A stretch of DNA of 64,000 nt from Callorhinchus milii (taxonomy: Eukaryota). This document shows, piece after piece, positions 1-64,000 of the stretch; within the stretch, counting starts at the first letter, position 1; the number at the start of each line of letters is the position of its first letter. The notes under the pieces were generated by a model. The model had not been told where the DNA came from. It did not search any database and saw nothing but the letters and a program-made list of their open reading frames with translations. The stretch is from contig NW_024704742.1 of assembly GCF_018977255.1 (NCBI RefSeq), positions 70,496,001 through 70,560,000 on the forward strand, read 5' to 3'. The position numbers were made by a program, and so were the translations under genes.

Positions 1-314
1 CCCCCTCCTTCCCCATTTTCAGATCGCACCTTACAATCGACTCCCCCCCTCTCCCCCCAGCTCGACATCAAGCTCCATTACTGTCATGCGCTCCGAGACA
101 CCATCCCGTGAGAAGGGCGTTGTGTAAATGCAAGTTGGCGTTGCCCTTCATGTTGCAGGGAAGAGTGAGGTTGGGAAAGATCTCAGAGATAGTGGGGCAA
201 GGGAGGTGCATGGGAGGGTATATAGGGATGTACAGGTAAGGAGCTCGGCGATGGGTTGGGTTAGCCCCGCCCCCCCCACTCAGATTGACAAATATTTTTG
301 TCTTCAATTGTCAG

Positions 315-373
315 ATACGGTGACATCAGAGGAACAGTTGCGGCATCAATCCGTGACATGTGGTACAATCTGG
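315..373 (+). CDS. dock2-like: DOCK exon A (YGDIRGTVAASIRDMWYNLG)
   Basis: cag|A...G|gtaag; matches DOCK YGDMR..IRDMWY.LG. Confidence 0.93.
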
Positions 374-649
374 GTAAGCCGGCCGGCATTTCACCATCGG
401 TTACACGCTTATCATGTCAGGCTGGCTCAGTCACTAGAGCTAGTGCTCTCGCCTCCAGGTCAGACGGTTGTGGGTTCGAGCCCCCGCGTTATGACTTTGA
501 GCTCGCAGTCCAGGCTGATGCTCAGTGCAGTGCTGGAGGGAGCTCCACATTGTCGGAGTTGCCATCCTTCGGATGAAATGTTAAACTGAGGTCCCATCTA
601 ACTAAGCATGATTTTGTCAGCTATAGAGTGAATCACTGGATCCTTCCTG

Positions 650-1030
650 TCACACAGCCAGTGTGCACAGGAGAACATCTCAAATTTTTACTGTAAAGTG
701 TAATGAGTGTATTTGTAATAGAACGTGGCAACCAATTTGCACGCAGCACTGGATTTGGCCAGTCCTAATCCTTGACTATTAAGCACCTTGGGACGTCCCC
801 CCAATGTGAAAGGCGCTTTACAAATGTAATTTTGTATGGTATTGTATGGAGAGAGTGACAATTTTATCTGGGGGGATTGTCGACCAGGACACCAGGATAG
901 AGAAACTCCCATCTCTAACAGTGTTGCAGGATCTTTAACATCCACCTGAACCGGAGAACTGAAGGACGGAGGCGCCAAAAACGCAGCACTCTCCCAGCAC
1001 TGCACTGGAGCGTCAGCCTGGACTGTGTGA
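650..1030 (-). mobile_element. Deu-domain SINE fragment with embedded L2 tail
   Basis: reverse complement of the family core. Confidence 0.7.
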
Positions 1031-1324
1031 ACTTAAACAGTTAAATTTCCTTGCGCTGTGCAGGGAGCAATGTTCACTCTTATTAGTCAGTGAAGATGAT
1101 TATATCCTTGAGGCAGACAGCAATAGATCACAGTTGTAGTTTCTTAAGACCGTCAAAAAAAATCTTAAAAAGTACTCCAGGTACATACTGCAGAGCGTAG
1201 AGACTGTTAACATGTGCACATTACACAGACAGAATGTAGATTGTTTTCACTAACAATAGAGCAATGCTCTTTTCTAATGAATAAACCACACACAGACACT
1301 TCTAAATAGATTCTCAATGCCTCA

Positions 1325-1765
1325 TACTTTGGGTCAGTCTCGTCCTGTGACATAAGGGACTGCTCAGGCCTTAGAGATGGTGCAGAGGAGAGCAACAAGG
1401 CAGATTTCCAGTGTTAGAGGAACGAGCTGCGAGCAATGATTAGATAGGCTGTGGCTCTTCAATGCTTGAGAGATGATGGCTCAGAGGGGACCTTATAGAG
1501 GTATATAATATCTTAAATGGGATTGAAAAAGTAAGCCCAGAATAATTTGTTGGGTTTCACAGAGACAGCAGAACAAGTGGACACAGGTTTAGAGTTGCTA
1601 AGGGGCAATTTCAGGACTGACACCAGGAAGAATTAACCAGATGGTAACCAATAAATGGAACAGGGTTACCAGGAAGTGGAGTTGAGGCCAGGGCACTGGG
1701 ATCCATTTAAAAAGTAACATAATTATGTGATGGGAGGACCAAGCTGATCTTGTGATCTTGTATCT
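1325..1765 (+). mobile_element. CR1-clade LINE 3' fragment (TCTTGTGA tail; relatives at ~11445-11750, 24780-25172, 50025-50345, 55990-56365)
   Basis: VQRRATR..RGDLIEVY..GQFRTDTRK motifs. Confidence 0.8.
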
Positions 1766-2624
1766 GACCCACCCAAACATCAATCTTTCCACTTAAGAGT
1801 CTCCAAACCCAAATGACTGAGAGTTCTACATGTGCCTGGGTTTTCAATCCTGGAGGGATGCACCCTACTCACCTAACCCTGGAGAGTATCAGGCACAAAT
1901 TGGCCAAGGCTTGGGAGGAACCAGGAGTTTATGTTGGGGGAATAATAATATAATAATCCTTGCATTTGATATTGTCAGAGGTGAGACATTAAAACAAGGC
2001 GCCCATTTAGGTGGGCGTTAAAGATTCCACGGCACTATTCAAAAAGAGAAGGGAGTTTCTCTCTCCCAGTGTCCTGGTCGATAATCCCCCAGATTCACTT
2101 CATGGCTGTTTGTGGGACATTGCTATGCGCAATTTAGCTGCCATATTCACCTTCACCATTTCCAAAACACACAGTCATTACACTTTACAGTAAAATCCTG
2201 TGAAGTACTCTGAGAGTCCCTATGTATCAAATGTGAGGATTATGATGATTATAACATGACTGGGATCAAGCGACTGATTCCCCTGTTAAGATCTGGAAAG
2301 TGCCGTCGAGTCAGATCAGTGAAACTACAATTCAAAATAAACAAATGTGCTACAGGGGGAGAGTGGGGAGGGGAGGAGGGGTTGAGAATAGGGATGGAGA
2401 CAGTGAACAGTCACTCCTTCTCATTGCTCCACCTAGTCCGAGAAAGAAAAATATTTGCTCTCCTTTGAGCGATTAATCCTGCTCTGTAATAAGAAATCGT
2501 TAGCAATTTAAACTAGGGTTCTCCAGTCTCCTTCAATTTGTTAGCTGCTTGATGAGTGTGATTGTCCTTGAGAGTGCAGTAATGTGTTTACTGCAGTGTG
2601 GTTCGGACTGTGAGCAACCCAGCC

Positions 2625-3010
2625 TGGGAGAGGGGAGGAAGAGAGTGGGTAGGAAGGTAGGGGAGAGAAAAGTGAGGCGAAGAAGAGAGGGCAGAGAGAG
2701 AGAGAAAAGAGAGGGGAGAGAGGAAGAGAGGGGAGAGGAAGGGAGGATGAAGGGAGAGGGAGGGCAGGGCATGGGAGAAGGAAGGCAGTGGCAGTGGAGG
2801 GGAGGATGACTGGGGACGAGCGGAGGAATAGGAAGGAAAAGAGAGGGGGAGGGGAATAGAAGAGTGGGAGAAGATGAAGGCGAAGAAGAGAAGGAGGGGG
2901 AAGGAAGGTGGGAGGAAGGAAGTAGTAGTGGAAGAGGCTGGGAATCCAGGATAGAGGGGAAGACGGCAAAAAAGAGATTCGGGCGAGGGTAGAGGGTGGA
3001 GGATGGGGGG
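2625..3010 (+). repeat. Purine-rich low-complexity tract (similar tract at 32125-32330; CT-rich tract at 59455-59730)
   Basis: seen directly. Confidence 0.85.
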
Positions 3011-3834
3011 GCAGCGTTTTGGGATGTCACCAGCACTGTGAATCTAACAAGACCAAACCAGTTGATTCAACTTCAAGTCACATCAATCCCGTCCCTATTC
3101 TCTGCTCCTTAAATTATTTGAGCGCATTTTTCATAAATTGTACAGAGCAAAAAAAATAATTGCACGTCATTAAAGATTACAGTCAAAGACTGCAATAATA
3201 ATGCTCAGCAAGTTAAGCTCAGAGCACAGAGCCTAACCGTGATGAAGAGACTAACAGAGAGGCTGACAAGATAGTGCAAATTAGCTGTTGCATCCACCCA
3301 CAAAATGCACAGTGTCAGCCTGGCTCAGTCAATAGTGCTCTCACCTCTGAGACTGAAGATTGTGGATTTAAGCCTCCCTCCACATTGGGACTTTGAACTC
3401 AAATCACCTAAGCTGACACTCCAATGCAGTGCTGGGGTTGTTCTGCATTGTTAGAGGTGCTGTCCTTTGGATGAGACTTTCATCGTATCCTCCACTCCAC
3501 TATCAGTGGCCGCACTTTCAGCCACTACGCTCTGAAACTTTGGAACTCTCTCCCTCAAACCCTCCATCTTGCCCCCTCCTTCCCCATTTTTCAGATCACA
3601 CCTGAAGACCCTCTTCGACCATGGAACAAGAAGGTTTATGGTCAACCACCCCCCGACTCATCATTGTGCTTCATCACTGTTAAGCTCTCTGAGACATTAT
3701 CTCACGTGAAGGGTGATGTGTAAATGCAAGTTGTTGTTGTTGCTTGTTCAGGTGGACGTTAAAGATCCTGCGGCGCTACTTGACAAGGGAAGAGAGTTTC
3801 TCTTTCCTTGTGTCCTGGTCAATACAGATATAAC

Positions 3835-4391
3835 AATAATAATCCTTGCATTTGATATCACGTCTTCAAGACGTTTCAAAGCGCTTCACAGAATATACTG
3901 TAAAGTGAATTGACTGTATATTTTGTGGGTGAAACGAAACAGCCAATTGCGCACAGCAGTTTCATAGGAACATAGGAACAGGAAGAGGCCATTCAGTCCT
4001 TGGAGTCTGTTCCGCCATTTAATTAGATCATGGCTGATCTGTACCTCAACTAACCTTTTCAATTCCAATTTCCTGCTTTCTCCCCAGATCCCTTGATACC
4101 TATCAAAAATCTATCAACCTCACTCTTGAAGGTGTGGAAGTTGTGTCCCACAAACATTTGTGGATTGAGTGACCAACTTATTGTTGATTATTATTATTAT
4201 TCTTTGAAGGAATTATTACCCCCAGAAAAGCGATCCGCCAATCGACTAACAATCAGGTTCCTACTTACTGCTAGGTAAACAGAGTCTTGTGGAGTAAGGA
4301 AACTTGCCCAATATTTCACCCTGATGGGAATCAAACCCAGGTCTCTCACTTGCAAGGTGAGTGCGCTAACCACTGAGCTACAGGACTCCAC
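3835..4391 (-). mobile_element. Second tRNA-SINE family, long form, interrupted by a CR1 3' end (~3965-4130)
   Basis: extra segment GTTTACCTAGCAGTAAGTAGGAACC..GTTAGTCGATTGGCGGATCGC. Confidence 0.8.
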
Positions 4392-4844
4392 AATGACTCA
4401 TTCACTTCAAGGCTGTTTGCAGTGCTTCACTGTGCACAAAGTGGGCATCGTGTCAAACTCTAGGATTATTGTTGTTATATTATTGTCATAAAAAGAGCTA
4501 CTGTGCTTCAATAAACTGGCAGAGGGTGGTTCGGAGGGCAGATATGCCTCCTATTACTGTGAAAGCATTTGCATTCAAAGGGTAAACCCCAGGGTCAGTG
4601 GAGAGAGAGAGAAAAGTTTTAAAAAGATGAATAAATGATTTGCCTCAGGGCTGCTTTTCTCTTGGTTCGTGATGGAGAAGGCTTTGCAAATTTCCACTGT
4701 TTCCCTGATCCTGCAGCCCAGTCTTGCAACATTTCCCGATATTCATCACAACCTTAATTAACCTTCAGGACATTTGGGAAACCTTGTTCATCGCAGTTTG
4801 AGAACACATTAGAACACAGCTAAAAAGGAATAAGCTACAGGGTA

Positions 4845-5560
4845 CAACAACAACTTGCACTTACATAACGCTCTCCACGCAGGGTGGCGTCTCAGAGAGC
4901 TTAAAAGTGGCAGAGCCTGACTTTGAGCCGGGTGGGGGGTGGGGGAGGTGGCTGTAAGTGCAGTCGAAGAGGAAGGTTTTCTGGCAGGACTTGAAAAAGG
5001 GGAGAGGGGGCAAGGCGGAGGGATTGAAGGAGAGTGTTCCAGAGTTTTGGAGTATAGTGGCTGAAAGCGCGACCTCTGATGATGGGGCAGAGGGTGCGAG
5101 GGGCGAGAAGGAGCCGGTGCCAGTTGAGCGGAGGCACTGGGTAGTGGATTGGGGAATGAGGAGGTCGGAGAAGTATGGAAGTGCCAGGGAGTGAAAGGAT
5201 TTGAACACGAGTGTCAGGATCTTGAAGTCGATCTGTTCGGTGATGGGGAGCCAGTGGAGCCTGACCAGAACTGGTGAGATGTGGGTACAGAGTTTAGTCC
5301 AAGTCAGTATGCGGGCAGCAGAGTTCTGAATGAGCTGGAGTTTTTTGAATAGTGGAGCTGGGGAGAGCAGCGAGGAGTGCATTTGAGTAACCCAGGTGAG
5401 AGGTGACAAGCGCATGCACAAGGGTTTCGGCTGCATTTGGGGTAAGGTACAGTCGGAGGCAACAATGTGGTGGGGCTGGAAGAAGGTGATCCTGGTCAGG
5501 GACCAGATGTGGGGGAGGAATGACACCTGGGGGTCAAACCGGATGCATAGATTGCAGCCG
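4845..5560 (-). mobile_element. L2 LINE 3' fragment
   Basis: ORF2 C-terminus KLQLIQNSAARILT..LHWLP..IDFKIL; (TTG)n tail. Confidence 0.88.
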
Positions 5561-6773
5561 GTTCAGGGCAAGATGGGCTTCTTCTGCACTGTAAAATTGG
5601 CCATTTAGCTTCACGTATTTTGGGGACTTTGAGCTCACTGTACCAACTGACATTCCTATGCGGAGTTTCGGGGTACACTGCATTGTCAGAGGTCCTAAAG
5701 ATAATAATCCTTGATTTGACATAGCACCTTATCATGTCTCAAAGTGCTTCACAGAATATACTGTAAAGTGAATTGACTGTATATTTTATGGGCAAAACGA
5801 GGCAGCCAATTGCAGATAACAGTGCCCCACAAACGATCATGGATCGAGTGAACAGGCACAGATGAGCCCTCTTATCAAGACATCTTATTCAAGCGACAGC
5901 ACCTCTGACAGTGCGGCACTCCCCCGAGACTGTGCAAGTTGAAAGTCCTGAAGTGGGGCTTGAACCCACAAGAGGCTACCGTGTTACCAACTGAGCCAGG
6001 CTGACACCAAAGCCAGCACCAGCTGGTCGGAGTCTACAATTGTGCAGGTTTAATCGTATTCAATGGTAAGAAAGACAGGAGATTATTTGTCTAAATTACT
6101 GGACAGTTCAGTGGCTGTTTTCAATTAACTGCAGCTTGTTAAATTCAGGCATGTTCCTCATGGTTATCATTGGCTTTAATTCCCTGTTGATTCTCTACCA
6201 AGTGAAGATAATTTACGAGCCAAATCCTTCGGAATGATACTCCAATTATCGCCTCTTCCATTAATTAAAGGTACAACCAAAGGTTCCGACCTGGAAAATT
6301 AATGAGAGATGGATAAGAACTGGAGAGGCAGTCAGGGTGTTCAACATTCAGTCATTATTCTTAGGATTCAGCCTGGATGACTCGGTAGCGCTCTCGCTTC
6401 TGAGTCACAAACCTATGGGTTCAATTCCAATCCCCTTGGGTATAAACCTTCAACTGTCCAGTGCCTTGGAACAACTTCCCGACATGAAAGGCACTGTATA
6501 AATATGATTTATTGTGCACATTTTTATTCAAGCCCCACTTCGGGGTTTTAAGCTCACAGCCTAGGCGATTGGTGGTCAGCCTTTTGTTTTGTTTGGCCAA
6601 TAAAATAAATACATATATCAATACATAAATCAAGAAATATTCAAGCAAGAAGCATTTATTTTCTTAGGCAACCAAAAAGGTTGACCACCACTGGACTAGG
6701 CTGACACCGCATTGCAAGAGCTTCTTGTCTATGCCTGATCCTAATGTGCTGTGCTTGCTTGGACCCTCTGCAG

Positions 6774-6922
6774 GTCAGAACAAGTTCCGCTTCATCCCGT
6801 CACTGGTGGGGCCCATCCTGGAGATGACACTGGTCCCTGAGACAGAGCTCCGCAAGTCCACCATACCCATTTTCTTTGACATGATGCAGTGCGAGTTCCA
6901 GTTCCAGGGAAACTTCAGAATG
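6774..6922 (+). CDS. dock2-like: DOCK exon B ([49 protein letters not shown])
   Basis: cag|GT...ATG|gtaagc; conserved [18 protein letters not shown]. Confidence 0.96.
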
Positions 6923-7869
6923 GTAAGCGAGAGAACCCAGAGAATGGCATCATGTGTGTCATGATCTACTTGTTAATTGATCCCACATCAATGCCACAAT
7001 CCACATGTTAATCAATTGCCTGTCCATGCCACAGTCTACGGAGTAATTCAAGTGTCAGCCTGGCTCAGTTGGTTGTCCTCTTGCCTCTGAGTCAGAAGGT
7101 TGTAGTTTCAAGCCACATGTCGGAGCTTCGAGATAACAGCACCTGCAACAATGAAGCACTCCCCCAAGTCCTGCACTGGAGCACCAGCCGAGATCGTGTG
7201 AGCTCAAAGTGGCCTTGAGCCCACAACCTCTGACCTAAGAGCCAGAGTGCTACCGACTGATCCAAGCTGGGACTGTGTATTTAATAGGTGAACTGGGCAG
7301 CCAAGTTGCACAGAACAACGTCTCAAAAATAAAACAGCCATGAAGTGAGTGACCAATTTTACCTGGAGGATGGTTTCCAGTAGCATCACATAAACTCACT
7401 GAGTTTATTTTTGATTTGTTTTGCCGAATTTGAAATCGTGAGATTAAAAACCTACCAAATGGAAGGAATGTGAGCAGCAATAAAGAGAGCAGTAGTTTAA
7501 TTACGCTTTTATTAGGAGCAATTGCAGCCATTAACTCAAATTGCATCTGTGTAACGCTTTCATGTCTCCGTGTCATTTGGACGACCAATTAGAGGAATAA
7601 ATATTATGGGCATTTCTTTGAGAGATCGTTGCTGCATAATTTAAATGTTAATTGTTCTCATTCATTATTGATTTGCATTTGCAAATATAATTTCTGGGAT
7701 TAGTGTTTGTTGGGGTGTTTTTCATGCTGTCTAATTGCTGCCTGTCAGATTTTAGATGAGCAACACATCCACACGCTGAGGGACACTGGGTGAAATTGCC
7801 ATCCGTTATCCATCCTCCCCACCACTCATCAATCCATCCCATTTTCCCTCTCTCCCTCCCTCCATTTTA

Positions 7870-8205
7870 TCCTGGTTCAGTCGCTATCACTCTCCACTCT
7901 GAGTCAGAAATTGATGGGTCAAAGCCCCCACCTTAGGACTTTGAGCTCACAGTCTAGGCTGACAATCCAATGCAGTGCATCGTCAGAGGTGCCATCTTTC
8001 AGATGAGACATTAAACTAAGGTCTTGTCTGCGCCTGTTCAGATGGACATTGAAGATCTCGCGGCGTTATTCAAAAGGAGAAGAGAGTTTCTCCCTCTCGG
8101 AATCCTGGCTGACAATCCCCCAGAGAAAATTGGTCATTCACTTCATGGCTGATTGTGGGACGTTGTTATGAGCAAATTGACTGCCACATTCATCCACATA
8201 TTACA
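7870..8205 (+). mobile_element. Deu-domain SINE
   Basis: head + core motifs as in 8548-8975. Confidence 0.8.
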
Positions 8206-8378
8206 AAATTGGGGTGACAGTTGTGAAGCAGTCTGCGCTGTCCTGTCAGTGTAAAAGGCGCTGTGTAAATGTAAATGTAAATTGTAATTGTGTTATTGTT
8301 TTTTTTGGCACAGTAGACCTCAGACAAACTGGTGAATTCCACTCAGGATTTCTTCCTCTCTGTCTTTTCTGTTTGCAG

Positions 8379-8464
8379 TTTGAAGATGAAATTATTAAAC
8401 GATTGGACCACGAAGTGGAAGGAGGTAGAGGAGATGAACAGTACAAGATGCTCTTTGAAAAGAT
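8379..8464 (+). CDS. dock2-like: DOCK exon C ([28 protein letters not shown])
   Basis: cag|TTT...AT|gtgagt; [14 protein letters not shown] motif. Confidence 0.96.
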
Positions 8465-8547
8465 GTGAGTCTCATCTCCAGGCTTTGGTCATGTTTGTTA
8501 TATCTCAGAGTCGTAACAGACATTGCCAGACTTCACTGTTTCCCCAA

Positions 8548-8975
8548 CAGCCTGGCTCAGTGGGTAACACTCACACCTCTGAGCCAATGGGTTCAAGCCC
8601 CACGTTGGGACTTGGCATTACCTGGTCTAAACTAACACTTCAGTGCAGTGCTGGGGGTTGTTGCATTGTTGAAAGTGCTGTCCTTTAGATGAGATGTTAA
8701 ACCAAGGTCCCATCTGCCTGTTCAGATGGACGTTAAAGATCCCTTAGCACTATTTAAAAAGAGTAGGGAGCTTCTCTCTCCCAATGTTCTGGCCAACAAT
8801 CCCCAAAATAAAATTGGTCACTCACTCCATGGCTGTTTGTGGGACACTGCTGTGCTGCATTTTGCCCACAAAATAGACAGTCATTCCACTTTACAGGAAA
8901 TCCTGTGGAGTACTTTGAGAAGTCTCACCAATGTGATAAGGCGCTATATCAAATGCAAGGATTTAGTTTATTATT
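8548..8975 (+). mobile_element. tRNA-derived Deu-domain SINE, near full length (family has roughly 30 copies/fragments in window)
   Basis: A/B boxes TGGCTCAGTGG..GGTTCAAGCCC; GATGAGAYGTTAAACC..GGACGTTAAAGATCCC core; tail GGCGCTATATCAAATGCAAGG(ATT)n. Confidence 0.85.
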
Positions 8976-10120
8976 TATTATCCCAGAATGGATCGACTTT
9001 AAGCTCCTCAACTTGTCTACAAATCGCTTAATGCCCTGTCACCTCCCTACTTTTCTGGCCTGCTTATTCCCCACTCCACCATCTGTCGCCTTTGCTCGGC
9101 TGGTTATGGTCTCCTGCACGTCCCTCATACCCTCCACTCCACCATCGGCAGTTGCGCATTCAGCCACCATGCCCTGAAACTTTGGAACTATTTCCCTCAA
9201 CCCTTCGCCTTGCTCCCTCCTCCTTTTTTAGGTCTTGACTGAAGACATTCCTTTTCAACCATGCCTATGGTCACCTTCTCCCTCCACCAGGCTCGGCGTC
9301 AGGCTCAACCACTGTTAAGCACTCCGAGACACTACCCCATGTAAATGTGCATTGTTGTTGAGAAAGCTGTCAAGCAGAATCAGTCGGAGATAATAATAAT
9401 AATATTAATAATTATCATTGCCTTTGATGTAGCCCCTTATCACATCTTCAAGACGTCTCAAAGCACTTCACAGAGTATACTGTAAAGTGAATTGACTGTA
9501 CATATTGTGGACAAAACGCTGCAGCCAATTGCGCACAGCAGTGTCCTACAAACAGTCGTGGATTGAGTATCCAAATTATTATTATTTGTGAGATTCAGAA
9601 ATTGTATTAAAAAAAGTGGCCATCGTTACATTTATTGCAAATTCACTGAATTTCATCCCCATTAATTCTGATACAACTTATACATGTCAGCTTTTTTGTA
9701 TTAAAAAGTTGTATTACGTGCAGGTTGGCAAAAGCCAAGGCTTAGGGAACCCCAGAATTTGTATTATTCGCTAACCACCGAAGTCTAACCATCTAAATCT
9801 GCATAGTTTGCCCGTTGAGAGCATCGTTTGTCAAGCTTTCCACTTAGCACATACTGTTTAGGGCTTTGGCTTGCATTTTTAACATCCACTTGAAGAGGCA
9901 CAGATCAGGCCAGTAGGTTGAAGCAGATAGTATTTAAGAGAAATATACACATGAAGGAGAAGGGAGCAGACTTGTATAGACACTGATATGGACTAGTTGG
10001 GCCAAATGGCCTGTATCAGCGTCTGGGACACTACCCTGCATGATGGATGCTTATAAATGTAAGTTGTTACTGTTGCTGCTGTACCATCTGTGTATATCTC
10101 ATTCTCTTCCTTCTCGCCAG

Positions 10121-10277
10121 CATCCTGGAGCACTGTAGAAAATACACGACCCTGGCAAAGCTAGGGGAAAGCTTTGTCGCCCTGGTAACAGGCCTACTGG
10201 AGAGGCTGCTGGACTACAGAAATGTAATGAATGATGAGAAGCAGGCCTACAACATGAGCTGCACTGTCAACTTACTG
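10121..10277 (+). CDS. dock2-like: DOCK exon D (ILEHCRK...LLERLLDYR...MSCTVNLL)
   Basis: cag|C...CTG|gtacgt; phase 2 to 0. Confidence 0.96.
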
Positions 10278-10371
10278 GTACGTGCCTGCTTTCACCTCCC
10301 CTCTCTCAGCATCAAGCTCTGCCACTGTTAAGTGTGCAGAGATGCTTCTCTGTGAAGGGAGCTGTATAAAT

Positions 10372-11417
10372 TAGGGTGACCATACAACAACGACAACAAC
10401 AAACTATCATGGGTATAGCACCTTTCATGTCAAGAGGACGTCCCAAGGTGCTGGACAGTCAAGGATTTGGACCCGAGCTGGCGTTTGGGATCAGAAAGGA
10501 TGGATGGCAGGGAGGGTGTGGGTTGGAGGGTGACCAAAGGCACAGTTGAAGAGGAGGATCATGACATGGGCCTTGAAGGAGGCAAGAGGGGGAGGCGAGG
10601 AGTAGGGACTGTGGGATGGAGTTCCAAAGGGTGGGACAATGTCACTGATTTTCAGAGACAGTCCCTGGATGAGGTATTGTGTCCCTCGTCAAATTTGCCC
10701 TGCGGTGAGTTCAGCAACAAACTGAGCAAGAACAATAAAATTCTAAAACATATACACGTACAACAACAACAAATACAACAACTTGCATTTATGCAGTGCC
10801 CTTCACGCGGGGTAGTGTCCCAGAGCTCTTAACTATAGCGGAGTCTGACCCCGAGCCAGGGGGAAAGGGGGTGGGGAGGTGACCAGAAGCACGATCAGAA
10901 AGGAAGGTCTTTAGACTGGTGGGGAGGGGATTGGGGGAGAGAGTTTCAGAGCTTTGGGGTGTAGTGACTGAAGGCACGGCCGCCGATGGTGGAGTGGAGG
11001 TTCAAGGATGAACAGGAGGACGGAGCCGGCCGAGCGGAGACAGCGGGTGGTGGAGTAGGGGGTGAGCAAGTCGGAAAGGTTGGGCGATGCAAGGGCACGA
11101 AAGGATTTGAAAATGAGAGAGAGCCTCTTGAAGTCGATCCATTCGGACATTGGGAGCCAGTGCAGCCTGGCAAGGACTCGTGTGATTGGGTCTGGAGCTT
11201 TGTGGGGGTGAGTATCGGGTGGTGGAGTTCTGAATTAATTATATTTTATGTATGGTAGAATTGGGGAGTTACGCGAGGAGGGCATTTGAAAAGTCCAGAA
11301 AAACACTGCCATAAATCCAACACACTTCCCCAGTAACTGCCAGCATCAGGAATTTTGATGAGTTCAAATTTTTATATGTGTATACCTGGATTTGGTTTAG
11401 AAAATATGGTCACCCCG
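10372..11417. mobile_element. Non-autonomous hAT-like DNA element with two nested L2 fragments
   Basis: TIRs TAGGGTGACCATA (10372-84) and TATGGTCACCC (11405-15); splits an L2 tail. Confidence 0.6.
10765..11290 (-). mobile_element. L2 LINE 3' fragment nested in a hAT-like element
   Basis: IDFKRL..FKSF..AFSHYTPKL; tail. Confidence 0.82.
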
Positions 11418-11814
11418 GTAATGCAAGTTGCTGTTGGTGGTGGTGGTTTTATATAGGATTGAGAAAGTTACCCAAGGCGAGTACTTTGAATGCACCAAAA
11501 TAGTAGAACAACAGGACACAGGTTTAGAGATTTAAAGGGGCAATTTCAGGACAGACACCAGGAAGTATTTCTTTACCCAGAGGGTAATTAATGACTGGAA
11601 CAGGGTTAGTAGGAATGGGAGTTGAGGCCAGGACACTTGGACTCATTTAAAAGCAGCTCAATGCTATAATAGGGGGATGGTAGGGTGGGTGTTCTGGAGA
11701 TCAGATGAGTCGAAGGGTCTTCCTCATCTTCAATCTTGTGATCTTGTGACACCACCACAGAGATGTACGACTGGACCTAACAACTGTATGTTGATGTCTG
11801 CTCATGTTATAATG

Positions 11815-12160
11815 GAGTCAGCCTGTCAGAGTCAGCAATACTCTCTCCTCCTAGTCAGAAGGTTGTGGGTTCGAGCCACGCATCGGAAACTTTGAGCTCA
11901 CAGTCCAGACTGATACCCCAGCGCAGTGCTGGATGGATTATCAGAGGCGCCATCCTTCAGATGAGTCATTAAACCGAAGTCCCGCCTGTGCCTGTTCAGG
12001 TGGACGTTAAAGATCCAGTGGCACTATTCATAAAGAGAAAAATTATAAAGGGTTAAAAATCAGCTACACTTCCTGGCTGTTTGTGGGTCATTGCTGTGCG
12101 TAAATTACAATCATTACACTGTACAGTAATTCCGGTGAAGATCTTATCGATGTTATAGGC
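11815..12160 (+). mobile_element. Deu-domain SINE
   Basis: head + core motifs. Confidence 0.78.
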
Positions 12161-13409
12161 AATGTTACATTATAGAGCAACACTTTGTTGGTGCTGGTGT
12201 TTATACGCTACACAAGATGCCAAATCCCAGCTTCCTCACAGAGTACAGGCCGACTGCGCGTGCCCCTCCTCCTCCCCAGCACCATCACCGGCTGTGTCTT
12301 GAGCTGCCACATCCCTAACCTCTGAAACTCCCTGGCTCTACCCTCTGTCCCACTCACCCCCTCTTTATCTATCTTTAAATCTCACCTAAAAAACAACGAC
12401 CACGCCTATGGTCACTTCCCCACTTCTTCCTCGCTCGATGTCCAACCTCGCCACTGTGCCATGCCTTGAGATGCTATCTTGCAGGAAGGACGCTGTGTAA
12501 ATACAATACATATTTACGTTTATATGTATATCCTTGGGACATTGCGGTGCGCTTCGCAAACAGGCTGCCAAGTTTCGCTCACAAATGCGCAGTCAATCCA
12601 CAGCTTCCTGTGAAGCGCTTTGAGATGACTCAATGACATGATAAGGTGCTACATCAATGCAAGGATTATTATTATTTATTATTATGTAGCTCCTTTCATG
12701 TCAGGAAGGCATGTATCTAAGCATTAGTCCCATGGCACTTCATTTAATCTTTCATTCAGAAACTCAAGGTGAAGCTTTGCTGACAGAAACACTGGCGATC
12801 AATCGCATTGTGAAAATTGAGTTGAACGGGAAAATCCATTTCTGCCTGCACTCCCCCCACCCACCCCCGAAAGGGTATTGATCTACTTTAATGAGCTAGT
12901 CATTAATATTTCACAATTGGGCAATGTTTTGAAGCAAGATTTCATACCTAAAGCAACTTACAGTTTTTTNAATAACACCCACAATATTGAACCACCCCAT
13001 TCACACTCCAGTCTGAGTCTCCAGCTCAGTGCTGGGGTGGGGAGCGCTGCATTGTCGAGGTGCCGTCCTTCGGATGTGACGTTAAACCAAACATCTGTGC
13101 CTGTTCAGGTAGTTGTCAAAGATCCCACTGCGCTATTGGAAAAGGGAAGGGAGCTTCTCTCTCCTGGTGTCCTGGCCAACAGTCCCCCAGATAAAATCGC
13201 TCATTCACTTCAATTCACAGCTGCTTGTAGGGTGTTAAGTGGTGTAAAAATCGGCTGCCGTATTTGCCTACAAATACACGGTCACTTCACTTTGTAATAT
13301 AGCATGTCTCAAGATGTCACTTGACCGCGCTTTCCATCATCTTTTGACTCACCACGCGCCCCCTTTGGCTCACACACCCGCTTTGGCTCCCACCCCCAGC
13401 ACAGGTGCC

Positions 13410-13960
13410 TAGACAACAACAACAACAACAAAATTGCATTTATAGAGCACCTTTCACGTTGGGAGGACATCCCAAAGCGCTGAACAGTCAGGGGTCGGGG
13501 CCCGAGCATGGGGGAGGGGTGTTGTAGGGCTGAGGGAAGGCAGAGAGGTGGGAGGGAGACCAAAAGCACGATCGAAGAGAAGGGTCTTGAGACCGGCCTT
13601 GAAGGAGGCAAGGGAGGAAGTGAGGTGAAGGGACCGTGGGATGGCGTTCCAGAGTGTGGGGGCAGATAGGCTGAAAGCCCGGCCAACGAGGATAGGGCGG
13701 GTCGGGCGGGAGACATGGAGCAGACCGGAGCCCGATGAACGAGGGAGCGCGCAGGTTGGTAGGGAGTCAGCAGGTCAGAGAGGTAGGAGGGGGCAAGGCC
13801 ATGAATGGACTTAAAGGTGAGGACGAGGATCTTGAACTCGATCCTCTGGGGGATGGAGAGCCAGTGGAGTCGGGTGAGGGTGGGAGTGATGGGGTCACGG
13901 AGCCTGGTGCGTGAGAGACCACGAGCTGCAGAGTTTTGGATGATCTGCAGCTTGTGAAGC
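13410..13960 (-). mobile_element. L2 LINE 3' fragment (second subfamily)
   Basis: similar to 33490-34010; CAA tail. Confidence 0.82.
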
Positions 13961-14927
13961 TCACTGAAGCACTTTGAGATGTGCTACTGCCTTGAAAGGC
14001 GCTGTGTAAGTGTAAATCTCTATCCATTGTGTTGCATTGCAAATCCTGTGAAGTGCTGAGACGTCTTCTCCACTTGAAAAGAACCAAACACAAGGATTAT
14101 TATTACCATATAACACTTCATGTGTGCACTTGACAGCAATAATAATAATGATAATAATCCTTGCATTTGATATAGCCCCTAATCATTTTGTTGAGACGTC
14201 TGAAACCACTTCACAGGATAAACATTAAAGTGGATTCACTATGTATGTGGGAGAAATGCAGCAGCCGGTTTGCACACAGCAATGTCCTGCAAACAGCCAT
14301 CGAGTGAGTGACTAATTTTATTTGGGTGGATTGTTGGACACAGGGAGAGAGAAACTTCCTTCTCTTTTCCAATAGCGCCACGGAATCTTTAGCATCCACC
14401 TTTTGGCCACAACAATACACAGTCACTACACTTTACAGTGTAAAGGCACTTTGAGATGTTCTGACGACATGATGGCGGGTTACATCAAATGTGAGTATTA
14501 TTATTTTTAAGACAGGGCAAGAGAAAAATGGGTGGAGGGGCGAAAGGTGAGAGGGGAGGACGAGGAAGATGAGAGAGAGGAGAGGGAAAGGGTGAGAGCG
14601 AAAGGTCTCAGGAATATTGTAAACAACTCCTCATTGGTTTTGAACACCTATAAACTTGGAATTGTTTATTGACTTCTTGGGAAGCAGAGCTTTCTCATTG
14701 TATCTCAATCCCTTGATAAAGTACACCAATGGTAATCACAGGACTCTCACCCACTGTCCTCTCCGCTCTGTGTCGGGAACAGCTTCTTGCCTTTTGTGGG
14801 GGGTGGAGGGGGGCGTTTGCCTGGGATTTCCTTCCCTGCCTTAATTGGATCTCAGGCAGACATATCACAGTCTCAAAGCTTCACAGGGAATAGATAATAT
14901 TTGACACAGAGGTGCATCAGAGTCAGA

Positions 14928-15270
14928 TGTGCCAGACTGGCTCAGTCGGTATTGCTCTCACCTTTGAGTTAGAAGGTTCTTGATTCAAGCTTTCACAGGT
15001 TGGAACTTTGAACACATAGGCTGACTCTGTGCAGTGCTGGGGGAGTTATACTTCGGTTGAGACGTTAGACCGTCTGTGCCCTATTCAGGTGCATGTTGAA
15101 AATCCTGCGGTGCTATTGAAAAAGAGAAGGGAGTTTCTCTCTCCCGGTGTCCTGGCCGACAATCCCTCAGATACAATCAGTCACTCTCATCATGACAGTT
15201 AGTGGGACGTCATTGTGTGCAAATTGACTGCCATGTTTGTATTCAAAATACACAGTCACTACATTTAGAG
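14928..15270 (+). mobile_element. Deu-domain SINE
   Basis: head + core motifs. Confidence 0.8.
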
Positions 15271-15554
15271 AAGCACTCCAAGACACTACCCAGCATGAAG
15301 GGTGCTATATAAATTAAAGTTATTGTTGGGTTGTTGTTGTTTTGATGTTATAACAGCTTTATCGAATGCAAAGATATAATAATAATCCTTGCATTTAATA
15401 TAGCACCTTATATCGTTGTCTCAAAGAGTTTCACAGGATATACTGTAAAGTGAATTGACTGTATATTTTGTGGGCGATATTTTTAATTGTTTCAAGATGG
15501 ATTTACGAACATTAGTTATGAAGCATTTCTTATTTTTTGTATTTTTTTCTGCAG

Positions 15555-15595
15555 AATTTCTACAAAGAGATAGACCGCGAGGAGATGTACATTCG
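15555..15595 (+). CDS. dock2-like: DOCK exon E (NFYKEIDREEMYIR), start of DHR2 region
   Basis: cag|AAT...CG|gtgagt; 41 nt. Confidence 0.95.
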
Positions 15596-16782
15596 GTGAG
15601 TACAACTGACTGATGCCTCCACCCGTCACACAACCTTGTCTGGTTTTGCCTGTTGATTGTCTGCCACGTTCCCCTACACAGTATATAATCACTAGCCTTC
15701 ATGGTGAATCTCCTTGAGACATCCTCCTAATGTGAAAGACGCTGAATCAATTGCAAGGATTATTATTATATTATTTCACTTAGGGACGTCACTGGTGTAG
15801 ATTGGCTGGCACATTTGCCTCTAAATGAATGCTCTCCCAGGACTGCACTGGAGATTGTGGGAGCTCAAAGTCCCTTTTTGGGAGCATGAACCCACGACAC
15901 CTGACTCAGAAGCGAAAGTACTAGTGACTAAGCCAGGCTGACACCATCGGTCCAAAAAAAGAGTATTTTTGCCTTAATAAACAATCTTGTAGCCAATGTT
16001 TGGGCCAATTCCTGAAATTCAGCTTTGAAAGTATTAGGTGTAGGTGTGGCAGGAGGTGCGTACATGGGGGTGTGGCTGAGCCTTAAGTTGCCAGAGGTGC
16101 TGTCCTTCGGATGAGATGTTAAACCGAGCCACCATATTTGCCTGTTCTGTTAGAGATCCACAGCGCTGTTGGAAAAGAGGAAGTGGGTTTCTTTCTCCTG
16201 GTTCCCTGGCCAACCGTCTTCCCCCCTTGTATGTATTGTTTGTTCATCTGGTGGCTGTTGGTGGGTATTGCTGTGTGCAGCATAATTACAGGTCACTCAA
16301 CTTAACAATAATAACAATCCTTGCATTTAATATAGGGTCTTATCAAATCATCGAGGCATCGCAAAGTGCTTCACAGGATATATTAGAAATTGTATTGACT
16401 GTGTATTTTGTGGGCAATTCGCAGCCGCTGATTTGCGCATAGCAGTGTCCCACAAACATCAATGGAGTAAGCGACCAATTGTATCTGGGGGATGGTTGGC
16501 CAGGACACCAGGAGAGAAAAACTGTTTTCTTTTTGAATATTGCCATGGGATCTTTAACATCCACCTGAACAAACAGATGGGACCTTGGTTTAACATTTGA
16601 TCTGAAGGATGTTGCCAGGGCTTACCCAATCAAGTGTTTTGAGAGGTTTGGGATGTTATACTAAGCGATGCTGCCTCATATGGTTCAGTATTGGCTACAG
16701 GAAAATGAGGAACCAGATTGAAAAAAACACATACGTTCCATTTAGCTGGTCCCAAGGCCAGCGGAATAAATAATCTGATACG

Positions 16783-16818
<36 letters not shown>

Positions 16819-17919
16819 ATAACCCCCTCAAATCAATTCCGTCACCAAATAACAATCCCCTGCTGAAATGGCTGACTCAATACTCACTCCATCAGTCTGG
16901 ATTACTTTATAAATTTAATGTTGACCACTTTTTCTTCACCCCCACCCCTCCACCCCTTTCACACCCCGTGAAGTGAATGGCCAATTTTGATTCCATATCT
17001 GGAGCAATGTCAGCCAAGCATACCTGGAGAAACTTCCTACTCCCTCACAGTCTCTCTCCCTGAGCCTTGGCTCTTGCCAACCTGAGCCTAACACTCTCTG
17101 GGATTGGGTAAACAGGATGTGTCCATCCCAGGAGCGAGAGGGCATATTCCATTCTAGACACCGTAGAAACAGTTAACTGTCCAATGACTTTGAGTTATTT
17201 CCTCCCTACCGTGTCGTCTCACCATCAAGTAACACCAGTCTAAATAGCATGTCTCCCTCCGGTCTCCCACAGTCCTGCTATTCATCAAATCTGAGTGTTG
17301 TGGCGCTGTTAATTCCCATTACAAGCAAGCGACCGAACACTGAACATCTGCTAACACGCAGTTTGACTGATTAGTCACACTGGCTGTCAGAAGTGACAAT
17401 TAGCAAAGGAAGGTCACCCGAGTGCGCTGGGTGTAGGGTGAGAAGGAGTGGAGCAAGTTTCCTTATCACTGCCCCACACTGCCTCGCCAGGGCACTTCAG
17501 GATTCATACCCAGCGATGAGCAGTTTGACATTAGGATGTTAATGAGGATCTGCAGGCATTCGCCAAGGATATCTCACAATGTGCCGGAGCCCCGATGTTT
17601 GATTACAGCCTTGAAGTGAGGCTCAGGGTGACACAGCTACAACATTAATGACAAACCCTGACGTTCAATGAAACAATTCCCAAACTCACTCAGAGTGTCA
17701 GTTTGACTCAGTCGGGAGCAATCTCAGCTCAGAGACGGAAGATTGTGGGTTCAAGCCCCCACTTTGGGGATTTTCAGGCCACACAGTCTAGCCTGACATT
17801 CAGTTCTGTATTGGGGGTGGAGCTGCATTAGCAGAGTCGCTGTCCTCTGGATGAGATGTTAAACTGAGGCCCCATTTGTGCCTGTTCTGTTGGATGTTAA
17901 AGATCATGTTAAAGATCAT

Positions 17920-18240
17920 TCTCTTGAAAAGAAGAGGGTAAGGGGTAACCTGATAGAGGTCTTTAAAATGATGAAAGGTTTTGATAGAGTAGACGTAGGG
18001 AAGATGTTTTCACTTGTAGAGGAGACCAAAACCAGGGGCCATCAATATAAAATAGTCACAAATAGATCAAATAGGGAAGTTCGAAGAAATTTCTTCACAC
18101 AGAGAGTAGTGGGAAAGTGGAACTTGCTACCACAAGGAGTTGTTGAGGCAAATAGCATAGATGTATTGAAAGGGAAGCTCGATAGGTACATGAGGGAGAA
18201 AGGAATAGAAGGTTATGCTTGAAGGCTTAGTTGTGGAAGG
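17920..18240 (+). mobile_element. CR1 LINE 3' ORF2 fragment
   Basis: SLEKKRVRGNLIEVFKMMKG..TRGH..FFTQRVV..WN.LP. Confidence 0.9.
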
Positions 18241-18567
18241 GCAGACCCATTTTCGGGTCCCAAGGTCACTGCTAACATCACTTCCTGTTCCAACTATCTG
18301 TCACCTTGTCATGGTCGTACTCGTGAGCGATTCTCGTGCCCCACTCCCCTCTCCCTCACTCAACATCCGACCCCATCACTATGCAGTGCTCTGAGACACT
18401 ATGCTGTGTGAAGGGTGCTGTATAAGCACAAATTATTGTTGCTCTTGTTGTTGCTGAAGTGTTTTGAGATGTCTCGATGGCAGGATAAGGCACCATATCG
18501 AATGCAAGGATTATTATTATATTATTATCTTCCAGAACTGAAGCCCCTCAAAATAATGTTGGTAACT

Positions 18568-18895
18568 TGGAGTCCTGTAGCTCAGTGGTTAGAGGATTTG
18601 CCTCGCAAGCGAGAGACCTGGGTTCAATTCCAGGCAGGGCAAAACCTTGGGCAATTTTCCTTACTCCACACGCCTAATAATAATCCCTCCAAAACAAAAC
18701 AATAATAAATTGGTCATTTTCAATCCGCAACTGTTTGTGGGACACTGCTGTGTGCAATTGGCTGCTGGGTTTTGCCCACAAATATACGGTCAATTCACTT
18801 TACAGTCTTCTGTGAAACGCTTTGAGCCATCGAGAAGACGTGAAAAGCCCTATATCAAATGCAAGGATTATTATTATATTATTATTATTATTATA
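18568..18895 (+). mobile_element. Second tRNA-SINE family (Ala-like head, CORE-like ACCTTGGGCAAG), short form
   Basis: TGTAGCTCAGTGGTTAGAG..GGTTCAATTCC head; shared tail; (ATT)n. Confidence 0.85.
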
Positions 18896-19110
18896 ACATG
18901 TTTGAAATATTTGGGCTATGTTTTGGGAGCATATTGGTCGAGTGTTAGTAAAATATTGGTTATGCGTTGGTAGTGTGTTGGTGAAGTATCAGTTATGCAT
19001 TGGTAGCGTGTTTCTTACTTGTCTGTAACATGTTGGTAACCAGTTGGTAGCATGTTTGTAACATGTCCATAACACGTTGGTAACATGTCATTAGTGTGTC
19101 GGTAACATGT
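18893..19110 (+). repeat. Degenerate ~11-nt repeat (TAACATGTTGG)n upstream of exon F
   Basis: seen directly. Confidence 0.6.
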
Positions 19111-19141
19111 TATAAATCTGTGTTCTACTCTGTGTCCTCAG

Positions 19142-19232
19142 CTACCTCTACAAACTCCGAGACTTGCACCTGAGCTCCGAGAATTATACGGAAGCGGCCT
19201 ACACTCTCCTCCTGCACGCCAAGTTACTGAAG
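19142..19232 (+). CDS. dock2-like: DOCK exon F ([30 protein letters not shown])
   Basis: cag|C...AAG|gtgacg; DHR2 lobe A motif. Confidence 0.96.
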
Positions 19233-19647
19233 GTGACGTGTGCGATGTGTCGGGGAGCTTGCGTGTGGGTTGGGGGCTTTGCGTCGGACTAGGATTTTGA
19301 GTGGGGACATGCTGTGCTAACCTGTGCCCAAATGAAGAGCTGTTCACTGTTTAACCTGCTGGACACATCCATTGTGAAATTGAGACATCATGACCCATAT
19401 TACAACGATAATAATATCTCAAGATACAGTATAGAGTTTGGAGCACGACATGTAAAGTGACTGCCAGGATGGTGGAAGGTGAACTAGATGGACCTTGGTC
19501 TTCTTTGACCTAGCAAATTCTTATGTTCTTATGAAAAGTTACAAGAAATAGAGTGGACATAAATTCTTCCCACTTGGCTCCTGATAATCCTACAAGCCAT
19601 AGCCCTGAGGGATACGGTTGGGCTAGCTAGACAAGCAGTGGGAAAGT

Positions 19648-19847
19648 GAGTTAATGTTTCAGGTCGATGACCTTTCATTAGAACCCAGGTCTCATGTCTG
19701 TGCCTAGAGTTCCAACGAAACGTCATCGACCTGAAACGTTAACTAATTTTCCTTTCTCCATAGATGCTGTCTGACCTGCTGCGTATTCCCAGCGGCTTCT
19801 GTTTTTATTTCAGATTTCCAGTATCTGCAGTATTTTTTGTTTTGTTT
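19648..19847. mobile_element. Penelope-like fragment with an inverted repeat and degenerate minimal-hammerhead motifs
   Basis: GTCATCGACCTGAAAC(G/A)TTAAC in both orientations, followed by AGATGCTG.CTGACCTGCTG..TTTCAGATTTCCAG.ATCTGCAG. Confidence 0.55.
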
Positions 19848-19911
19848 AAGCAGTGGAAAGCTTGCCAGACAGTGGTCTCAATGGCAAGCTAAGCATTTAT
19901 CACTGGTTAGT

Positions 19912-20300
19912 GTGTCAGACTGGTTCAGCGCTATCGTATGAGTCAAAAGGTTTGGGTTCCAGCCTCACATGGGGGAACTTGGAGCTCACAGACAAGGCTG
20001 AAGCTCCAGGCAGTGCTGGGGTTGGGTTGCAATGTAAGACGTGACGTCCTTCGGATGAGACTTTAAACTGAGGTTGCATGACTGTGCCTGTTCAGGAGGA
20101 CAGCGTCCTGACCGATAATCCCCCAGATAAAAGCAATCAATCGTTCCATGTCTGGTTGCGGGCTGTTGCAAATTGTAGGCAAATTGTTTGCTGCGGTTGC
20201 CTACAAAAATATACAGTCAACTACATTTTACACAGTGAAATCCTGTGAAGCACTTTGAGACGTCCTCCTGAAATTAAATCCCTGTATCAAAAGGCAAGGA
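19912..20300 (+). mobile_element. Deu-domain SINE, internally deleted
   Basis: head, partial core, tail. Confidence 0.75.
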
Positions 20301-22565
20301 TTTGCAATATTTTTCAGATATGCAACAGGCACTGGGTCAGGGTATGTGTGTTTGTGTGTGTGTGTGTGTGTGCGTGCGCAGGGGGTCACAAGACATTTGC
20401 TGAACACACCTGCCTGCGAGTGTATATTTAACATGCTGGCTGCCCTGTTCAGCAACTGCTGTGTAAATTAGCCTGTTTGGTTTTAAATAATATGTCAAAA
20501 CTTTGCAATCACCCTTGTCCCCTATCTCTCCTCCCACCCCATCCAAACATACGCGCACACGTATTTTCTCGGTGATGAAAGATTGCGCACACTCTCAGCT
20601 TCCTGGCTGGAATGGAAGTGGCTTTTGTGTGCAGTGTCCTGCGGTTTGTATGACAGTAATTGGTTGGTTACACCCGGCGTGTCGGATTGCTAATGGGATT
20701 AAGGCTTTACCACTGATACGCACCACCCAAACTCCCTCCTATAGCACTGCAGGGCACTGACTAGCTAATTGACTGAGCGTTTGGGGGAGGGAGGGGGAAA
20801 GGGGGAAGGAATTACTCTCACTGCTCAGCACACTTGCTCAGCACATCGTCTATCCTGCATGATGGTGCTCTCATTGTTGCAGTGCTGGGGGGAGTACCAC
20901 ATTGCCAGAGGTGCTGTCCTTTAGATGAAGTGTTAAACCCAGTTCCCCAACTGTTCAAATGGATGTTAAAGATCCCGCGGCGCTATTGAAAAGATAAGAG
21001 TTTCTCTCTCCTGGTGCCCTGGCCGACAATCCCTCAGATAAAATCAGTCATTCACTTCATGGCTGTTTGTGGGGACATTGCTGTGCACAACTGACTGCCG
21101 TGTTTACCCACAAAACACACGGTCACTACACTTTACAGTGAATCCTGTGAAGCGCTGTGAAACATCCTTACGATCAGAAAGGTGCTGTATTGGGGAATCT
21201 GCCAATCTCTCAGCCCCTCCGCTCCTCCATCGACGGCAGTGCTTTCAGCCACTACACCCCAAACCTCTGGAACTCTGCCTCAATCCCTCCACCTCACCCC
21301 CTCCAGATTTCACCTGAAGACCTTCCTCTTCAACCATGCTTATGGTCACCTCTCCCCTCTCCCTGGCTCAACTTCAAGTTTCACCACTGATAAGCACTCC
21401 GAGCCGCTATACCGCTTGAAAGGCGTTATGTAAATGCAAGTTGTATTAAATGCCAATATTATTTTACTTAAGTAGCAAGTGGCCAGGCCTGGGGGCGGGA
21501 GGGGGCTAGGGGGAAGAGGAGGCAAGTTGGAAGGAAAGGGAAACTGATTATTGCTCAAAAGAGTTTTAAATTAAAAAAAACTTGCTTGCTCTGGCTGAGA
21601 GTTGAAAGGAATTTAGACACTGAATCCAGCTAGCTAAAAGCTACAGAAGCCTGTGAATTAAGAGGACCCTGATTTCTCTCTCTCTCTTTTTCGCATCTCC
21701 CTTTATTTTCTCCAGACAACACTCCCCTCTTCACACCGTTACTAATCCAATTTACGGAGCGTTTAATTGAATCGTGACAATGCCTGAATGTTTGAGACCT
21801 GCAGTGATTTACTACACTCACCCAGGTTTCTGCATCACAGAGACTTTGCTTAAATTGATACACCTATATTCATCTGTGAGGCAAGAGTGAGAGAGAGAGA
21901 TTTCTGTGGCCTGCAATGATTGGTTTTGTTAATATGCATTAGGGTTCAATACTGGAGAGCACGTGGATAAAATTAAGCAGCTTTTGGCAGTGTTTTGAGA
22001 TCAGAGGGAATCCGTGAGGGTTCCGCCATGGAGTCTGCACTGTGTTCAACGACACGATCCCTGTTAATACCCCTTAATCCATATGAGGCTTTAAGAATGA
22101 GCTGTGGCAAACCGGCCTGATGGAGGATTATTAATAATAATGATCACCATAAGAATAATCCTTGCATTTTGTACAGCGCCGTTCACATCAGGATGTCGCA
22201 AAGCGTTTCACAGGATCTTAACTGTGAAGTGCAGCGACTCTGTGTTTTGTGGTCAAACGCAGCAGCTGATTTGACAGAGCAATGACCCACAAACAGCCAC
22301 GAACAACAACAATAACAAGAAATTACATGTATACAGTGTCTTTCACTTTGGGATTGTCACGATTCAATTAAACGATTAAACATCCCAAGGCGCTGGACAG
22401 TCAGGGATTTGGACCCGAGCTGGGGGTTAGCATCAGGAGGGTAGAGGGCAGGGAGGGTGGGGGTAGGATGGTGACCGAAGGCACTGTCGAAGAGGAAGAT
22501 CCTGAGGCCTTGAAAGAGGCAAGAGAGGGGGCGAGGGACTGAAATGTGTGGCTGATTTTTATCTG

Positions 22566-22890
22566 TGGAGTCCTGTAGCTCAGTGGTTAGAGCACTCGCT
22601 TTGCAAGTGAGAGACCTGAGTTCAATTCCAGGCAGAGGGCGAAACCTTGGGCAAGTTTCCTTACTCCACACAGAGCCTAATAATAATCCCTCCAAACCCA
22701 AAAAACAATAATAAATTGGTCATTTTCAATCTACGACTGTTTGTGGGACATTGCTGTGCGCAATTGGCTGCCGCGTTCGCACACAAATATACAGTCAATT
22801 CACTTTACAGTGTATTCTGTGAAGCGCTTTGGGACGTCCTCCCGATGTGAAAAGCGCTATATCAAATGCAAGGATTATTATTATTATTAT
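22566..22890 (+). mobile_element. Second tRNA-SINE family, short form
   Basis: closely similar to 18568-18895. Confidence 0.85.
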
Positions 22891-24137
22891 TGTCTGTTGG
22901 GCGATTGTCAACCAGGAACATGTAGAGAGAGGAACCCCCCTCTCCTTTCAAGTAGCACCATGGGAATCTTTAAACGTCCGCCTGATGGGGAGCTTGGTTT
23001 AACATCTCGTCCAACGGACGGTGCCTCCGGCAGTGCAGTGTGGAGGAAAGGCAGGAAAATTAATGTTAAATTGCTTATAAACGCGTGGAGGAGGCTTAGT
23101 GAGCTGACATCTTAATCCTTTTCCTCAAAAAAGATTAAAATGTAACTATGTCTAAAGTGCCCACCAGCCTAGTCCTCGCCAAACTCCACTGTCTCTGAAG
23201 CACCCAATTCAAAGTCTTCACCAATAAATGCCTTCACAACCCCAACTCTGTGATCTCCTCGAACTTCACTCTGTTCAACCCCTCCTGTCCCCTCACTCCT
23301 TCATAGTGGCCAAGCATTCACTGCCTACACCTCTAAGCTCTGGGACTCTCTCTCACTCCTCCATCTCTCCTTCAGTCCCCCTCTCTATCTGCCTTTAAAT
23401 CCTGTTGAAAAACCTATCTCTTTGGCCATCTGTGGTCACCTCTCCCTCCACGTCTCCCTATCTGACCCTGGTCCTGTGAAGCGTGTGAAGGAGGGCGCTG
23501 GATAAATGTCACATGTTTTCGAGCCTTATTTGATTGTGGGACCCGGGGGGGTTAAACTGAGTTAAGCAGAGCTTTGGCTGAGTTAATCTGTATGGGTAAC
23601 CTCCTGCCTGCTCTCCTCCTCACAATTAATATTCATTTCTCTCTCCTGGTGTCCTGGACAACAATCCCTCAAATAAAATTGGTCACTCACTTCATGCCTG
23701 ATTGTGAGACACTGCTGTGTGCAACTGGCTGCTGCATTTCGCCCATAAAGTACACATTCAATCCACTTTGCAATGTATCCTGCAAAGCACTTTGAGATGT
23801 CTTGATGACGTGATAAGGTGCTAGCTATATCAAGATGCAAATATTATTATTATCATCATTAGTATTGTTATTACAGTGCAAATTACTCAGTGGAGGTAGT
23901 GTCTAAGTGGTTTTCAGTGATGGTCAGCCAGACCAATAACACTGCCACGTTACATATTAATAGATGTTACTTTTCATAGTATGTCTGAACTTCATAAAAT
24001 AACTACTTTGTGCAGGAGATTGATATTTTGTTTACCAACATTGTCAAGCCATTTTTGAATAGTCTTATCCACAGTCCCAGTATTGTTGTTATTATTAATA
24101 TATCTATGTCTAATGATTGTTGTTTTTTTCCCCCCAG

Positions 24138-24251
24138 TGGGCAGATGCTCAGTTTAGCACCACCATGCAGGACATGCAGAACTCGCAGACACAGAGGCAT
24201 CAGAAGGAGACTCTCTACAACACTATCATTGACTATTTCGACAAAGGCAAG
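24138..24251 (+). CDS. dock2-like: DOCK exon G (WADAQF...KETLYNTIIDYFDKGK)
   Basis: cag|TGG...AAG|gtaaag. Confidence 0.96.
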
Positions 24252-25226
24252 GTAAAGGCAGCTCACACAATGAGATGCTCAGGCCCTTTGCCTCCACTGG
24301 GCCACAGGTTGAGGCAGTTGAAGAGTTTGATGGAGTGGGTAGATGACCAAAAGAGTTAAGGTTTTGAATGTGGGGATAGAGGGGGTGAGGCAGAGGGACT
24401 CAGGGATGCAGTTCCAGAGAGTAGGGGGCAGAATGGTTGAAAGTGGAGTGGGGTATGGGGGGGCAAAGCAGTGGAATGGAAGTAAAGGGAGAGCTTTTTA
24501 AAGGCTGTACAGTCACGATGCCTTGTTCAGCCAGAATTTAATGATCTCCGTATCACTTTTGGCAAAGAGAGGAGAGCTTTTCTCCCTGTTGTCTTGGCTG
24601 ACAAGCCCCCACCCCCGCCATTGGTCACAAATTTCATGCCTGTTTGTGGGACAATTACTTTGTGCAAATCTGCTGCTGGGTTCATCTACAAAAACACTTA
24701 GCCACTCCATTTTACAGTAAATCCTGTGAAACGTTATGAGACGTCCTCCTGAAAGGAAACGGACTTGGCCTAAATTTGGAGATGAAACGGTTGGGCAGGC
24801 TAAGACTAGATGTCATTGTAGTGTTACAAGTGGCCAAGGGCTCTTCAGTCATGAGAGGAGAGGTCTCAGAGGGGACCTTGTAGAGGTGTGTTAGATTTTA
24901 TTTGGCCTTGAAAAAGTGAACCCAGATCAATATGTTTTGGATGCACTGGGACGACAGAACGAAAGGACGGGTTTAAAAATGTAAAGAGGCAATTTCAGGA
25001 CATACACCAGGAAGTTTTCATTTATCCAGAGGGTAATTAACAACTGGAATAGGGTTACCAGGAAGAGTGGTTGAGGCCAGGACACTGGGATTCTTTTACA
25101 AATAGCTTGATGCTGTGATGGGGGGATGGTATTTTGAAGGGATGAGGTCCGAACTTATCTTGTGATCTTGTGAATGCAAGAGTGGTCGGTGTCACCCAGT
25201 GACTGTTTGCCTACTGCTCTAAATAG

Positions 25227-25316
25227 ATGTGGGAAGAAGCCATTCACCTCTGCAAGGAGCTGTCCGTGCAGTACGAGACAGAGATCTTTCACTACGAGCT
25301 CCTGAGCCAGACCCTG
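25227..25316 (+). CDS. dock2-like: DOCK exon H ([30 protein letters not shown])
   Basis: tag|ATG...CTG|gtaagt. Confidence 0.96.
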
Positions 25317-25990
25317 GTAAGTAAGGTTGCTCATGCTCACATTGCGTCACAGCGTTGCTAATCCTTCTGGTCATCAAGACATCGAGGGGGATGCCCAGGT
25401 CCTGGAGACTGTACGGAGGAGAGCAATCAGGATTATCCCCAGGATTGGATGAGTAAGAACGTAGGAAATCAGCTGACTCCAAGGATATGTTCAGCAACAG
25501 TATGTTGGAATAATGCCAGCCCTCCATGATGGTCTCTAGTCCAGTTCCTGAGCCAGGCAGGTCCGCAGTATTCCAGGGCACTGCTGATGAAAGCACAGCC
25601 CAGCCTGGATCATTGGCAGGACCTGGAAGGGCAGACCCGTCACTGGGGGCAGGGAATCCTCCCACTCAGCTCCTGTTAACCATGCAAACCAAAGCCGTAA
25701 CGTGCATGGTGGTCCGAGCTGGACAGCAGCGGGAATGCTTGTAGACAGTGCTATCAACGACAAGCTGGTTAGACTCGAGCACTTATCCAAAAGCACACTC
25801 TGGGGTCCCGAAGCTTTGGATCTCGCTAATCTGCATCCAGATCTGAAAAACAAAACAATTATGGAATCGGAGGAGGGGAGTTCGGGGTGGGGTTTGACAC
25901 TGATCTGGGGATGGGGAGAGACATGGTGGGAGGGGGCCAGGGTAAGATGTGACAGCGTGGCTGATCTGGCTTATTGTTCATCACCTACAG

Positions 25991-26095
25991 CAACGACAAG
26001 CCAAGTTTTATGAAAATATCATGAAAGTGCTGAGGCTGACCCCCGAGTTCTTTGCTGTGGGCTACTACGGACAGGGATTCCCAACCTTCCTCAGG
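25991..26095 (+). CDS. dock2-like: DOCK exon I ([35 protein letters not shown])
   Basis: cag|CAA...AGG|gtaaga. Confidence 0.96.
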
Positions 26096-26539
26096 GTAAG
26101 AAATACTCCTTCCTCTCTGGAGAGCAGGTGCCATATTGTGTTGTCTGCTGGGGTGGGGGGAGTCGAAACCACTTTCTAACACATCAGAGTGTCCAACTTG
26201 CAAAGTAAATGGACCTGACAGGCTTGATCTTCGTTCTTAGGCATCTTTATCCCTTAAGATTAAGAAAATGTGCTATTGAACTCATTAGACTCCTTGTTCA
26301 CATATTTGCTCACATATCCTTTTGGGAGGACTCATGTTGGGAGGACTCCATGTTGGAGTCCATACATGTGTGATGAGCTTGTTTAGGTCACAATTGGGGA
26401 TCCTCAGAAAAAAAATGCTCATGACACTCCCCCATGCAAGCCCTTTCCGATGAGGTATAAATCATGTCTCTACATCAATCGGTTATTGCGTTATTGGCGG
26501 ACAGACACACAGGTGGACATTTTGTCTTTATTAGTATAG

Positions 26540-27170
26540 ATAACACGATGTATGTTACTGGCTATAACTGCATATTATATAATAACAATCTATTATTGGC
26601 TATAACACTGTATATTATGTAATAACACACCATGTGTTACTGTCCATAACACTGTATATTATATTAAAGCACTGTATTATATAATAACACACTGTCCGCT
26701 CCTGGCTACAACTATATTATACAATGTATGTTACTGGCTATAACATTGTATATTATATAATAACACACTGTGTTACTGGCTATAACATTGTATATTATAT
26801 TATAACACACTGTGTTACTGGCTATAACACTGTATATTATATAATAACACACTGTGTGTTACTGGCTAAAACACTGTATATTATATGATAACACACTGTG
26901 TTACTGGCTATAACACTGTATATTATATAATAACACACTGTGTGTTACTGGCTAAAACACTGTATATTATATGATAACACACTGTGTTACTGGCTATAAC
27001 ACTGTATATTATATAATAATACACTGTGTGTTACTGGCTATAACTGTATATTATACCATGTATGTTATTGGCTATAACGCTGTATGTTATATAATAACAC
27101 ATTGTGTGTTACTGGTTATAACCGTATAATATATAATAACACAATGTGTGTTACTGGCTATAACACTATA
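26540..27170 (+). repeat. AT-rich ~40-nt minisatellite (ATAACACACTGTGTTACTGGCTATAACACTGTATATTATATA)n; short relative at 60236-60410
   Basis: seen directly. Confidence 0.92.
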
Positions 27171-28984
27171 TATTTTATTAGATGCCGTTGGGTGTAACAA
27201 GAGAATAACAATATGTTGTACAATAGCACTGGTATAACTGAAAGCCGTCACTGCTGCTATGAAGTGATGTTTCTTTCTTGACTGCACAAGTGATAAATCT
27301 AACAAGAAACACAAGGAACACCAGGAGAAACTCAAGCACTAGCCTGGGGAACAACTCAAAGGTTTACACTGTCTGAGCGATTGAGCTGTGAGGTATGAGG
27401 GTTTGATACTGATGTCAAATGGGAGAAACATTCTGATCAGACGGTTAAAGAACAAGAGACATATCAAACATCATGAGGGAAAGAGAGAGAGAGAAAAGCA
27501 ATAAATATTCCTCTGCTCCCTGCACTGTCAAACTGACTCAGGCTTTCCCACCGCTTTGTGTTTGAGTCTTGAAAATTGTGGGTGAAAGCCTCGCTTCTGA
27601 CTCCGAGTTCTCAATCGAGGCCAATATTCCAGCGCAGTGCTGGATTGGTGGGGGAGAAAACGCCCACCATATTTCGTAGGATTTGGAGGGCCAGACTGAT
27701 CACTGGGGGCAGGGAATCATCCTACTCAGCTCCTGTTAACCCTGCAAGCCAAAGCTCTAACGGGTAGGGTGGTCCTATCTGGACAAGCAGCGGGAAAGCT
27801 TAACAGGCAGGGCCCTCCAATGGCAAGCTATGTGGTTTTGGCTGGTTGGACTCCAGCAGTTAACCCAACGGACATTCTAGTTTCCCCAAGCCTTGGCTCT
27901 TGTCAACCTGTGTCTTAACGCCCTCCAGGATTAGGAAAGCAGGATGTGTCCTTCCGAGAGAGAGTGTATTGCATTTCAGGCACAGAGAAATTTCCATGGT
28001 GGTATACATATGTGGGACTCTCGGTCTGGTTTTGATACTCTTAATAATAATAATAATATTATCTTAAGCACGGTGATGGGTTTCCATGATTGCTTTCAGT
28101 GATGGGTGGTCAGGCCACATTGTGGAAGCCTGTCCTCTGACTGTGTGGGATCACAGTCATCACTTCACTCGGCACACCTACAGATTACACACTGAGACAG
28201 ACTCCTTAGCTAACTGAATTACACACTTGCCATCTGTCACTGCCAATTGGTGTGTGACGTTTGCAGAGGTTGGGAGCAGACCCAGGGTTAATAAGGAACT
28301 AATATGCTGACTCCATTACTCCTCTCCTGACACAGGCTGTCTTAAGTGATAACTGCTTCAATAAATACATTTATCTGCAACAATAATAATAATCCTTGCA
28401 TTTGATACCACGCCTTTAACATCAAATATTTTTCTGTGTGATCAGCCGGCTGCCTGATTGTCCAATGGTCCTGGCTGATGATTCCCCAGATGAAATTGGT
28501 TGCTCACTTCACAGCTGTTTGTGCGGAGTTGCTGGGCACAAATTGGCTGGCGCATTTGGCTACAAACACACAGTCATTGCACTTTACAGTGTACCCTGTG
28601 AAGCATTTTGTGATGTCCTGATGTGAAAACCGCTGAATCAAATGCAAGGATTATTATTGCTATTTACAATAAAGAGGTTTGGAGCCTTTCCAGCAGTAAG
28701 CAAATTTCTGTGTTAAAGAATAAAAACTATTCTTCAATGTCCCTTTTGACAAAATTTAATATTGGAAAGTGCAACCCCAGCAGAATAGCGAGCCTGAGCC
28801 GTAATTATTGTTAACAATATGAAACAAATTTATATTGATATTAAACATTTACACAGCGCCTTTCACATCAGTCTGAAAGAGCATAGCCTCTCGCTCACGT
28901 ACTCGCTCCCTTGTGTGTTTGTGGGTGCGGGGGAGGAACTTGGCCACAATGTAATCCCTTTTTACAATCAAACTTCTCATTTTA

Positions 28985-29353
28985 TTATAATAATAATCAT
29001 AAACCTTGCATTTGATATAGCATCTTATGTTAAGACGTCCCAAAGCGCTTCACAGAATATATTGTAAAGTAAATTGACTGTAAATTTTGTGGGTGAAACG
29101 CGGCAGCCAATTGAACACAGACAACAGTATCCCACAGACAGTCATGATTTGCGTGACCAAATTTTTTTGGGGAGGATTATTGTCCCCGGAAAGCGATCTG
29201 CCAATCGACTAACAACCGGGTTCCTGCTTACTACTAGGTAAACAGGCATGTGGAGTAAGGAAACTTGCCTAAGGTTTCACCCTGGCCGGGAAATTAATTT
29301 GGATCCTCTCACTTGTGAGGTGAGCGCACTAACCACGACATTACAGGATACCA
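28985..29353 (-). mobile_element. Second tRNA-SINE family, long form
   Basis: head + extra segment + tail. Confidence 0.82.
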
Positions 29354-30789
29354 CATAATATTGTTTTTACTCATGCTCATCTAGCACCTGGGAGGAAGTG
29401 GGGATGGGAGAGAAAATGATAGAGCCCAGAGGAGGGAGGGTGGGGGGGAGAAAATGGTAGGGTCCAGAGCAGGAGGGGGGGAGAAAATGGTGGGGTCTGA
29501 TATAAGGGTAAACGATGAGAGAGGAAGCATTGATGTGGCCTGTCTTGCCCGAGGAGTCGATGCTTTTTTGGGGTGTGTGAGAGAGAGAGAGCTTCACTAG
29601 ACAGGGAGCCAAAGCAGAAAACACCAGTCCCCATACAGCAGCGACAGTCCGTAGTGTAGTAGGTGACACACTGGAGGGAGACAAGGGGTCTTTTATTCAT
29701 CCCAATACAACAGCAACTATTTAATGTGTACACTGCGCCCTTCACGCAGGATAGCGTCTCTGAGATCTATACAGTGGCTGACCACTGAGCGAGGGTCCCG
29801 GCCTCCAGTTCAGTCCTTCAGGCTGACATTAGAAATCCTGTGTAAGCGTCTCACTGCCGAGTCAAAGTTATAATAATAATCCTTGCATTTTATAAAGCAC
29901 CTTATCATGTTGTTGAGACGTCTTAAAGAGCTTCACTGAATATACTATAAAGTGAATTGTCTGTATATTTTGTGGACAAAACTTGGCAGCCAATTGCACA
30001 CAGCAGTGTCCCACAAACGGTCCCCATGTTGGGATTTTGAAACTATAAAGATTTGCCATCCTTCGGATGAGACAGTAAGCCTTTCCAGGTGGATGTCAAA
30101 GATCCCACGGCGCTATTCGGAAGAGAAGGGAGTTTCTCTCAGGGTCCTCTCTGCCCTCCCCCTCCCCCCCTCCCCACTCCCCAGATAAATTTACTGCCTC
30201 CAGGGTTGTTTGTGGGATCTTTTTGTGTGCAAATTGGCTATCCGACTGGAGCTCTCTGCTCTAAGGCCCTGCTGTTTTGTCCGAATTCTTCAAGTATTAT
30301 TCCCTCAAGTACTTATTCTTGGAAACAGGTCACTTATTGTAAAGTGTTCCAGTTTCTAACAAACCTCCACACAATAAAAATTCATCTAACCTTCCCCTTT
30401 CTTCTGCCGCTGCTTCTCTGAGGGCAGTAACATCTTTACACTACATCACTTCATCCATTCCCAATGGCAACCACTGACTGACAAGCAGCCACCGTTCTAC
30501 TGAATAACACTGAGAAGCCGTGCTCAATGCTCAGAGCCTGGCTCAGTCGCTCGCGCTCTCACCTCTGGCTCAGAAGGTTATGGATTCAAGCCCCTCCCCT
30601 ACAAACCCACAAACACTTCGAAGACTCTGAGTTCACAGTCGAAGCCTCTTTCTGCACTGTACCGTTCAGTGTTCTTTAACCCCTGCCTTTTATAGATTCA
30701 GAGCAAGTGCAGCTCAGAAATATGCCATTCAGCACATCCAATCTGGTTGGCGTCTATACTTCACACAAGATTTGCTAATATATATTGAT

Positions 30790-31135
30790 AATCATTGCAT
30801 TTGATATGGCACCTTATCATATCATTGAGAAACCTCAAAGGGCTGGATAAAATATAATGTAAAGTGGATTAACTGTATTTTGTGGGCGAAATGTGGTAGC
30901 CAATTGAGCACAGCAATGTCCCACAAACAGTTGTGGATTGAGTGGCCTAATTTTTTTTGGAAGGATTATTATCCCTGGAATGCGATCCGTCAATCGACTG
31001 ACAACCTGGTTCCTACTTATTGCTTGGTAAACAGAAGCATGGAGTAAGGAAACCTGCCTAAGGTTTCGCCCTGCCCGGGAATCAAACCGGATCCTCTCAC
31101 TTGCGAGGCGAGTGCTCTAACCACTATGCAACATC
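30790..31135 (-). mobile_element. Second tRNA-SINE family, long form
   Basis: head + extra segment + tail. Confidence 0.82.
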
Positions 31136-32989
31136 CTATCCTATATCGTATCCCGAGTGATGTATCCCTTACATTTGAAATGCCTTTCACTTCAGGAGGA
31201 CGTCTCAAAGCGCTTCATAGGTTGTACTGCAAATTGCAGTGAATGGTGAACGCGGCAGCCAATTTGCACGCCACCATGTCCTACAAACAACCATGGAGTG
31301 AATCGTTGACTTTATCTGGGGGATTGTAAGCCAAGGCACCTCGAGAAAAACTTCCTGCCCTTTCCAAATAGTGCCGCAGGACCTTTAACCTGGATAGGCA
31401 AACAGGACCTCAGTTTAACATCTCATCTGAAGGACGGCGCCTCGGACAATGCAGTGCTCCCCCCAGCACTGCACCAGAGCATCAGTACAGCATTTTTTCT
31501 CCAATGCAGCACATGGCAAACTCCATCAAGTCTGCCCCAGCTCTCAGGGAAAGCTGTCCGTTCAATCCCGTTGCCTTGCCCTATCCCCATCCCCTCCCCT
31601 CAAGTCTCTTCATATTCCTCTCTACTTCCCTCTCAAAACCACTCACACACACACACAGATACTCACAGACATACCACTCACATATACAGAGAGACGCACA
31701 CATGCACACAGACGTGCAGAGAGAGAAATGCACACATAAGATTCACAGATATGTACACAGACGTATATACACACATACAGACACTTTCACCATCATGTAC
31801 AAACACAATCACTGACATATACTGTAGACTGGTTTTCATTGATTCTGATTCTGGCAAAAAAAGTAAATTAAACAAAGCCGATTTATTTATAAAAAGCACC
31901 TTAGATAATACCAAACAGAGGCAGAAGTCAGTGATTGTATTGTTGTTGGTGCTGATAAAAGAATAGCGAGGCTGGCTACTATCATTAAATACCACTTTAT
32001 TTTCCCGTCAGTTAAACCGTCCTCTCAGGGATCAGCCTCTCCATTACAACACAACAGCAGATTAGCAAACACTCCAATCATCCCGTTCCTGTACACCTCA
32101 CTCCCACAGCACCAGCTGGCCATGGTGCTGAGGAGGGAGAAGGAAAGGTGAGGAGAGGTGAGGAGGGAAGGAGAGTTGAGGGGGGAGGAGAGGGGGGAGA
32201 AGAGGTGAGCGGAGAGGGGAGGAGAGATGAGGGGAGAGGTGAGGGGGGAGGAGATATGTGGTGTGGGGGAGGTGAGGGGGCAAGAGAGGTAAGGGGGGAG
32301 GAGATGTGTGGCGTGGGGGGAGGAGGAGGTTGGTTGGAAGAAAAGGATAAACCTTATGGAAAAGCTAAGTTTTCTCTGGGAAGGAGAAGGTTGGGACACG
32401 ATCTCTGTGTCAGGCAGCCTGAGAGAAGGTTGTACAGAATTCTCTAGCAGTGTTTGAATTTAAATATTCTCCTCATTTTCCTCTGAGGAGAGAAATGTTC
32501 AGCAAGATGAGCAGGAGCTGGCTCCGCAATTCATTTGTATTCAGGGGAATCAGCAACTGCAGCATTTTATTTTCAATGTTCCCTTTCAATCCGCTCTCCC
32601 TCAGTCCTTCTCTTTTTCTTTCTTTGTTCTCTCTCCTCTTCTTTTTTTGTTCCTTTCCTCTTTCCTTCCTTTCGTCCATAAAATATAGTCAATTCACTTT
32701 ACAGTATATTCTGTGAAGCGCTTTGAGATGTCTCGAAGGCGTAATAACGTCGCAACGTCAAATGCAAAGATTATATTTATTCCTTCTCCCCTTTCCTTCC
32801 CAAATAGTCCGAGATATACAATAAAAACACAAGACAGTTGTGGGTGATCGAAGTGTTAGCGTAGACAATGAGCTCAAATTCCCCGACATGGAGCTTGAAC
32901 CCACAATGACCAAGACTGAATTGAGCAATTTTAAGTCAGAAGGTGAATTCAAACCCTACATCTCCACTTTGTCTTCAGGAGTGGCTTCA

Positions 32990-34012
32990 CCTCTAGCCCC
33001 CGCACTCTCTCGTATGGCGTTCCTCAGGGCTGTGTACTCTCCTCTTCAATATCTATACACTCCCTCTTGGTGACATTATCTGCAGACATGGGGTCAACTT
33101 CCACATGTATACGGGTGATTGTATCTCTCTGCCTCCACCCTTGACTCCAGGTCCACTGCTGTCCTGACAAATGTCTGTCAGACATCAAGTCCTGGATGAG
33201 AGCTAACTTTCTACAAGACTGAGACCCTCCTGATTGGCTCCTGACAGCGCCTCCTCACCTCGGGCACTGACAGCATTACCATCCATGGTTGCACACTCCA
33301 TCTTACTAAGCCAGTCCAGAACCTTGGCGTCTTGTTTCACCCTCATCTGTCCTTTTCCCCTACATCCATGCCATGACCCCTCTGCCTTCCTCCACCTCCG
33401 CAACATCTCCCATCTCCGTCACTGCCTCACCCCTCAGGCTGCCGAAACCGTGCTCGACTGTGCCAACTCCCTGCTTGTCAGCCTTCCCAACTCTTTCCTC
33501 TAAAAGCTGCAGATCATCCAGAACTCTGCAGCTCGTGTCCTCTCCCGCAATAGGCTCCGTGACCCCATCATCCCCACTCTCATCCAGGTCCGCTGGTTCC
33601 CCATCCCCCAGAGGAGAGAGTTCAAAATCCTCGCCCTTGCCTTTAAAGCCGTCCACTGCCTTGCTCTGTGATCTGCTAACCCCATATCAACCTATCCGCT
33701 CCCTCCGTTCAGCAGGCTCAGGCCTGCTCCACGTCTCCCACCCGGCCTGCCATCAGCGGTCGGGCCTTCAGCTTCTCTGCCACCATCCTTTGGCCTCCTT
33801 CCCACATTCCCTTTGCCTCACTCCCTCCCTCCCTTGCTTTCTCCAAGGCATGTCTCTAGACCTTCTTCTTCGGCCACCCTGTTACTCCTATCCTCGCTGC
33901 CCTCCACCCTCCTGATTCCAACATCCAGCTCAGGTCCAAATCCTTGACAGTCCAGAGCCTTGGGACATCCTCCCAGTGGAAATGGCGCTATACATATGTA
34001 ATTTGTTGTTGT
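32990..34012 (+). mobile_element. L2 LINE 3' fragment with decayed RT region
   Basis: decayed ORF2 (DIKSWMRANFL, LRNISHLR, KLQIIQNSAARVL); TTG tail. Confidence 0.85.
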
Positions 34013-34204
34013 TGAGTCTCAGTTGGGGTGGGGAGGTTATGTTGGAGTTTCTATGTATTGTTTTTGTGTGTATTTGTGGAGGGGAAGGAGGAGATATCTC
34101 AAGAATTCTCAGGAGAACACCAGGAGAGAGAAACTTCCTTTTCCTTTCCAATAGAATTACGAGATTGTTAACATCCGCCTGAACAGAGCACAGATGGGAC
34201 CTCG

Positions 34205-34810
34205 GTTCAACAACAACAACAGTAAAATGACATTTGTAAAGCGCCTTTCATATCGGGAGGATGTCCCAAGGCGCTGGACATTCAGTGTTTCGGACCCGAG
34301 CTGGGGGTCAGGAACGGGGAGGGTGGAGGGAAGTGGGGGAAGGAGGGTGATCAAAGGCACGGTTGAAGAGGAAGATTTTGAGACAGTGTTGAAGGAGGCA
34401 AGGGAGGGGGTGAGGCATAGCGATTGCGGGATGGAGTTCCAGAGCATGGGGGCAGAGTGGCTGAAGGCCCACCCGCCAATGATGGGGCGAGCGAGGCAGG
34501 GGACGTGAAGCAGGCCGGAGCCCGCTGAGCGAAGAGAGCAGAGTTAGGGGAGAGCAAGGCTTTGAAGGTGAGGAACAGGATCTTGAATTGCATCCTCTGT
34601 GTAATGGGAAGAACCACAACAAGTTGCACTTATTTAGTGCTTCCAAGCAGGGTTGCATCTCAGAGTGCTTAACAGTGGCGGAGTCTGACTCCGAGCTGGG
34701 GTGGGGTGGTGGGTCGTGGGGGGAAGGTGGGCGTAAGCACGGTCGAAGAGGAAAGTTTTCAGCCAGGACTTGAAAAGGGAAACTTGAAAGATAGTGGAGT
34801 CGGGCGAGGA
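34205..34810 (-). mobile_element. Two tandem L2 3' fragments
   Basis: two CAACAA tails at ~34207 and ~34616. Confidence 0.75.
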
Positions 34811-35214
34811 AGTGGGTGATAGGTTCATGTGATATCAGCCGCACAATAGAAATCTTTAATAATTTATGAGTTTGCATTTCTTCACAAGACCTCCCTGTTC
34901 ACCTCATTGTCTGTGTAATTATTGTTCAATTTATTTTGCAATAGGTTTACACAATTTAATCTTGTTTTTCCTGCTTCAAATTCATAAGATTGTGCTCCCG
35001 GGCCCAGCACATATTAATCTCTGACTAAGTGATGCCCGTGTAAGGTCTTTTTTTTCCCTACACCTTTGTATTGACGCCAATTATAACATTATGTAGAGGA
35101 AGGACTCTTAACAGGTGAAAGGGGCTAATTATTCAACAAAGGAAATTGAGGCCATGACGCTGGGTCTTGCTTGGGAATTAGCCGGTCTCTTTGACAGGTG
35201 AATGAGAAGGATAA

Positions 35215-35640
35215 CATAGGAACATAAGAATTTGCTCGATGAAAGACCAGGATCCATCCAGTTCGCCTTCCGCCATCCTGGCAGTCGCACGCACATGTCA
35301 CGTCCCAAACTACATACTGAATGCCAAGATATTATTTTCTAAAAGAAATCTATCTAATTTGTTGTTGAAAGAATCCACACTTTCTGCTTCCACTGTCCCC
35401 CTAGGGAGCCTTTTCCATACGTTTACTGGTCGCTCGTTGAAGTAGTGTTTCCGCAGATTTGTTCTGAACTTACCCCCACTTCAATCGCAGGTCGTGTCCT
35501 CTGGTTCTGGACAAGATAAAACAGTTATCATGGTCTACTTTATCCCTTTAGTCCCTTTAGAAACTTAAGAAATGCTATCATACCACCTCTCAACCTTCTC
35601 AGCATGAACATGCCCAGATGGATGAGATGAGATCAATGAT
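35215..35640 (-). mobile_element. CR1 LINE 3' fragment
   Basis: CATAGGAACATAAG tail; decayed ORF2 end. Confidence 0.7.
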
Positions 35641-35733
35641 TTTTCACTGTATTGTGTGATAGTCTGATCCATCTGCTCTCGCCCTCTCCCTCCCACTCGC
35701 GTAACTAACCCTAGATTGTTTGCCGTTGCACAG

Positions 35734-35875
35734 AACAAGGTTTTCATTTACCGAGGCAAAGAGTACGAGAGGCGCGAGGACTTCGAGTTGCAGCTCATGA
35801 TGCAGTTCCCGAACGCTGAGAAAATGAAAACAACATCGCCTCCGGGGGTGGATCTCAGGAGTGGCCCAGGACAAT
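35734..35875 (+). CDS. dock2-like: DOCK exon J ([17 protein letters not shown]...PGQ)
   Basis: cag|AAC...T|gtatcctt (U12-type donor). Confidence 0.96.
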
Positions 35876-35916
35876 GTATCCTTCCTCTCCATTTTGCTTT
35901 TATAAAATAGTTTGTG

Positions 35917-36400
35917 TGTCAGCCGCGCTCAGTTGATAGCACTCTCACTACTAATGATTTCCAAGTCTCCCACTTCAGTACTTGGACTCAAATAGTCCAG
36001 GTTGATGCAGTGGGAAAGGGAAGGGGGCCCTGTTGGCGGAGGTGCCGTCCTTTCCGAAGAGACGTTAAACAGAAGTCCCGTCCACGTGTTCAGGTGGATG
36101 TTAAAGATCCCGCAGCGCTATTCCTCGGCACTGGAGCATCACTGCCCCCTGCTGGTTGGTTACCTTTACTGTCGTTCACAGTCATTCAGTGCTTCACTCT
36201 CCCAGTGTCCTGGCCACGAATTCCCCAGATAAAATGATTTACTCATTTCATGGTTATTTGCGGGATGTTGCTGGGTGCAAATTGGCTGCTGAGTTTGCCT
36301 ACAAAATGCAGGCACTACACTTTACAGAAAACCCTGAGTAGCTCTTTCAAATTCTTCCCATCATGAAAGGCCCTGTATCAAATGTAAGAATTATTATTAT
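35917..36400 (+). mobile_element. Deu-domain SINE carrying the 67-nt acceptor copy
   Basis: family sequence is interrupted where AAAAGAGAAGGGAGTTTCTC normally lies. Confidence 0.85.
36131..36197 (+). repeat. Perfect 67-nt copy of 36920-36986 (branch point + acceptor + start of exon K) inside a SINE
   Basis: base-by-base identity. Confidence 0.95.
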
Positions 36401-36970
36401 TCAATTTACATTCACACAGCGCCTTTCACATCAGAAGGGCATCTCAAAGTGATTCACCTGCATAAGGAGGGGGATGGGGGGATGGGGAAGGGTAAAGATG
36501 AACAAAACAACAGTCTTGAGGTAGAACTTGAATGGAGGAAGGCAGGTAGAGAAGCAGAGGGACTCTGGGAGGAAGCTCTCGTATTGTTGGAGCTCCCTCG
36601 CTGTATCAAATCCCCTTTGGCTTGAAGGTTAATAGGAGCTGAGTGGGAGGATTCCCTGCCCCCAGTGACTGCTCTGCCCATCCAAGACCTGCCGATGAGC
36701 CGGGCTGGGCTGGGCTGGGCTGTCATCAGCAGTGCCCTGGAATACTGCCGATCCACCACTAAAGACCCACACAGATGATGGACTGGATTCCGACATTCTA
36801 TGGCCAAACATGTCACATTGGAGCCAGTTCATCTCCGAGACCGCGCTCACCTTCCACCACCTCCGTCGGATGGGTAGAGGAGGTGGTGAGACATGTTTCT
36901 GCACTGGGGAATGGTCTGCCTGGAGCATCACTGCCCCCTGCTGGTTGGTTACCTTTACTGTCGTTCACAG

Positions 36971-37052
36971 TCATTCAGTGCTTCACCGTCCAGCCCGTCC
37001 AGGAGGAACCGAGCAAATTCCACAACAAAAATGTTCCAGAACAGATTGTCAA
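36971..37052 (+). CDS. dock2-like: DOCK exon K (FIQCFTVQPVQEEPSKFHNKNVPEQIV)
   Basis: cag|TC...AA|gtaggt; IQCFTVQP motif. Confidence 0.95.
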
Positions 37053-37164
37053 GTAGGTCACTCAACAACAACAACATGCACTTATGTAGCGCCCTCCATG
37101 CAGAGTAGCGTCTCAGAGTGCTCGGCAACCACTACGCACACAAGACCTGCATGGAAATGCAAAT

Positions 37165-38300
37165 TGGGGGATGTCAGGGGATGTGGGGGTTGGATGTGTG
37201 GGGGGGTTTGTGGTATTGAGAGTATGGGTGGGGGTTGGGTTGGGGGTGGGGGTGTTGGGGGAGTTGGGTTTGGGGTGGGGGTGTTGGGGGAGTTGGGTTT
37301 GGGGTTGGGGTGTTGGGGAGTTGGGTTTGGGGTGGGGGTGTTGGGGGAGTTGGGTTTGGGGTGGGGGTGGGTTGGGGGAGTTGGGTTTGGGGTGGGGGGT
37401 TGGGGGAGTTGGGTTTGGGTGGGGTGTTGGGGGAGTTGGGTTTGGGGTGGGGGGTTGGGGAGTTGGGTTTGGGGTGGGGGTTGGGGGAGTTGGGTTTGGG
37501 GTGGAGGTGTTGGGGGAGTTGGGTTTGGGTGGGGGTGTGGGGGAGTTGGGTTTGGGGTGGGGGTGTTGGGGTGGGGTGGTTGGGGGAGTTGGGTTTGGGG
37601 TGGGGGGTTGGGGGAGTTGGGTTTGGGGTGGGGGGTTGGGTTGGGGGTGTGGGGGAGTTGGGTTTGGGGTGGGGGGGTTAGGTTGGGGGTGTGGGGGTGT
37701 TGTGGGGTTGGGTTTGGGGTTGGGGTGTTGGGGAGTTGGGTTTGGGGTGGGGGGGTTGGGGGAGTTGGGTTTGGGTGGGGGTGTTGGGGGAGTTGGGTTT
37801 GGGGTGGGGGGTTTGGGGTGGGTTTGGGGTGGGGGTGTTGGGGGGGTTGGGTTTGGGGTGGGGGGGTTTGGGGGTTGGGTTTGGGTGTGGGGTGTGGGGG
37901 GGGTTGGGTTTGGGGTGGGGGTGTTGGGGGGTTGGTTTGGGTGGGGGTGTTGGGGGGTTGGGTTTGGGGTGGGGGTTGGGGGGTTGGGTTTGGGGTGGGG
38001 TGTTGGGGGGTTGGGTTTGGGGTTGGTGTTGGGGTTGGGTTTGGGTGGGGTGTTGGGGGGTTGGTTTGGGGGTGGGGTGTTGGGGAGTTGGGTTTGGGTG
38101 GGGGTTGGGAGTTGGGTTTGTGGGTGGGGGTTGGGTGGGTGGTTGGGGGTTGGGTTTGGGGTGGGGGTGTTGGGGGGTTGGGTTTGGGGTGGGGTGTTGG
38201 GGGGGTTGGGTTTGGGGTGGGGGTGTTGGGGGGGTTGGGTTTGGGGTGGGGGTGTTGGGGGGGTTGGGTTTGGGGTGGGGGTGTTGGGGGGGTTGGTTTA
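37165..38300 (+). repeat. G/T-rich ~29-nt satellite (GGGGGTGTTGGGGGAGTTGGGTTTGGGGT)n
   Basis: seen directly; fills intron K-L. Confidence 0.95.
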
Positions 38301-38331
38301 GGGCTGTCACCCACTCACTTTGTTTCCGCAG

Positions 38332-38416
38332 CTTTTTCAAAGCCAACAATGTGGTGAAGTTCAGTTACTCTCGGCCGGTGAGGAAAGGAGAGAAAGACCC
38401 AGAGAACGAGTTTGCT
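38332..38416 (+). CDS. dock2-like: DOCK exon L (NFFKANNVVKFSYSRPVRKGEKDPENEFA)
   Basis: cag|C...GCT|gtgagt. Confidence 0.96.
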
Positions 38417-38454
38417 GTGAGTGACTGTAACTGTCACAGTGTCACAGTGTGTGT

Positions 38455-39657
38455 ACACACTCACTGACACACTCACTGACAACTCACCGACACACTCACT
38501 GACACACAATGGCGCACACTGACACATACTGACACACTGATACATACATACTCTTGTCTTGACACTCACACTGACACACTCACACTGACACACTCACACT
38601 GACACACTCACACTGACACACACTGACACTCACACTGACACACTGACTACACACTCACACTGTCACACTCACACTGACACACTCACACTGACACACTCAC
38701 ACTGACACTCACACTGACACACTCACACTGACACTCACACTGACACACTCACACTGACACTCACACTGACACACTCACACTGACACTCACACTGACACAC
38801 TCACACTGACACACTCACACTGACACACTCACACTGACACTGTAACAATGACCTGGTAACACTGACACTCACACTGACACACTCACACTGACACACTCAC
38901 ACTGACACACTCACACTGACACACTCACACTGACACACTCACACTGACACTCACACTGACACACTCACACTGACACTCACACTGACACTCAACACTGACA
39001 CTCACACTGACACACTCACACTGACACTCACACTGACACACTCACACTGACACACTCACACTGACACTCACACTGACACACTCACACTGACACTCACACT
39101 GACACACTCACACTGACACACTCACACTGACACTCACACTGACACACTCACACTGACACACTCACACTGACACTCACACTGACACACTCACACTGACACA
39201 CTCACACTGACACTCACACTGACACACTCACACTGACACACTCACACTGACACTCACACTGACACACTCACACTGACACACTCACACTGACACTCACACT
39301 GACACACTCACACTGACACTCACACTGACACACTCACACTGACACACTCACACTGACACTCACACTGACACTCACACTGACACACTCACACTGACACATA
39401 CACTGACACTGACACTCACACTGACACACTCACACTGACACACTCACACTGACACTCACACTGACACACTCACACTGACACTCACACTGACACACTCACA
39501 CTGACACACTCACACTGACACTCACACTGACACACTCACACTGATTCTCACACTGACACTGTAACAATGACCTGGTAACACTGACACACACTCACACTGA
39601 CACACACTCACACTGACACACACTCACACTGACACACACTCACACTGACACACTCAC
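38455..39657 (+). repeat. (CACTGACACT/CACTGACACACT)n 10/12-nt tandem array
   Basis: seen directly; begins ~40 nt after the exon L donor. Confidence 0.95.
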
Positions 39658-39957
39658 AAGATGGAGTGATTGAGAAAGGGAATCCGTCGTTTCGGGGAAT
39701 AGTGGCTCACCTACTCCAAAAAGTCTATGAGGATCATCAGACAATAACTGAAACCCCCTCTGAACTCATGTTGACCATAATTTTTAGATTATTTTTATAT
39801 CTGATAATCGATTACATCATTTTTCCATCTTTTGAGGTCAGGCTCAATAAATGTTTAAAGTTGCCAGGTTTAGTTCTGACTAGACATTATAGGCTGTATA
39901 AAATACATGGATTATTGTTATGATATGATGTGTGTAACAAGCCATTTGTCTGTCAGT

Positions 39958-40455
39958 CAGTGTCAGTCTGGCTCAGGCGGTAGAACTCTCGCCTTTGAAT
40001 CAGAAAGTTATGGGATCAAACGGGCCTTGGAACTCATATAGTCTATGCTGCCAAACCATGCCATGCGAGGGGTGTGCTGCATTATTGGAGGTGCTGTCCT
40101 CCAGGAAGCTACCCCACATGAAGGGCACTATAAATTCAGGTTGTTGTTGTCCTTCAGGTGCGACGTTTAAACCGAGCCTGTTTAGGTGGATATTAAAGAT
40201 CCTGCAGCACTATTCGAAAAGAGAAGGGAGTTTCTCTCTCCCAGTGTCCTGGCTGACAATGCCCCTAATAAAAACAGTCACTCACTCCATGGCTGTTTGA
40301 GAAACGTTGCTGTGTGCAAATTGGCTGCCATGTTTCCTACAAAATACAGTCCACAACACTATACAGTAAATTCCTGTGAAGCGCTTTGTGAGTCTCTAGT
40401 CCTAATGTGATGAAGTGCTATAGTGAATGCCAGGATTATTTTTATTATTATTATT
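39958..40455 (+). mobile_element. Deu-domain SINE with embedded L2 tail
   Basis: head, core, (ATT)n tail. Confidence 0.8.
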
Positions 40456-40542
40456 AGCTGCTGTCTTGTCTCCTTACGGGTTGGGAGGCAACATGAACCA
40501 CTGTGTTCATCTGGTAATTATTTTATTTTTCCTCCTCCGCAG

Positions 40543-40629
40543 TCGATGTGGATCGAAAGGATAACTTTTGTCACGGGGTACAAGCTGCCAGGTATCCTGC
40601 GCTGGTTCGAGGCTGTCCACATGTCCATG
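40543..40629 (+). CDS. dock2-like: DOCK exon M ([29 protein letters not shown])
   Basis: cag|TCG...ATG|gtgagg. Confidence 0.96.
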
Positions 40630-40672
40630 GTGAGGGTTCCATTCATCCGGTGTCTGACACACACAGAAACCC

Positions 40673-40972
40673 TGTAGCTCAGTGGTTAAACCACTCACTT
40701 TGCAAGCGAGAGACCTGGGTTCAAATACCGGCAGGCGAAACCTTGGGCAAGTTTCCTTACTCCACACACCTGATAATAATCCCTCAAAAAAACCCAATAA
40801 TAAATTGGTCATTTCAATCCACAACTGTTTGTGGGACACTGCAATTGACTGCCGTGTTTTGCCCACAAAAATACAGTCAATTCACTCGACAGTCCATTCT
40901 GTGAAGCGCTTTGAGACATTGAGAAGACGTGAAAAGCGCTACGTCAAATGCAAGGATTATTATTATTATTAT
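40673..40972 (+). mobile_element. Second tRNA-SINE family, short form, with AAACCC target-site duplication
   Basis: AAACCC at 40667-72 and 40973-78. Confidence 0.88.
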
Positions 40973-41150
40973 AAACCCATCACTGTGATCAGCCAGGTGT
41001 CTGACACACACAAAAAACCATCACCACGATCAGCCACATGTCTGACACACACAGAAACCCATCACTGTGAACAGCCGGGTATCTGACACACAGAAAAAAA
41101 CATCACTGTGATCAGCTGGGTGTCTGACACACCGAGATATCACCCTGAAA
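40973..41150 (+). repeat. ~38-39-nt tandem repeat AAACCCATCACTGTGATCAGCCRGGTGTCTGACACACAG, ~4.5 units
   Basis: seen directly; first partial unit at 40645-40672. Confidence 0.85.
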
Positions 41151-41438
41151 TCGCCCAGATAAAATCAGTCATTCATTTGGTGGCTTTTTGTGGGACGTTG
41201 CTGTGTGAAATTGGCTGTTGGGTTTGCCTACAATATCCTGAGTCACTACACAGCGATTGCTTTTTGGGATTACTCATTTGTTGATCTGGTTGACTAGCTG
41301 TTCGGTTGGTGATTTGATCGGTTTGTCGATTGTTCAATTGACTGGTTGCTTGGTTGGTCAGCTTGTGGGTTGTTCAGTTGATCGGTTGGTCAATTGATTG
41401 ATCGATGATCAATTGATCGATGTCTTTCTTTTGCACAG

Positions 41439-41615
41439 TGTGAAATCAGCCCCCTGGAGAATGCCATTGAGACGATGCAAAAAACAAACAACAAGATACT
41501 CGCGATGATAAACCAGCACCACACCGATCCTAGCCTCTCCATCAACCCTCTCTCCATGCTGCTCAATGGTATTGTGGACCCCGCTGTGATGGGGGGCTTT
41601 GCAAAGTACGAGACG
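41439..41615 (+). CDS. dock2-like: DOCK exon N ([13 protein letters not shown]...[22 protein letters not shown]), includes the DHR2 nucleotide-sensor valine
   Basis: cag|TGT...ACG|gtgagt; DPAVMGG intact. Confidence 0.97.
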
Positions 41616-42020
41616 GTGAGTCCCACACACAGGACATGATCGACACAGTTCATGAGGAATGGAGAGGGATTCAGGGAAAAGACCCTTCTGCCCATCTGAT
41701 CTTTTCCTTCCAGATTCCTGCCTGACCATCCTCCCAGTATCCCAGCTCTGGTAATCCTGTTCCAGTCACTGGCTTCACCATTCACATATTTCTGCTCATT
41801 CAACATCCACTAGTCTCCATCATCACCCCTCCCCCAGCCCCATCCTCGCCAGGCTTCTCTGGCTCCCAATGGATCAACTTCAAGCTCTTCGCTCTCATCT
41901 ATAAATCCCTTCTTGCCCTAGCACCTCCCTATCTCGCCAAACTCTGTTGGTAGGGCATCTCAAAGCACCTCAAAGGATTTACTGTAAAGAATACTAACTG
42001 AGTATTTTGTGGGCGAACTC

Positions 42021-42165
42021 AGCTGCTAGGAATCCTGCGCTGGTTCGAGGCTATTTACATTTCCATGGTGAGGATTCCATTCATCCAATGTCTGACACAC
42101 GCAGACAGCTGATCACAGTGATCAGCCGGGTGTCTGATATACACAGAAATCCATCACAGTGACCA
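42021..42165 (+). pseudogene. Diverged copy of the exon M 3' half + donor + intron start, inside a minus-strand SINE
   Basis: 42021-42067 vs 40583-40629: 41/47 identical; continues gtgagg..ttccattcatcc..tgtctgacacac. Confidence 0.9.
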
Positions 42166-42338
42166 GAAGGGGGCCAAGGCACTGGGAGAGAGAAACTCCC
42201 TTCTTTTTTCAAATAGCGCCACGGAGGTGATAACAATGTGGAGTCTATTCCAAATCAGGAAGTTCTGTCACTTAATTGGTCATCCTGCCAGTCCTGGGAG
42301 AGGGTCTTTGTAAAGCACTGTGTTCTCCTCACACCCAG

Positions 42339-42422
42339 GCGTTCTTCACCGAGGCCTACATGAGCACACACCCAAAGGACATGGACAACATCACCAAGCT
42401 GAAGGATCTGATAGCATGGCAG
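42339..42422 (+). CDS. dock2-like: DOCK exon O (AFFTEAYMSTHPKDMDNITKLKDLIAWQ)
   Basis: cag|GCG...CAG|gtagga. Confidence 0.96.
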
Positions 42423-42677
42423 GTAGGAGCCCTCCAGCCAGCTCCACACCCCAACAGCACAGGCTTTGGAGGACAGTGAAGAACATTTTGTTCATAATAA
42501 AAATATATAGTGTCTTCCTCCCTCCCTCCCTCCCTCCTTCCCTCCTTTCTTCCTTCCTTCCTTCCTTCCTTTCTGTCGGTTTGTCTGTCTGTCTCTCAGC
42601 ACCTTGGGAAATCCTCCCAACGTGAAAGGCGCTATACAAATGTAATTTTGTTGTTGTTGTTCCTACGTCTCTTTCAG

Positions 42678-42815
42678 CTTCCTCTGCTGGCCGAGGGCAT
42701 CAGGATCCATGGAAAGAAAGTTCCGGAAACTCTCCGTCCCTTCCATGAACGAATGGAGGAATGCTTCGCTCAGCTCCGGGTTAAGGTGGAAAGTCAGTAC
42801 GGGGTGCGGGACTTG
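42678..42815 (+). CDS. dock2-like: DOCK exon P (LPLLAEGIRIHGKKV...LRPFHERMEECF...YGVRDL)
   Basis: cag|CTT...TTG|gtgagt; end of DHR2. Confidence 0.96.
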
Positions 42816-42857
42816 GTGAGTCCCTCTCAGAAAGCAAGCGTGAGAAAAAGGGGATCA

Positions 42858-43330
42858 AGGTCCGCAGTATTCCAGGGCACTGCTGATGACAGCACAGCCC
42901 AGCCTGGCTGATCAGTAGACTTGGAAGGGCAGACCAGTCACTGGGGGCAGGGAGTCATCCCACTCAGCTCCTGTTAACCCTGCAAGGCAAAGTCTTAACG
43001 GTGATTCTAGCTGAACAAGCAGTGGGAAAACTTAACAGGCAGTGCCCTCCAATGGCAAGCTATGTGATTTTAGCTGGATAGACTCCAGCACTTACCCCAC
43101 AACCCACATTCTGGGGTCCCTAAGCCTTGGTTCTTGCCAACCTGCACCTGATACTCTCTGGAATTAGGAAAGCAGGATGTGTCCCTCCAGGGAGACATAG
43201 ATTGCACATTCCATTCCAGATACAGGGAAATTTCCACGTGTAGATGACACACATATGTGGAAATCTCAGTTTGGTTTGGGTACTCTTAAGCATGGTGATG
43301 GGTTTCCGTGTGTCAGACACCTGACTGACA
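42858..43330 (+). mobile_element. Unclassified ~470-bp interspersed repeat, most complete copy
   Basis: homologous pieces at 25559-25838, 27675-28090, 36628-36753(-), 45890-46070, 48690-48862(-), 54257-54660(-), 56575-56836(-), 9720-9880(-), 17060-17165, 1790-1940(-). Confidence 0.8.
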
Positions 43331-43631
43331 AAAAAAAACTTTCCATTGACGTCCTGTAATGAGACATTAAACAGTGGAACTTCCTGCCTTAATCCCTCCA
43401 TTTTGGCCCCTCCTTAACCATCTTCAGGTCACACCTGGAGATCTATGATTATGTCTACAAACCTCTTTCCCTAGTTCAGCATCAGGCTCTGCCACTATTA
43501 AATGCTCTGAGATGCAAACCTGTGTGATGGATGCTACATAAATGCACGTTGTTATTGTAAGCCAAAGTGCAGCTGTCTATGTAACTATGTGGGTGAAAGT
43601 ATTACCAGTGTGAGCTCTTACTCTCTTCCAG

Positions 43632-43771
43632 ATGATTTTTGAAGAGCAACGAGGAGGGGGAGGAAGGCCTCGCTCCATGGTCCGATCATTCCGCCCGCTC
43701 TCCATCATCTCGTCCAGCTCGCTCAGCTCCACCAGCTCTGACAAAGAGACCCCTCGAGGCACAGAGGCCAG
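43632..43771 (+). CDS. dock2-like: DOCK exon Q (MIFEEQRGGGGRPRSMVRSFRPLSIISSSS...)
   Basis: cag|ATG...AG|gtgagg; RPRSMVRSF motif. Confidence 0.93.
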
Positions 43772-44306
43772 GTGAGGGACCTCTCTCCAACCCCACCCGG
43801 GACATCATTCTCTGAGTCAGGAGGTTGTGGATTTGAGCCCCATTTTGAGCTCGCAGCCTAGACTGAACTCCATTGCATTGTAGGGGAGAGCACTGCATTG
43901 TCAAAGGCAATGTCCTTTGGATGAGATGTTAAAGATCCTGTGGCGCTTTTGGTAAAGAGAAGGGAGGTTTTCCTCTCCCGATGTCCTGGCTAACATTCCC
44001 CCAGATAAAATGGGTCATTCACCTCACATCTGTTGTGGAAATTTCTGTGCACCATCTTGGCTGCCGTGTTCTCCCATGTGCTAATCGGCACCTGTGAGCC
44101 TCTATCTGTGCGCTGACATTCCATTCAGATTTTCAAGATGGATCTGGATAGATATTAAGATTAGGGTATCAAGAGATATGGGGCAAAGGAGGGTAATTGA
44201 AGTTGAGGTACAGATCTTATAAAATGGCGGAATAGGTTCAAGGGGCTGAATGGCCTCCTCCTGTTCCTATGTTCCTGATTTTCTTCCCGTTACCGGGATT
44301 TTCTAG

Positions 44307-44469
44307 CCTGGAGCCCCCACTGCCCAAGAAGACCTCACTGCGCTCCCAGGACAAGCTTGGGGACGGGACACCTAGAGACACCGAAGATAAGAAGACGGCG
44401 AAGAAGAGCAACCGGACCAGCGGGCTGTTCGGCCTAAAGAAGTCATCAGTCTCAATCCCTTCCCCAGAG
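44307..44469 (+). CDS. dock2-like: DOCK exon R (LEPPLPKKTSLRSQDKL...SPE)
   Basis: tag|C...GAG|gtcagt; resembles DOCK1 LEPLLPKK..SRSQDKL. Confidence 0.9.
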
Positions 44470-44685
44470 GTCAGTCACTGCCTGCCTCGAGGGGGGTTGA
44501 GGGGAGAAAGGGCGTCCAACTGATGCTGAACTCTGCCACCCGTATTCTCAGCCCTAACACCCCTCCTTCCCAAGCTCTGTTGCAGAAAGGATCGATTTCA
44601 AGATTCTCACACTTACATTTGGGGCAAGGATACCGGGAGAGAAACTATATATAATCATTAACTATTTGTTTTGTTTTTCATTCAG

Positions 44686-44770
44686 GAGCCATCCAAGCCC
44701 TCGGCAATTGGGAGTGATGCTGACCTAGCGGAGGACAATACGGAACAATCCTCCAGGGACCAGGGCTCAG
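44686..44770 (+). CDS. dock2-like: DOCK exon S (EPSKPSAIGSDADLAEDNTEQSSRDQGS)
   Basis: ttcag|GAG...G|gtgacc; supplies the phase 0 to 1 link needed between exons R and T. Confidence 0.8.
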
Positions 44771-44969
44771 GTGACCCCGTGATCATGACCTTACGGAACT
44801 TTACGTGTCAGAACTTTGTATGCCTCTCTGGCTCTCTCTCGCCTCTGAGGCGAAGCTTGTGGGTTCAAGCCCCCAACTTCAGGACTTTGAACTCATATAG
44901 GACTCCATTGCAGTGCTGGGGGAGGGGTCGCTGCATTGTCACGGGTGCTGAGATATTAGATGTTAAACC

Positions 44970-45330
44970 AGGTATTACTGTGAAGTGTAGTGATTGAGTA
45001 TTTTGTAGGTGAATGTGGCAGCCAATTTGCGCACAGCAACATCCCACAAACATCTATGAAGTGAGTGACCGATTTTATCTGAGGGACACCGGGAGAGAGA
45101 AACTCCCTTCTCTTTTCAAGTAGCGCCGTGGGATATGTAACATCCATCTAAACACAGACAGGGCCTGGGTTTACATCTCAACTGAAGGACGGTGCTTCTG
45201 ACAATGCAGAGCTCCCCTCCCAGCACTGCACTGAACTGCTAGAGCGTCAGCCTAGACTGTGAGCTGAAAGTCCCAACATAAGGCCTTGAACCCACAACCT
45301 TCTGGCTCAGAGGCGACTGAGCCAGCCGCA
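44970..45330 (-). mobile_element. Deu-domain SINE
   Basis: reverse complement of head + core. Confidence 0.8.
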
Positions 45331-45512
45331 CACCCCAATTTCTTCCAGGTTCCCAATTTCATCTTGAAAATTCCAAGGACTTGCAGTGTAATTGGGGGGG
45401 GGGGACAAGAGGAGGGGGATAGAGGAAAAGAGGATAAATTGTGTTTGTAAAATTGCCTGTTAGGTTTGTTCAGTTGCGCTCTTTAACCCTTTGCCGTCTG
45501 CTGCTCTAATAG

Positions 45513-45685
45513 GTCAGCCAGCCACTGTGATAAACGGGTTCGGTGGTCAGATCCGGAGCTCCCGGCCCCCTCCTCTGCCCAAGAAGATCAGCCCCATCCT
45601 GTACGAGAGCTTCAGCCAGGAGCAGGCGGATTCCTTGAGCCCGCTCGGAAGACAGGGCTCTGGGAGACGCTCATCACTGAGCACG
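45513..45685 (+). CDS. dock2-like: DOCK exon T (GQPATVINGFGGQIRSSRPPPLPKKISP...SSLST)
   Basis: tag|GT...ACG|gtgagt; PPPLPKK motif. Confidence 0.85.
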
Positions 45686-46196
45686 GTGAGTCACAGGGGG
45701 GGATCCTGACACGACAGGACAAGAGCCAGCCGTTAAATGGGACCTGACCTCAACCTCTCCCTTCCCCCATTCCAGCCGTTAGTTCCCCTCCAGAAAAATA
45801 AATACGTCCTTGTGTCTGCCCTGAAATTACCCCTCACAACCCCGCAGCCTACTCTGTCACAGGTGTGTGTGCAGTGATTCTTCCCACCTGGCTCCTGTCA
45901 ACCGTGCAAACCAAAGGCATCCTGTGCCTACTACTCTCCGGAATTATAAAAGCGGGGTGCATCCCTCCAAAGAGAGAATGTGCATTCCATTCCAGATTTG
46001 GGGAAATTTCCATGTATAGCTGTCAAAAGCTCATGTGGAACTCTCAGTCTGGTTTGGCGACCCTTAAGCAAAGCAATGGGTCAGATGACCCATCTGACAA
46101 AATAAAAATCTCTGGGAAGAATGAGCTTGAATTAAGTCTTCATCCGAACCAATCTTCATGACTCCGGGATCCTCACTGTTTCTCTTCCTTCGCTAG

Positions 46197-46298
46197 GTGG
46201 CCAGCCAGGGGGCCCCAGAGGCCACCAAGGGCCGGAAGTCATCCCCTCCTCGTCCACCGCCAAAGAACAAGAGACAGACACAGCCCCCACAGAGCTGA
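46197..46298 (+). CDS. dock2-like: DOCK terminal coding exon (VASQGAPEATKGRKSSPPRPPPKNKRQTQPPQS*)
   Basis: polypyrimidine tract + tag|GTG...TGA; PPxPPPK resembles the DOCK1/5 C-terminus. Confidence 0.85.
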   Translation: MASQGAPEATKGRKSSPPRPPPKNKRQTQPPQS

Positions 46299-46367
46299 CT
46301 GCCCCCCCTCACCACCAGCAACAACACCGTGGGACAGTGAACAGGACGGCAGCCAGGCACTGGGTGT

Positions 46368-46655
46368 GATGTCGCATTGCCTGGCGATGTGGCATTGCCT
46401 GGCGATGTGGCATTGCCTGGCGATGTGGCATTGCCTGGCGATGTGGCATTGCCTGGCGATGTGGCATTGCCTGGCGATGTGGCATTGCCCGGCGATGTCG
46501 CATTGCCTGGCGATGTCGCATTGCCCGGCGATGTCGCATTGCCTGGCGATGTGGCATTGCCTGGCGATGTCGCATTGCCTGGCGATGTGGCATTGCCTGA
46601 TGACATCAGATTGCCCAGTGATGTCACATTGTTTGGTGATGTCAGGTTCTCCAGC
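46368..46655 (+). repeat. 18-nt minisatellite GATGT(G/C)GCATTGCC(T/C)GGC in the DOCK 3'UTR: 13 near-perfect + 3 degenerate units
   Basis: units read directly at 46368-46601, degenerate to 46655. Confidence 0.95.
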
Positions 46656-46731
46656 GATAACGTTGAGGGAGGGTGGGAGGGGAAAATAGAAATGGGAGGG
46701 GCAGTATACTTTTTTAATGCCATTACCTTGT

Positions 46732-46737
46732 ATTAAA
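46732..46737 (+). terminator. Probable polyadenylation signal ATTAAA of the DOCK gene
   Basis: ATTAAA ~430 nt after the stop, followed by a GT/T-rich element at ~46775-46797. Confidence 0.6.
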
Positions 46738-46869
46738 ACAATCTTATCAATAAGAATCCATTTTTGCACAAAGATGTTGGTTGTTTTTCTTTCTCTCCCT
46801 GCGTGCCGGCCAACTTCACGCTAAAATGGTCATCAGGTCGCCACCGACCACTTCCTGCTTTGCTGCGCA

Positions 46870-47275
46870 TATGCTCACCTCTGAGTCAGAAGGTTGTGGG
46901 TTCAAGCCCCCAAGTTAGGACTTGGGAGTCACTTCACCTAAGCTGTCACTCCAATGCAGTGGGAGGAGCGCTGCATTCATAGCGGTGCCGACCTTTGAAA
47001 TAAGATGTTAAACCAAGGTCCCATCTGTGCCTGTTCAGGTGACATCCTGCTGCACTATCAGGAAAGAGAAGGGAGTTTCTCTCTCCTGGTGTCTCTGACC
47101 AACAATCCCCCAGATAAAATAGTTCATTCACTTCAAGGCTGTTTGGGGGATGTTGCTGTGCACAAATTGGCTGCCACATTTCCCTGCAAAATGCACAGTC
47201 GCGATACTTTACAGTAAATTTTATGAAGTGCTTTGAGACCTCTTCCCGATGGGTGAAAAGGCACTGTATCAAATT
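46870..47275 (+). mobile_element. Deu-domain SINE
   Basis: head + core + tail. Confidence 0.8.
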
Positions 47276-47457
47276 AATCACAAAATGGTGCAGTGTTAGG
47301 AATTAGCCACAAGGCGGCAGTGGTCGGTTGACCACACAAGAGATTCAGAATGTTGGATGTAGTTTGGCTCCACCAGGAATGCTGCAGGTCACTGAGCTCA
47401 GTGGTCAAACAATAATAATAATAATCCTTGCATTTGATATAACGCCCATAGCACCCC

Positions 47458-47744
<287 letters not shown>

Positions 47745-48394
47745 TCCCTTCGCCCCACCCAGGCACCCATCCCCTGCCCGCCGCCTCCCCCTCCTCCAGC
47801 CGGCTCAAACCTTCTCTACCTCCTTCAGCCCCCCACCTCCCTCCCCTCGCTCCCTCCCCCCCCCTCACCCTACACCCCCCCCTCCCCCCTCCCTCAAAGC
47901 TTAAATCCCCTCGTCTGAGGGGACGTTAAAGTCATATTGCAAAGATGTAACAAAGAACCTGTGGCCAACAATCTCCCAGATAAAATCCTCCACTCACTTC
48001 ATGGCTGTTTGTGGGGATGTTGCTATGTGCAAATTAGTTGCCGCATTCACCCACACAAACAGCCATCACACTTTAGTTACAGCAATTCCCTGTGACATGC
48101 TTTAAGATGTTTGGGCATTATACAGCTGCGATATTAAATGCAAGGATTGCCTCCACAAAACCTTTTTCCACTCTGCACATTCCTAGGTTTTTTTTGTAGG
48201 GCGTTTCTGTGTAAAAATTAGCTGCTGTGTTCAGCTACAAAATTCTGTGTGCAAATTAGCTGCTGTGTTCAGCTACAAAATAGAGTCAGGCCACTCTACA
48301 GTAATTACCATGAAGCACTTTGAGATGTTTTGATGCGATAAGGTGCTGTGTATAAATGCTCGGATTGTTTTATTGTGAGTTTTGTGTGGTTTGG

Positions 48395-48572
48395 CTGGTC
48401 ACCAAGACTAATACAAAGGGTGAATGGGTGCGGGTTTGCACTGGCTGAATTTTTGGTGACTTGGCAGTGTCTGTCTGGACAATATGACCCGTTCAGAGAC
48501 AAAGGTTGGACAGAAAGCACAGAGAGCGGAGCGCAGAGCAGTGTCAGCCCCGCACAGCTCCCGCCACACCAG
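48395..48572 (+). repeat. ~177-nt segment with a diverged inverted copy at 50376-50550
   Basis: shared GCGGGTTTGCACTGGCTGA.TTTTTGGTGACTTG and CAGAGCAGTGTCA.CCCC. Confidence 0.85.
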
Positions 48573-49209
48573 ACTGAGGGTCTCTCTGTTCCCGCTGCAT
48601 GGTCACACAATCTTTATTTATTATGTTTACAGTCTTATCATTGGCCTAATAATCCTTGGGTTTAACACACCGCCTTATGAGCCTGGCGAGCATTGGGGTA
48701 ACTGCTGGAATCTAACCAGCTAAAACTGCATAACTTTCCATTAAGAGCACTGTCTGGCAAGGTTTCCCGCTGCTTGTCCAGCTTGGACCAACCTAACCAT
48801 TAGGGCTTTGGCTTAAAGGGTTAACAGTAGCTGAGTGAGAGGATTCCCTGCCCCCATTGACTTGTGTATGTGTCCCCTAATGGTGCCATTTAAATTGACT
48901 CTTGGATCAAAAATGTGACCAATACTCTTTATTATTATTTATTATTGAAGCAAAAATATCTACAAATACTTTAGTCAAAGGTATGTTTTCTCAGTCAAGA
49001 GTTGGTACTTTTCTCATATTGATGGTGAGACGGAGTGTTACAGCTTAAAAGTTCAGCCTAGTGTGTGTGTGTGTGTGTGTGTGTGCCACTCTTCCATTTT
49101 CCTAAATCACTTTTTTTTAATACATTGATCCCACTTCCCAGTTCTCTCCCACATCCCTTCCTGGTATTTTTCCAGACATGGCCCTGTGCAACTCTCAAGA
49201 TTGGGTCAG

Positions 49210-50022
49210 ATCATAGAATCATAGAATTATACAGCACAGAATGAAACCATTCGGCCCATCGTGTCTGTGCCGGCTCTTTAGAAAGAGCTATCCAAATCAA
49301 TCCCACTCCCCCGCTCTCTCCCCATAGCCCTGCAAACTTGTCCTCCCCACGTATGGATCTATTTCTCTCTTAAAAGCTGTTATCGAATCATCTTCCACCA
49401 CCTTTTCAGACAATGCATTCCAGATCCAAACTCGCTTTGCGAAAAAATTTCTCCTCGCCTACCCTGTGTTTCTTTTAACAACTATAATAAATCGGTGCCC
49501 TCAGGTTACCGACAAACCCACCAGTGGAAATAGTTTCTCCTTAGTCACCTAACAAATAGATCAAAAACAGCAGTGGTCCCAATACCAACCCCTGGAGGAC
49601 ACTACTGCACACTTCCCTCCAATCAAAAAAACAACTGCTCACCACCACTCTGCTTTCTGTCTCCCAGCCAGTTCTGTATCTATGCTGCCACTGTCCCTTT
49701 AATACCGTGGGCTTCTATTTTGCTTACAAGTCTCTTATGTGGCACTTTATCAAACGCCTTTTGAAAATCTATATAAACTACACTAACTGCACTACCTTCA
49801 TCCACCCTCTCTGTTACTTCATCAAAAAACCATGGTGGTCAGACACAATTTGCCTTTAACAAAACTTGTGTTGGCTTTCCTTTATTAACCCATATTTTTC
49901 TAAGTGAAAATTTATTTTGTCCCGCATTATAGTCTCTAGAAGTTTCCCGACTACTGACGGTAGGCTGACCGGCCTGTAGTTCCCAGGTTTATCCTTCTGC
50001 CCCTTTTTCTACAGGGGAGTAA
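49210..50022 (-). mobile_element. CR1 LINE fragment (3' end joined to RT segment)
   Basis: ATCATAGA tail; YRPVSLPSVVGKLLE and DFQKAFDKVPH motifs on the minus strand. Confidence 0.88.
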
Positions 50023-52103
50023 CAGATGAAGAATCATCCGATCCCATCTCTCCGGAACACCCGTTCTACCGTCCCCTATCAAGCTGCTTTTTAATGAGTC
50101 CCAGTATCTTGGCCACAACTACTCTTTCTGGCAACCTGGTCCAGTTGTTAGAAAAACTTCCTGATGTATGTCCTGAAATTGTCCCTTTGCAACTCTAAAC
50201 CTGTGTCCTCTTGTTCTACTGTCTTGATACATCTGAAAGTATTGATCGAGGTTTACCTTTTCAATCCAATTTAAAATGTTAAACATCTCCATAAGGTCCC
50301 CTCTGAGTTGTCTTCTCTCCTGACTGAAGAGTCCGAGGTGGTCTTAATTTTTGCTTGTAGCTTGTAGCTGGCTTGCTGGCGTGGCGGAGCTTTGTGGGGT
50401 TGACACTGCTCTGTGCTCCACTCGCTGTGCTTTCCATCCAATCTGTCTCTGAATGGGTCACGTTGCCCTGACAGACACCGTCAAGTCACCAAAAACTCAG
50501 CCAGTGCAAACCCGCGGCCATTTCGCCTTTGTGTTAGTTTTGGTGACCAGATGATAGTACCATATGAATTCCAATAGAACACATTTCCTTTTGGTCCAGT
50601 AATCAATGCAGTTAACAAGAATGTGCTGCATGTATGAACCCCACCCCTCTGCTTGCCCCCCAAACCCCCCAACTTGGCTAACACTGCGTGTTCCTACTTC
50701 TATGCACCACATTTAGGACCAACTTCAGTCACTACACTCCAACCTCTGGAGGCTCCCTGCCTCTACCCCTCTGCCTCACTCCTCTATACCTGTCTTCAAA
50801 TCTCACTTGAAGGCCTTAGACTTTACCCGTGTGTATGGTCACCTCCCCCTTCCCCTCCCCCACACTTGGGGTCCGACCCCCTTAGAGTGCCCCGAGACGC
50901 TATTTCGCTTGAAGGACGCTGTGTAAACACAAGTTCTTGATGATTCTTGAACAACAAAAAGAACATTTTTAGCACCTCTTTAACATCCCAAAAACCAATC
51001 ACTGTCAAGTCTAGTGACTTTTTGGGGGGAATTAACGCTGCAGTCTTTTTTAAAACCCAAGAGAGATCCAGAGACCACTTCGCCCCCCACCCCTCCCCCA
51101 CCCACCCATCCCAGCAAAATGAGTGACGGATATACCTGGAAGGTTATTAGTCAGTAGAATGGGGAGAAGCTCCTTTCTTCTCTCCAATAGTGTTCCCCCC
51201 TCCTCATGTGTGATCTTTAACATCCGCCTGAACAGGGCACAGACGGGACCTCAGTTTTAATGTCTCATCCGAAGGACAGCAACATTGCAGCACTCCCCCC
51301 AGCGCTGCACTGGAGCGTCAGCCTAGCTGTGAGCTCAGTCCCCAACGGGTGTGGGGGGGAGGGGGGGGGGGGGTTGCCTTGAACCCACAACCTTCGGGCC
51401 AGAAGCAAAGGTGTGCGCGAGTGAGAGCGAGAGCCAGGCTGACCCCAGCTGGTGATGGCTGGTATTGCAGTAGTGGGAGTGGCATTGGGATCTCTTAAAG
51501 GTACAGACCTCGTCTTCCCTTCTTGTCCCGTGCCCCCCACCCATCATTTCAGGCCCTGATTAACCTCTATAACTGGGAAAACTGACTGCTCTGGGCATGT
51601 GTGGGTATGGGTTTGGGGGAGGTGGCGTGTTTGAGTGGAAACACATAGAATATTGGGGTGAAAAAGCCCAGTATTTGGGGTGTGGATTAGGCTGTGGGAG
51701 GTTTAGGGGCGAGGAAGTGGGTGTAGATGGGGGAGGAGGGGGGAGATGGAAGGAGGGTCAAAGATTGAGCTTTGAATGATTTTTTCCGACTCAGAACTAC
51801 CCATCTGTTTTCAGAACAGAAAACATCACTGGGACGGGGGGAGGGAGGAGAAAGGCAATATCATGTGACAGACATGTAAACAGAGCTCTCAGTGTAGACC
51901 AACACACTCCCAGACCTTCTTTAGTCTCCTTTTCCATCTTCCTGTGAGGTCCGTCCGGGCATGAATCGTGTGGGGGTGACTGGTGGGTGGGGAGCGGGAG
52001 GGGGAGAAGGGGGGGGAAGGGCAGGGTGAGAGATAAACATATTGGGATGAGATTTATATTCCCTTTCCGGTTCGCTCTTTTGTTGGGGGGGGGCAGCGAT
52101 TTG

Positions 52104-52152
52104 TTACAATGCGCTCGCAGACGATGCAGCCAGTCTTTTTCCGATGTAGATT
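52104..52152 (-). CDS. bnip3-like: BNIP3-like terminal coding exon (IYIGKRLAASSASAL*)
   Basis: cag|A...TAA; matches BNIP3L IYIGKRLS..SAS. Confidence 0.95.
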
Positions 52153-52501
52153 CTGTGTGTGGGGGGTTGGGGGAGGAGGAAGGGAGAGGAAAAACATAGG
52201 TTAGATAGTCAGGCTGACATATCAGAGGCACAGGCTGGTGAGAGCCACAGCTTGGGGACCACAGAGTGGTTAGAGAGCGAGCGAGATGTAAAACTGTAGC
52301 AAGCTTCATGTGGTTATAGCAACAACAACAGTGGCGGAGTCTGATGCTGAGTCAGGAGGTGACTGTAAGCATGGTCAAAGAGGAAAGTCTTCAGTCTTGA
52401 ACTGAACGAGGGGAAGGAAGGGGTAAGATGGAGGGATTAAGAGAGACATATAAAGTACAGACGAGGGAGAAGCTGTTTGAGATAATGTCCATTTTACATA
52501 C

Positions 52502-52657
52502 CCGACTCCCAGGGTCAGTAGGTGAGTCACCAGGAGAGAGGGAATGAAGAACATCACAAATGGGGAGCTGAAGATCTTGTTTTTCTTCATTTTCATCACA
52601 CTGGTCTTATTTACACCCAGACTGGATGGGGGCTTAGGATGTTTAAACACAAACTCC
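52502..52657 (-). CDS. bnip3-like: BNIP3-like exon 5 (EFVFKHPK...FFIPSLLVTHLLTLGVG), TM domain
   Basis: cag|G...GG|gtatgt. Confidence 0.96.
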
Positions 52658-53328
52658 CTGCCAGGTGGGGGGAACACAGCACAAATGCAATAGTCACATC
52701 TCACGTCAGTCACATCTCACGTCAGTCACATGTCACATTACATAACTGAACGTATGTCACAAACAACATCACATCAGCTGTAAGTCAGTCACCTGTCACA
52801 AATCACACAACATGTCACAAGTCACACGTCAGTCTCCTCGGTCATAGGTCACATTGTCGGCCAGGACATCAGGAGAAATGAGCTTCTCTTTTTCAATAGG
52901 ATCTTAAACACTCCACCTGAACAGGTACAGACAGTTGGTTTAACGTCTCATCTAAAGGATGGCACCTCTGACCACGCAGCACTCCCCTTAGCACTGCACT
53001 GGCATTGAGTCAGTGTGGGCTTTGAGCTAAAAGACCCAACATGAGCACCTGAACACTCAACCTTCTGACCCCAGAAGCGAGGGCACTATCAGCTGAGCCA
53101 GGCTGCCTTTTAACAAGTGCTGGTGTCGGGAATTTGAGATGCTGGATACACCACCACCAACAAATTGCACTTATGCAGTGCCCTTCACATCAGCAGGACA
53201 TCCCAAGGTGCTGGGCAGTCAGGGGTTTGCACCCAAGCTGGGGGTCGGATTCAAGAGGGGTGGGGGACAAAGGGAGTGGGGGAGAGATGACTGAAGACAA
53301 GGTTGATGGACACTGTGGATGGACTCAC

Positions 53329-53432
53329 TTTGGAGGGAAGTTCTCTGGTCGACTTGACCAGTACCACATACACTCAGCATTGTTCTGCAGCGTCTCAGTC
53401 TCTCCATTCTTCTCCTGGGTCTCCTCATCCGA
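53329..53432 (-). CDS. bnip3-like: BNIP3-like exon 4 (SDEETQEKNGETETLQNNAECMWYWSSRPENFPPK)
   Basis: cag|TCG...AA|gtgagt; WSSRPEN.PPK motif; an alternative in-frame acceptor would start at 53438. Confidence 0.93.
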
Positions 53433-53499
53433 CTGTGGCTAACAATAATAATAATAATAATGGTCAATTTCCAAGAGAAATGAAAGAACAAAGCCTAGA

Positions 53500-53860
53500 T
53501 CTAATAATATTCCTTGCATTTGATATAGCGCCTTATCACATCGTTAAGACGTCTCAAAGAGCTTCACAGGATACACTGTAAAGTGAACTGACCGTATATT
53601 TTGTGGGCGAAATGCGGCAGCCAATTGCACACAGCAGTGTCCCACAAACAGTCGTGGATTGAGTGACAAAATTATTATTGTTTATTTTTTGGAGGATTAT
53701 CACCAGAAAGCAATCCTCCAATTGACGAACAACTTGGTTCTTATTTATTCTTGGTAATCAGAGGCGTATGGAGTAAGGAAACTTGTCTAAGGTTTCGCCC
53801 TGCCTGGGAATCGAACCCTGGTCCTCTCACTTGCGAGGTAAGTGCTCTAAACAATACACC
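53500..53860 (-). mobile_element. Second tRNA-SINE family, long form (BNIP3-like intron 3)
   Basis: head + extra segment + tail. Confidence 0.82.
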
Positions 53861-53880
53861 ACAATATATTATTGTTATTA

Positions 53881-53899
53881 TTGCTCTGTCCCACAGCCC
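53881..53899 (+). repeat. 19-nt inverted copy of the BNIP3-like exon-3 acceptor (54104-54122)
   Basis: TTGCTCTGTCCCACAGCCC on + here and on - at 54122-54104. Confidence 0.92.
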
Positions 53900-54021
53900 A
53901 TGTAATAATAATAATAAACATATGTACAGTAGTAATACATAATAAAAACCTTCCCCACCTTCCTTTTCCATTTCCCTTCCCCTTCCATTTCCTCTTCATT
54001 TCCTGTCCCCGGAGTACACAC

Positions 54022-54106
54022 CTGTGTGCTGTTGCGGTCTCCGATGCTCTGGATCTCAGGTTCGGCAGGGAGCGGGTGAAGTGAAGGGCTCATCTGTAAC
54101 AGAGGG
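54022..54106 (-). CDS. bnip3-like: BNIP3-like exon 3 (SPLLQMSPSLHPLPAEPEIQSIGDRNSTQ)
   Basis: cag|C...CAG|gtgtgt; 85 nt; resembles BNIP3 SIGEKNSSQ. Confidence 0.9.
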
Positions 54107-54869
54107 CTGTGGGACAGAGCAAAGCTCCCCATTAACTCTCACCAGTAAAGTGTCCTTTCCACAGCACAAGTTGCTGTAACTTACAACTTGCATTTATACA
54201 GAGCGCTCCACAGAGAATCAAATAGCTTTCCACAGATGCGGGATGTTGTTTTTTTCATCAGCCGTGTGTCTGATACATCGGGAAACCCATCACCGTGTTT
54301 GAGAGTCTCCAAACCAAATTGAGAATTCCATGCATCCCACCTACACACGGAAATCCCACAGATAGATTGTTGGAATGGAATGCGCACTCTCTCCCTGGAG
54401 GGACACATCGTGATTACCTAATTCTGGAAAGTATTAGGTGCAGGTTGGCAAGAGCCAAGGCTTTTGGACTCCAGATTGTGCGTTGGGGTAACTGCTGGAG
54501 TCTAACCAGCTAAAACAACATAACTTGCATTGAGAGCACTGTCTGGCAAGCTTTCCAGCTGCTTATCCAGTTAGGACCATTTAGGGCTTTGGATTGCAGG
54601 GTTAACAGAAGTTGAGTGGGAGGATTCCCTGCCCTTAGTGACTGGTCTGCCCAGTCATTGTGGGCATTGAGATGAGGGAACAGCACCAAGCTTGATATAG
54701 CTGAGTGGAGAGAGGAGCGGGGCAATGGCAGAGGAGATCAGAGAGATTGGGAGGTGCCAAGATCTGAAGGGATTTATAAGTCAGGGCGAGGAGCTTCAAA
54801 TTGATCTGCTGGGAGCCATTATGCTACGGGATTTCAAGTTGTTACAAATGGAAGTTGTCGTTGTCTAAC

Positions 54870-55008
54870 CTGTTGCACTGGGAGCCACTCCTCTCCACCT
54901 CGTGCTGAGCATCCAGTAAGATTCTCTCCATGTCCCCGTTGTGGATGGAGGATGAGGAGGGAACGTGCTCCAGGCCACACTGAATGTAGTGCAGTTCCAC
55001 CCAGGAAC
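54870..55008 (-). CDS. bnip3-like: BNIP3-like exon 2 ([45 protein letters not shown]), LIR motif
   Basis: cag|GT...AG|gttaga on the minus strand; close to BNIP3[27 protein letters not shown]. Confidence 0.96.
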
Positions 55009-55132
55009 CTGCCAGCAGGAAAAGAGATCACAATCACAGAATTCCTGCACATACATCCTCTCCTTGGAAACATTTTATCCACTGGCAGCTGCTTAATGGA
55101 GGCAGTTTGTTATCATAAATAGCAATAATTAA

Positions 55133-55457
55133 AATAATAATAATCCTTGCATTTGATACAGCGCCTTATCACATGGTTGAGACGTCTCAAAGCGTTTCAC
55201 AGAGTAGATTGTAAAGTTAATTCACTGTATGTTTTGTGGGCGAAACGTGGCAGCCAGTTAGGCAAGGCAAGGCAGTGTCCCACAAACAGTCGATCTACAA
55301 TTGTTTGTGGGACACTGCTGTGCGCAATTGGCTGCCGCGTTTCGCCCACAAATATACAGTCAATTCACTTTACAGTCTATTCTGTGAAGCGCTTTGAGAC
55401 GACTAGAAGACGTGAAAAGCGCTATATCAAATGCAAGGATGCAAGGATTATTATTAG
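55133..55457. repeat. Fold-back pair of SINE 3' tails (two ~155-nt inverted arms, ~10-nt spacer)
   Basis: minus-strand tail directly joined to plus-strand tail at ~55290-55298. Confidence 0.85.
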
Positions 55458-55484
55458 TAGTAAAACTTACCTCTTCAATCATGC

Positions 55485-55915
55485 GACAGCTTGGCTCAGT
55501 TGGAAGCACTTTCGCCTCTGAGTCAGATATTTGGGGTTTTCAAGCAACCTCAATAGGACATATAGTCTACGCTGGCACTCTATTGCAGTACTGGGGGAGC
55601 ATGCATTGTCAGAGGTGCCATTCTTTGTGTCAGCCGTTAAACTGAGGTCCATCTGTGTCCTGTTCAAGAGGATGTTAAAGATCCCGTGGTGCTAATCGAA
55701 AAGAGAAGGGAATTTCTCTCTCCCGGTGTCCTGGCCGACAATCCCCTGGATAAAATCAGTCACTCACTTCATGGCTGTTTGTAGATCATTGCTGTACGCA
55801 GATTGGGTGCCGTGTTCACCTACATGAATACAAAGTCACTACACTTGACAGCAATTTCTTGTGGCATGTTTTGAGATGTTTTGACATTACAGCTGCTGTA
55901 TTAAATGCGAGGATC
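55485..55915 (+). mobile_element. Deu-domain SINE
   Basis: head + core + tail. Confidence 0.8.
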
Positions 55916-56398
55916 GTCTCAATAAAATTCTTTTCCAGTCCTGTACATTTCTAGGGTTTGAATTCTGGATGAGATGTAGCTGATATACTCAGCTTGGTTT
56001 GGATGAAGAAGACCCTTCGACACATCTGATCTCATCTCCCAGAACACCCACCCTGCCGTGCCCCCATCACAGCATTGAGCTGCTATTAAATGAATCCAAC
56101 ATCCTGGCTTCAACCCCCCTTCCTGGTAACCCTGTTCCAGTCGTTAATTACTCTCTGGGTAAAGAAACACTTCCTCGTGTCTGTCCATAAATTTCCCCTT
56201 TGCAACTCTAAACCTGTGTCCTCTTGTTCTATTACCTCAACGTATCTAAAAGTATTATTCTAGCTTTACCGTATCAATCCCATTTAAACTTTTATACACC
56301 TCTCTGAGGTCCCCACCAAGGTGCATTCTCTCAAGACTGAAGAGCCCAGCTTATCTAATCGTTAAAGATTTCAGGTAAAGTGCTAAGCATTGAATTAC

Positions 56399-56459
56399 TC
56401 CGAGCCCAGCCGTGCCTGAAATCAGCTGTGAAAGCATTCATCTGCAAATCTGTATCCAT
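56399..56459 (-). CDS. Tentative first coding exon of the BNIP3-like gene (MDTDLQMNAFTADFRHGWAR)
   Basis: non-repetitive island, gacATGG context, phase-1 donor A|gtaatt compatible with exon 2; no recognisable homology and a weak donor. Confidence 0.25.
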
Positions 56460-57034
56460 GTCTTGTAGATGTGTCACAACATGTCGAAGCTTGGGAAACC
56501 TGAATAACCCACAATATAATAATAATCCTCCCATTCGATACAGTGCTTTGCCACATCAACTCTAAACCTAAGTCCTCCTGTCTGACACACAGAGAAAACC
56601 GATCACCAATCACTATCGTGCTTGCCTAATTCCAGAAAGTATTAGGCGCAAGTTGGTAAGGGGCAGGGCTTGGGGACCACAGAGTTTACATTGGGGTAAC
56701 TGCTGGAGTCTAACCTGCAAAAAACACATAGCTTGCCATTGAGTACGCTGCCTAGCAAGCTTTCCCGCAGCTTGTCTAGCTAGGACCTCCCTACCTGTTA
56801 GGGTTTTGGCTTGCAGGGTTAACAGGAGCTGAGTGATTAATGATGCTGATGATAATGTTAATGATATAGAATAATAAACAAGTCAGAGAGCATCAATCCT
56901 GTTGCCACCCACCCAGCCTCCAAGGGTAGGTGCAGCCAACTAAATTGGAAATGTAAGCAAATTCTCATGGGAATCCCTCAGCCCACATAACACAGCTGTT
57001 CTTCCCAGAATGGAGAAGGATTTGGAGACGTCGT

Positions 57035-57383
57035 AATAATAATGATCCTTGCATTTGATATAGTACCTTATCACATCGTTGCAATATCTCAAAGCAATTC
57101 ACAGAATATATTAGAAAGTATATTTTGCAGCAGAAACATGGTAGCCAATTGCAGACCGCAGTGTCCCACAAACAGTCGTGGATTGAGTGACGAAATTATC
57201 ATTTTTGTTGAGGGATTACTACCCCTGGAAAGCAATCTGCCAATCAACTAACAACCGGGTTCCTACTTATTTCTAGGTAAACAGAGACACGTGGAGTAAG
57301 GAAACTTGCACTAGGTTTGCCCTACCAGGGAATCGAACTTGGCTCCTTTCGCTTACAAGGCAAATGTAAACTACAGGAGTCCA
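57035..57383 (-). mobile_element. Second tRNA-SINE family, long form
   Basis: head + extra segment + tail. Confidence 0.82.
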
Positions 57384-57564
57384 TATAGATTATCATTGAT
57401 AGTGTCAATAATATGCAGAGGTTTTGCTCTTTAGGATCACACTTCAAAACAGCCAAGCAGATGACCAAAGCGGCCAAATAGCCTTCTTCTGTGCTGTACA
57501 GGTTTTTGATAATGGAAACAGGAAGAAATTATTTCCACTGAGCGAATCGATGAGTCAGTCAGTG

Positions 57565-57990
57565 AGGTCTTAGCCTCGCACAGTCACTGGCATTCTTGCC
57601 TTCGAGTCAGAAGGCTGTTTATTCCAGCGTCTATGTCACAGAATTTGAGATCACAGTCCTTATAGTCTGGGCTGACACTCTCCCAGACTGTGAGGGCTGA
57701 TACAATGTGGGGGGTGCTGATTTGAGGGAAGTTCCGTCTTTTGGATGAGACGTTAAACCAAGGTTTGCGCCTGTGCCTGTTCAGGTGGATGTTAAAGATC
57801 TTGCAGCGCTACTCAAAAAGAGAAGGGAGTTTCTCTCTCCTTGTGTCCTGGCCAACAATCCCCCAAATAAAATGGTCACTCACTTCATGGCTGCTTGTGG
57901 GATATTGCAAATTGGCTGCTGCGTATAAAACACGCAATCACTATGCTCTAAATGAAACCCTTGAAGGTCCTTTTGAGACGTGAAGATTAA
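57565..57990 (+). mobile_element. Deu-domain SINE
   Basis: core motifs. Confidence 0.75.
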
Positions 57991-59069
57991 TATTATAGTT
58001 GAATTAATTAGCAAGCACAGATTTAAGGCAATATGCATAGAGCAAAGGGAGGATGTTTGGAGAATTATTTTTTACGGAGACCTAATAGCATGTGGAGCAT
58101 CTGACCTGGAACCCTGGTTGAGACAGAATTAATAATAGCTTTTAGGAAGGAATAAAATTAAATAATAATAATTCTTGTATCTGAGATTGCACTTTAGCAC
58201 GTCAGGAACATGTGTCAAAGTGCTTCACAGGATGAACTGTAAAGTGCAGTGACTCTTTTGTAGGTGAACATCACAGCCAATTTGTGCACAGTAATGTCCC
58301 ACAAATAGCCATTAGTGAGTGATCGATTTTAGCTGGGGGAATGTCGGCCAGGACACTGGGAGAGAGAAACTCCCTTCTCTTTTCGATTAGCGTCACAGGA
58401 TCTTTAACATTCACCTGAACAGGCACAGAGGGGATTGAAGTTTAACATCTCACCTGAAGGATGGACATAACAGTGCACTGGAGCAACAGCCAAGATAGGA
58501 AACTATCTGAATGGTGAAATAGAAAGGCGTATGCCCTGTGTGTGAGTGTATGTGAGTGAGAGAGTGAGAGTGTGTGAGTGTGAAAGCAGGGGAATGACAC
58601 TAAGCAGATAGCTCTTGGCACAGGCACGAACAGGCATAATTAAAGCCCACTCCAGGGAAGTCACTGCCGCTTCCAAACCAATGAACGTGTTACTACATAA
58701 TGAAAAAATAACCACTAACACTGCGTTTGACAGAATGCCTGTACTATCAAGCCCCATGGTATACCCAAACTGGCTGCTGCTTTCGGCCGCAAGTACACAG
58801 CACAATAACAATTTACCTTCATACATTGCCTTGCCCTCTACCCCTCTCTGATCCCAACCCGCAGCTCGGGTGCAAACCCTTCATTGTCCAGTGTCGTGAG
58901 ACATCCTCCTGACATGAAAGGTGTTATTTAAAGCAATTTGTTGTTGTTGTTTCACATGTGGAGGACATCTCAAAGCGTTTAGAGTCACTAAACTTAGTAG
59001 CAATTACTTGTGAAGTGTTTCGAGCTTGGGATGGTTGTATCATAAGAAAGTACTGATTAGTGTTAATGC

Positions 59070-59395
59070 CATCATAATGATCCTATATTTGACCTAGCAC
59101 CTCAATACGTCAAAAAGTCCACAAAGCTCTTCACAAGATTTCACTGTGAAGTGTAGTGACTGCGTGTTTTGTACCAACGAAGTGAACACAGCAGCCAATT
59201 CGCACACAGCAGCTTCCCCGCAAACAGCCTTGAAGTGAATGATTGATTTATTCTATGGGAGTGTTGACCAGGAGAGAAGCTCCTTTCTCTTATCAAATAG
59301 CACCACGGGATCTTTAACATCCAGGTGAATAGAGCACAGACAGAACCTCAGTTTAACATCTCGTCTGAAGGATTGCATCTCTGACAATGCAGCAT
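59070..59395 (-). mobile_element. Deu-domain SINE, 5'-truncated
   Basis: reverse complement of core + tail. Confidence 0.75.
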
Positions 59396-59749
59396 TTAAG
59401 CCTAGTACTTTGTCCAGACTTTGACCACATCACAAAATACTGTTTAAGTTTTCAATCTCTCTCCCTCTCTTAGTCTCTCTCTCCCTCAAATCTCATTCGT
59501 TCTCTCAGTATCTCTCTCTCAGTCTCTTTCTCTTTTTCGGTGTCTGTCTTTTTCTCAGTCTGTATGTATCTCTCTCTCAGTCTCGATCACACAGTCTCTC
59601 AGGTTCAAACACAGTTCCTTCCACTCTCTCTCTTTTTTGTCTTTCTACCTCTCTCTCTTTCTCTGTTACTCAGTGTCTGTGTGTGTGTTTCTCTCCCTCA
59701 GTCTCCCTCAGTCTCTCTCTCAATCTCTCCCACCCCGGGCTATGTGGAT

Positions 59750-59820
59750 CAGTGACGTCTGTGTGAGCTGACCCCAGTGCAGAGCTGACCTAGCTCAGTA
59801 ACGTGGGCTGTGTCACGTAG
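59750..59820. promoter_or_regulatory. Candidate hypoxia-responsive promoter/enhancer of the BNIP3-like gene
   Basis: ACGTG(59801-05)-N8-CACGT(59814-18), CRE-like TGACGTCT 59753-60, two AGCTGACC motifs, in unique sequence 5' of the gene. Confidence 0.6.
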
Positions 59821-60877
59821 TCCAGCCGCTCACTGACACTCACTGACCGGCTCTGATATTCCACCTCCTGCCTGGGGGCTGGAGACTGCGAGAGACAAGG
59901 GAGAGGATTTGGGAGGACAAAGGGCTGATTGCTGATCCACTCTGAGGTCCTGTCTCCAGTCACACACTGTCGTCCTGAAAGAGCTCAGGACTGTAATGTA
60001 AAATGAGGGTGACGATTTGTGGTGTGTGGGAGGCCAAAAAAAATCAGCAAAGTATTTCCTCTATTTCCAATATTTAACATTCACCTGAACAGGCACAGAC
60101 AGGACCTCAGTTAAAGTCTCATCTAAAGGATGGCACTGGTGATAATGCAGCGCTCTGAGCAACCAACACTGCACTGAAGTGTCAGCCTCTGGGACCCTTG
60201 TGCCTACTCAACCAGTTGAGCCAAACTCACACCATATAACACCTATTATACCACAGACCATGTGTTCTGGCTATAACACTGTGTATTAAGTAATAACACA
60301 CTGTGTGTTACTGGTTATAATTATATATTACATAATAAAACACTGTGTGTGTTATTGGCTATAACTGTATATTACATAATAAAACACTATGTGTTACTGA
60401 GTATAACACTCCTGATTGTACAATACTAATTACACTCTGGTGTATCTAATACTTGTGTATTTTTCTTGCAGTAGTTATTTTGTCCACAAAATACACAGTT
60501 AATTCCCTTTACAGTATATTCTGTGAAGCGCTTTGAGACGTCTCAAAGATGTGATAAAATGCTATATCAAATGCAGGGATTATGTAAAATAGTAGTTCTC
60601 ACTTTAATACGCATAGTAAACACACAAGAAGGCCATGCCCCCTCACCCAGGTCCCAGTCCATTCATAAAACAGCCTTAACCTGAAAATCTCCAAACTCAC
60701 AGCATCATCCTCACCAATCAGCCTGGGTTAGAATTCCATATCAAAAATATCTTTATTCCATTTAATGTGAAAATTTAAAAATAAACTAATTCATGCAAAA
60801 ATGAATCACTGACCATAGTTTTGCCAGGACAGAAAGCAAAGTTAAATAATTGAGAATATGACACAGCGAGACTGATT

Positions 60878-61580
60878 CACACACAGACACATTGCAACAC
60901 TGATGCGCACACACACATTGTAACACTGATGCGCGTGCGCACACACACACATTGTAACACTAATGCACACACACACATTGTAACACTGATGCACGCACAC
61001 ACATTGTAACACTGATGCACACACACACACACACATGCACAGTAACACTGATGCACACACACAAACTGTAATACTGATGCGCACATAAAAACATTATAAC
61101 CCTGATGCGTGCGCACACACACACATTGTAACACTAATGCGTGCGCACACACACACATTGTAACACTGATGCGTGCGCACACACACACATTGTAACACTG
61201 ATGCGTACGCACACACACACATTGTAACACTGATGCGCACACACTCACACACACTGTAACACTAATGCGCACACACGCATTGCAACACTAATGCAAACAC
61301 ATGCATTGTAACACTGATGCACACACATGCATTGCAACAGTGATGCGCACACGTGCATTGCAACACTGATGCGCACACACGCATTGCAACACTGATGCAC
61401 ACAGTCACACACACACACATTGTAACACTGATGCAGACACACACACTGGAACACTTGTGCACACACGCACACACACATTGCAACACTGGTAGACACACAC
61501 ACACATTGTAACACTGATCCACACACACATTTTTGCACTCTGATACACACAGATTTTAACTCTCTGCCACACACACACAT
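60878..61580 (+). repeat. CA-rich minisatellite (CACACACATTGYAACACTGATGCR)n
   Basis: seen directly. Confidence 0.92.
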
Positions 61581-61581
61581 A

Positions 61582-62340
61582 TATCATAAAATCATAAAAT
61601 CACAAAGCACAGAATGAGGCCATTCGGGCCATTGTGTCTGTGCCGGCTCTTTGAAAAGAGCTATCCAAATCAATCCCATTCACCCGCTCTCTCCCTATAG
61701 CCCTGCAAATGTGTCCTCCCCAAATAATTGTCTACTTCTCTCTTAAAAGTTGATATTGATTCAGCTTCCACCACTCTTTCAAGCAATATATTCCAGATCC
61801 GAATAACTCGTTGTGTGAAAATATTTCTCCTCATCTCCCTCTGTTTCTTTTAACAACTATTGTAAATCGGTGCCCTCGGATTACCGACCCACCCGCCAGT
61901 GGAAATAGTTTCTCCTTGTTCACCCTAACGAATCCCGTCATAATTTTGGAAACTTCTATTAAATCTTCTCTTAACCTTCTCTGCTCCAAGGAGAATAATC
62001 CTAACTTCTCTAACCTCTCCTGATAACTGAAGTCCCTCATTCCTGGTACCATCCTGGAAAATCTCCTTTGCACCCTCTCCAATGCCCTGACATCCTTCCT
62101 AAAGTGTAGTGCCCAGAACTGAACACAGTCTCGAGCTGAGGCCCAACCAGTGTTTTATATAAAGGTTCATCATAACTTCCTGACTTTTGTATTCTCTGCC
62201 CCTATTTATAAAGCTTAGTGTCCCGTATGTTTTTTTAACAGCTTTATCTCCCTGTCCTGCCACCTTCAAAGATTTACTGATATGAACCCCCAGGTCTCTC
62301 TGTTCCTTCACCCCCTTTACGATTCTACCATCGGCTTATA
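61582..62340 (-). mobile_element. CR1 LINE 3' fragment
   Basis: ERVQRRFSRMVPGMRDFSYQERLEKLGLFSLEQRRLR. Confidence 0.9.
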
Positions 62341-62354
62341 TTGCCACCACCTAT

Positions 62355-64000
62355 CTTACACACAAACTGCAACACTCTGATACACTCACAAATATTGCAA
62401 CACTCTAATGCACACTCACATTGTAACACAATCTATTACACACACATTGTCACACTAATAATACACATTGTAACACATTGTAACACTATGATACACACAC
62501 ACTGTAACACTCTGATACACACACCTTGTAACAATCTGATACAGACACTGTAGCTCAGTGGTTAGAGCACTCGCTTTGAGTAAGACACCTGGGTTCAATT
62601 CCAGGAAGGGTGAAACCTTGGGAAAGTTTCCTTACTCCACACACCTAATAATAATCCCTCCAAAACAAAACAATAATAAATTGGTCATTTTCAATCCACG
62701 ACTGTTTGTGGGACATTGCTGTGTGCAATTGGCTGCCGCGTTCGCCCACAAATATACAGTCAATTCACTTTACAGTCTATTCTGTGAAGTGCTTTGAGAT
62801 GTCTCGAAGACATGAAAAGCACTATATCAAATGCAAGAATTATTATTATTAACACTTTAATGCACACACAGATTGTAACACTAATGCACTCACATTGTAA
62901 CACTAATACACACATTCTAACCCTCTAATACACACACACTGTGACACTCTGATATACACACACACTGCGACACTCTGATACACACACACACTGCGACACT
63001 CTGATACACACACACACTGCGACACTCTGATACACACACACTGTGACACTCTCATATACACACACACTGCGACACTCTGATACACACACACTGCGACACT
63101 CTTGATACACACACACACTGCGACACTCTGATACACACACACACTGCGACACTCTGATACACACACACTGTGACACTCTCATACACACACACATTGCAAC
63201 ACTCTGATACACATATTGTGACACTCTAATACACACACATTGTGACACTCTCATACACACACATTGTATCACTCTGATACACAGACATTGTGACACTGAT
63301 ACACACACATTGTGACACTCTAATACACATACATTGTGACACTCTCACACACACATTGTGACTCTAATACACACACATTGTGACACTCTCACACACACAT
63401 TGTGACACTCTAATACACACACATTGTGACACTCTGATACACACACATTGTGACACTCTCATACACACACATTGTGATACTGATACACACACATTGTGAC
63501 ACTCTAATACACACACATTGTGACACTCTCATACACACACACATTGTGACACTCTGATACACACATTGTGACACTCTGACACACACACACATTGTGACAC
63601 TCTCATACACACGTTGTGACACTCTAATACACACACATTGTGACACTCGTACACACACATTGTGACACTGATACACACACACATTGTGACACTCTAATAC
63701 ACACACATTGTGACACTAATACACACACATTGTGACACTCTAAAACACACACATTATGACACTCTGATACACACACATTGTGACACTCTAATACACACAC
63801 ATTGTGACACTCTAATACACACACATTGTGACACTCTAATACACACACACACACTGTGACACTGATACACACACATTGTGGCACTCTAATACACACACAT
63901 TGTGACACTCTAATACACACACATTGTGACACTCTGATACACACACATTGTGACACTCTAATACACACACATTGTGACACTCTGATACACACACATTGTG
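62355..64000 (+). repeat. CA-rich minisatellite (ACACACAYTGYGACACTCTRAT)n, runs off the window end
   Basis: seen directly; interrupted by a SINE at 62548-62850. Confidence 0.92.
62548..62850 (+). mobile_element. Second tRNA-SINE family, short form, inserted in a CA-rich minisatellite
   Basis: same head and tail; ACACT flanks. Confidence 0.85.

What the first reader, a model, noticed from the sequence alone, without database searches (positions are those of the whole stretch)
36131..36237. Perfect decoy copy of a U12 branch point and acceptor, ahead of the real one, leading to a stop
Seen: 36131-36197 is 67/67 identical to 36920-36986 and contains the branch-like TTACCTTTAC, the CACAG acceptor and the first 16 nt of exon K. 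It replaces an internal stretch of a SINE and is met first by the donor (306-nt vs 1095-nt intron). Splicing to it reads FIQCFTLPVSWPRIPQIK then TGA (36235-37), cutting DHR2 before the catalytic lobe. Established: U12 acceptor choice depends mainly on the branch sequence and its short distance to the AG, both of which are copied. Inference: a recent templated insertion creating a competing poison acceptor that could lower functional GEF or yield a GEF-dead isoform.
Basis: partly seen in the sequence, partly recalled or inferred. Interest (0 to 1): 0.8.

Follow-up and report, generated by a model that had tools for sequence, protein, structure and literature searches.

The report
Copied minor-intron acceptor inside DOCK2 intron
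A 67-base exact copy of the branch site and acceptor of a rare "minor-type" intron of the elephant shark DOCK2 gene was pasted into an old repeat 789 bases upstream in the same intron, most likely as a DNA-repair scar; whether cells ever splice to it is still untested.

Summary
Window 36131-36197 equals 36920-36986 at 67 of 67 bases, and these are the only two copies in the 991-Mb genome.

The gene is Callorhinchus milii DOCK2. The intron after exon J begins GTATCCTTC. All 4 DOCK paralogue exons found in this genome are followed by GTATCCTT in the same phase, so it is an old U12-type intron.

The copy carries the branch motif, the AG and 16 exon bases. Together with a 7-nt filler it replaces 17 nt of an old SINE. 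That is the signature of a templated repair insertion.

A short-read contig of another run covers its right junction. A separately deposited protein model reads across both junctions, so mis-assembly is unlikely.

Splicing to the copy would give FIQCFTLPVSWPRIPQIK, then a stop. This removes most of DHR-2 lobe B and all of lobe C.

No RNA data covered exons J or K, so use of the decoy is untested. The full-length protein records use the real acceptor.

My reading is a real, fairly young repair scar that is probably at most a minor, NMD-bound competitor. Interest is moderate to low.

The parts
35734..35875 (+). DOCK2 exon J (residues about 1350-1397, phase 1 at its end)
   Evidence: 100% match to P0002. 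It matches human DOCK2 residues 1358-1404 in PDB chains 6tgb, 3b13 and 2yin.
35876..35884 (+). U12-type 5' splice site GTATCCTTC
   Evidence: Read. It is the only [AG]TATCC match in 35701-37100. The same GTATCCTT follows the homologous exon in 4 of 4 paralogue matches. The consensus (A/G)UAUCCUUU comes from passages of PMC8199999.
36023..36123 (+). 5' part of an old SINE copy (may begin near 35920)
   Evidence: blastn to window paralogues at 72-91% identity; alignment A1. Depth from many paralogous contigs was very high in all 4 runs.
36124..36130 (+). 7-nt filler CTCGGCA, matching neither the SINE nor the template
   Evidence: Alignment A1. No 9- to 12-mer template lies within 6 kb on either strand; only scattered 8-mers matched.
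36131..36197 (+). Decoy copy: 51 intron bases plus 16 exon bases. Branch motif TACCTTTAC at 36161-36169 (candidate branch A at 36168), AG at 36180-36181, exon-like bases 36182-36197.
   Evidence: 67 of 67 identity. The right junction lies inside contig record 4 of run X1, which covers 36131-36304 with 1 mismatch. Both junctions are spanned by the last 98 residues of protein model P0124.
36198..36418 (+). 3' part of the same SINE. It supplies the out-of-template reading LPVSWPRIPQIK.
36235..36237 (+). TGA stop reached if the decoy acceptor is used
   Evidence: Translations.
36381..36389 (+). Best U2-like donor after the decoy, AAT|GTAAGA (7 of 9 to MAG|GTRAGT). It would bound a 202-nt cassette.
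   Evidence: Consensus count. The consensus is recalled and this is not a trained score.
36920..36986 (+). Template: the authentic branch site (36950-36958, candidate branch A at 36957), AG (36969-36970) and the first 16 nt of exon K
   Evidence: Contig record 8 of run X1 covers 36795-36949 with 0 mismatches.
36971..37052 (+). DOCK2 exon K (residues 1397-1424), followed by a U2-type donor CAA|GTAGGT
   Evidence: tblastn of P0002. P0002 and P0122 read [32 protein letters not shown].

Best explanation
This is a genuine germline repair scar. A break inside an old SINE in the U12-type intron between DOCK2 exons J and K was mended by copying 67 nt from 789 nt downstream on the same strand. The repair lost 17 nt of SINE and added a 7-nt filler. 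By accident the copied piece holds the whole U12 branch motif, the AG at the same 13-nt spacing, and 16 exon bases. The intron therefore has two identical core acceptors. I expect the real acceptor to win in most transcripts, because only it is backed by exon K: a U2-type donor 82 nt downstream and a purine-rich run. The decoy would then be used rarely, if at all, giving a transcript with a stop at 36235 that nonsense-mediated decay should remove. Shown here: the DNA structure, the intron type, the reading frame and the origin inside the SINE. Inferred: the repair pathway, and the low usage.
For: - Exact 67 of 67 copy, only 2 places in the genome.
- In alignment A1 of the locus with 9 window paralogues, the consensus has nAAAAGAGAAGGGAGTT (17 nt) where the locus has 7 + 67 nt. 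Paralogous contigs in the reads skip 36111/36123 to 36198 with about 20-32 other letters between (tables 5, 5c, 7).
- 3 of 9 paralogues read GAGCTTCTC at the right junction. That shares GCTTC with exon K's GTGCTTCAC, a possible priming microhomology.
- The copy is in the DNA. X1 contig record 4 covers 36131-36304 with 1 mismatch. It starts exactly at the repeat's first base, and record 8 stops 30 nt into the repeat. This is what a 31-mer graph gives when two different left flanks exist. The last 98 residues of P0124 equal the translation of 35941-36234.
- U12 type: GTATCCTTC donor; 4 of 4 paralogue exons are followed by GTATCCTT. 2 of the 3 other paralogue loci held the next exon, each with a TCCTTGAT or CTTAAC motif 10-12 nt from the AG. 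Human DOCK2 and DOCK5 are listed among U12-intron genes (PMC13135317, table passage).
- The real acceptor is the one in the full-length records: P0002 and P0122, both 1834 aa and differing at 1 residue.
- Context: exon definition between a downstream U1-bound donor and the minor spliceosome (PMC8329584 passages). In long introns the splice sites closest across the exon are preferred (PMC9225289 abstract).
Against: - There is no RNA evidence either way. The two guessed-RNA runs had zero depth on exons J and K.
- The core signals are identical and the decoy is met first.
- Its 306-nt intron is short enough that pairing across the intron could favour it (PMC9225289 abstract).
- Passages of PMC1874599 argue that, with an intact U12 5' site, the U12 partner can locate other branch and 3' sites.
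- The shared branch motif matches the consensus at only 6 of 8 positions, so neither site is strong on its own.
- Microhomology cannot be proven, because the ancestral SINE sequence at this locus is unknown. The 7-nt filler has no template.
- 67 nt copied from 789 nt away is longer and farther than the typical templated inserts described in the passages I read.
Confidence: 0.6

Rival explanations
1. The decoy is a strong competitor. A sizeable share of DOCK2 pre-mRNA (more than about 10-20%) is spliced 35875^36182, giving NMD-targeted or truncated GEF-dead product and lowering DOCK2 output.
For: The branch motif, spacing and AG are identical. The decoy is transcribed first and makes a 306-nt intron. 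An intact U12 5' site can drive use of other branch and 3' sites (PMC1874599 passages). The stop at 36235 lies far upstream of at least 10 later exon junctions.
Against: No junction data exist. Both full-length records use the real acceptor. The decoy lacks exon K's donor at 82 nt and its GGAGGAA run; the nearest 7-of-9 donor is 202 nt away. Heavy use would cut an immune gene. That objection is weak, because as I recall DOCK2 deficiency is recessive in humans.
Confidence: 0.2
2. The copy acts as a non-productive decoy. U12 snRNP, or a decoy exon 36182-36383 bounded by the copied acceptor and the GTAAGA donor, engages the U12 donor without completing splicing. The result is more retention of this intron rather than a new junction.
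For: The decoy-exon model for retention of introns longer than 1 kb (PMC6097662 and PMC7373989; search listing and abstract starts only). A 7-of-9 donor lies 202 nt after the decoy. Minor introns are often slowly spliced or retained (PMC8199999 passages).
Against: Nothing here measures retention. The described decoy exons use U2-type sites. The protein models that read through this intron (P0124, P0003, P0126) contain jumps that avoid stops and are not GT-AG, so they are not transcript evidence.
Confidence: 0.12
3. Assembly or polishing artefact: the copy does not exist in the animal's DNA.
For: An exact short duplication inside a repeat is the kind of thing a mis-join could make. The best DNA run may come from the same sample as the assembly (warning).
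Against: A short-read contig covers the repeat and its right junction, with graph breaks exactly at the repeat edges. P0124, a separately deposited model, spans both junctions. Its sister models stop in the repeat after exon K, which suggests they were built on a different, more fragmented assembly (inference).
Confidence: 0.03

Closest known systems
Templated insertions at repaired breaks: polymerase-theta end joining (PMC4490562, passages) and MMBIR-type template switching (PMC8421209, passages)
   Same: A small deletion at the site plus an insert identical to nearby sequence on the same chromosome, with possible short homology at one junction and a short untemplated or multi-step filler at the other. 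Such scars are described as germline variants that accumulate in evolution.
   Different: The inserts in the passages I read are copied from close proximity to the break, and one search tool looks only within 100 bp. Here 67 nt come from 789 nt away. Microhomology is only plausible (3 of 9 paralogues). Enzyme dependence cannot be tested from sequence.
Cryptic U12-type branch and 3' site use in WDFY1 and LKB1 (PMC1874599 passages; PMC8329584 passages)
   Same: With an intact U12 5' site, the minor spliceosome can pick another branch site and 3' site in the same transcript.
   Different: Those cases are triggered by mutation of the authentic signals, and the cryptic sites are weaker look-alikes. 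Here the authentic site is intact and the alternative is an exact copy of it.
Engineered competing U12 3' splice sites in minigenes (Dietrich et al. 2001a and 2001b; seen only as reference-list entries in PMC6800510; content recalled, papers not held)
   Same: Two U12-type acceptors competing for one donor. As I recall, the choice responded to purine-rich enhancers and to the branch-to-AG distance.
   Different: Those were laboratory constructs. This is a natural allele in a genome, with 789 nt between the sites.
Decoy exons that promote intron retention (PMC6097662, PMC7373989; listing and abstract starts)
   Same: An intronic splice-site pair that engages the flanking sites and yields unproductive RNA.
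   Different: The known examples use U2-type sites and are conserved regulatory elements. This one is an unconserved, accidental copy with a U12-type acceptor.

Membership tests
U12-type (minor) intron | 5' splice site matching (A/G)TATCCTTT directly at the exon end | tested here: met
   GTATCCTTC at 35876. It is the only such motif in 35701-37100. Consensus from PMC8199999 passages.
U12-type (minor) intron | Branch sequence like TCCTTAAC lying 10-20 nt (best 11-13) from the 3' site | tested here: inconclusive
   ACCTTTAC matches 6 of 8. The candidate branch A lies 13 nt before the exon, so the distance criterion is met and the motif is only partly met.
U12-type (minor) intron | Conservation of the intron, its type and its phase in paralogues or orthologues | tested here: met
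   4 of 4 paralogue exon matches in this genome are followed by GTATCCTT in the same phase. Human DOCK2 and DOCK5 are listed as U12-intron genes (PMC13135317 table passage). The contig of relative organism B covers 35690-35913.
U12-type (minor) intron | Removal by the U11/U12-U4atac/U6atac spliceosome | not testable with these tools
   Needs snRNA knock-down or lariat mapping.
Templated repair insertion (TMEJ or MMBIR class) | Insert identical to a nearby sequence, with loss of bases at the insertion site | tested here: met
   67 of 67 identity to sequence 789 nt downstream on the same strand. 17 SINE bases are missing relative to the consensus of 9 paralogues.
Templated repair insertion (TMEJ or MMBIR class) | Microhomology at the junctions between the flank and the template | tested here: inconclusive
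   Right junction: GCTTC is shared with 3 of 9 SINE paralogues, but the consensus has GTTTC. Left junction: a 7-nt filler with no template within 6 kb.
Poison or decoy splice acceptor (functional) | Spliced reads that join the donor to the decoy | not testable with these tools
   No RNA holder was listed.
Poison or decoy splice acceptor (functional) | Premature stop upstream of later exon junctions when the site is used | tested here: met
   TGA at 36235-36237 in frame. At least 10 further coding exons follow.

The most novel reading that the evidence does not exclude
The copy is a working second U12 acceptor. A substantial, perhaps tissue-dependent share of elephant shark DOCK2 transcripts is diverted to a dead-end isoform. 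That would make it a natural, possibly polymorphic, hypomorphic allele of an immune gene, and a ready-made in vivo test of how the minor spliceosome chooses between two identical branch sites 789 nt apart.
Probability: 0.18. Interest if true: 0.55.

Novelty: new member of a known kind. Interest (0 to 1): 0.33.

Why it matters
U12-type acceptors are thought to be chosen almost entirely from the branch sequence and its distance to the AG. A natural intron with two identical copies of both signals separates those core signals from context: distance to the donor, exon definition and enhancers. If the decoy is silent, context dominates even for minor introns. If it is used, a single repair scar has created a leaky allele of DOCK2, a gene whose loss, as I recall, causes immunodeficiency in humans. 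Either way it is one locus in one species. It is a neat test case, not a new mechanism.

Tried and rejected
- RNA evidence: no RNA holder was listed. I laid two guessed-RNA contig sets (X5, X7), and both gave zero depth on exons J and K, so nothing can be said about junctions. The tool warns that conserved exons may be filtered out as human-like.
- My own setting: I set min_likeness to 85 so that a relative could be laid too. This flooded the tables with SINE paralogues (28,516 pieces not shown), so the piece over the left junction was not displayed.
- Relative organism B (X12): exon J has 23 mismatches and 2 gaps over 224 nt. It is too distant to date the insertion.
- Pfam-by-genome exon mapping gave only one hit inside the window. 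I replaced it with tblastn of P0002.
- UniRef models P0003, P0124, P0125 and P0126 were considered as transcript evidence and rejected. Their jumps avoid stops and are not GT-AG; for example, the skip after 36338 begins with TAG.
- None of the 9 C. milii records listed shows the spliced decoy form, that is, the FIQCFT start of exon K joined directly to GPGQ and followed by the decoy reading LPVSWPRIPQIK.
- Template for the 7-nt filler: none found.
- Local RNA accessibility: the branch 9-mer is unpaired with probability 0.067 (decoy) against 0.019 (real); for the AG 5-mer the values are 0.032 against 0.262. This does not discriminate.
- Earlier notes of this scan: none for this place.
- Print search: searches listed no paper on a natural duplicated U12 acceptor or on this locus. 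The searches were not exhaustive. Dietrich 2001a and 2001b are not held.

Full report
**What is there.** Window 36131-36197 and 36920-36986 are identical at 67 of 67 bases, and at 97% over 72 nt. A 51-nt core with up to 3 mismatches occurs only at these two places, and 0 of 100 shuffles gave any match. A search of the whole 991-Mb assembly returns exactly these two places. Among exact repeats of 30 nt or more in the window, it is the longest that is neither tandem nor low-complexity. In 199,997 bases sampled from 20 other places of the genome, the same filter (40 nt or more, within 5 kb) found 2 hits: an 85-nt direct pair that looks like the heads of two SINEs, and a 42-nt hairpin. Local exact copies like this one are therefore uncommon.

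**The gene.**
- Exon J (35734-35875) is 100% identical to Callorhinchus milii DOCK2 (P0002, 1834 aa). It aligns to human DOCK2 residues 1358-1404 in solved structures.
- tblastn places 21 matching segments of P0002, residues about 1050-1834, along window 307-46295.
- Exon K is 36971-37052.
- The full-length records P0002 and P0122 read ...[32 protein letters not shown]..., which uses the acceptor at 36970|36971.
- Pfam places DHR-2 lobe A at 1199-1326, lobe B at 1394-1465 and lobe C at 1505-1607.

**The intron is U12-type.**
- It starts GTATCCTTC, the only [AG]TATCC match in 35701-37100.
- All 4 matches to exon J in this genome (DOCK2 and three paralogues) are followed by GTATCCTT in the same codon phase.
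- For 2 of the 3 other paralogues the next exon lay inside the fetched locus. Each has TCCTTGAT or CTTAAC 10-12 nt before its AG.
- The DOCK2 branch motif ACCTTTAC matches TCCTTAAC at 6 of 8 positions. Its A lies 13 nt before the exon, within the 10-20 nt range and close to the 11-13 nt optimum (PMC8199999 passages; PMC6800510 passage).
- Human DOCK2 and DOCK5 appear in a table of U12-intron genes (PMC13135317).

**How the copy got there.**
- The copy lies inside an old SINE whose paralogues in the window are 70-91% identical to it (41 HSPs).
- In the alignment with 9 paralogues the consensus reads ...GCGCTATTC-nAAAAGAGAAGGGAGTT-TCTCTCTCC... The locus reads GCTATTC (36117-36123), CTCGGCA (36124-36130), the 67-mer, then TCTCCCAGTG.
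- So 17 SINE bases were lost and 74 gained.
- Contigs from SINE paralogues in the laid runs show the same thing. They jump from 36111/36123 to about 36198 with some 20-32 other letters between (tables 5, 5c, 7).
- 3 of 9 paralogues have GAGCTTCTC at the right edge, sharing GCTTC with exon K's GTGCTTCAC. If the ancestral copy read so, a resected end could have annealed there and primed copying leftward into the intron.
- No template for the 7-nt filler exists within 6 kb.
- A deletion plus an insert copied from nearby, possible microhomology and a filler together match templated insertions of theta-mediated end joining or MMBIR-type template switching (passages of PMC4490562 and PMC8421209). 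However, 67 nt from 789 nt away is long and far for that class.
- The template must be the real acceptor. Its exon part encodes the conserved IQCFT, and no SINE paralogue carries the 67-mer.

**Age.** Zero differences in 67 nt give, by my Poisson arithmetic, a 95% upper bound of about 2-4.5% divergence per site since the event. That is far younger than the SINE, but not necessarily recent in years.

**Is it real DNA?**
- In run X1 (same species, a different data type), contig record 4 covers 36131-36304 with 1 mismatch and begins exactly at the first base of the repeat.
- Record 8 covers 36795-36949 with no mismatch and ends 30 nt into the repeat.
- That is the pattern a 31-mer graph gives when the repeat has two different left flanks. 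This step is an inference.
- X1 may come from the assembly's own sample.
- Separately, the UniRef model P0124 ends with 98 residues identical to the translation of 35941-36234, which spans both junctions of the copy.
- Its sister models end in or just before the long repeat after exon K. This suggests they were built on another, more fragmented assembly (inference).

**What it could do.**
- Joining 35875 to 36182 gives FIQCFTLPVSWPRIPQIK and then TGA: 1402 authentic residues plus 12 new ones. This loses nearly all of lobe B and all of lobe C.
- At least 10 coding exons follow, so by the usual 50-55-nt rule (recalled) the transcript should be an NMD target.
- After the decoy the best U2-like donors score 7 of 9, at 36384, 36449 and 36628. 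Exon K's own donor is also 7 of 9, but only 82 nt from its acceptor.
- Exon K holds CAGGAGGAACCGAGCAAA. The decoy is followed by pyrimidine-rich SINE sequence.
- Exon-definition contacts between a downstream U1-bound donor and the minor spliceosome are documented (PMC8329584 passage).
- In long introns the sites closest across the exon are preferred, while in short introns the sites closest across the intron pair (PMC9225289 abstract).
- These points favour the real site. The last one also gives the 306-nt decoy intron a chance.
- Passages of PMC1874599 say that an intact U12 5' site lets the U12 partner find other branch sites.

**What I could not show.** I have no RNA evidence. No RNA holder was listed, and the two guessed-RNA contig sets had zero depth on exons J and K. 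The odd UniRef models that run into this intron are not transcript evidence. P0122 carries an accession which, as I recall and did not verify, belongs to transcript-derived entries. If that is right, the canonical junction is seen in mRNA.

**Verdict.** The functional part is open, and I consider strong use of the decoy less likely than not. It is a new instance of two known things, a templated repair scar and a cryptic splice acceptor, with the unusual feature that the acceptor is U12-type and an exact copy of the real one.

Noticed in passing
window 37153-38300 and on to about 39600: The intron after exon K holds a very long G-rich minisatellite with a unit of about 14 nt (34 or more copies in register). 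GC skew is +0.48 over 36-38 kb. Several deposited DOCK2 models stop here, as if an earlier assembly broke in it.
   Followed up: partly
L003-L006 (four DOCK paralogue loci of the same genome): All four keep a GTATCCTT donor after the homologous exon in the same phase, so this U12 intron predates the paralogue duplications.
   Followed up: yes
proteins P0003, P0124, P0125, P0126, P0121, P0001 (UniRef models of this gene): Six deposited DOCK2-like models end inside or just after this region with intron read-through and jumps that avoid stops and are not GT-AG. They look like annotation artefacts, not isoforms.
   Followed up: partly
window 46341-46733 and 47438-47926: Just past the DOCK2 stop there is a 36-nt tandem repeat (reads GDVALP in one frame), followed by a run of about 490 nt of CCN/C-rich sequence that is open in three frames as poly-proline.
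   Followed up: no
bins 36270-36443 and 36618-36675: The SINE family in this intron is at very high summed depth in the same-species runs and in relative organism B. The family is therefore shared with a relative whose exon J differs by about 10%.
   Followed up: no
P0002 versus P0122, residue 1261: The two full-length DOCK2 records differ at one residue (N versus S), consistent with different source individuals or alleles.
   Followed up: no
window 26802-27020: An 86-nt-period tandem repeat, exact over 132 nt, lies in an upstream DOCK2 intron.
   Followed up: no
L019 1876-2651: An 85-nt exact direct repeat 691 nt apart in a random genome sample. It is tRNA-like (GAGTTCAATTCC...), probably the heads of two young SINEs.
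   Followed up: no
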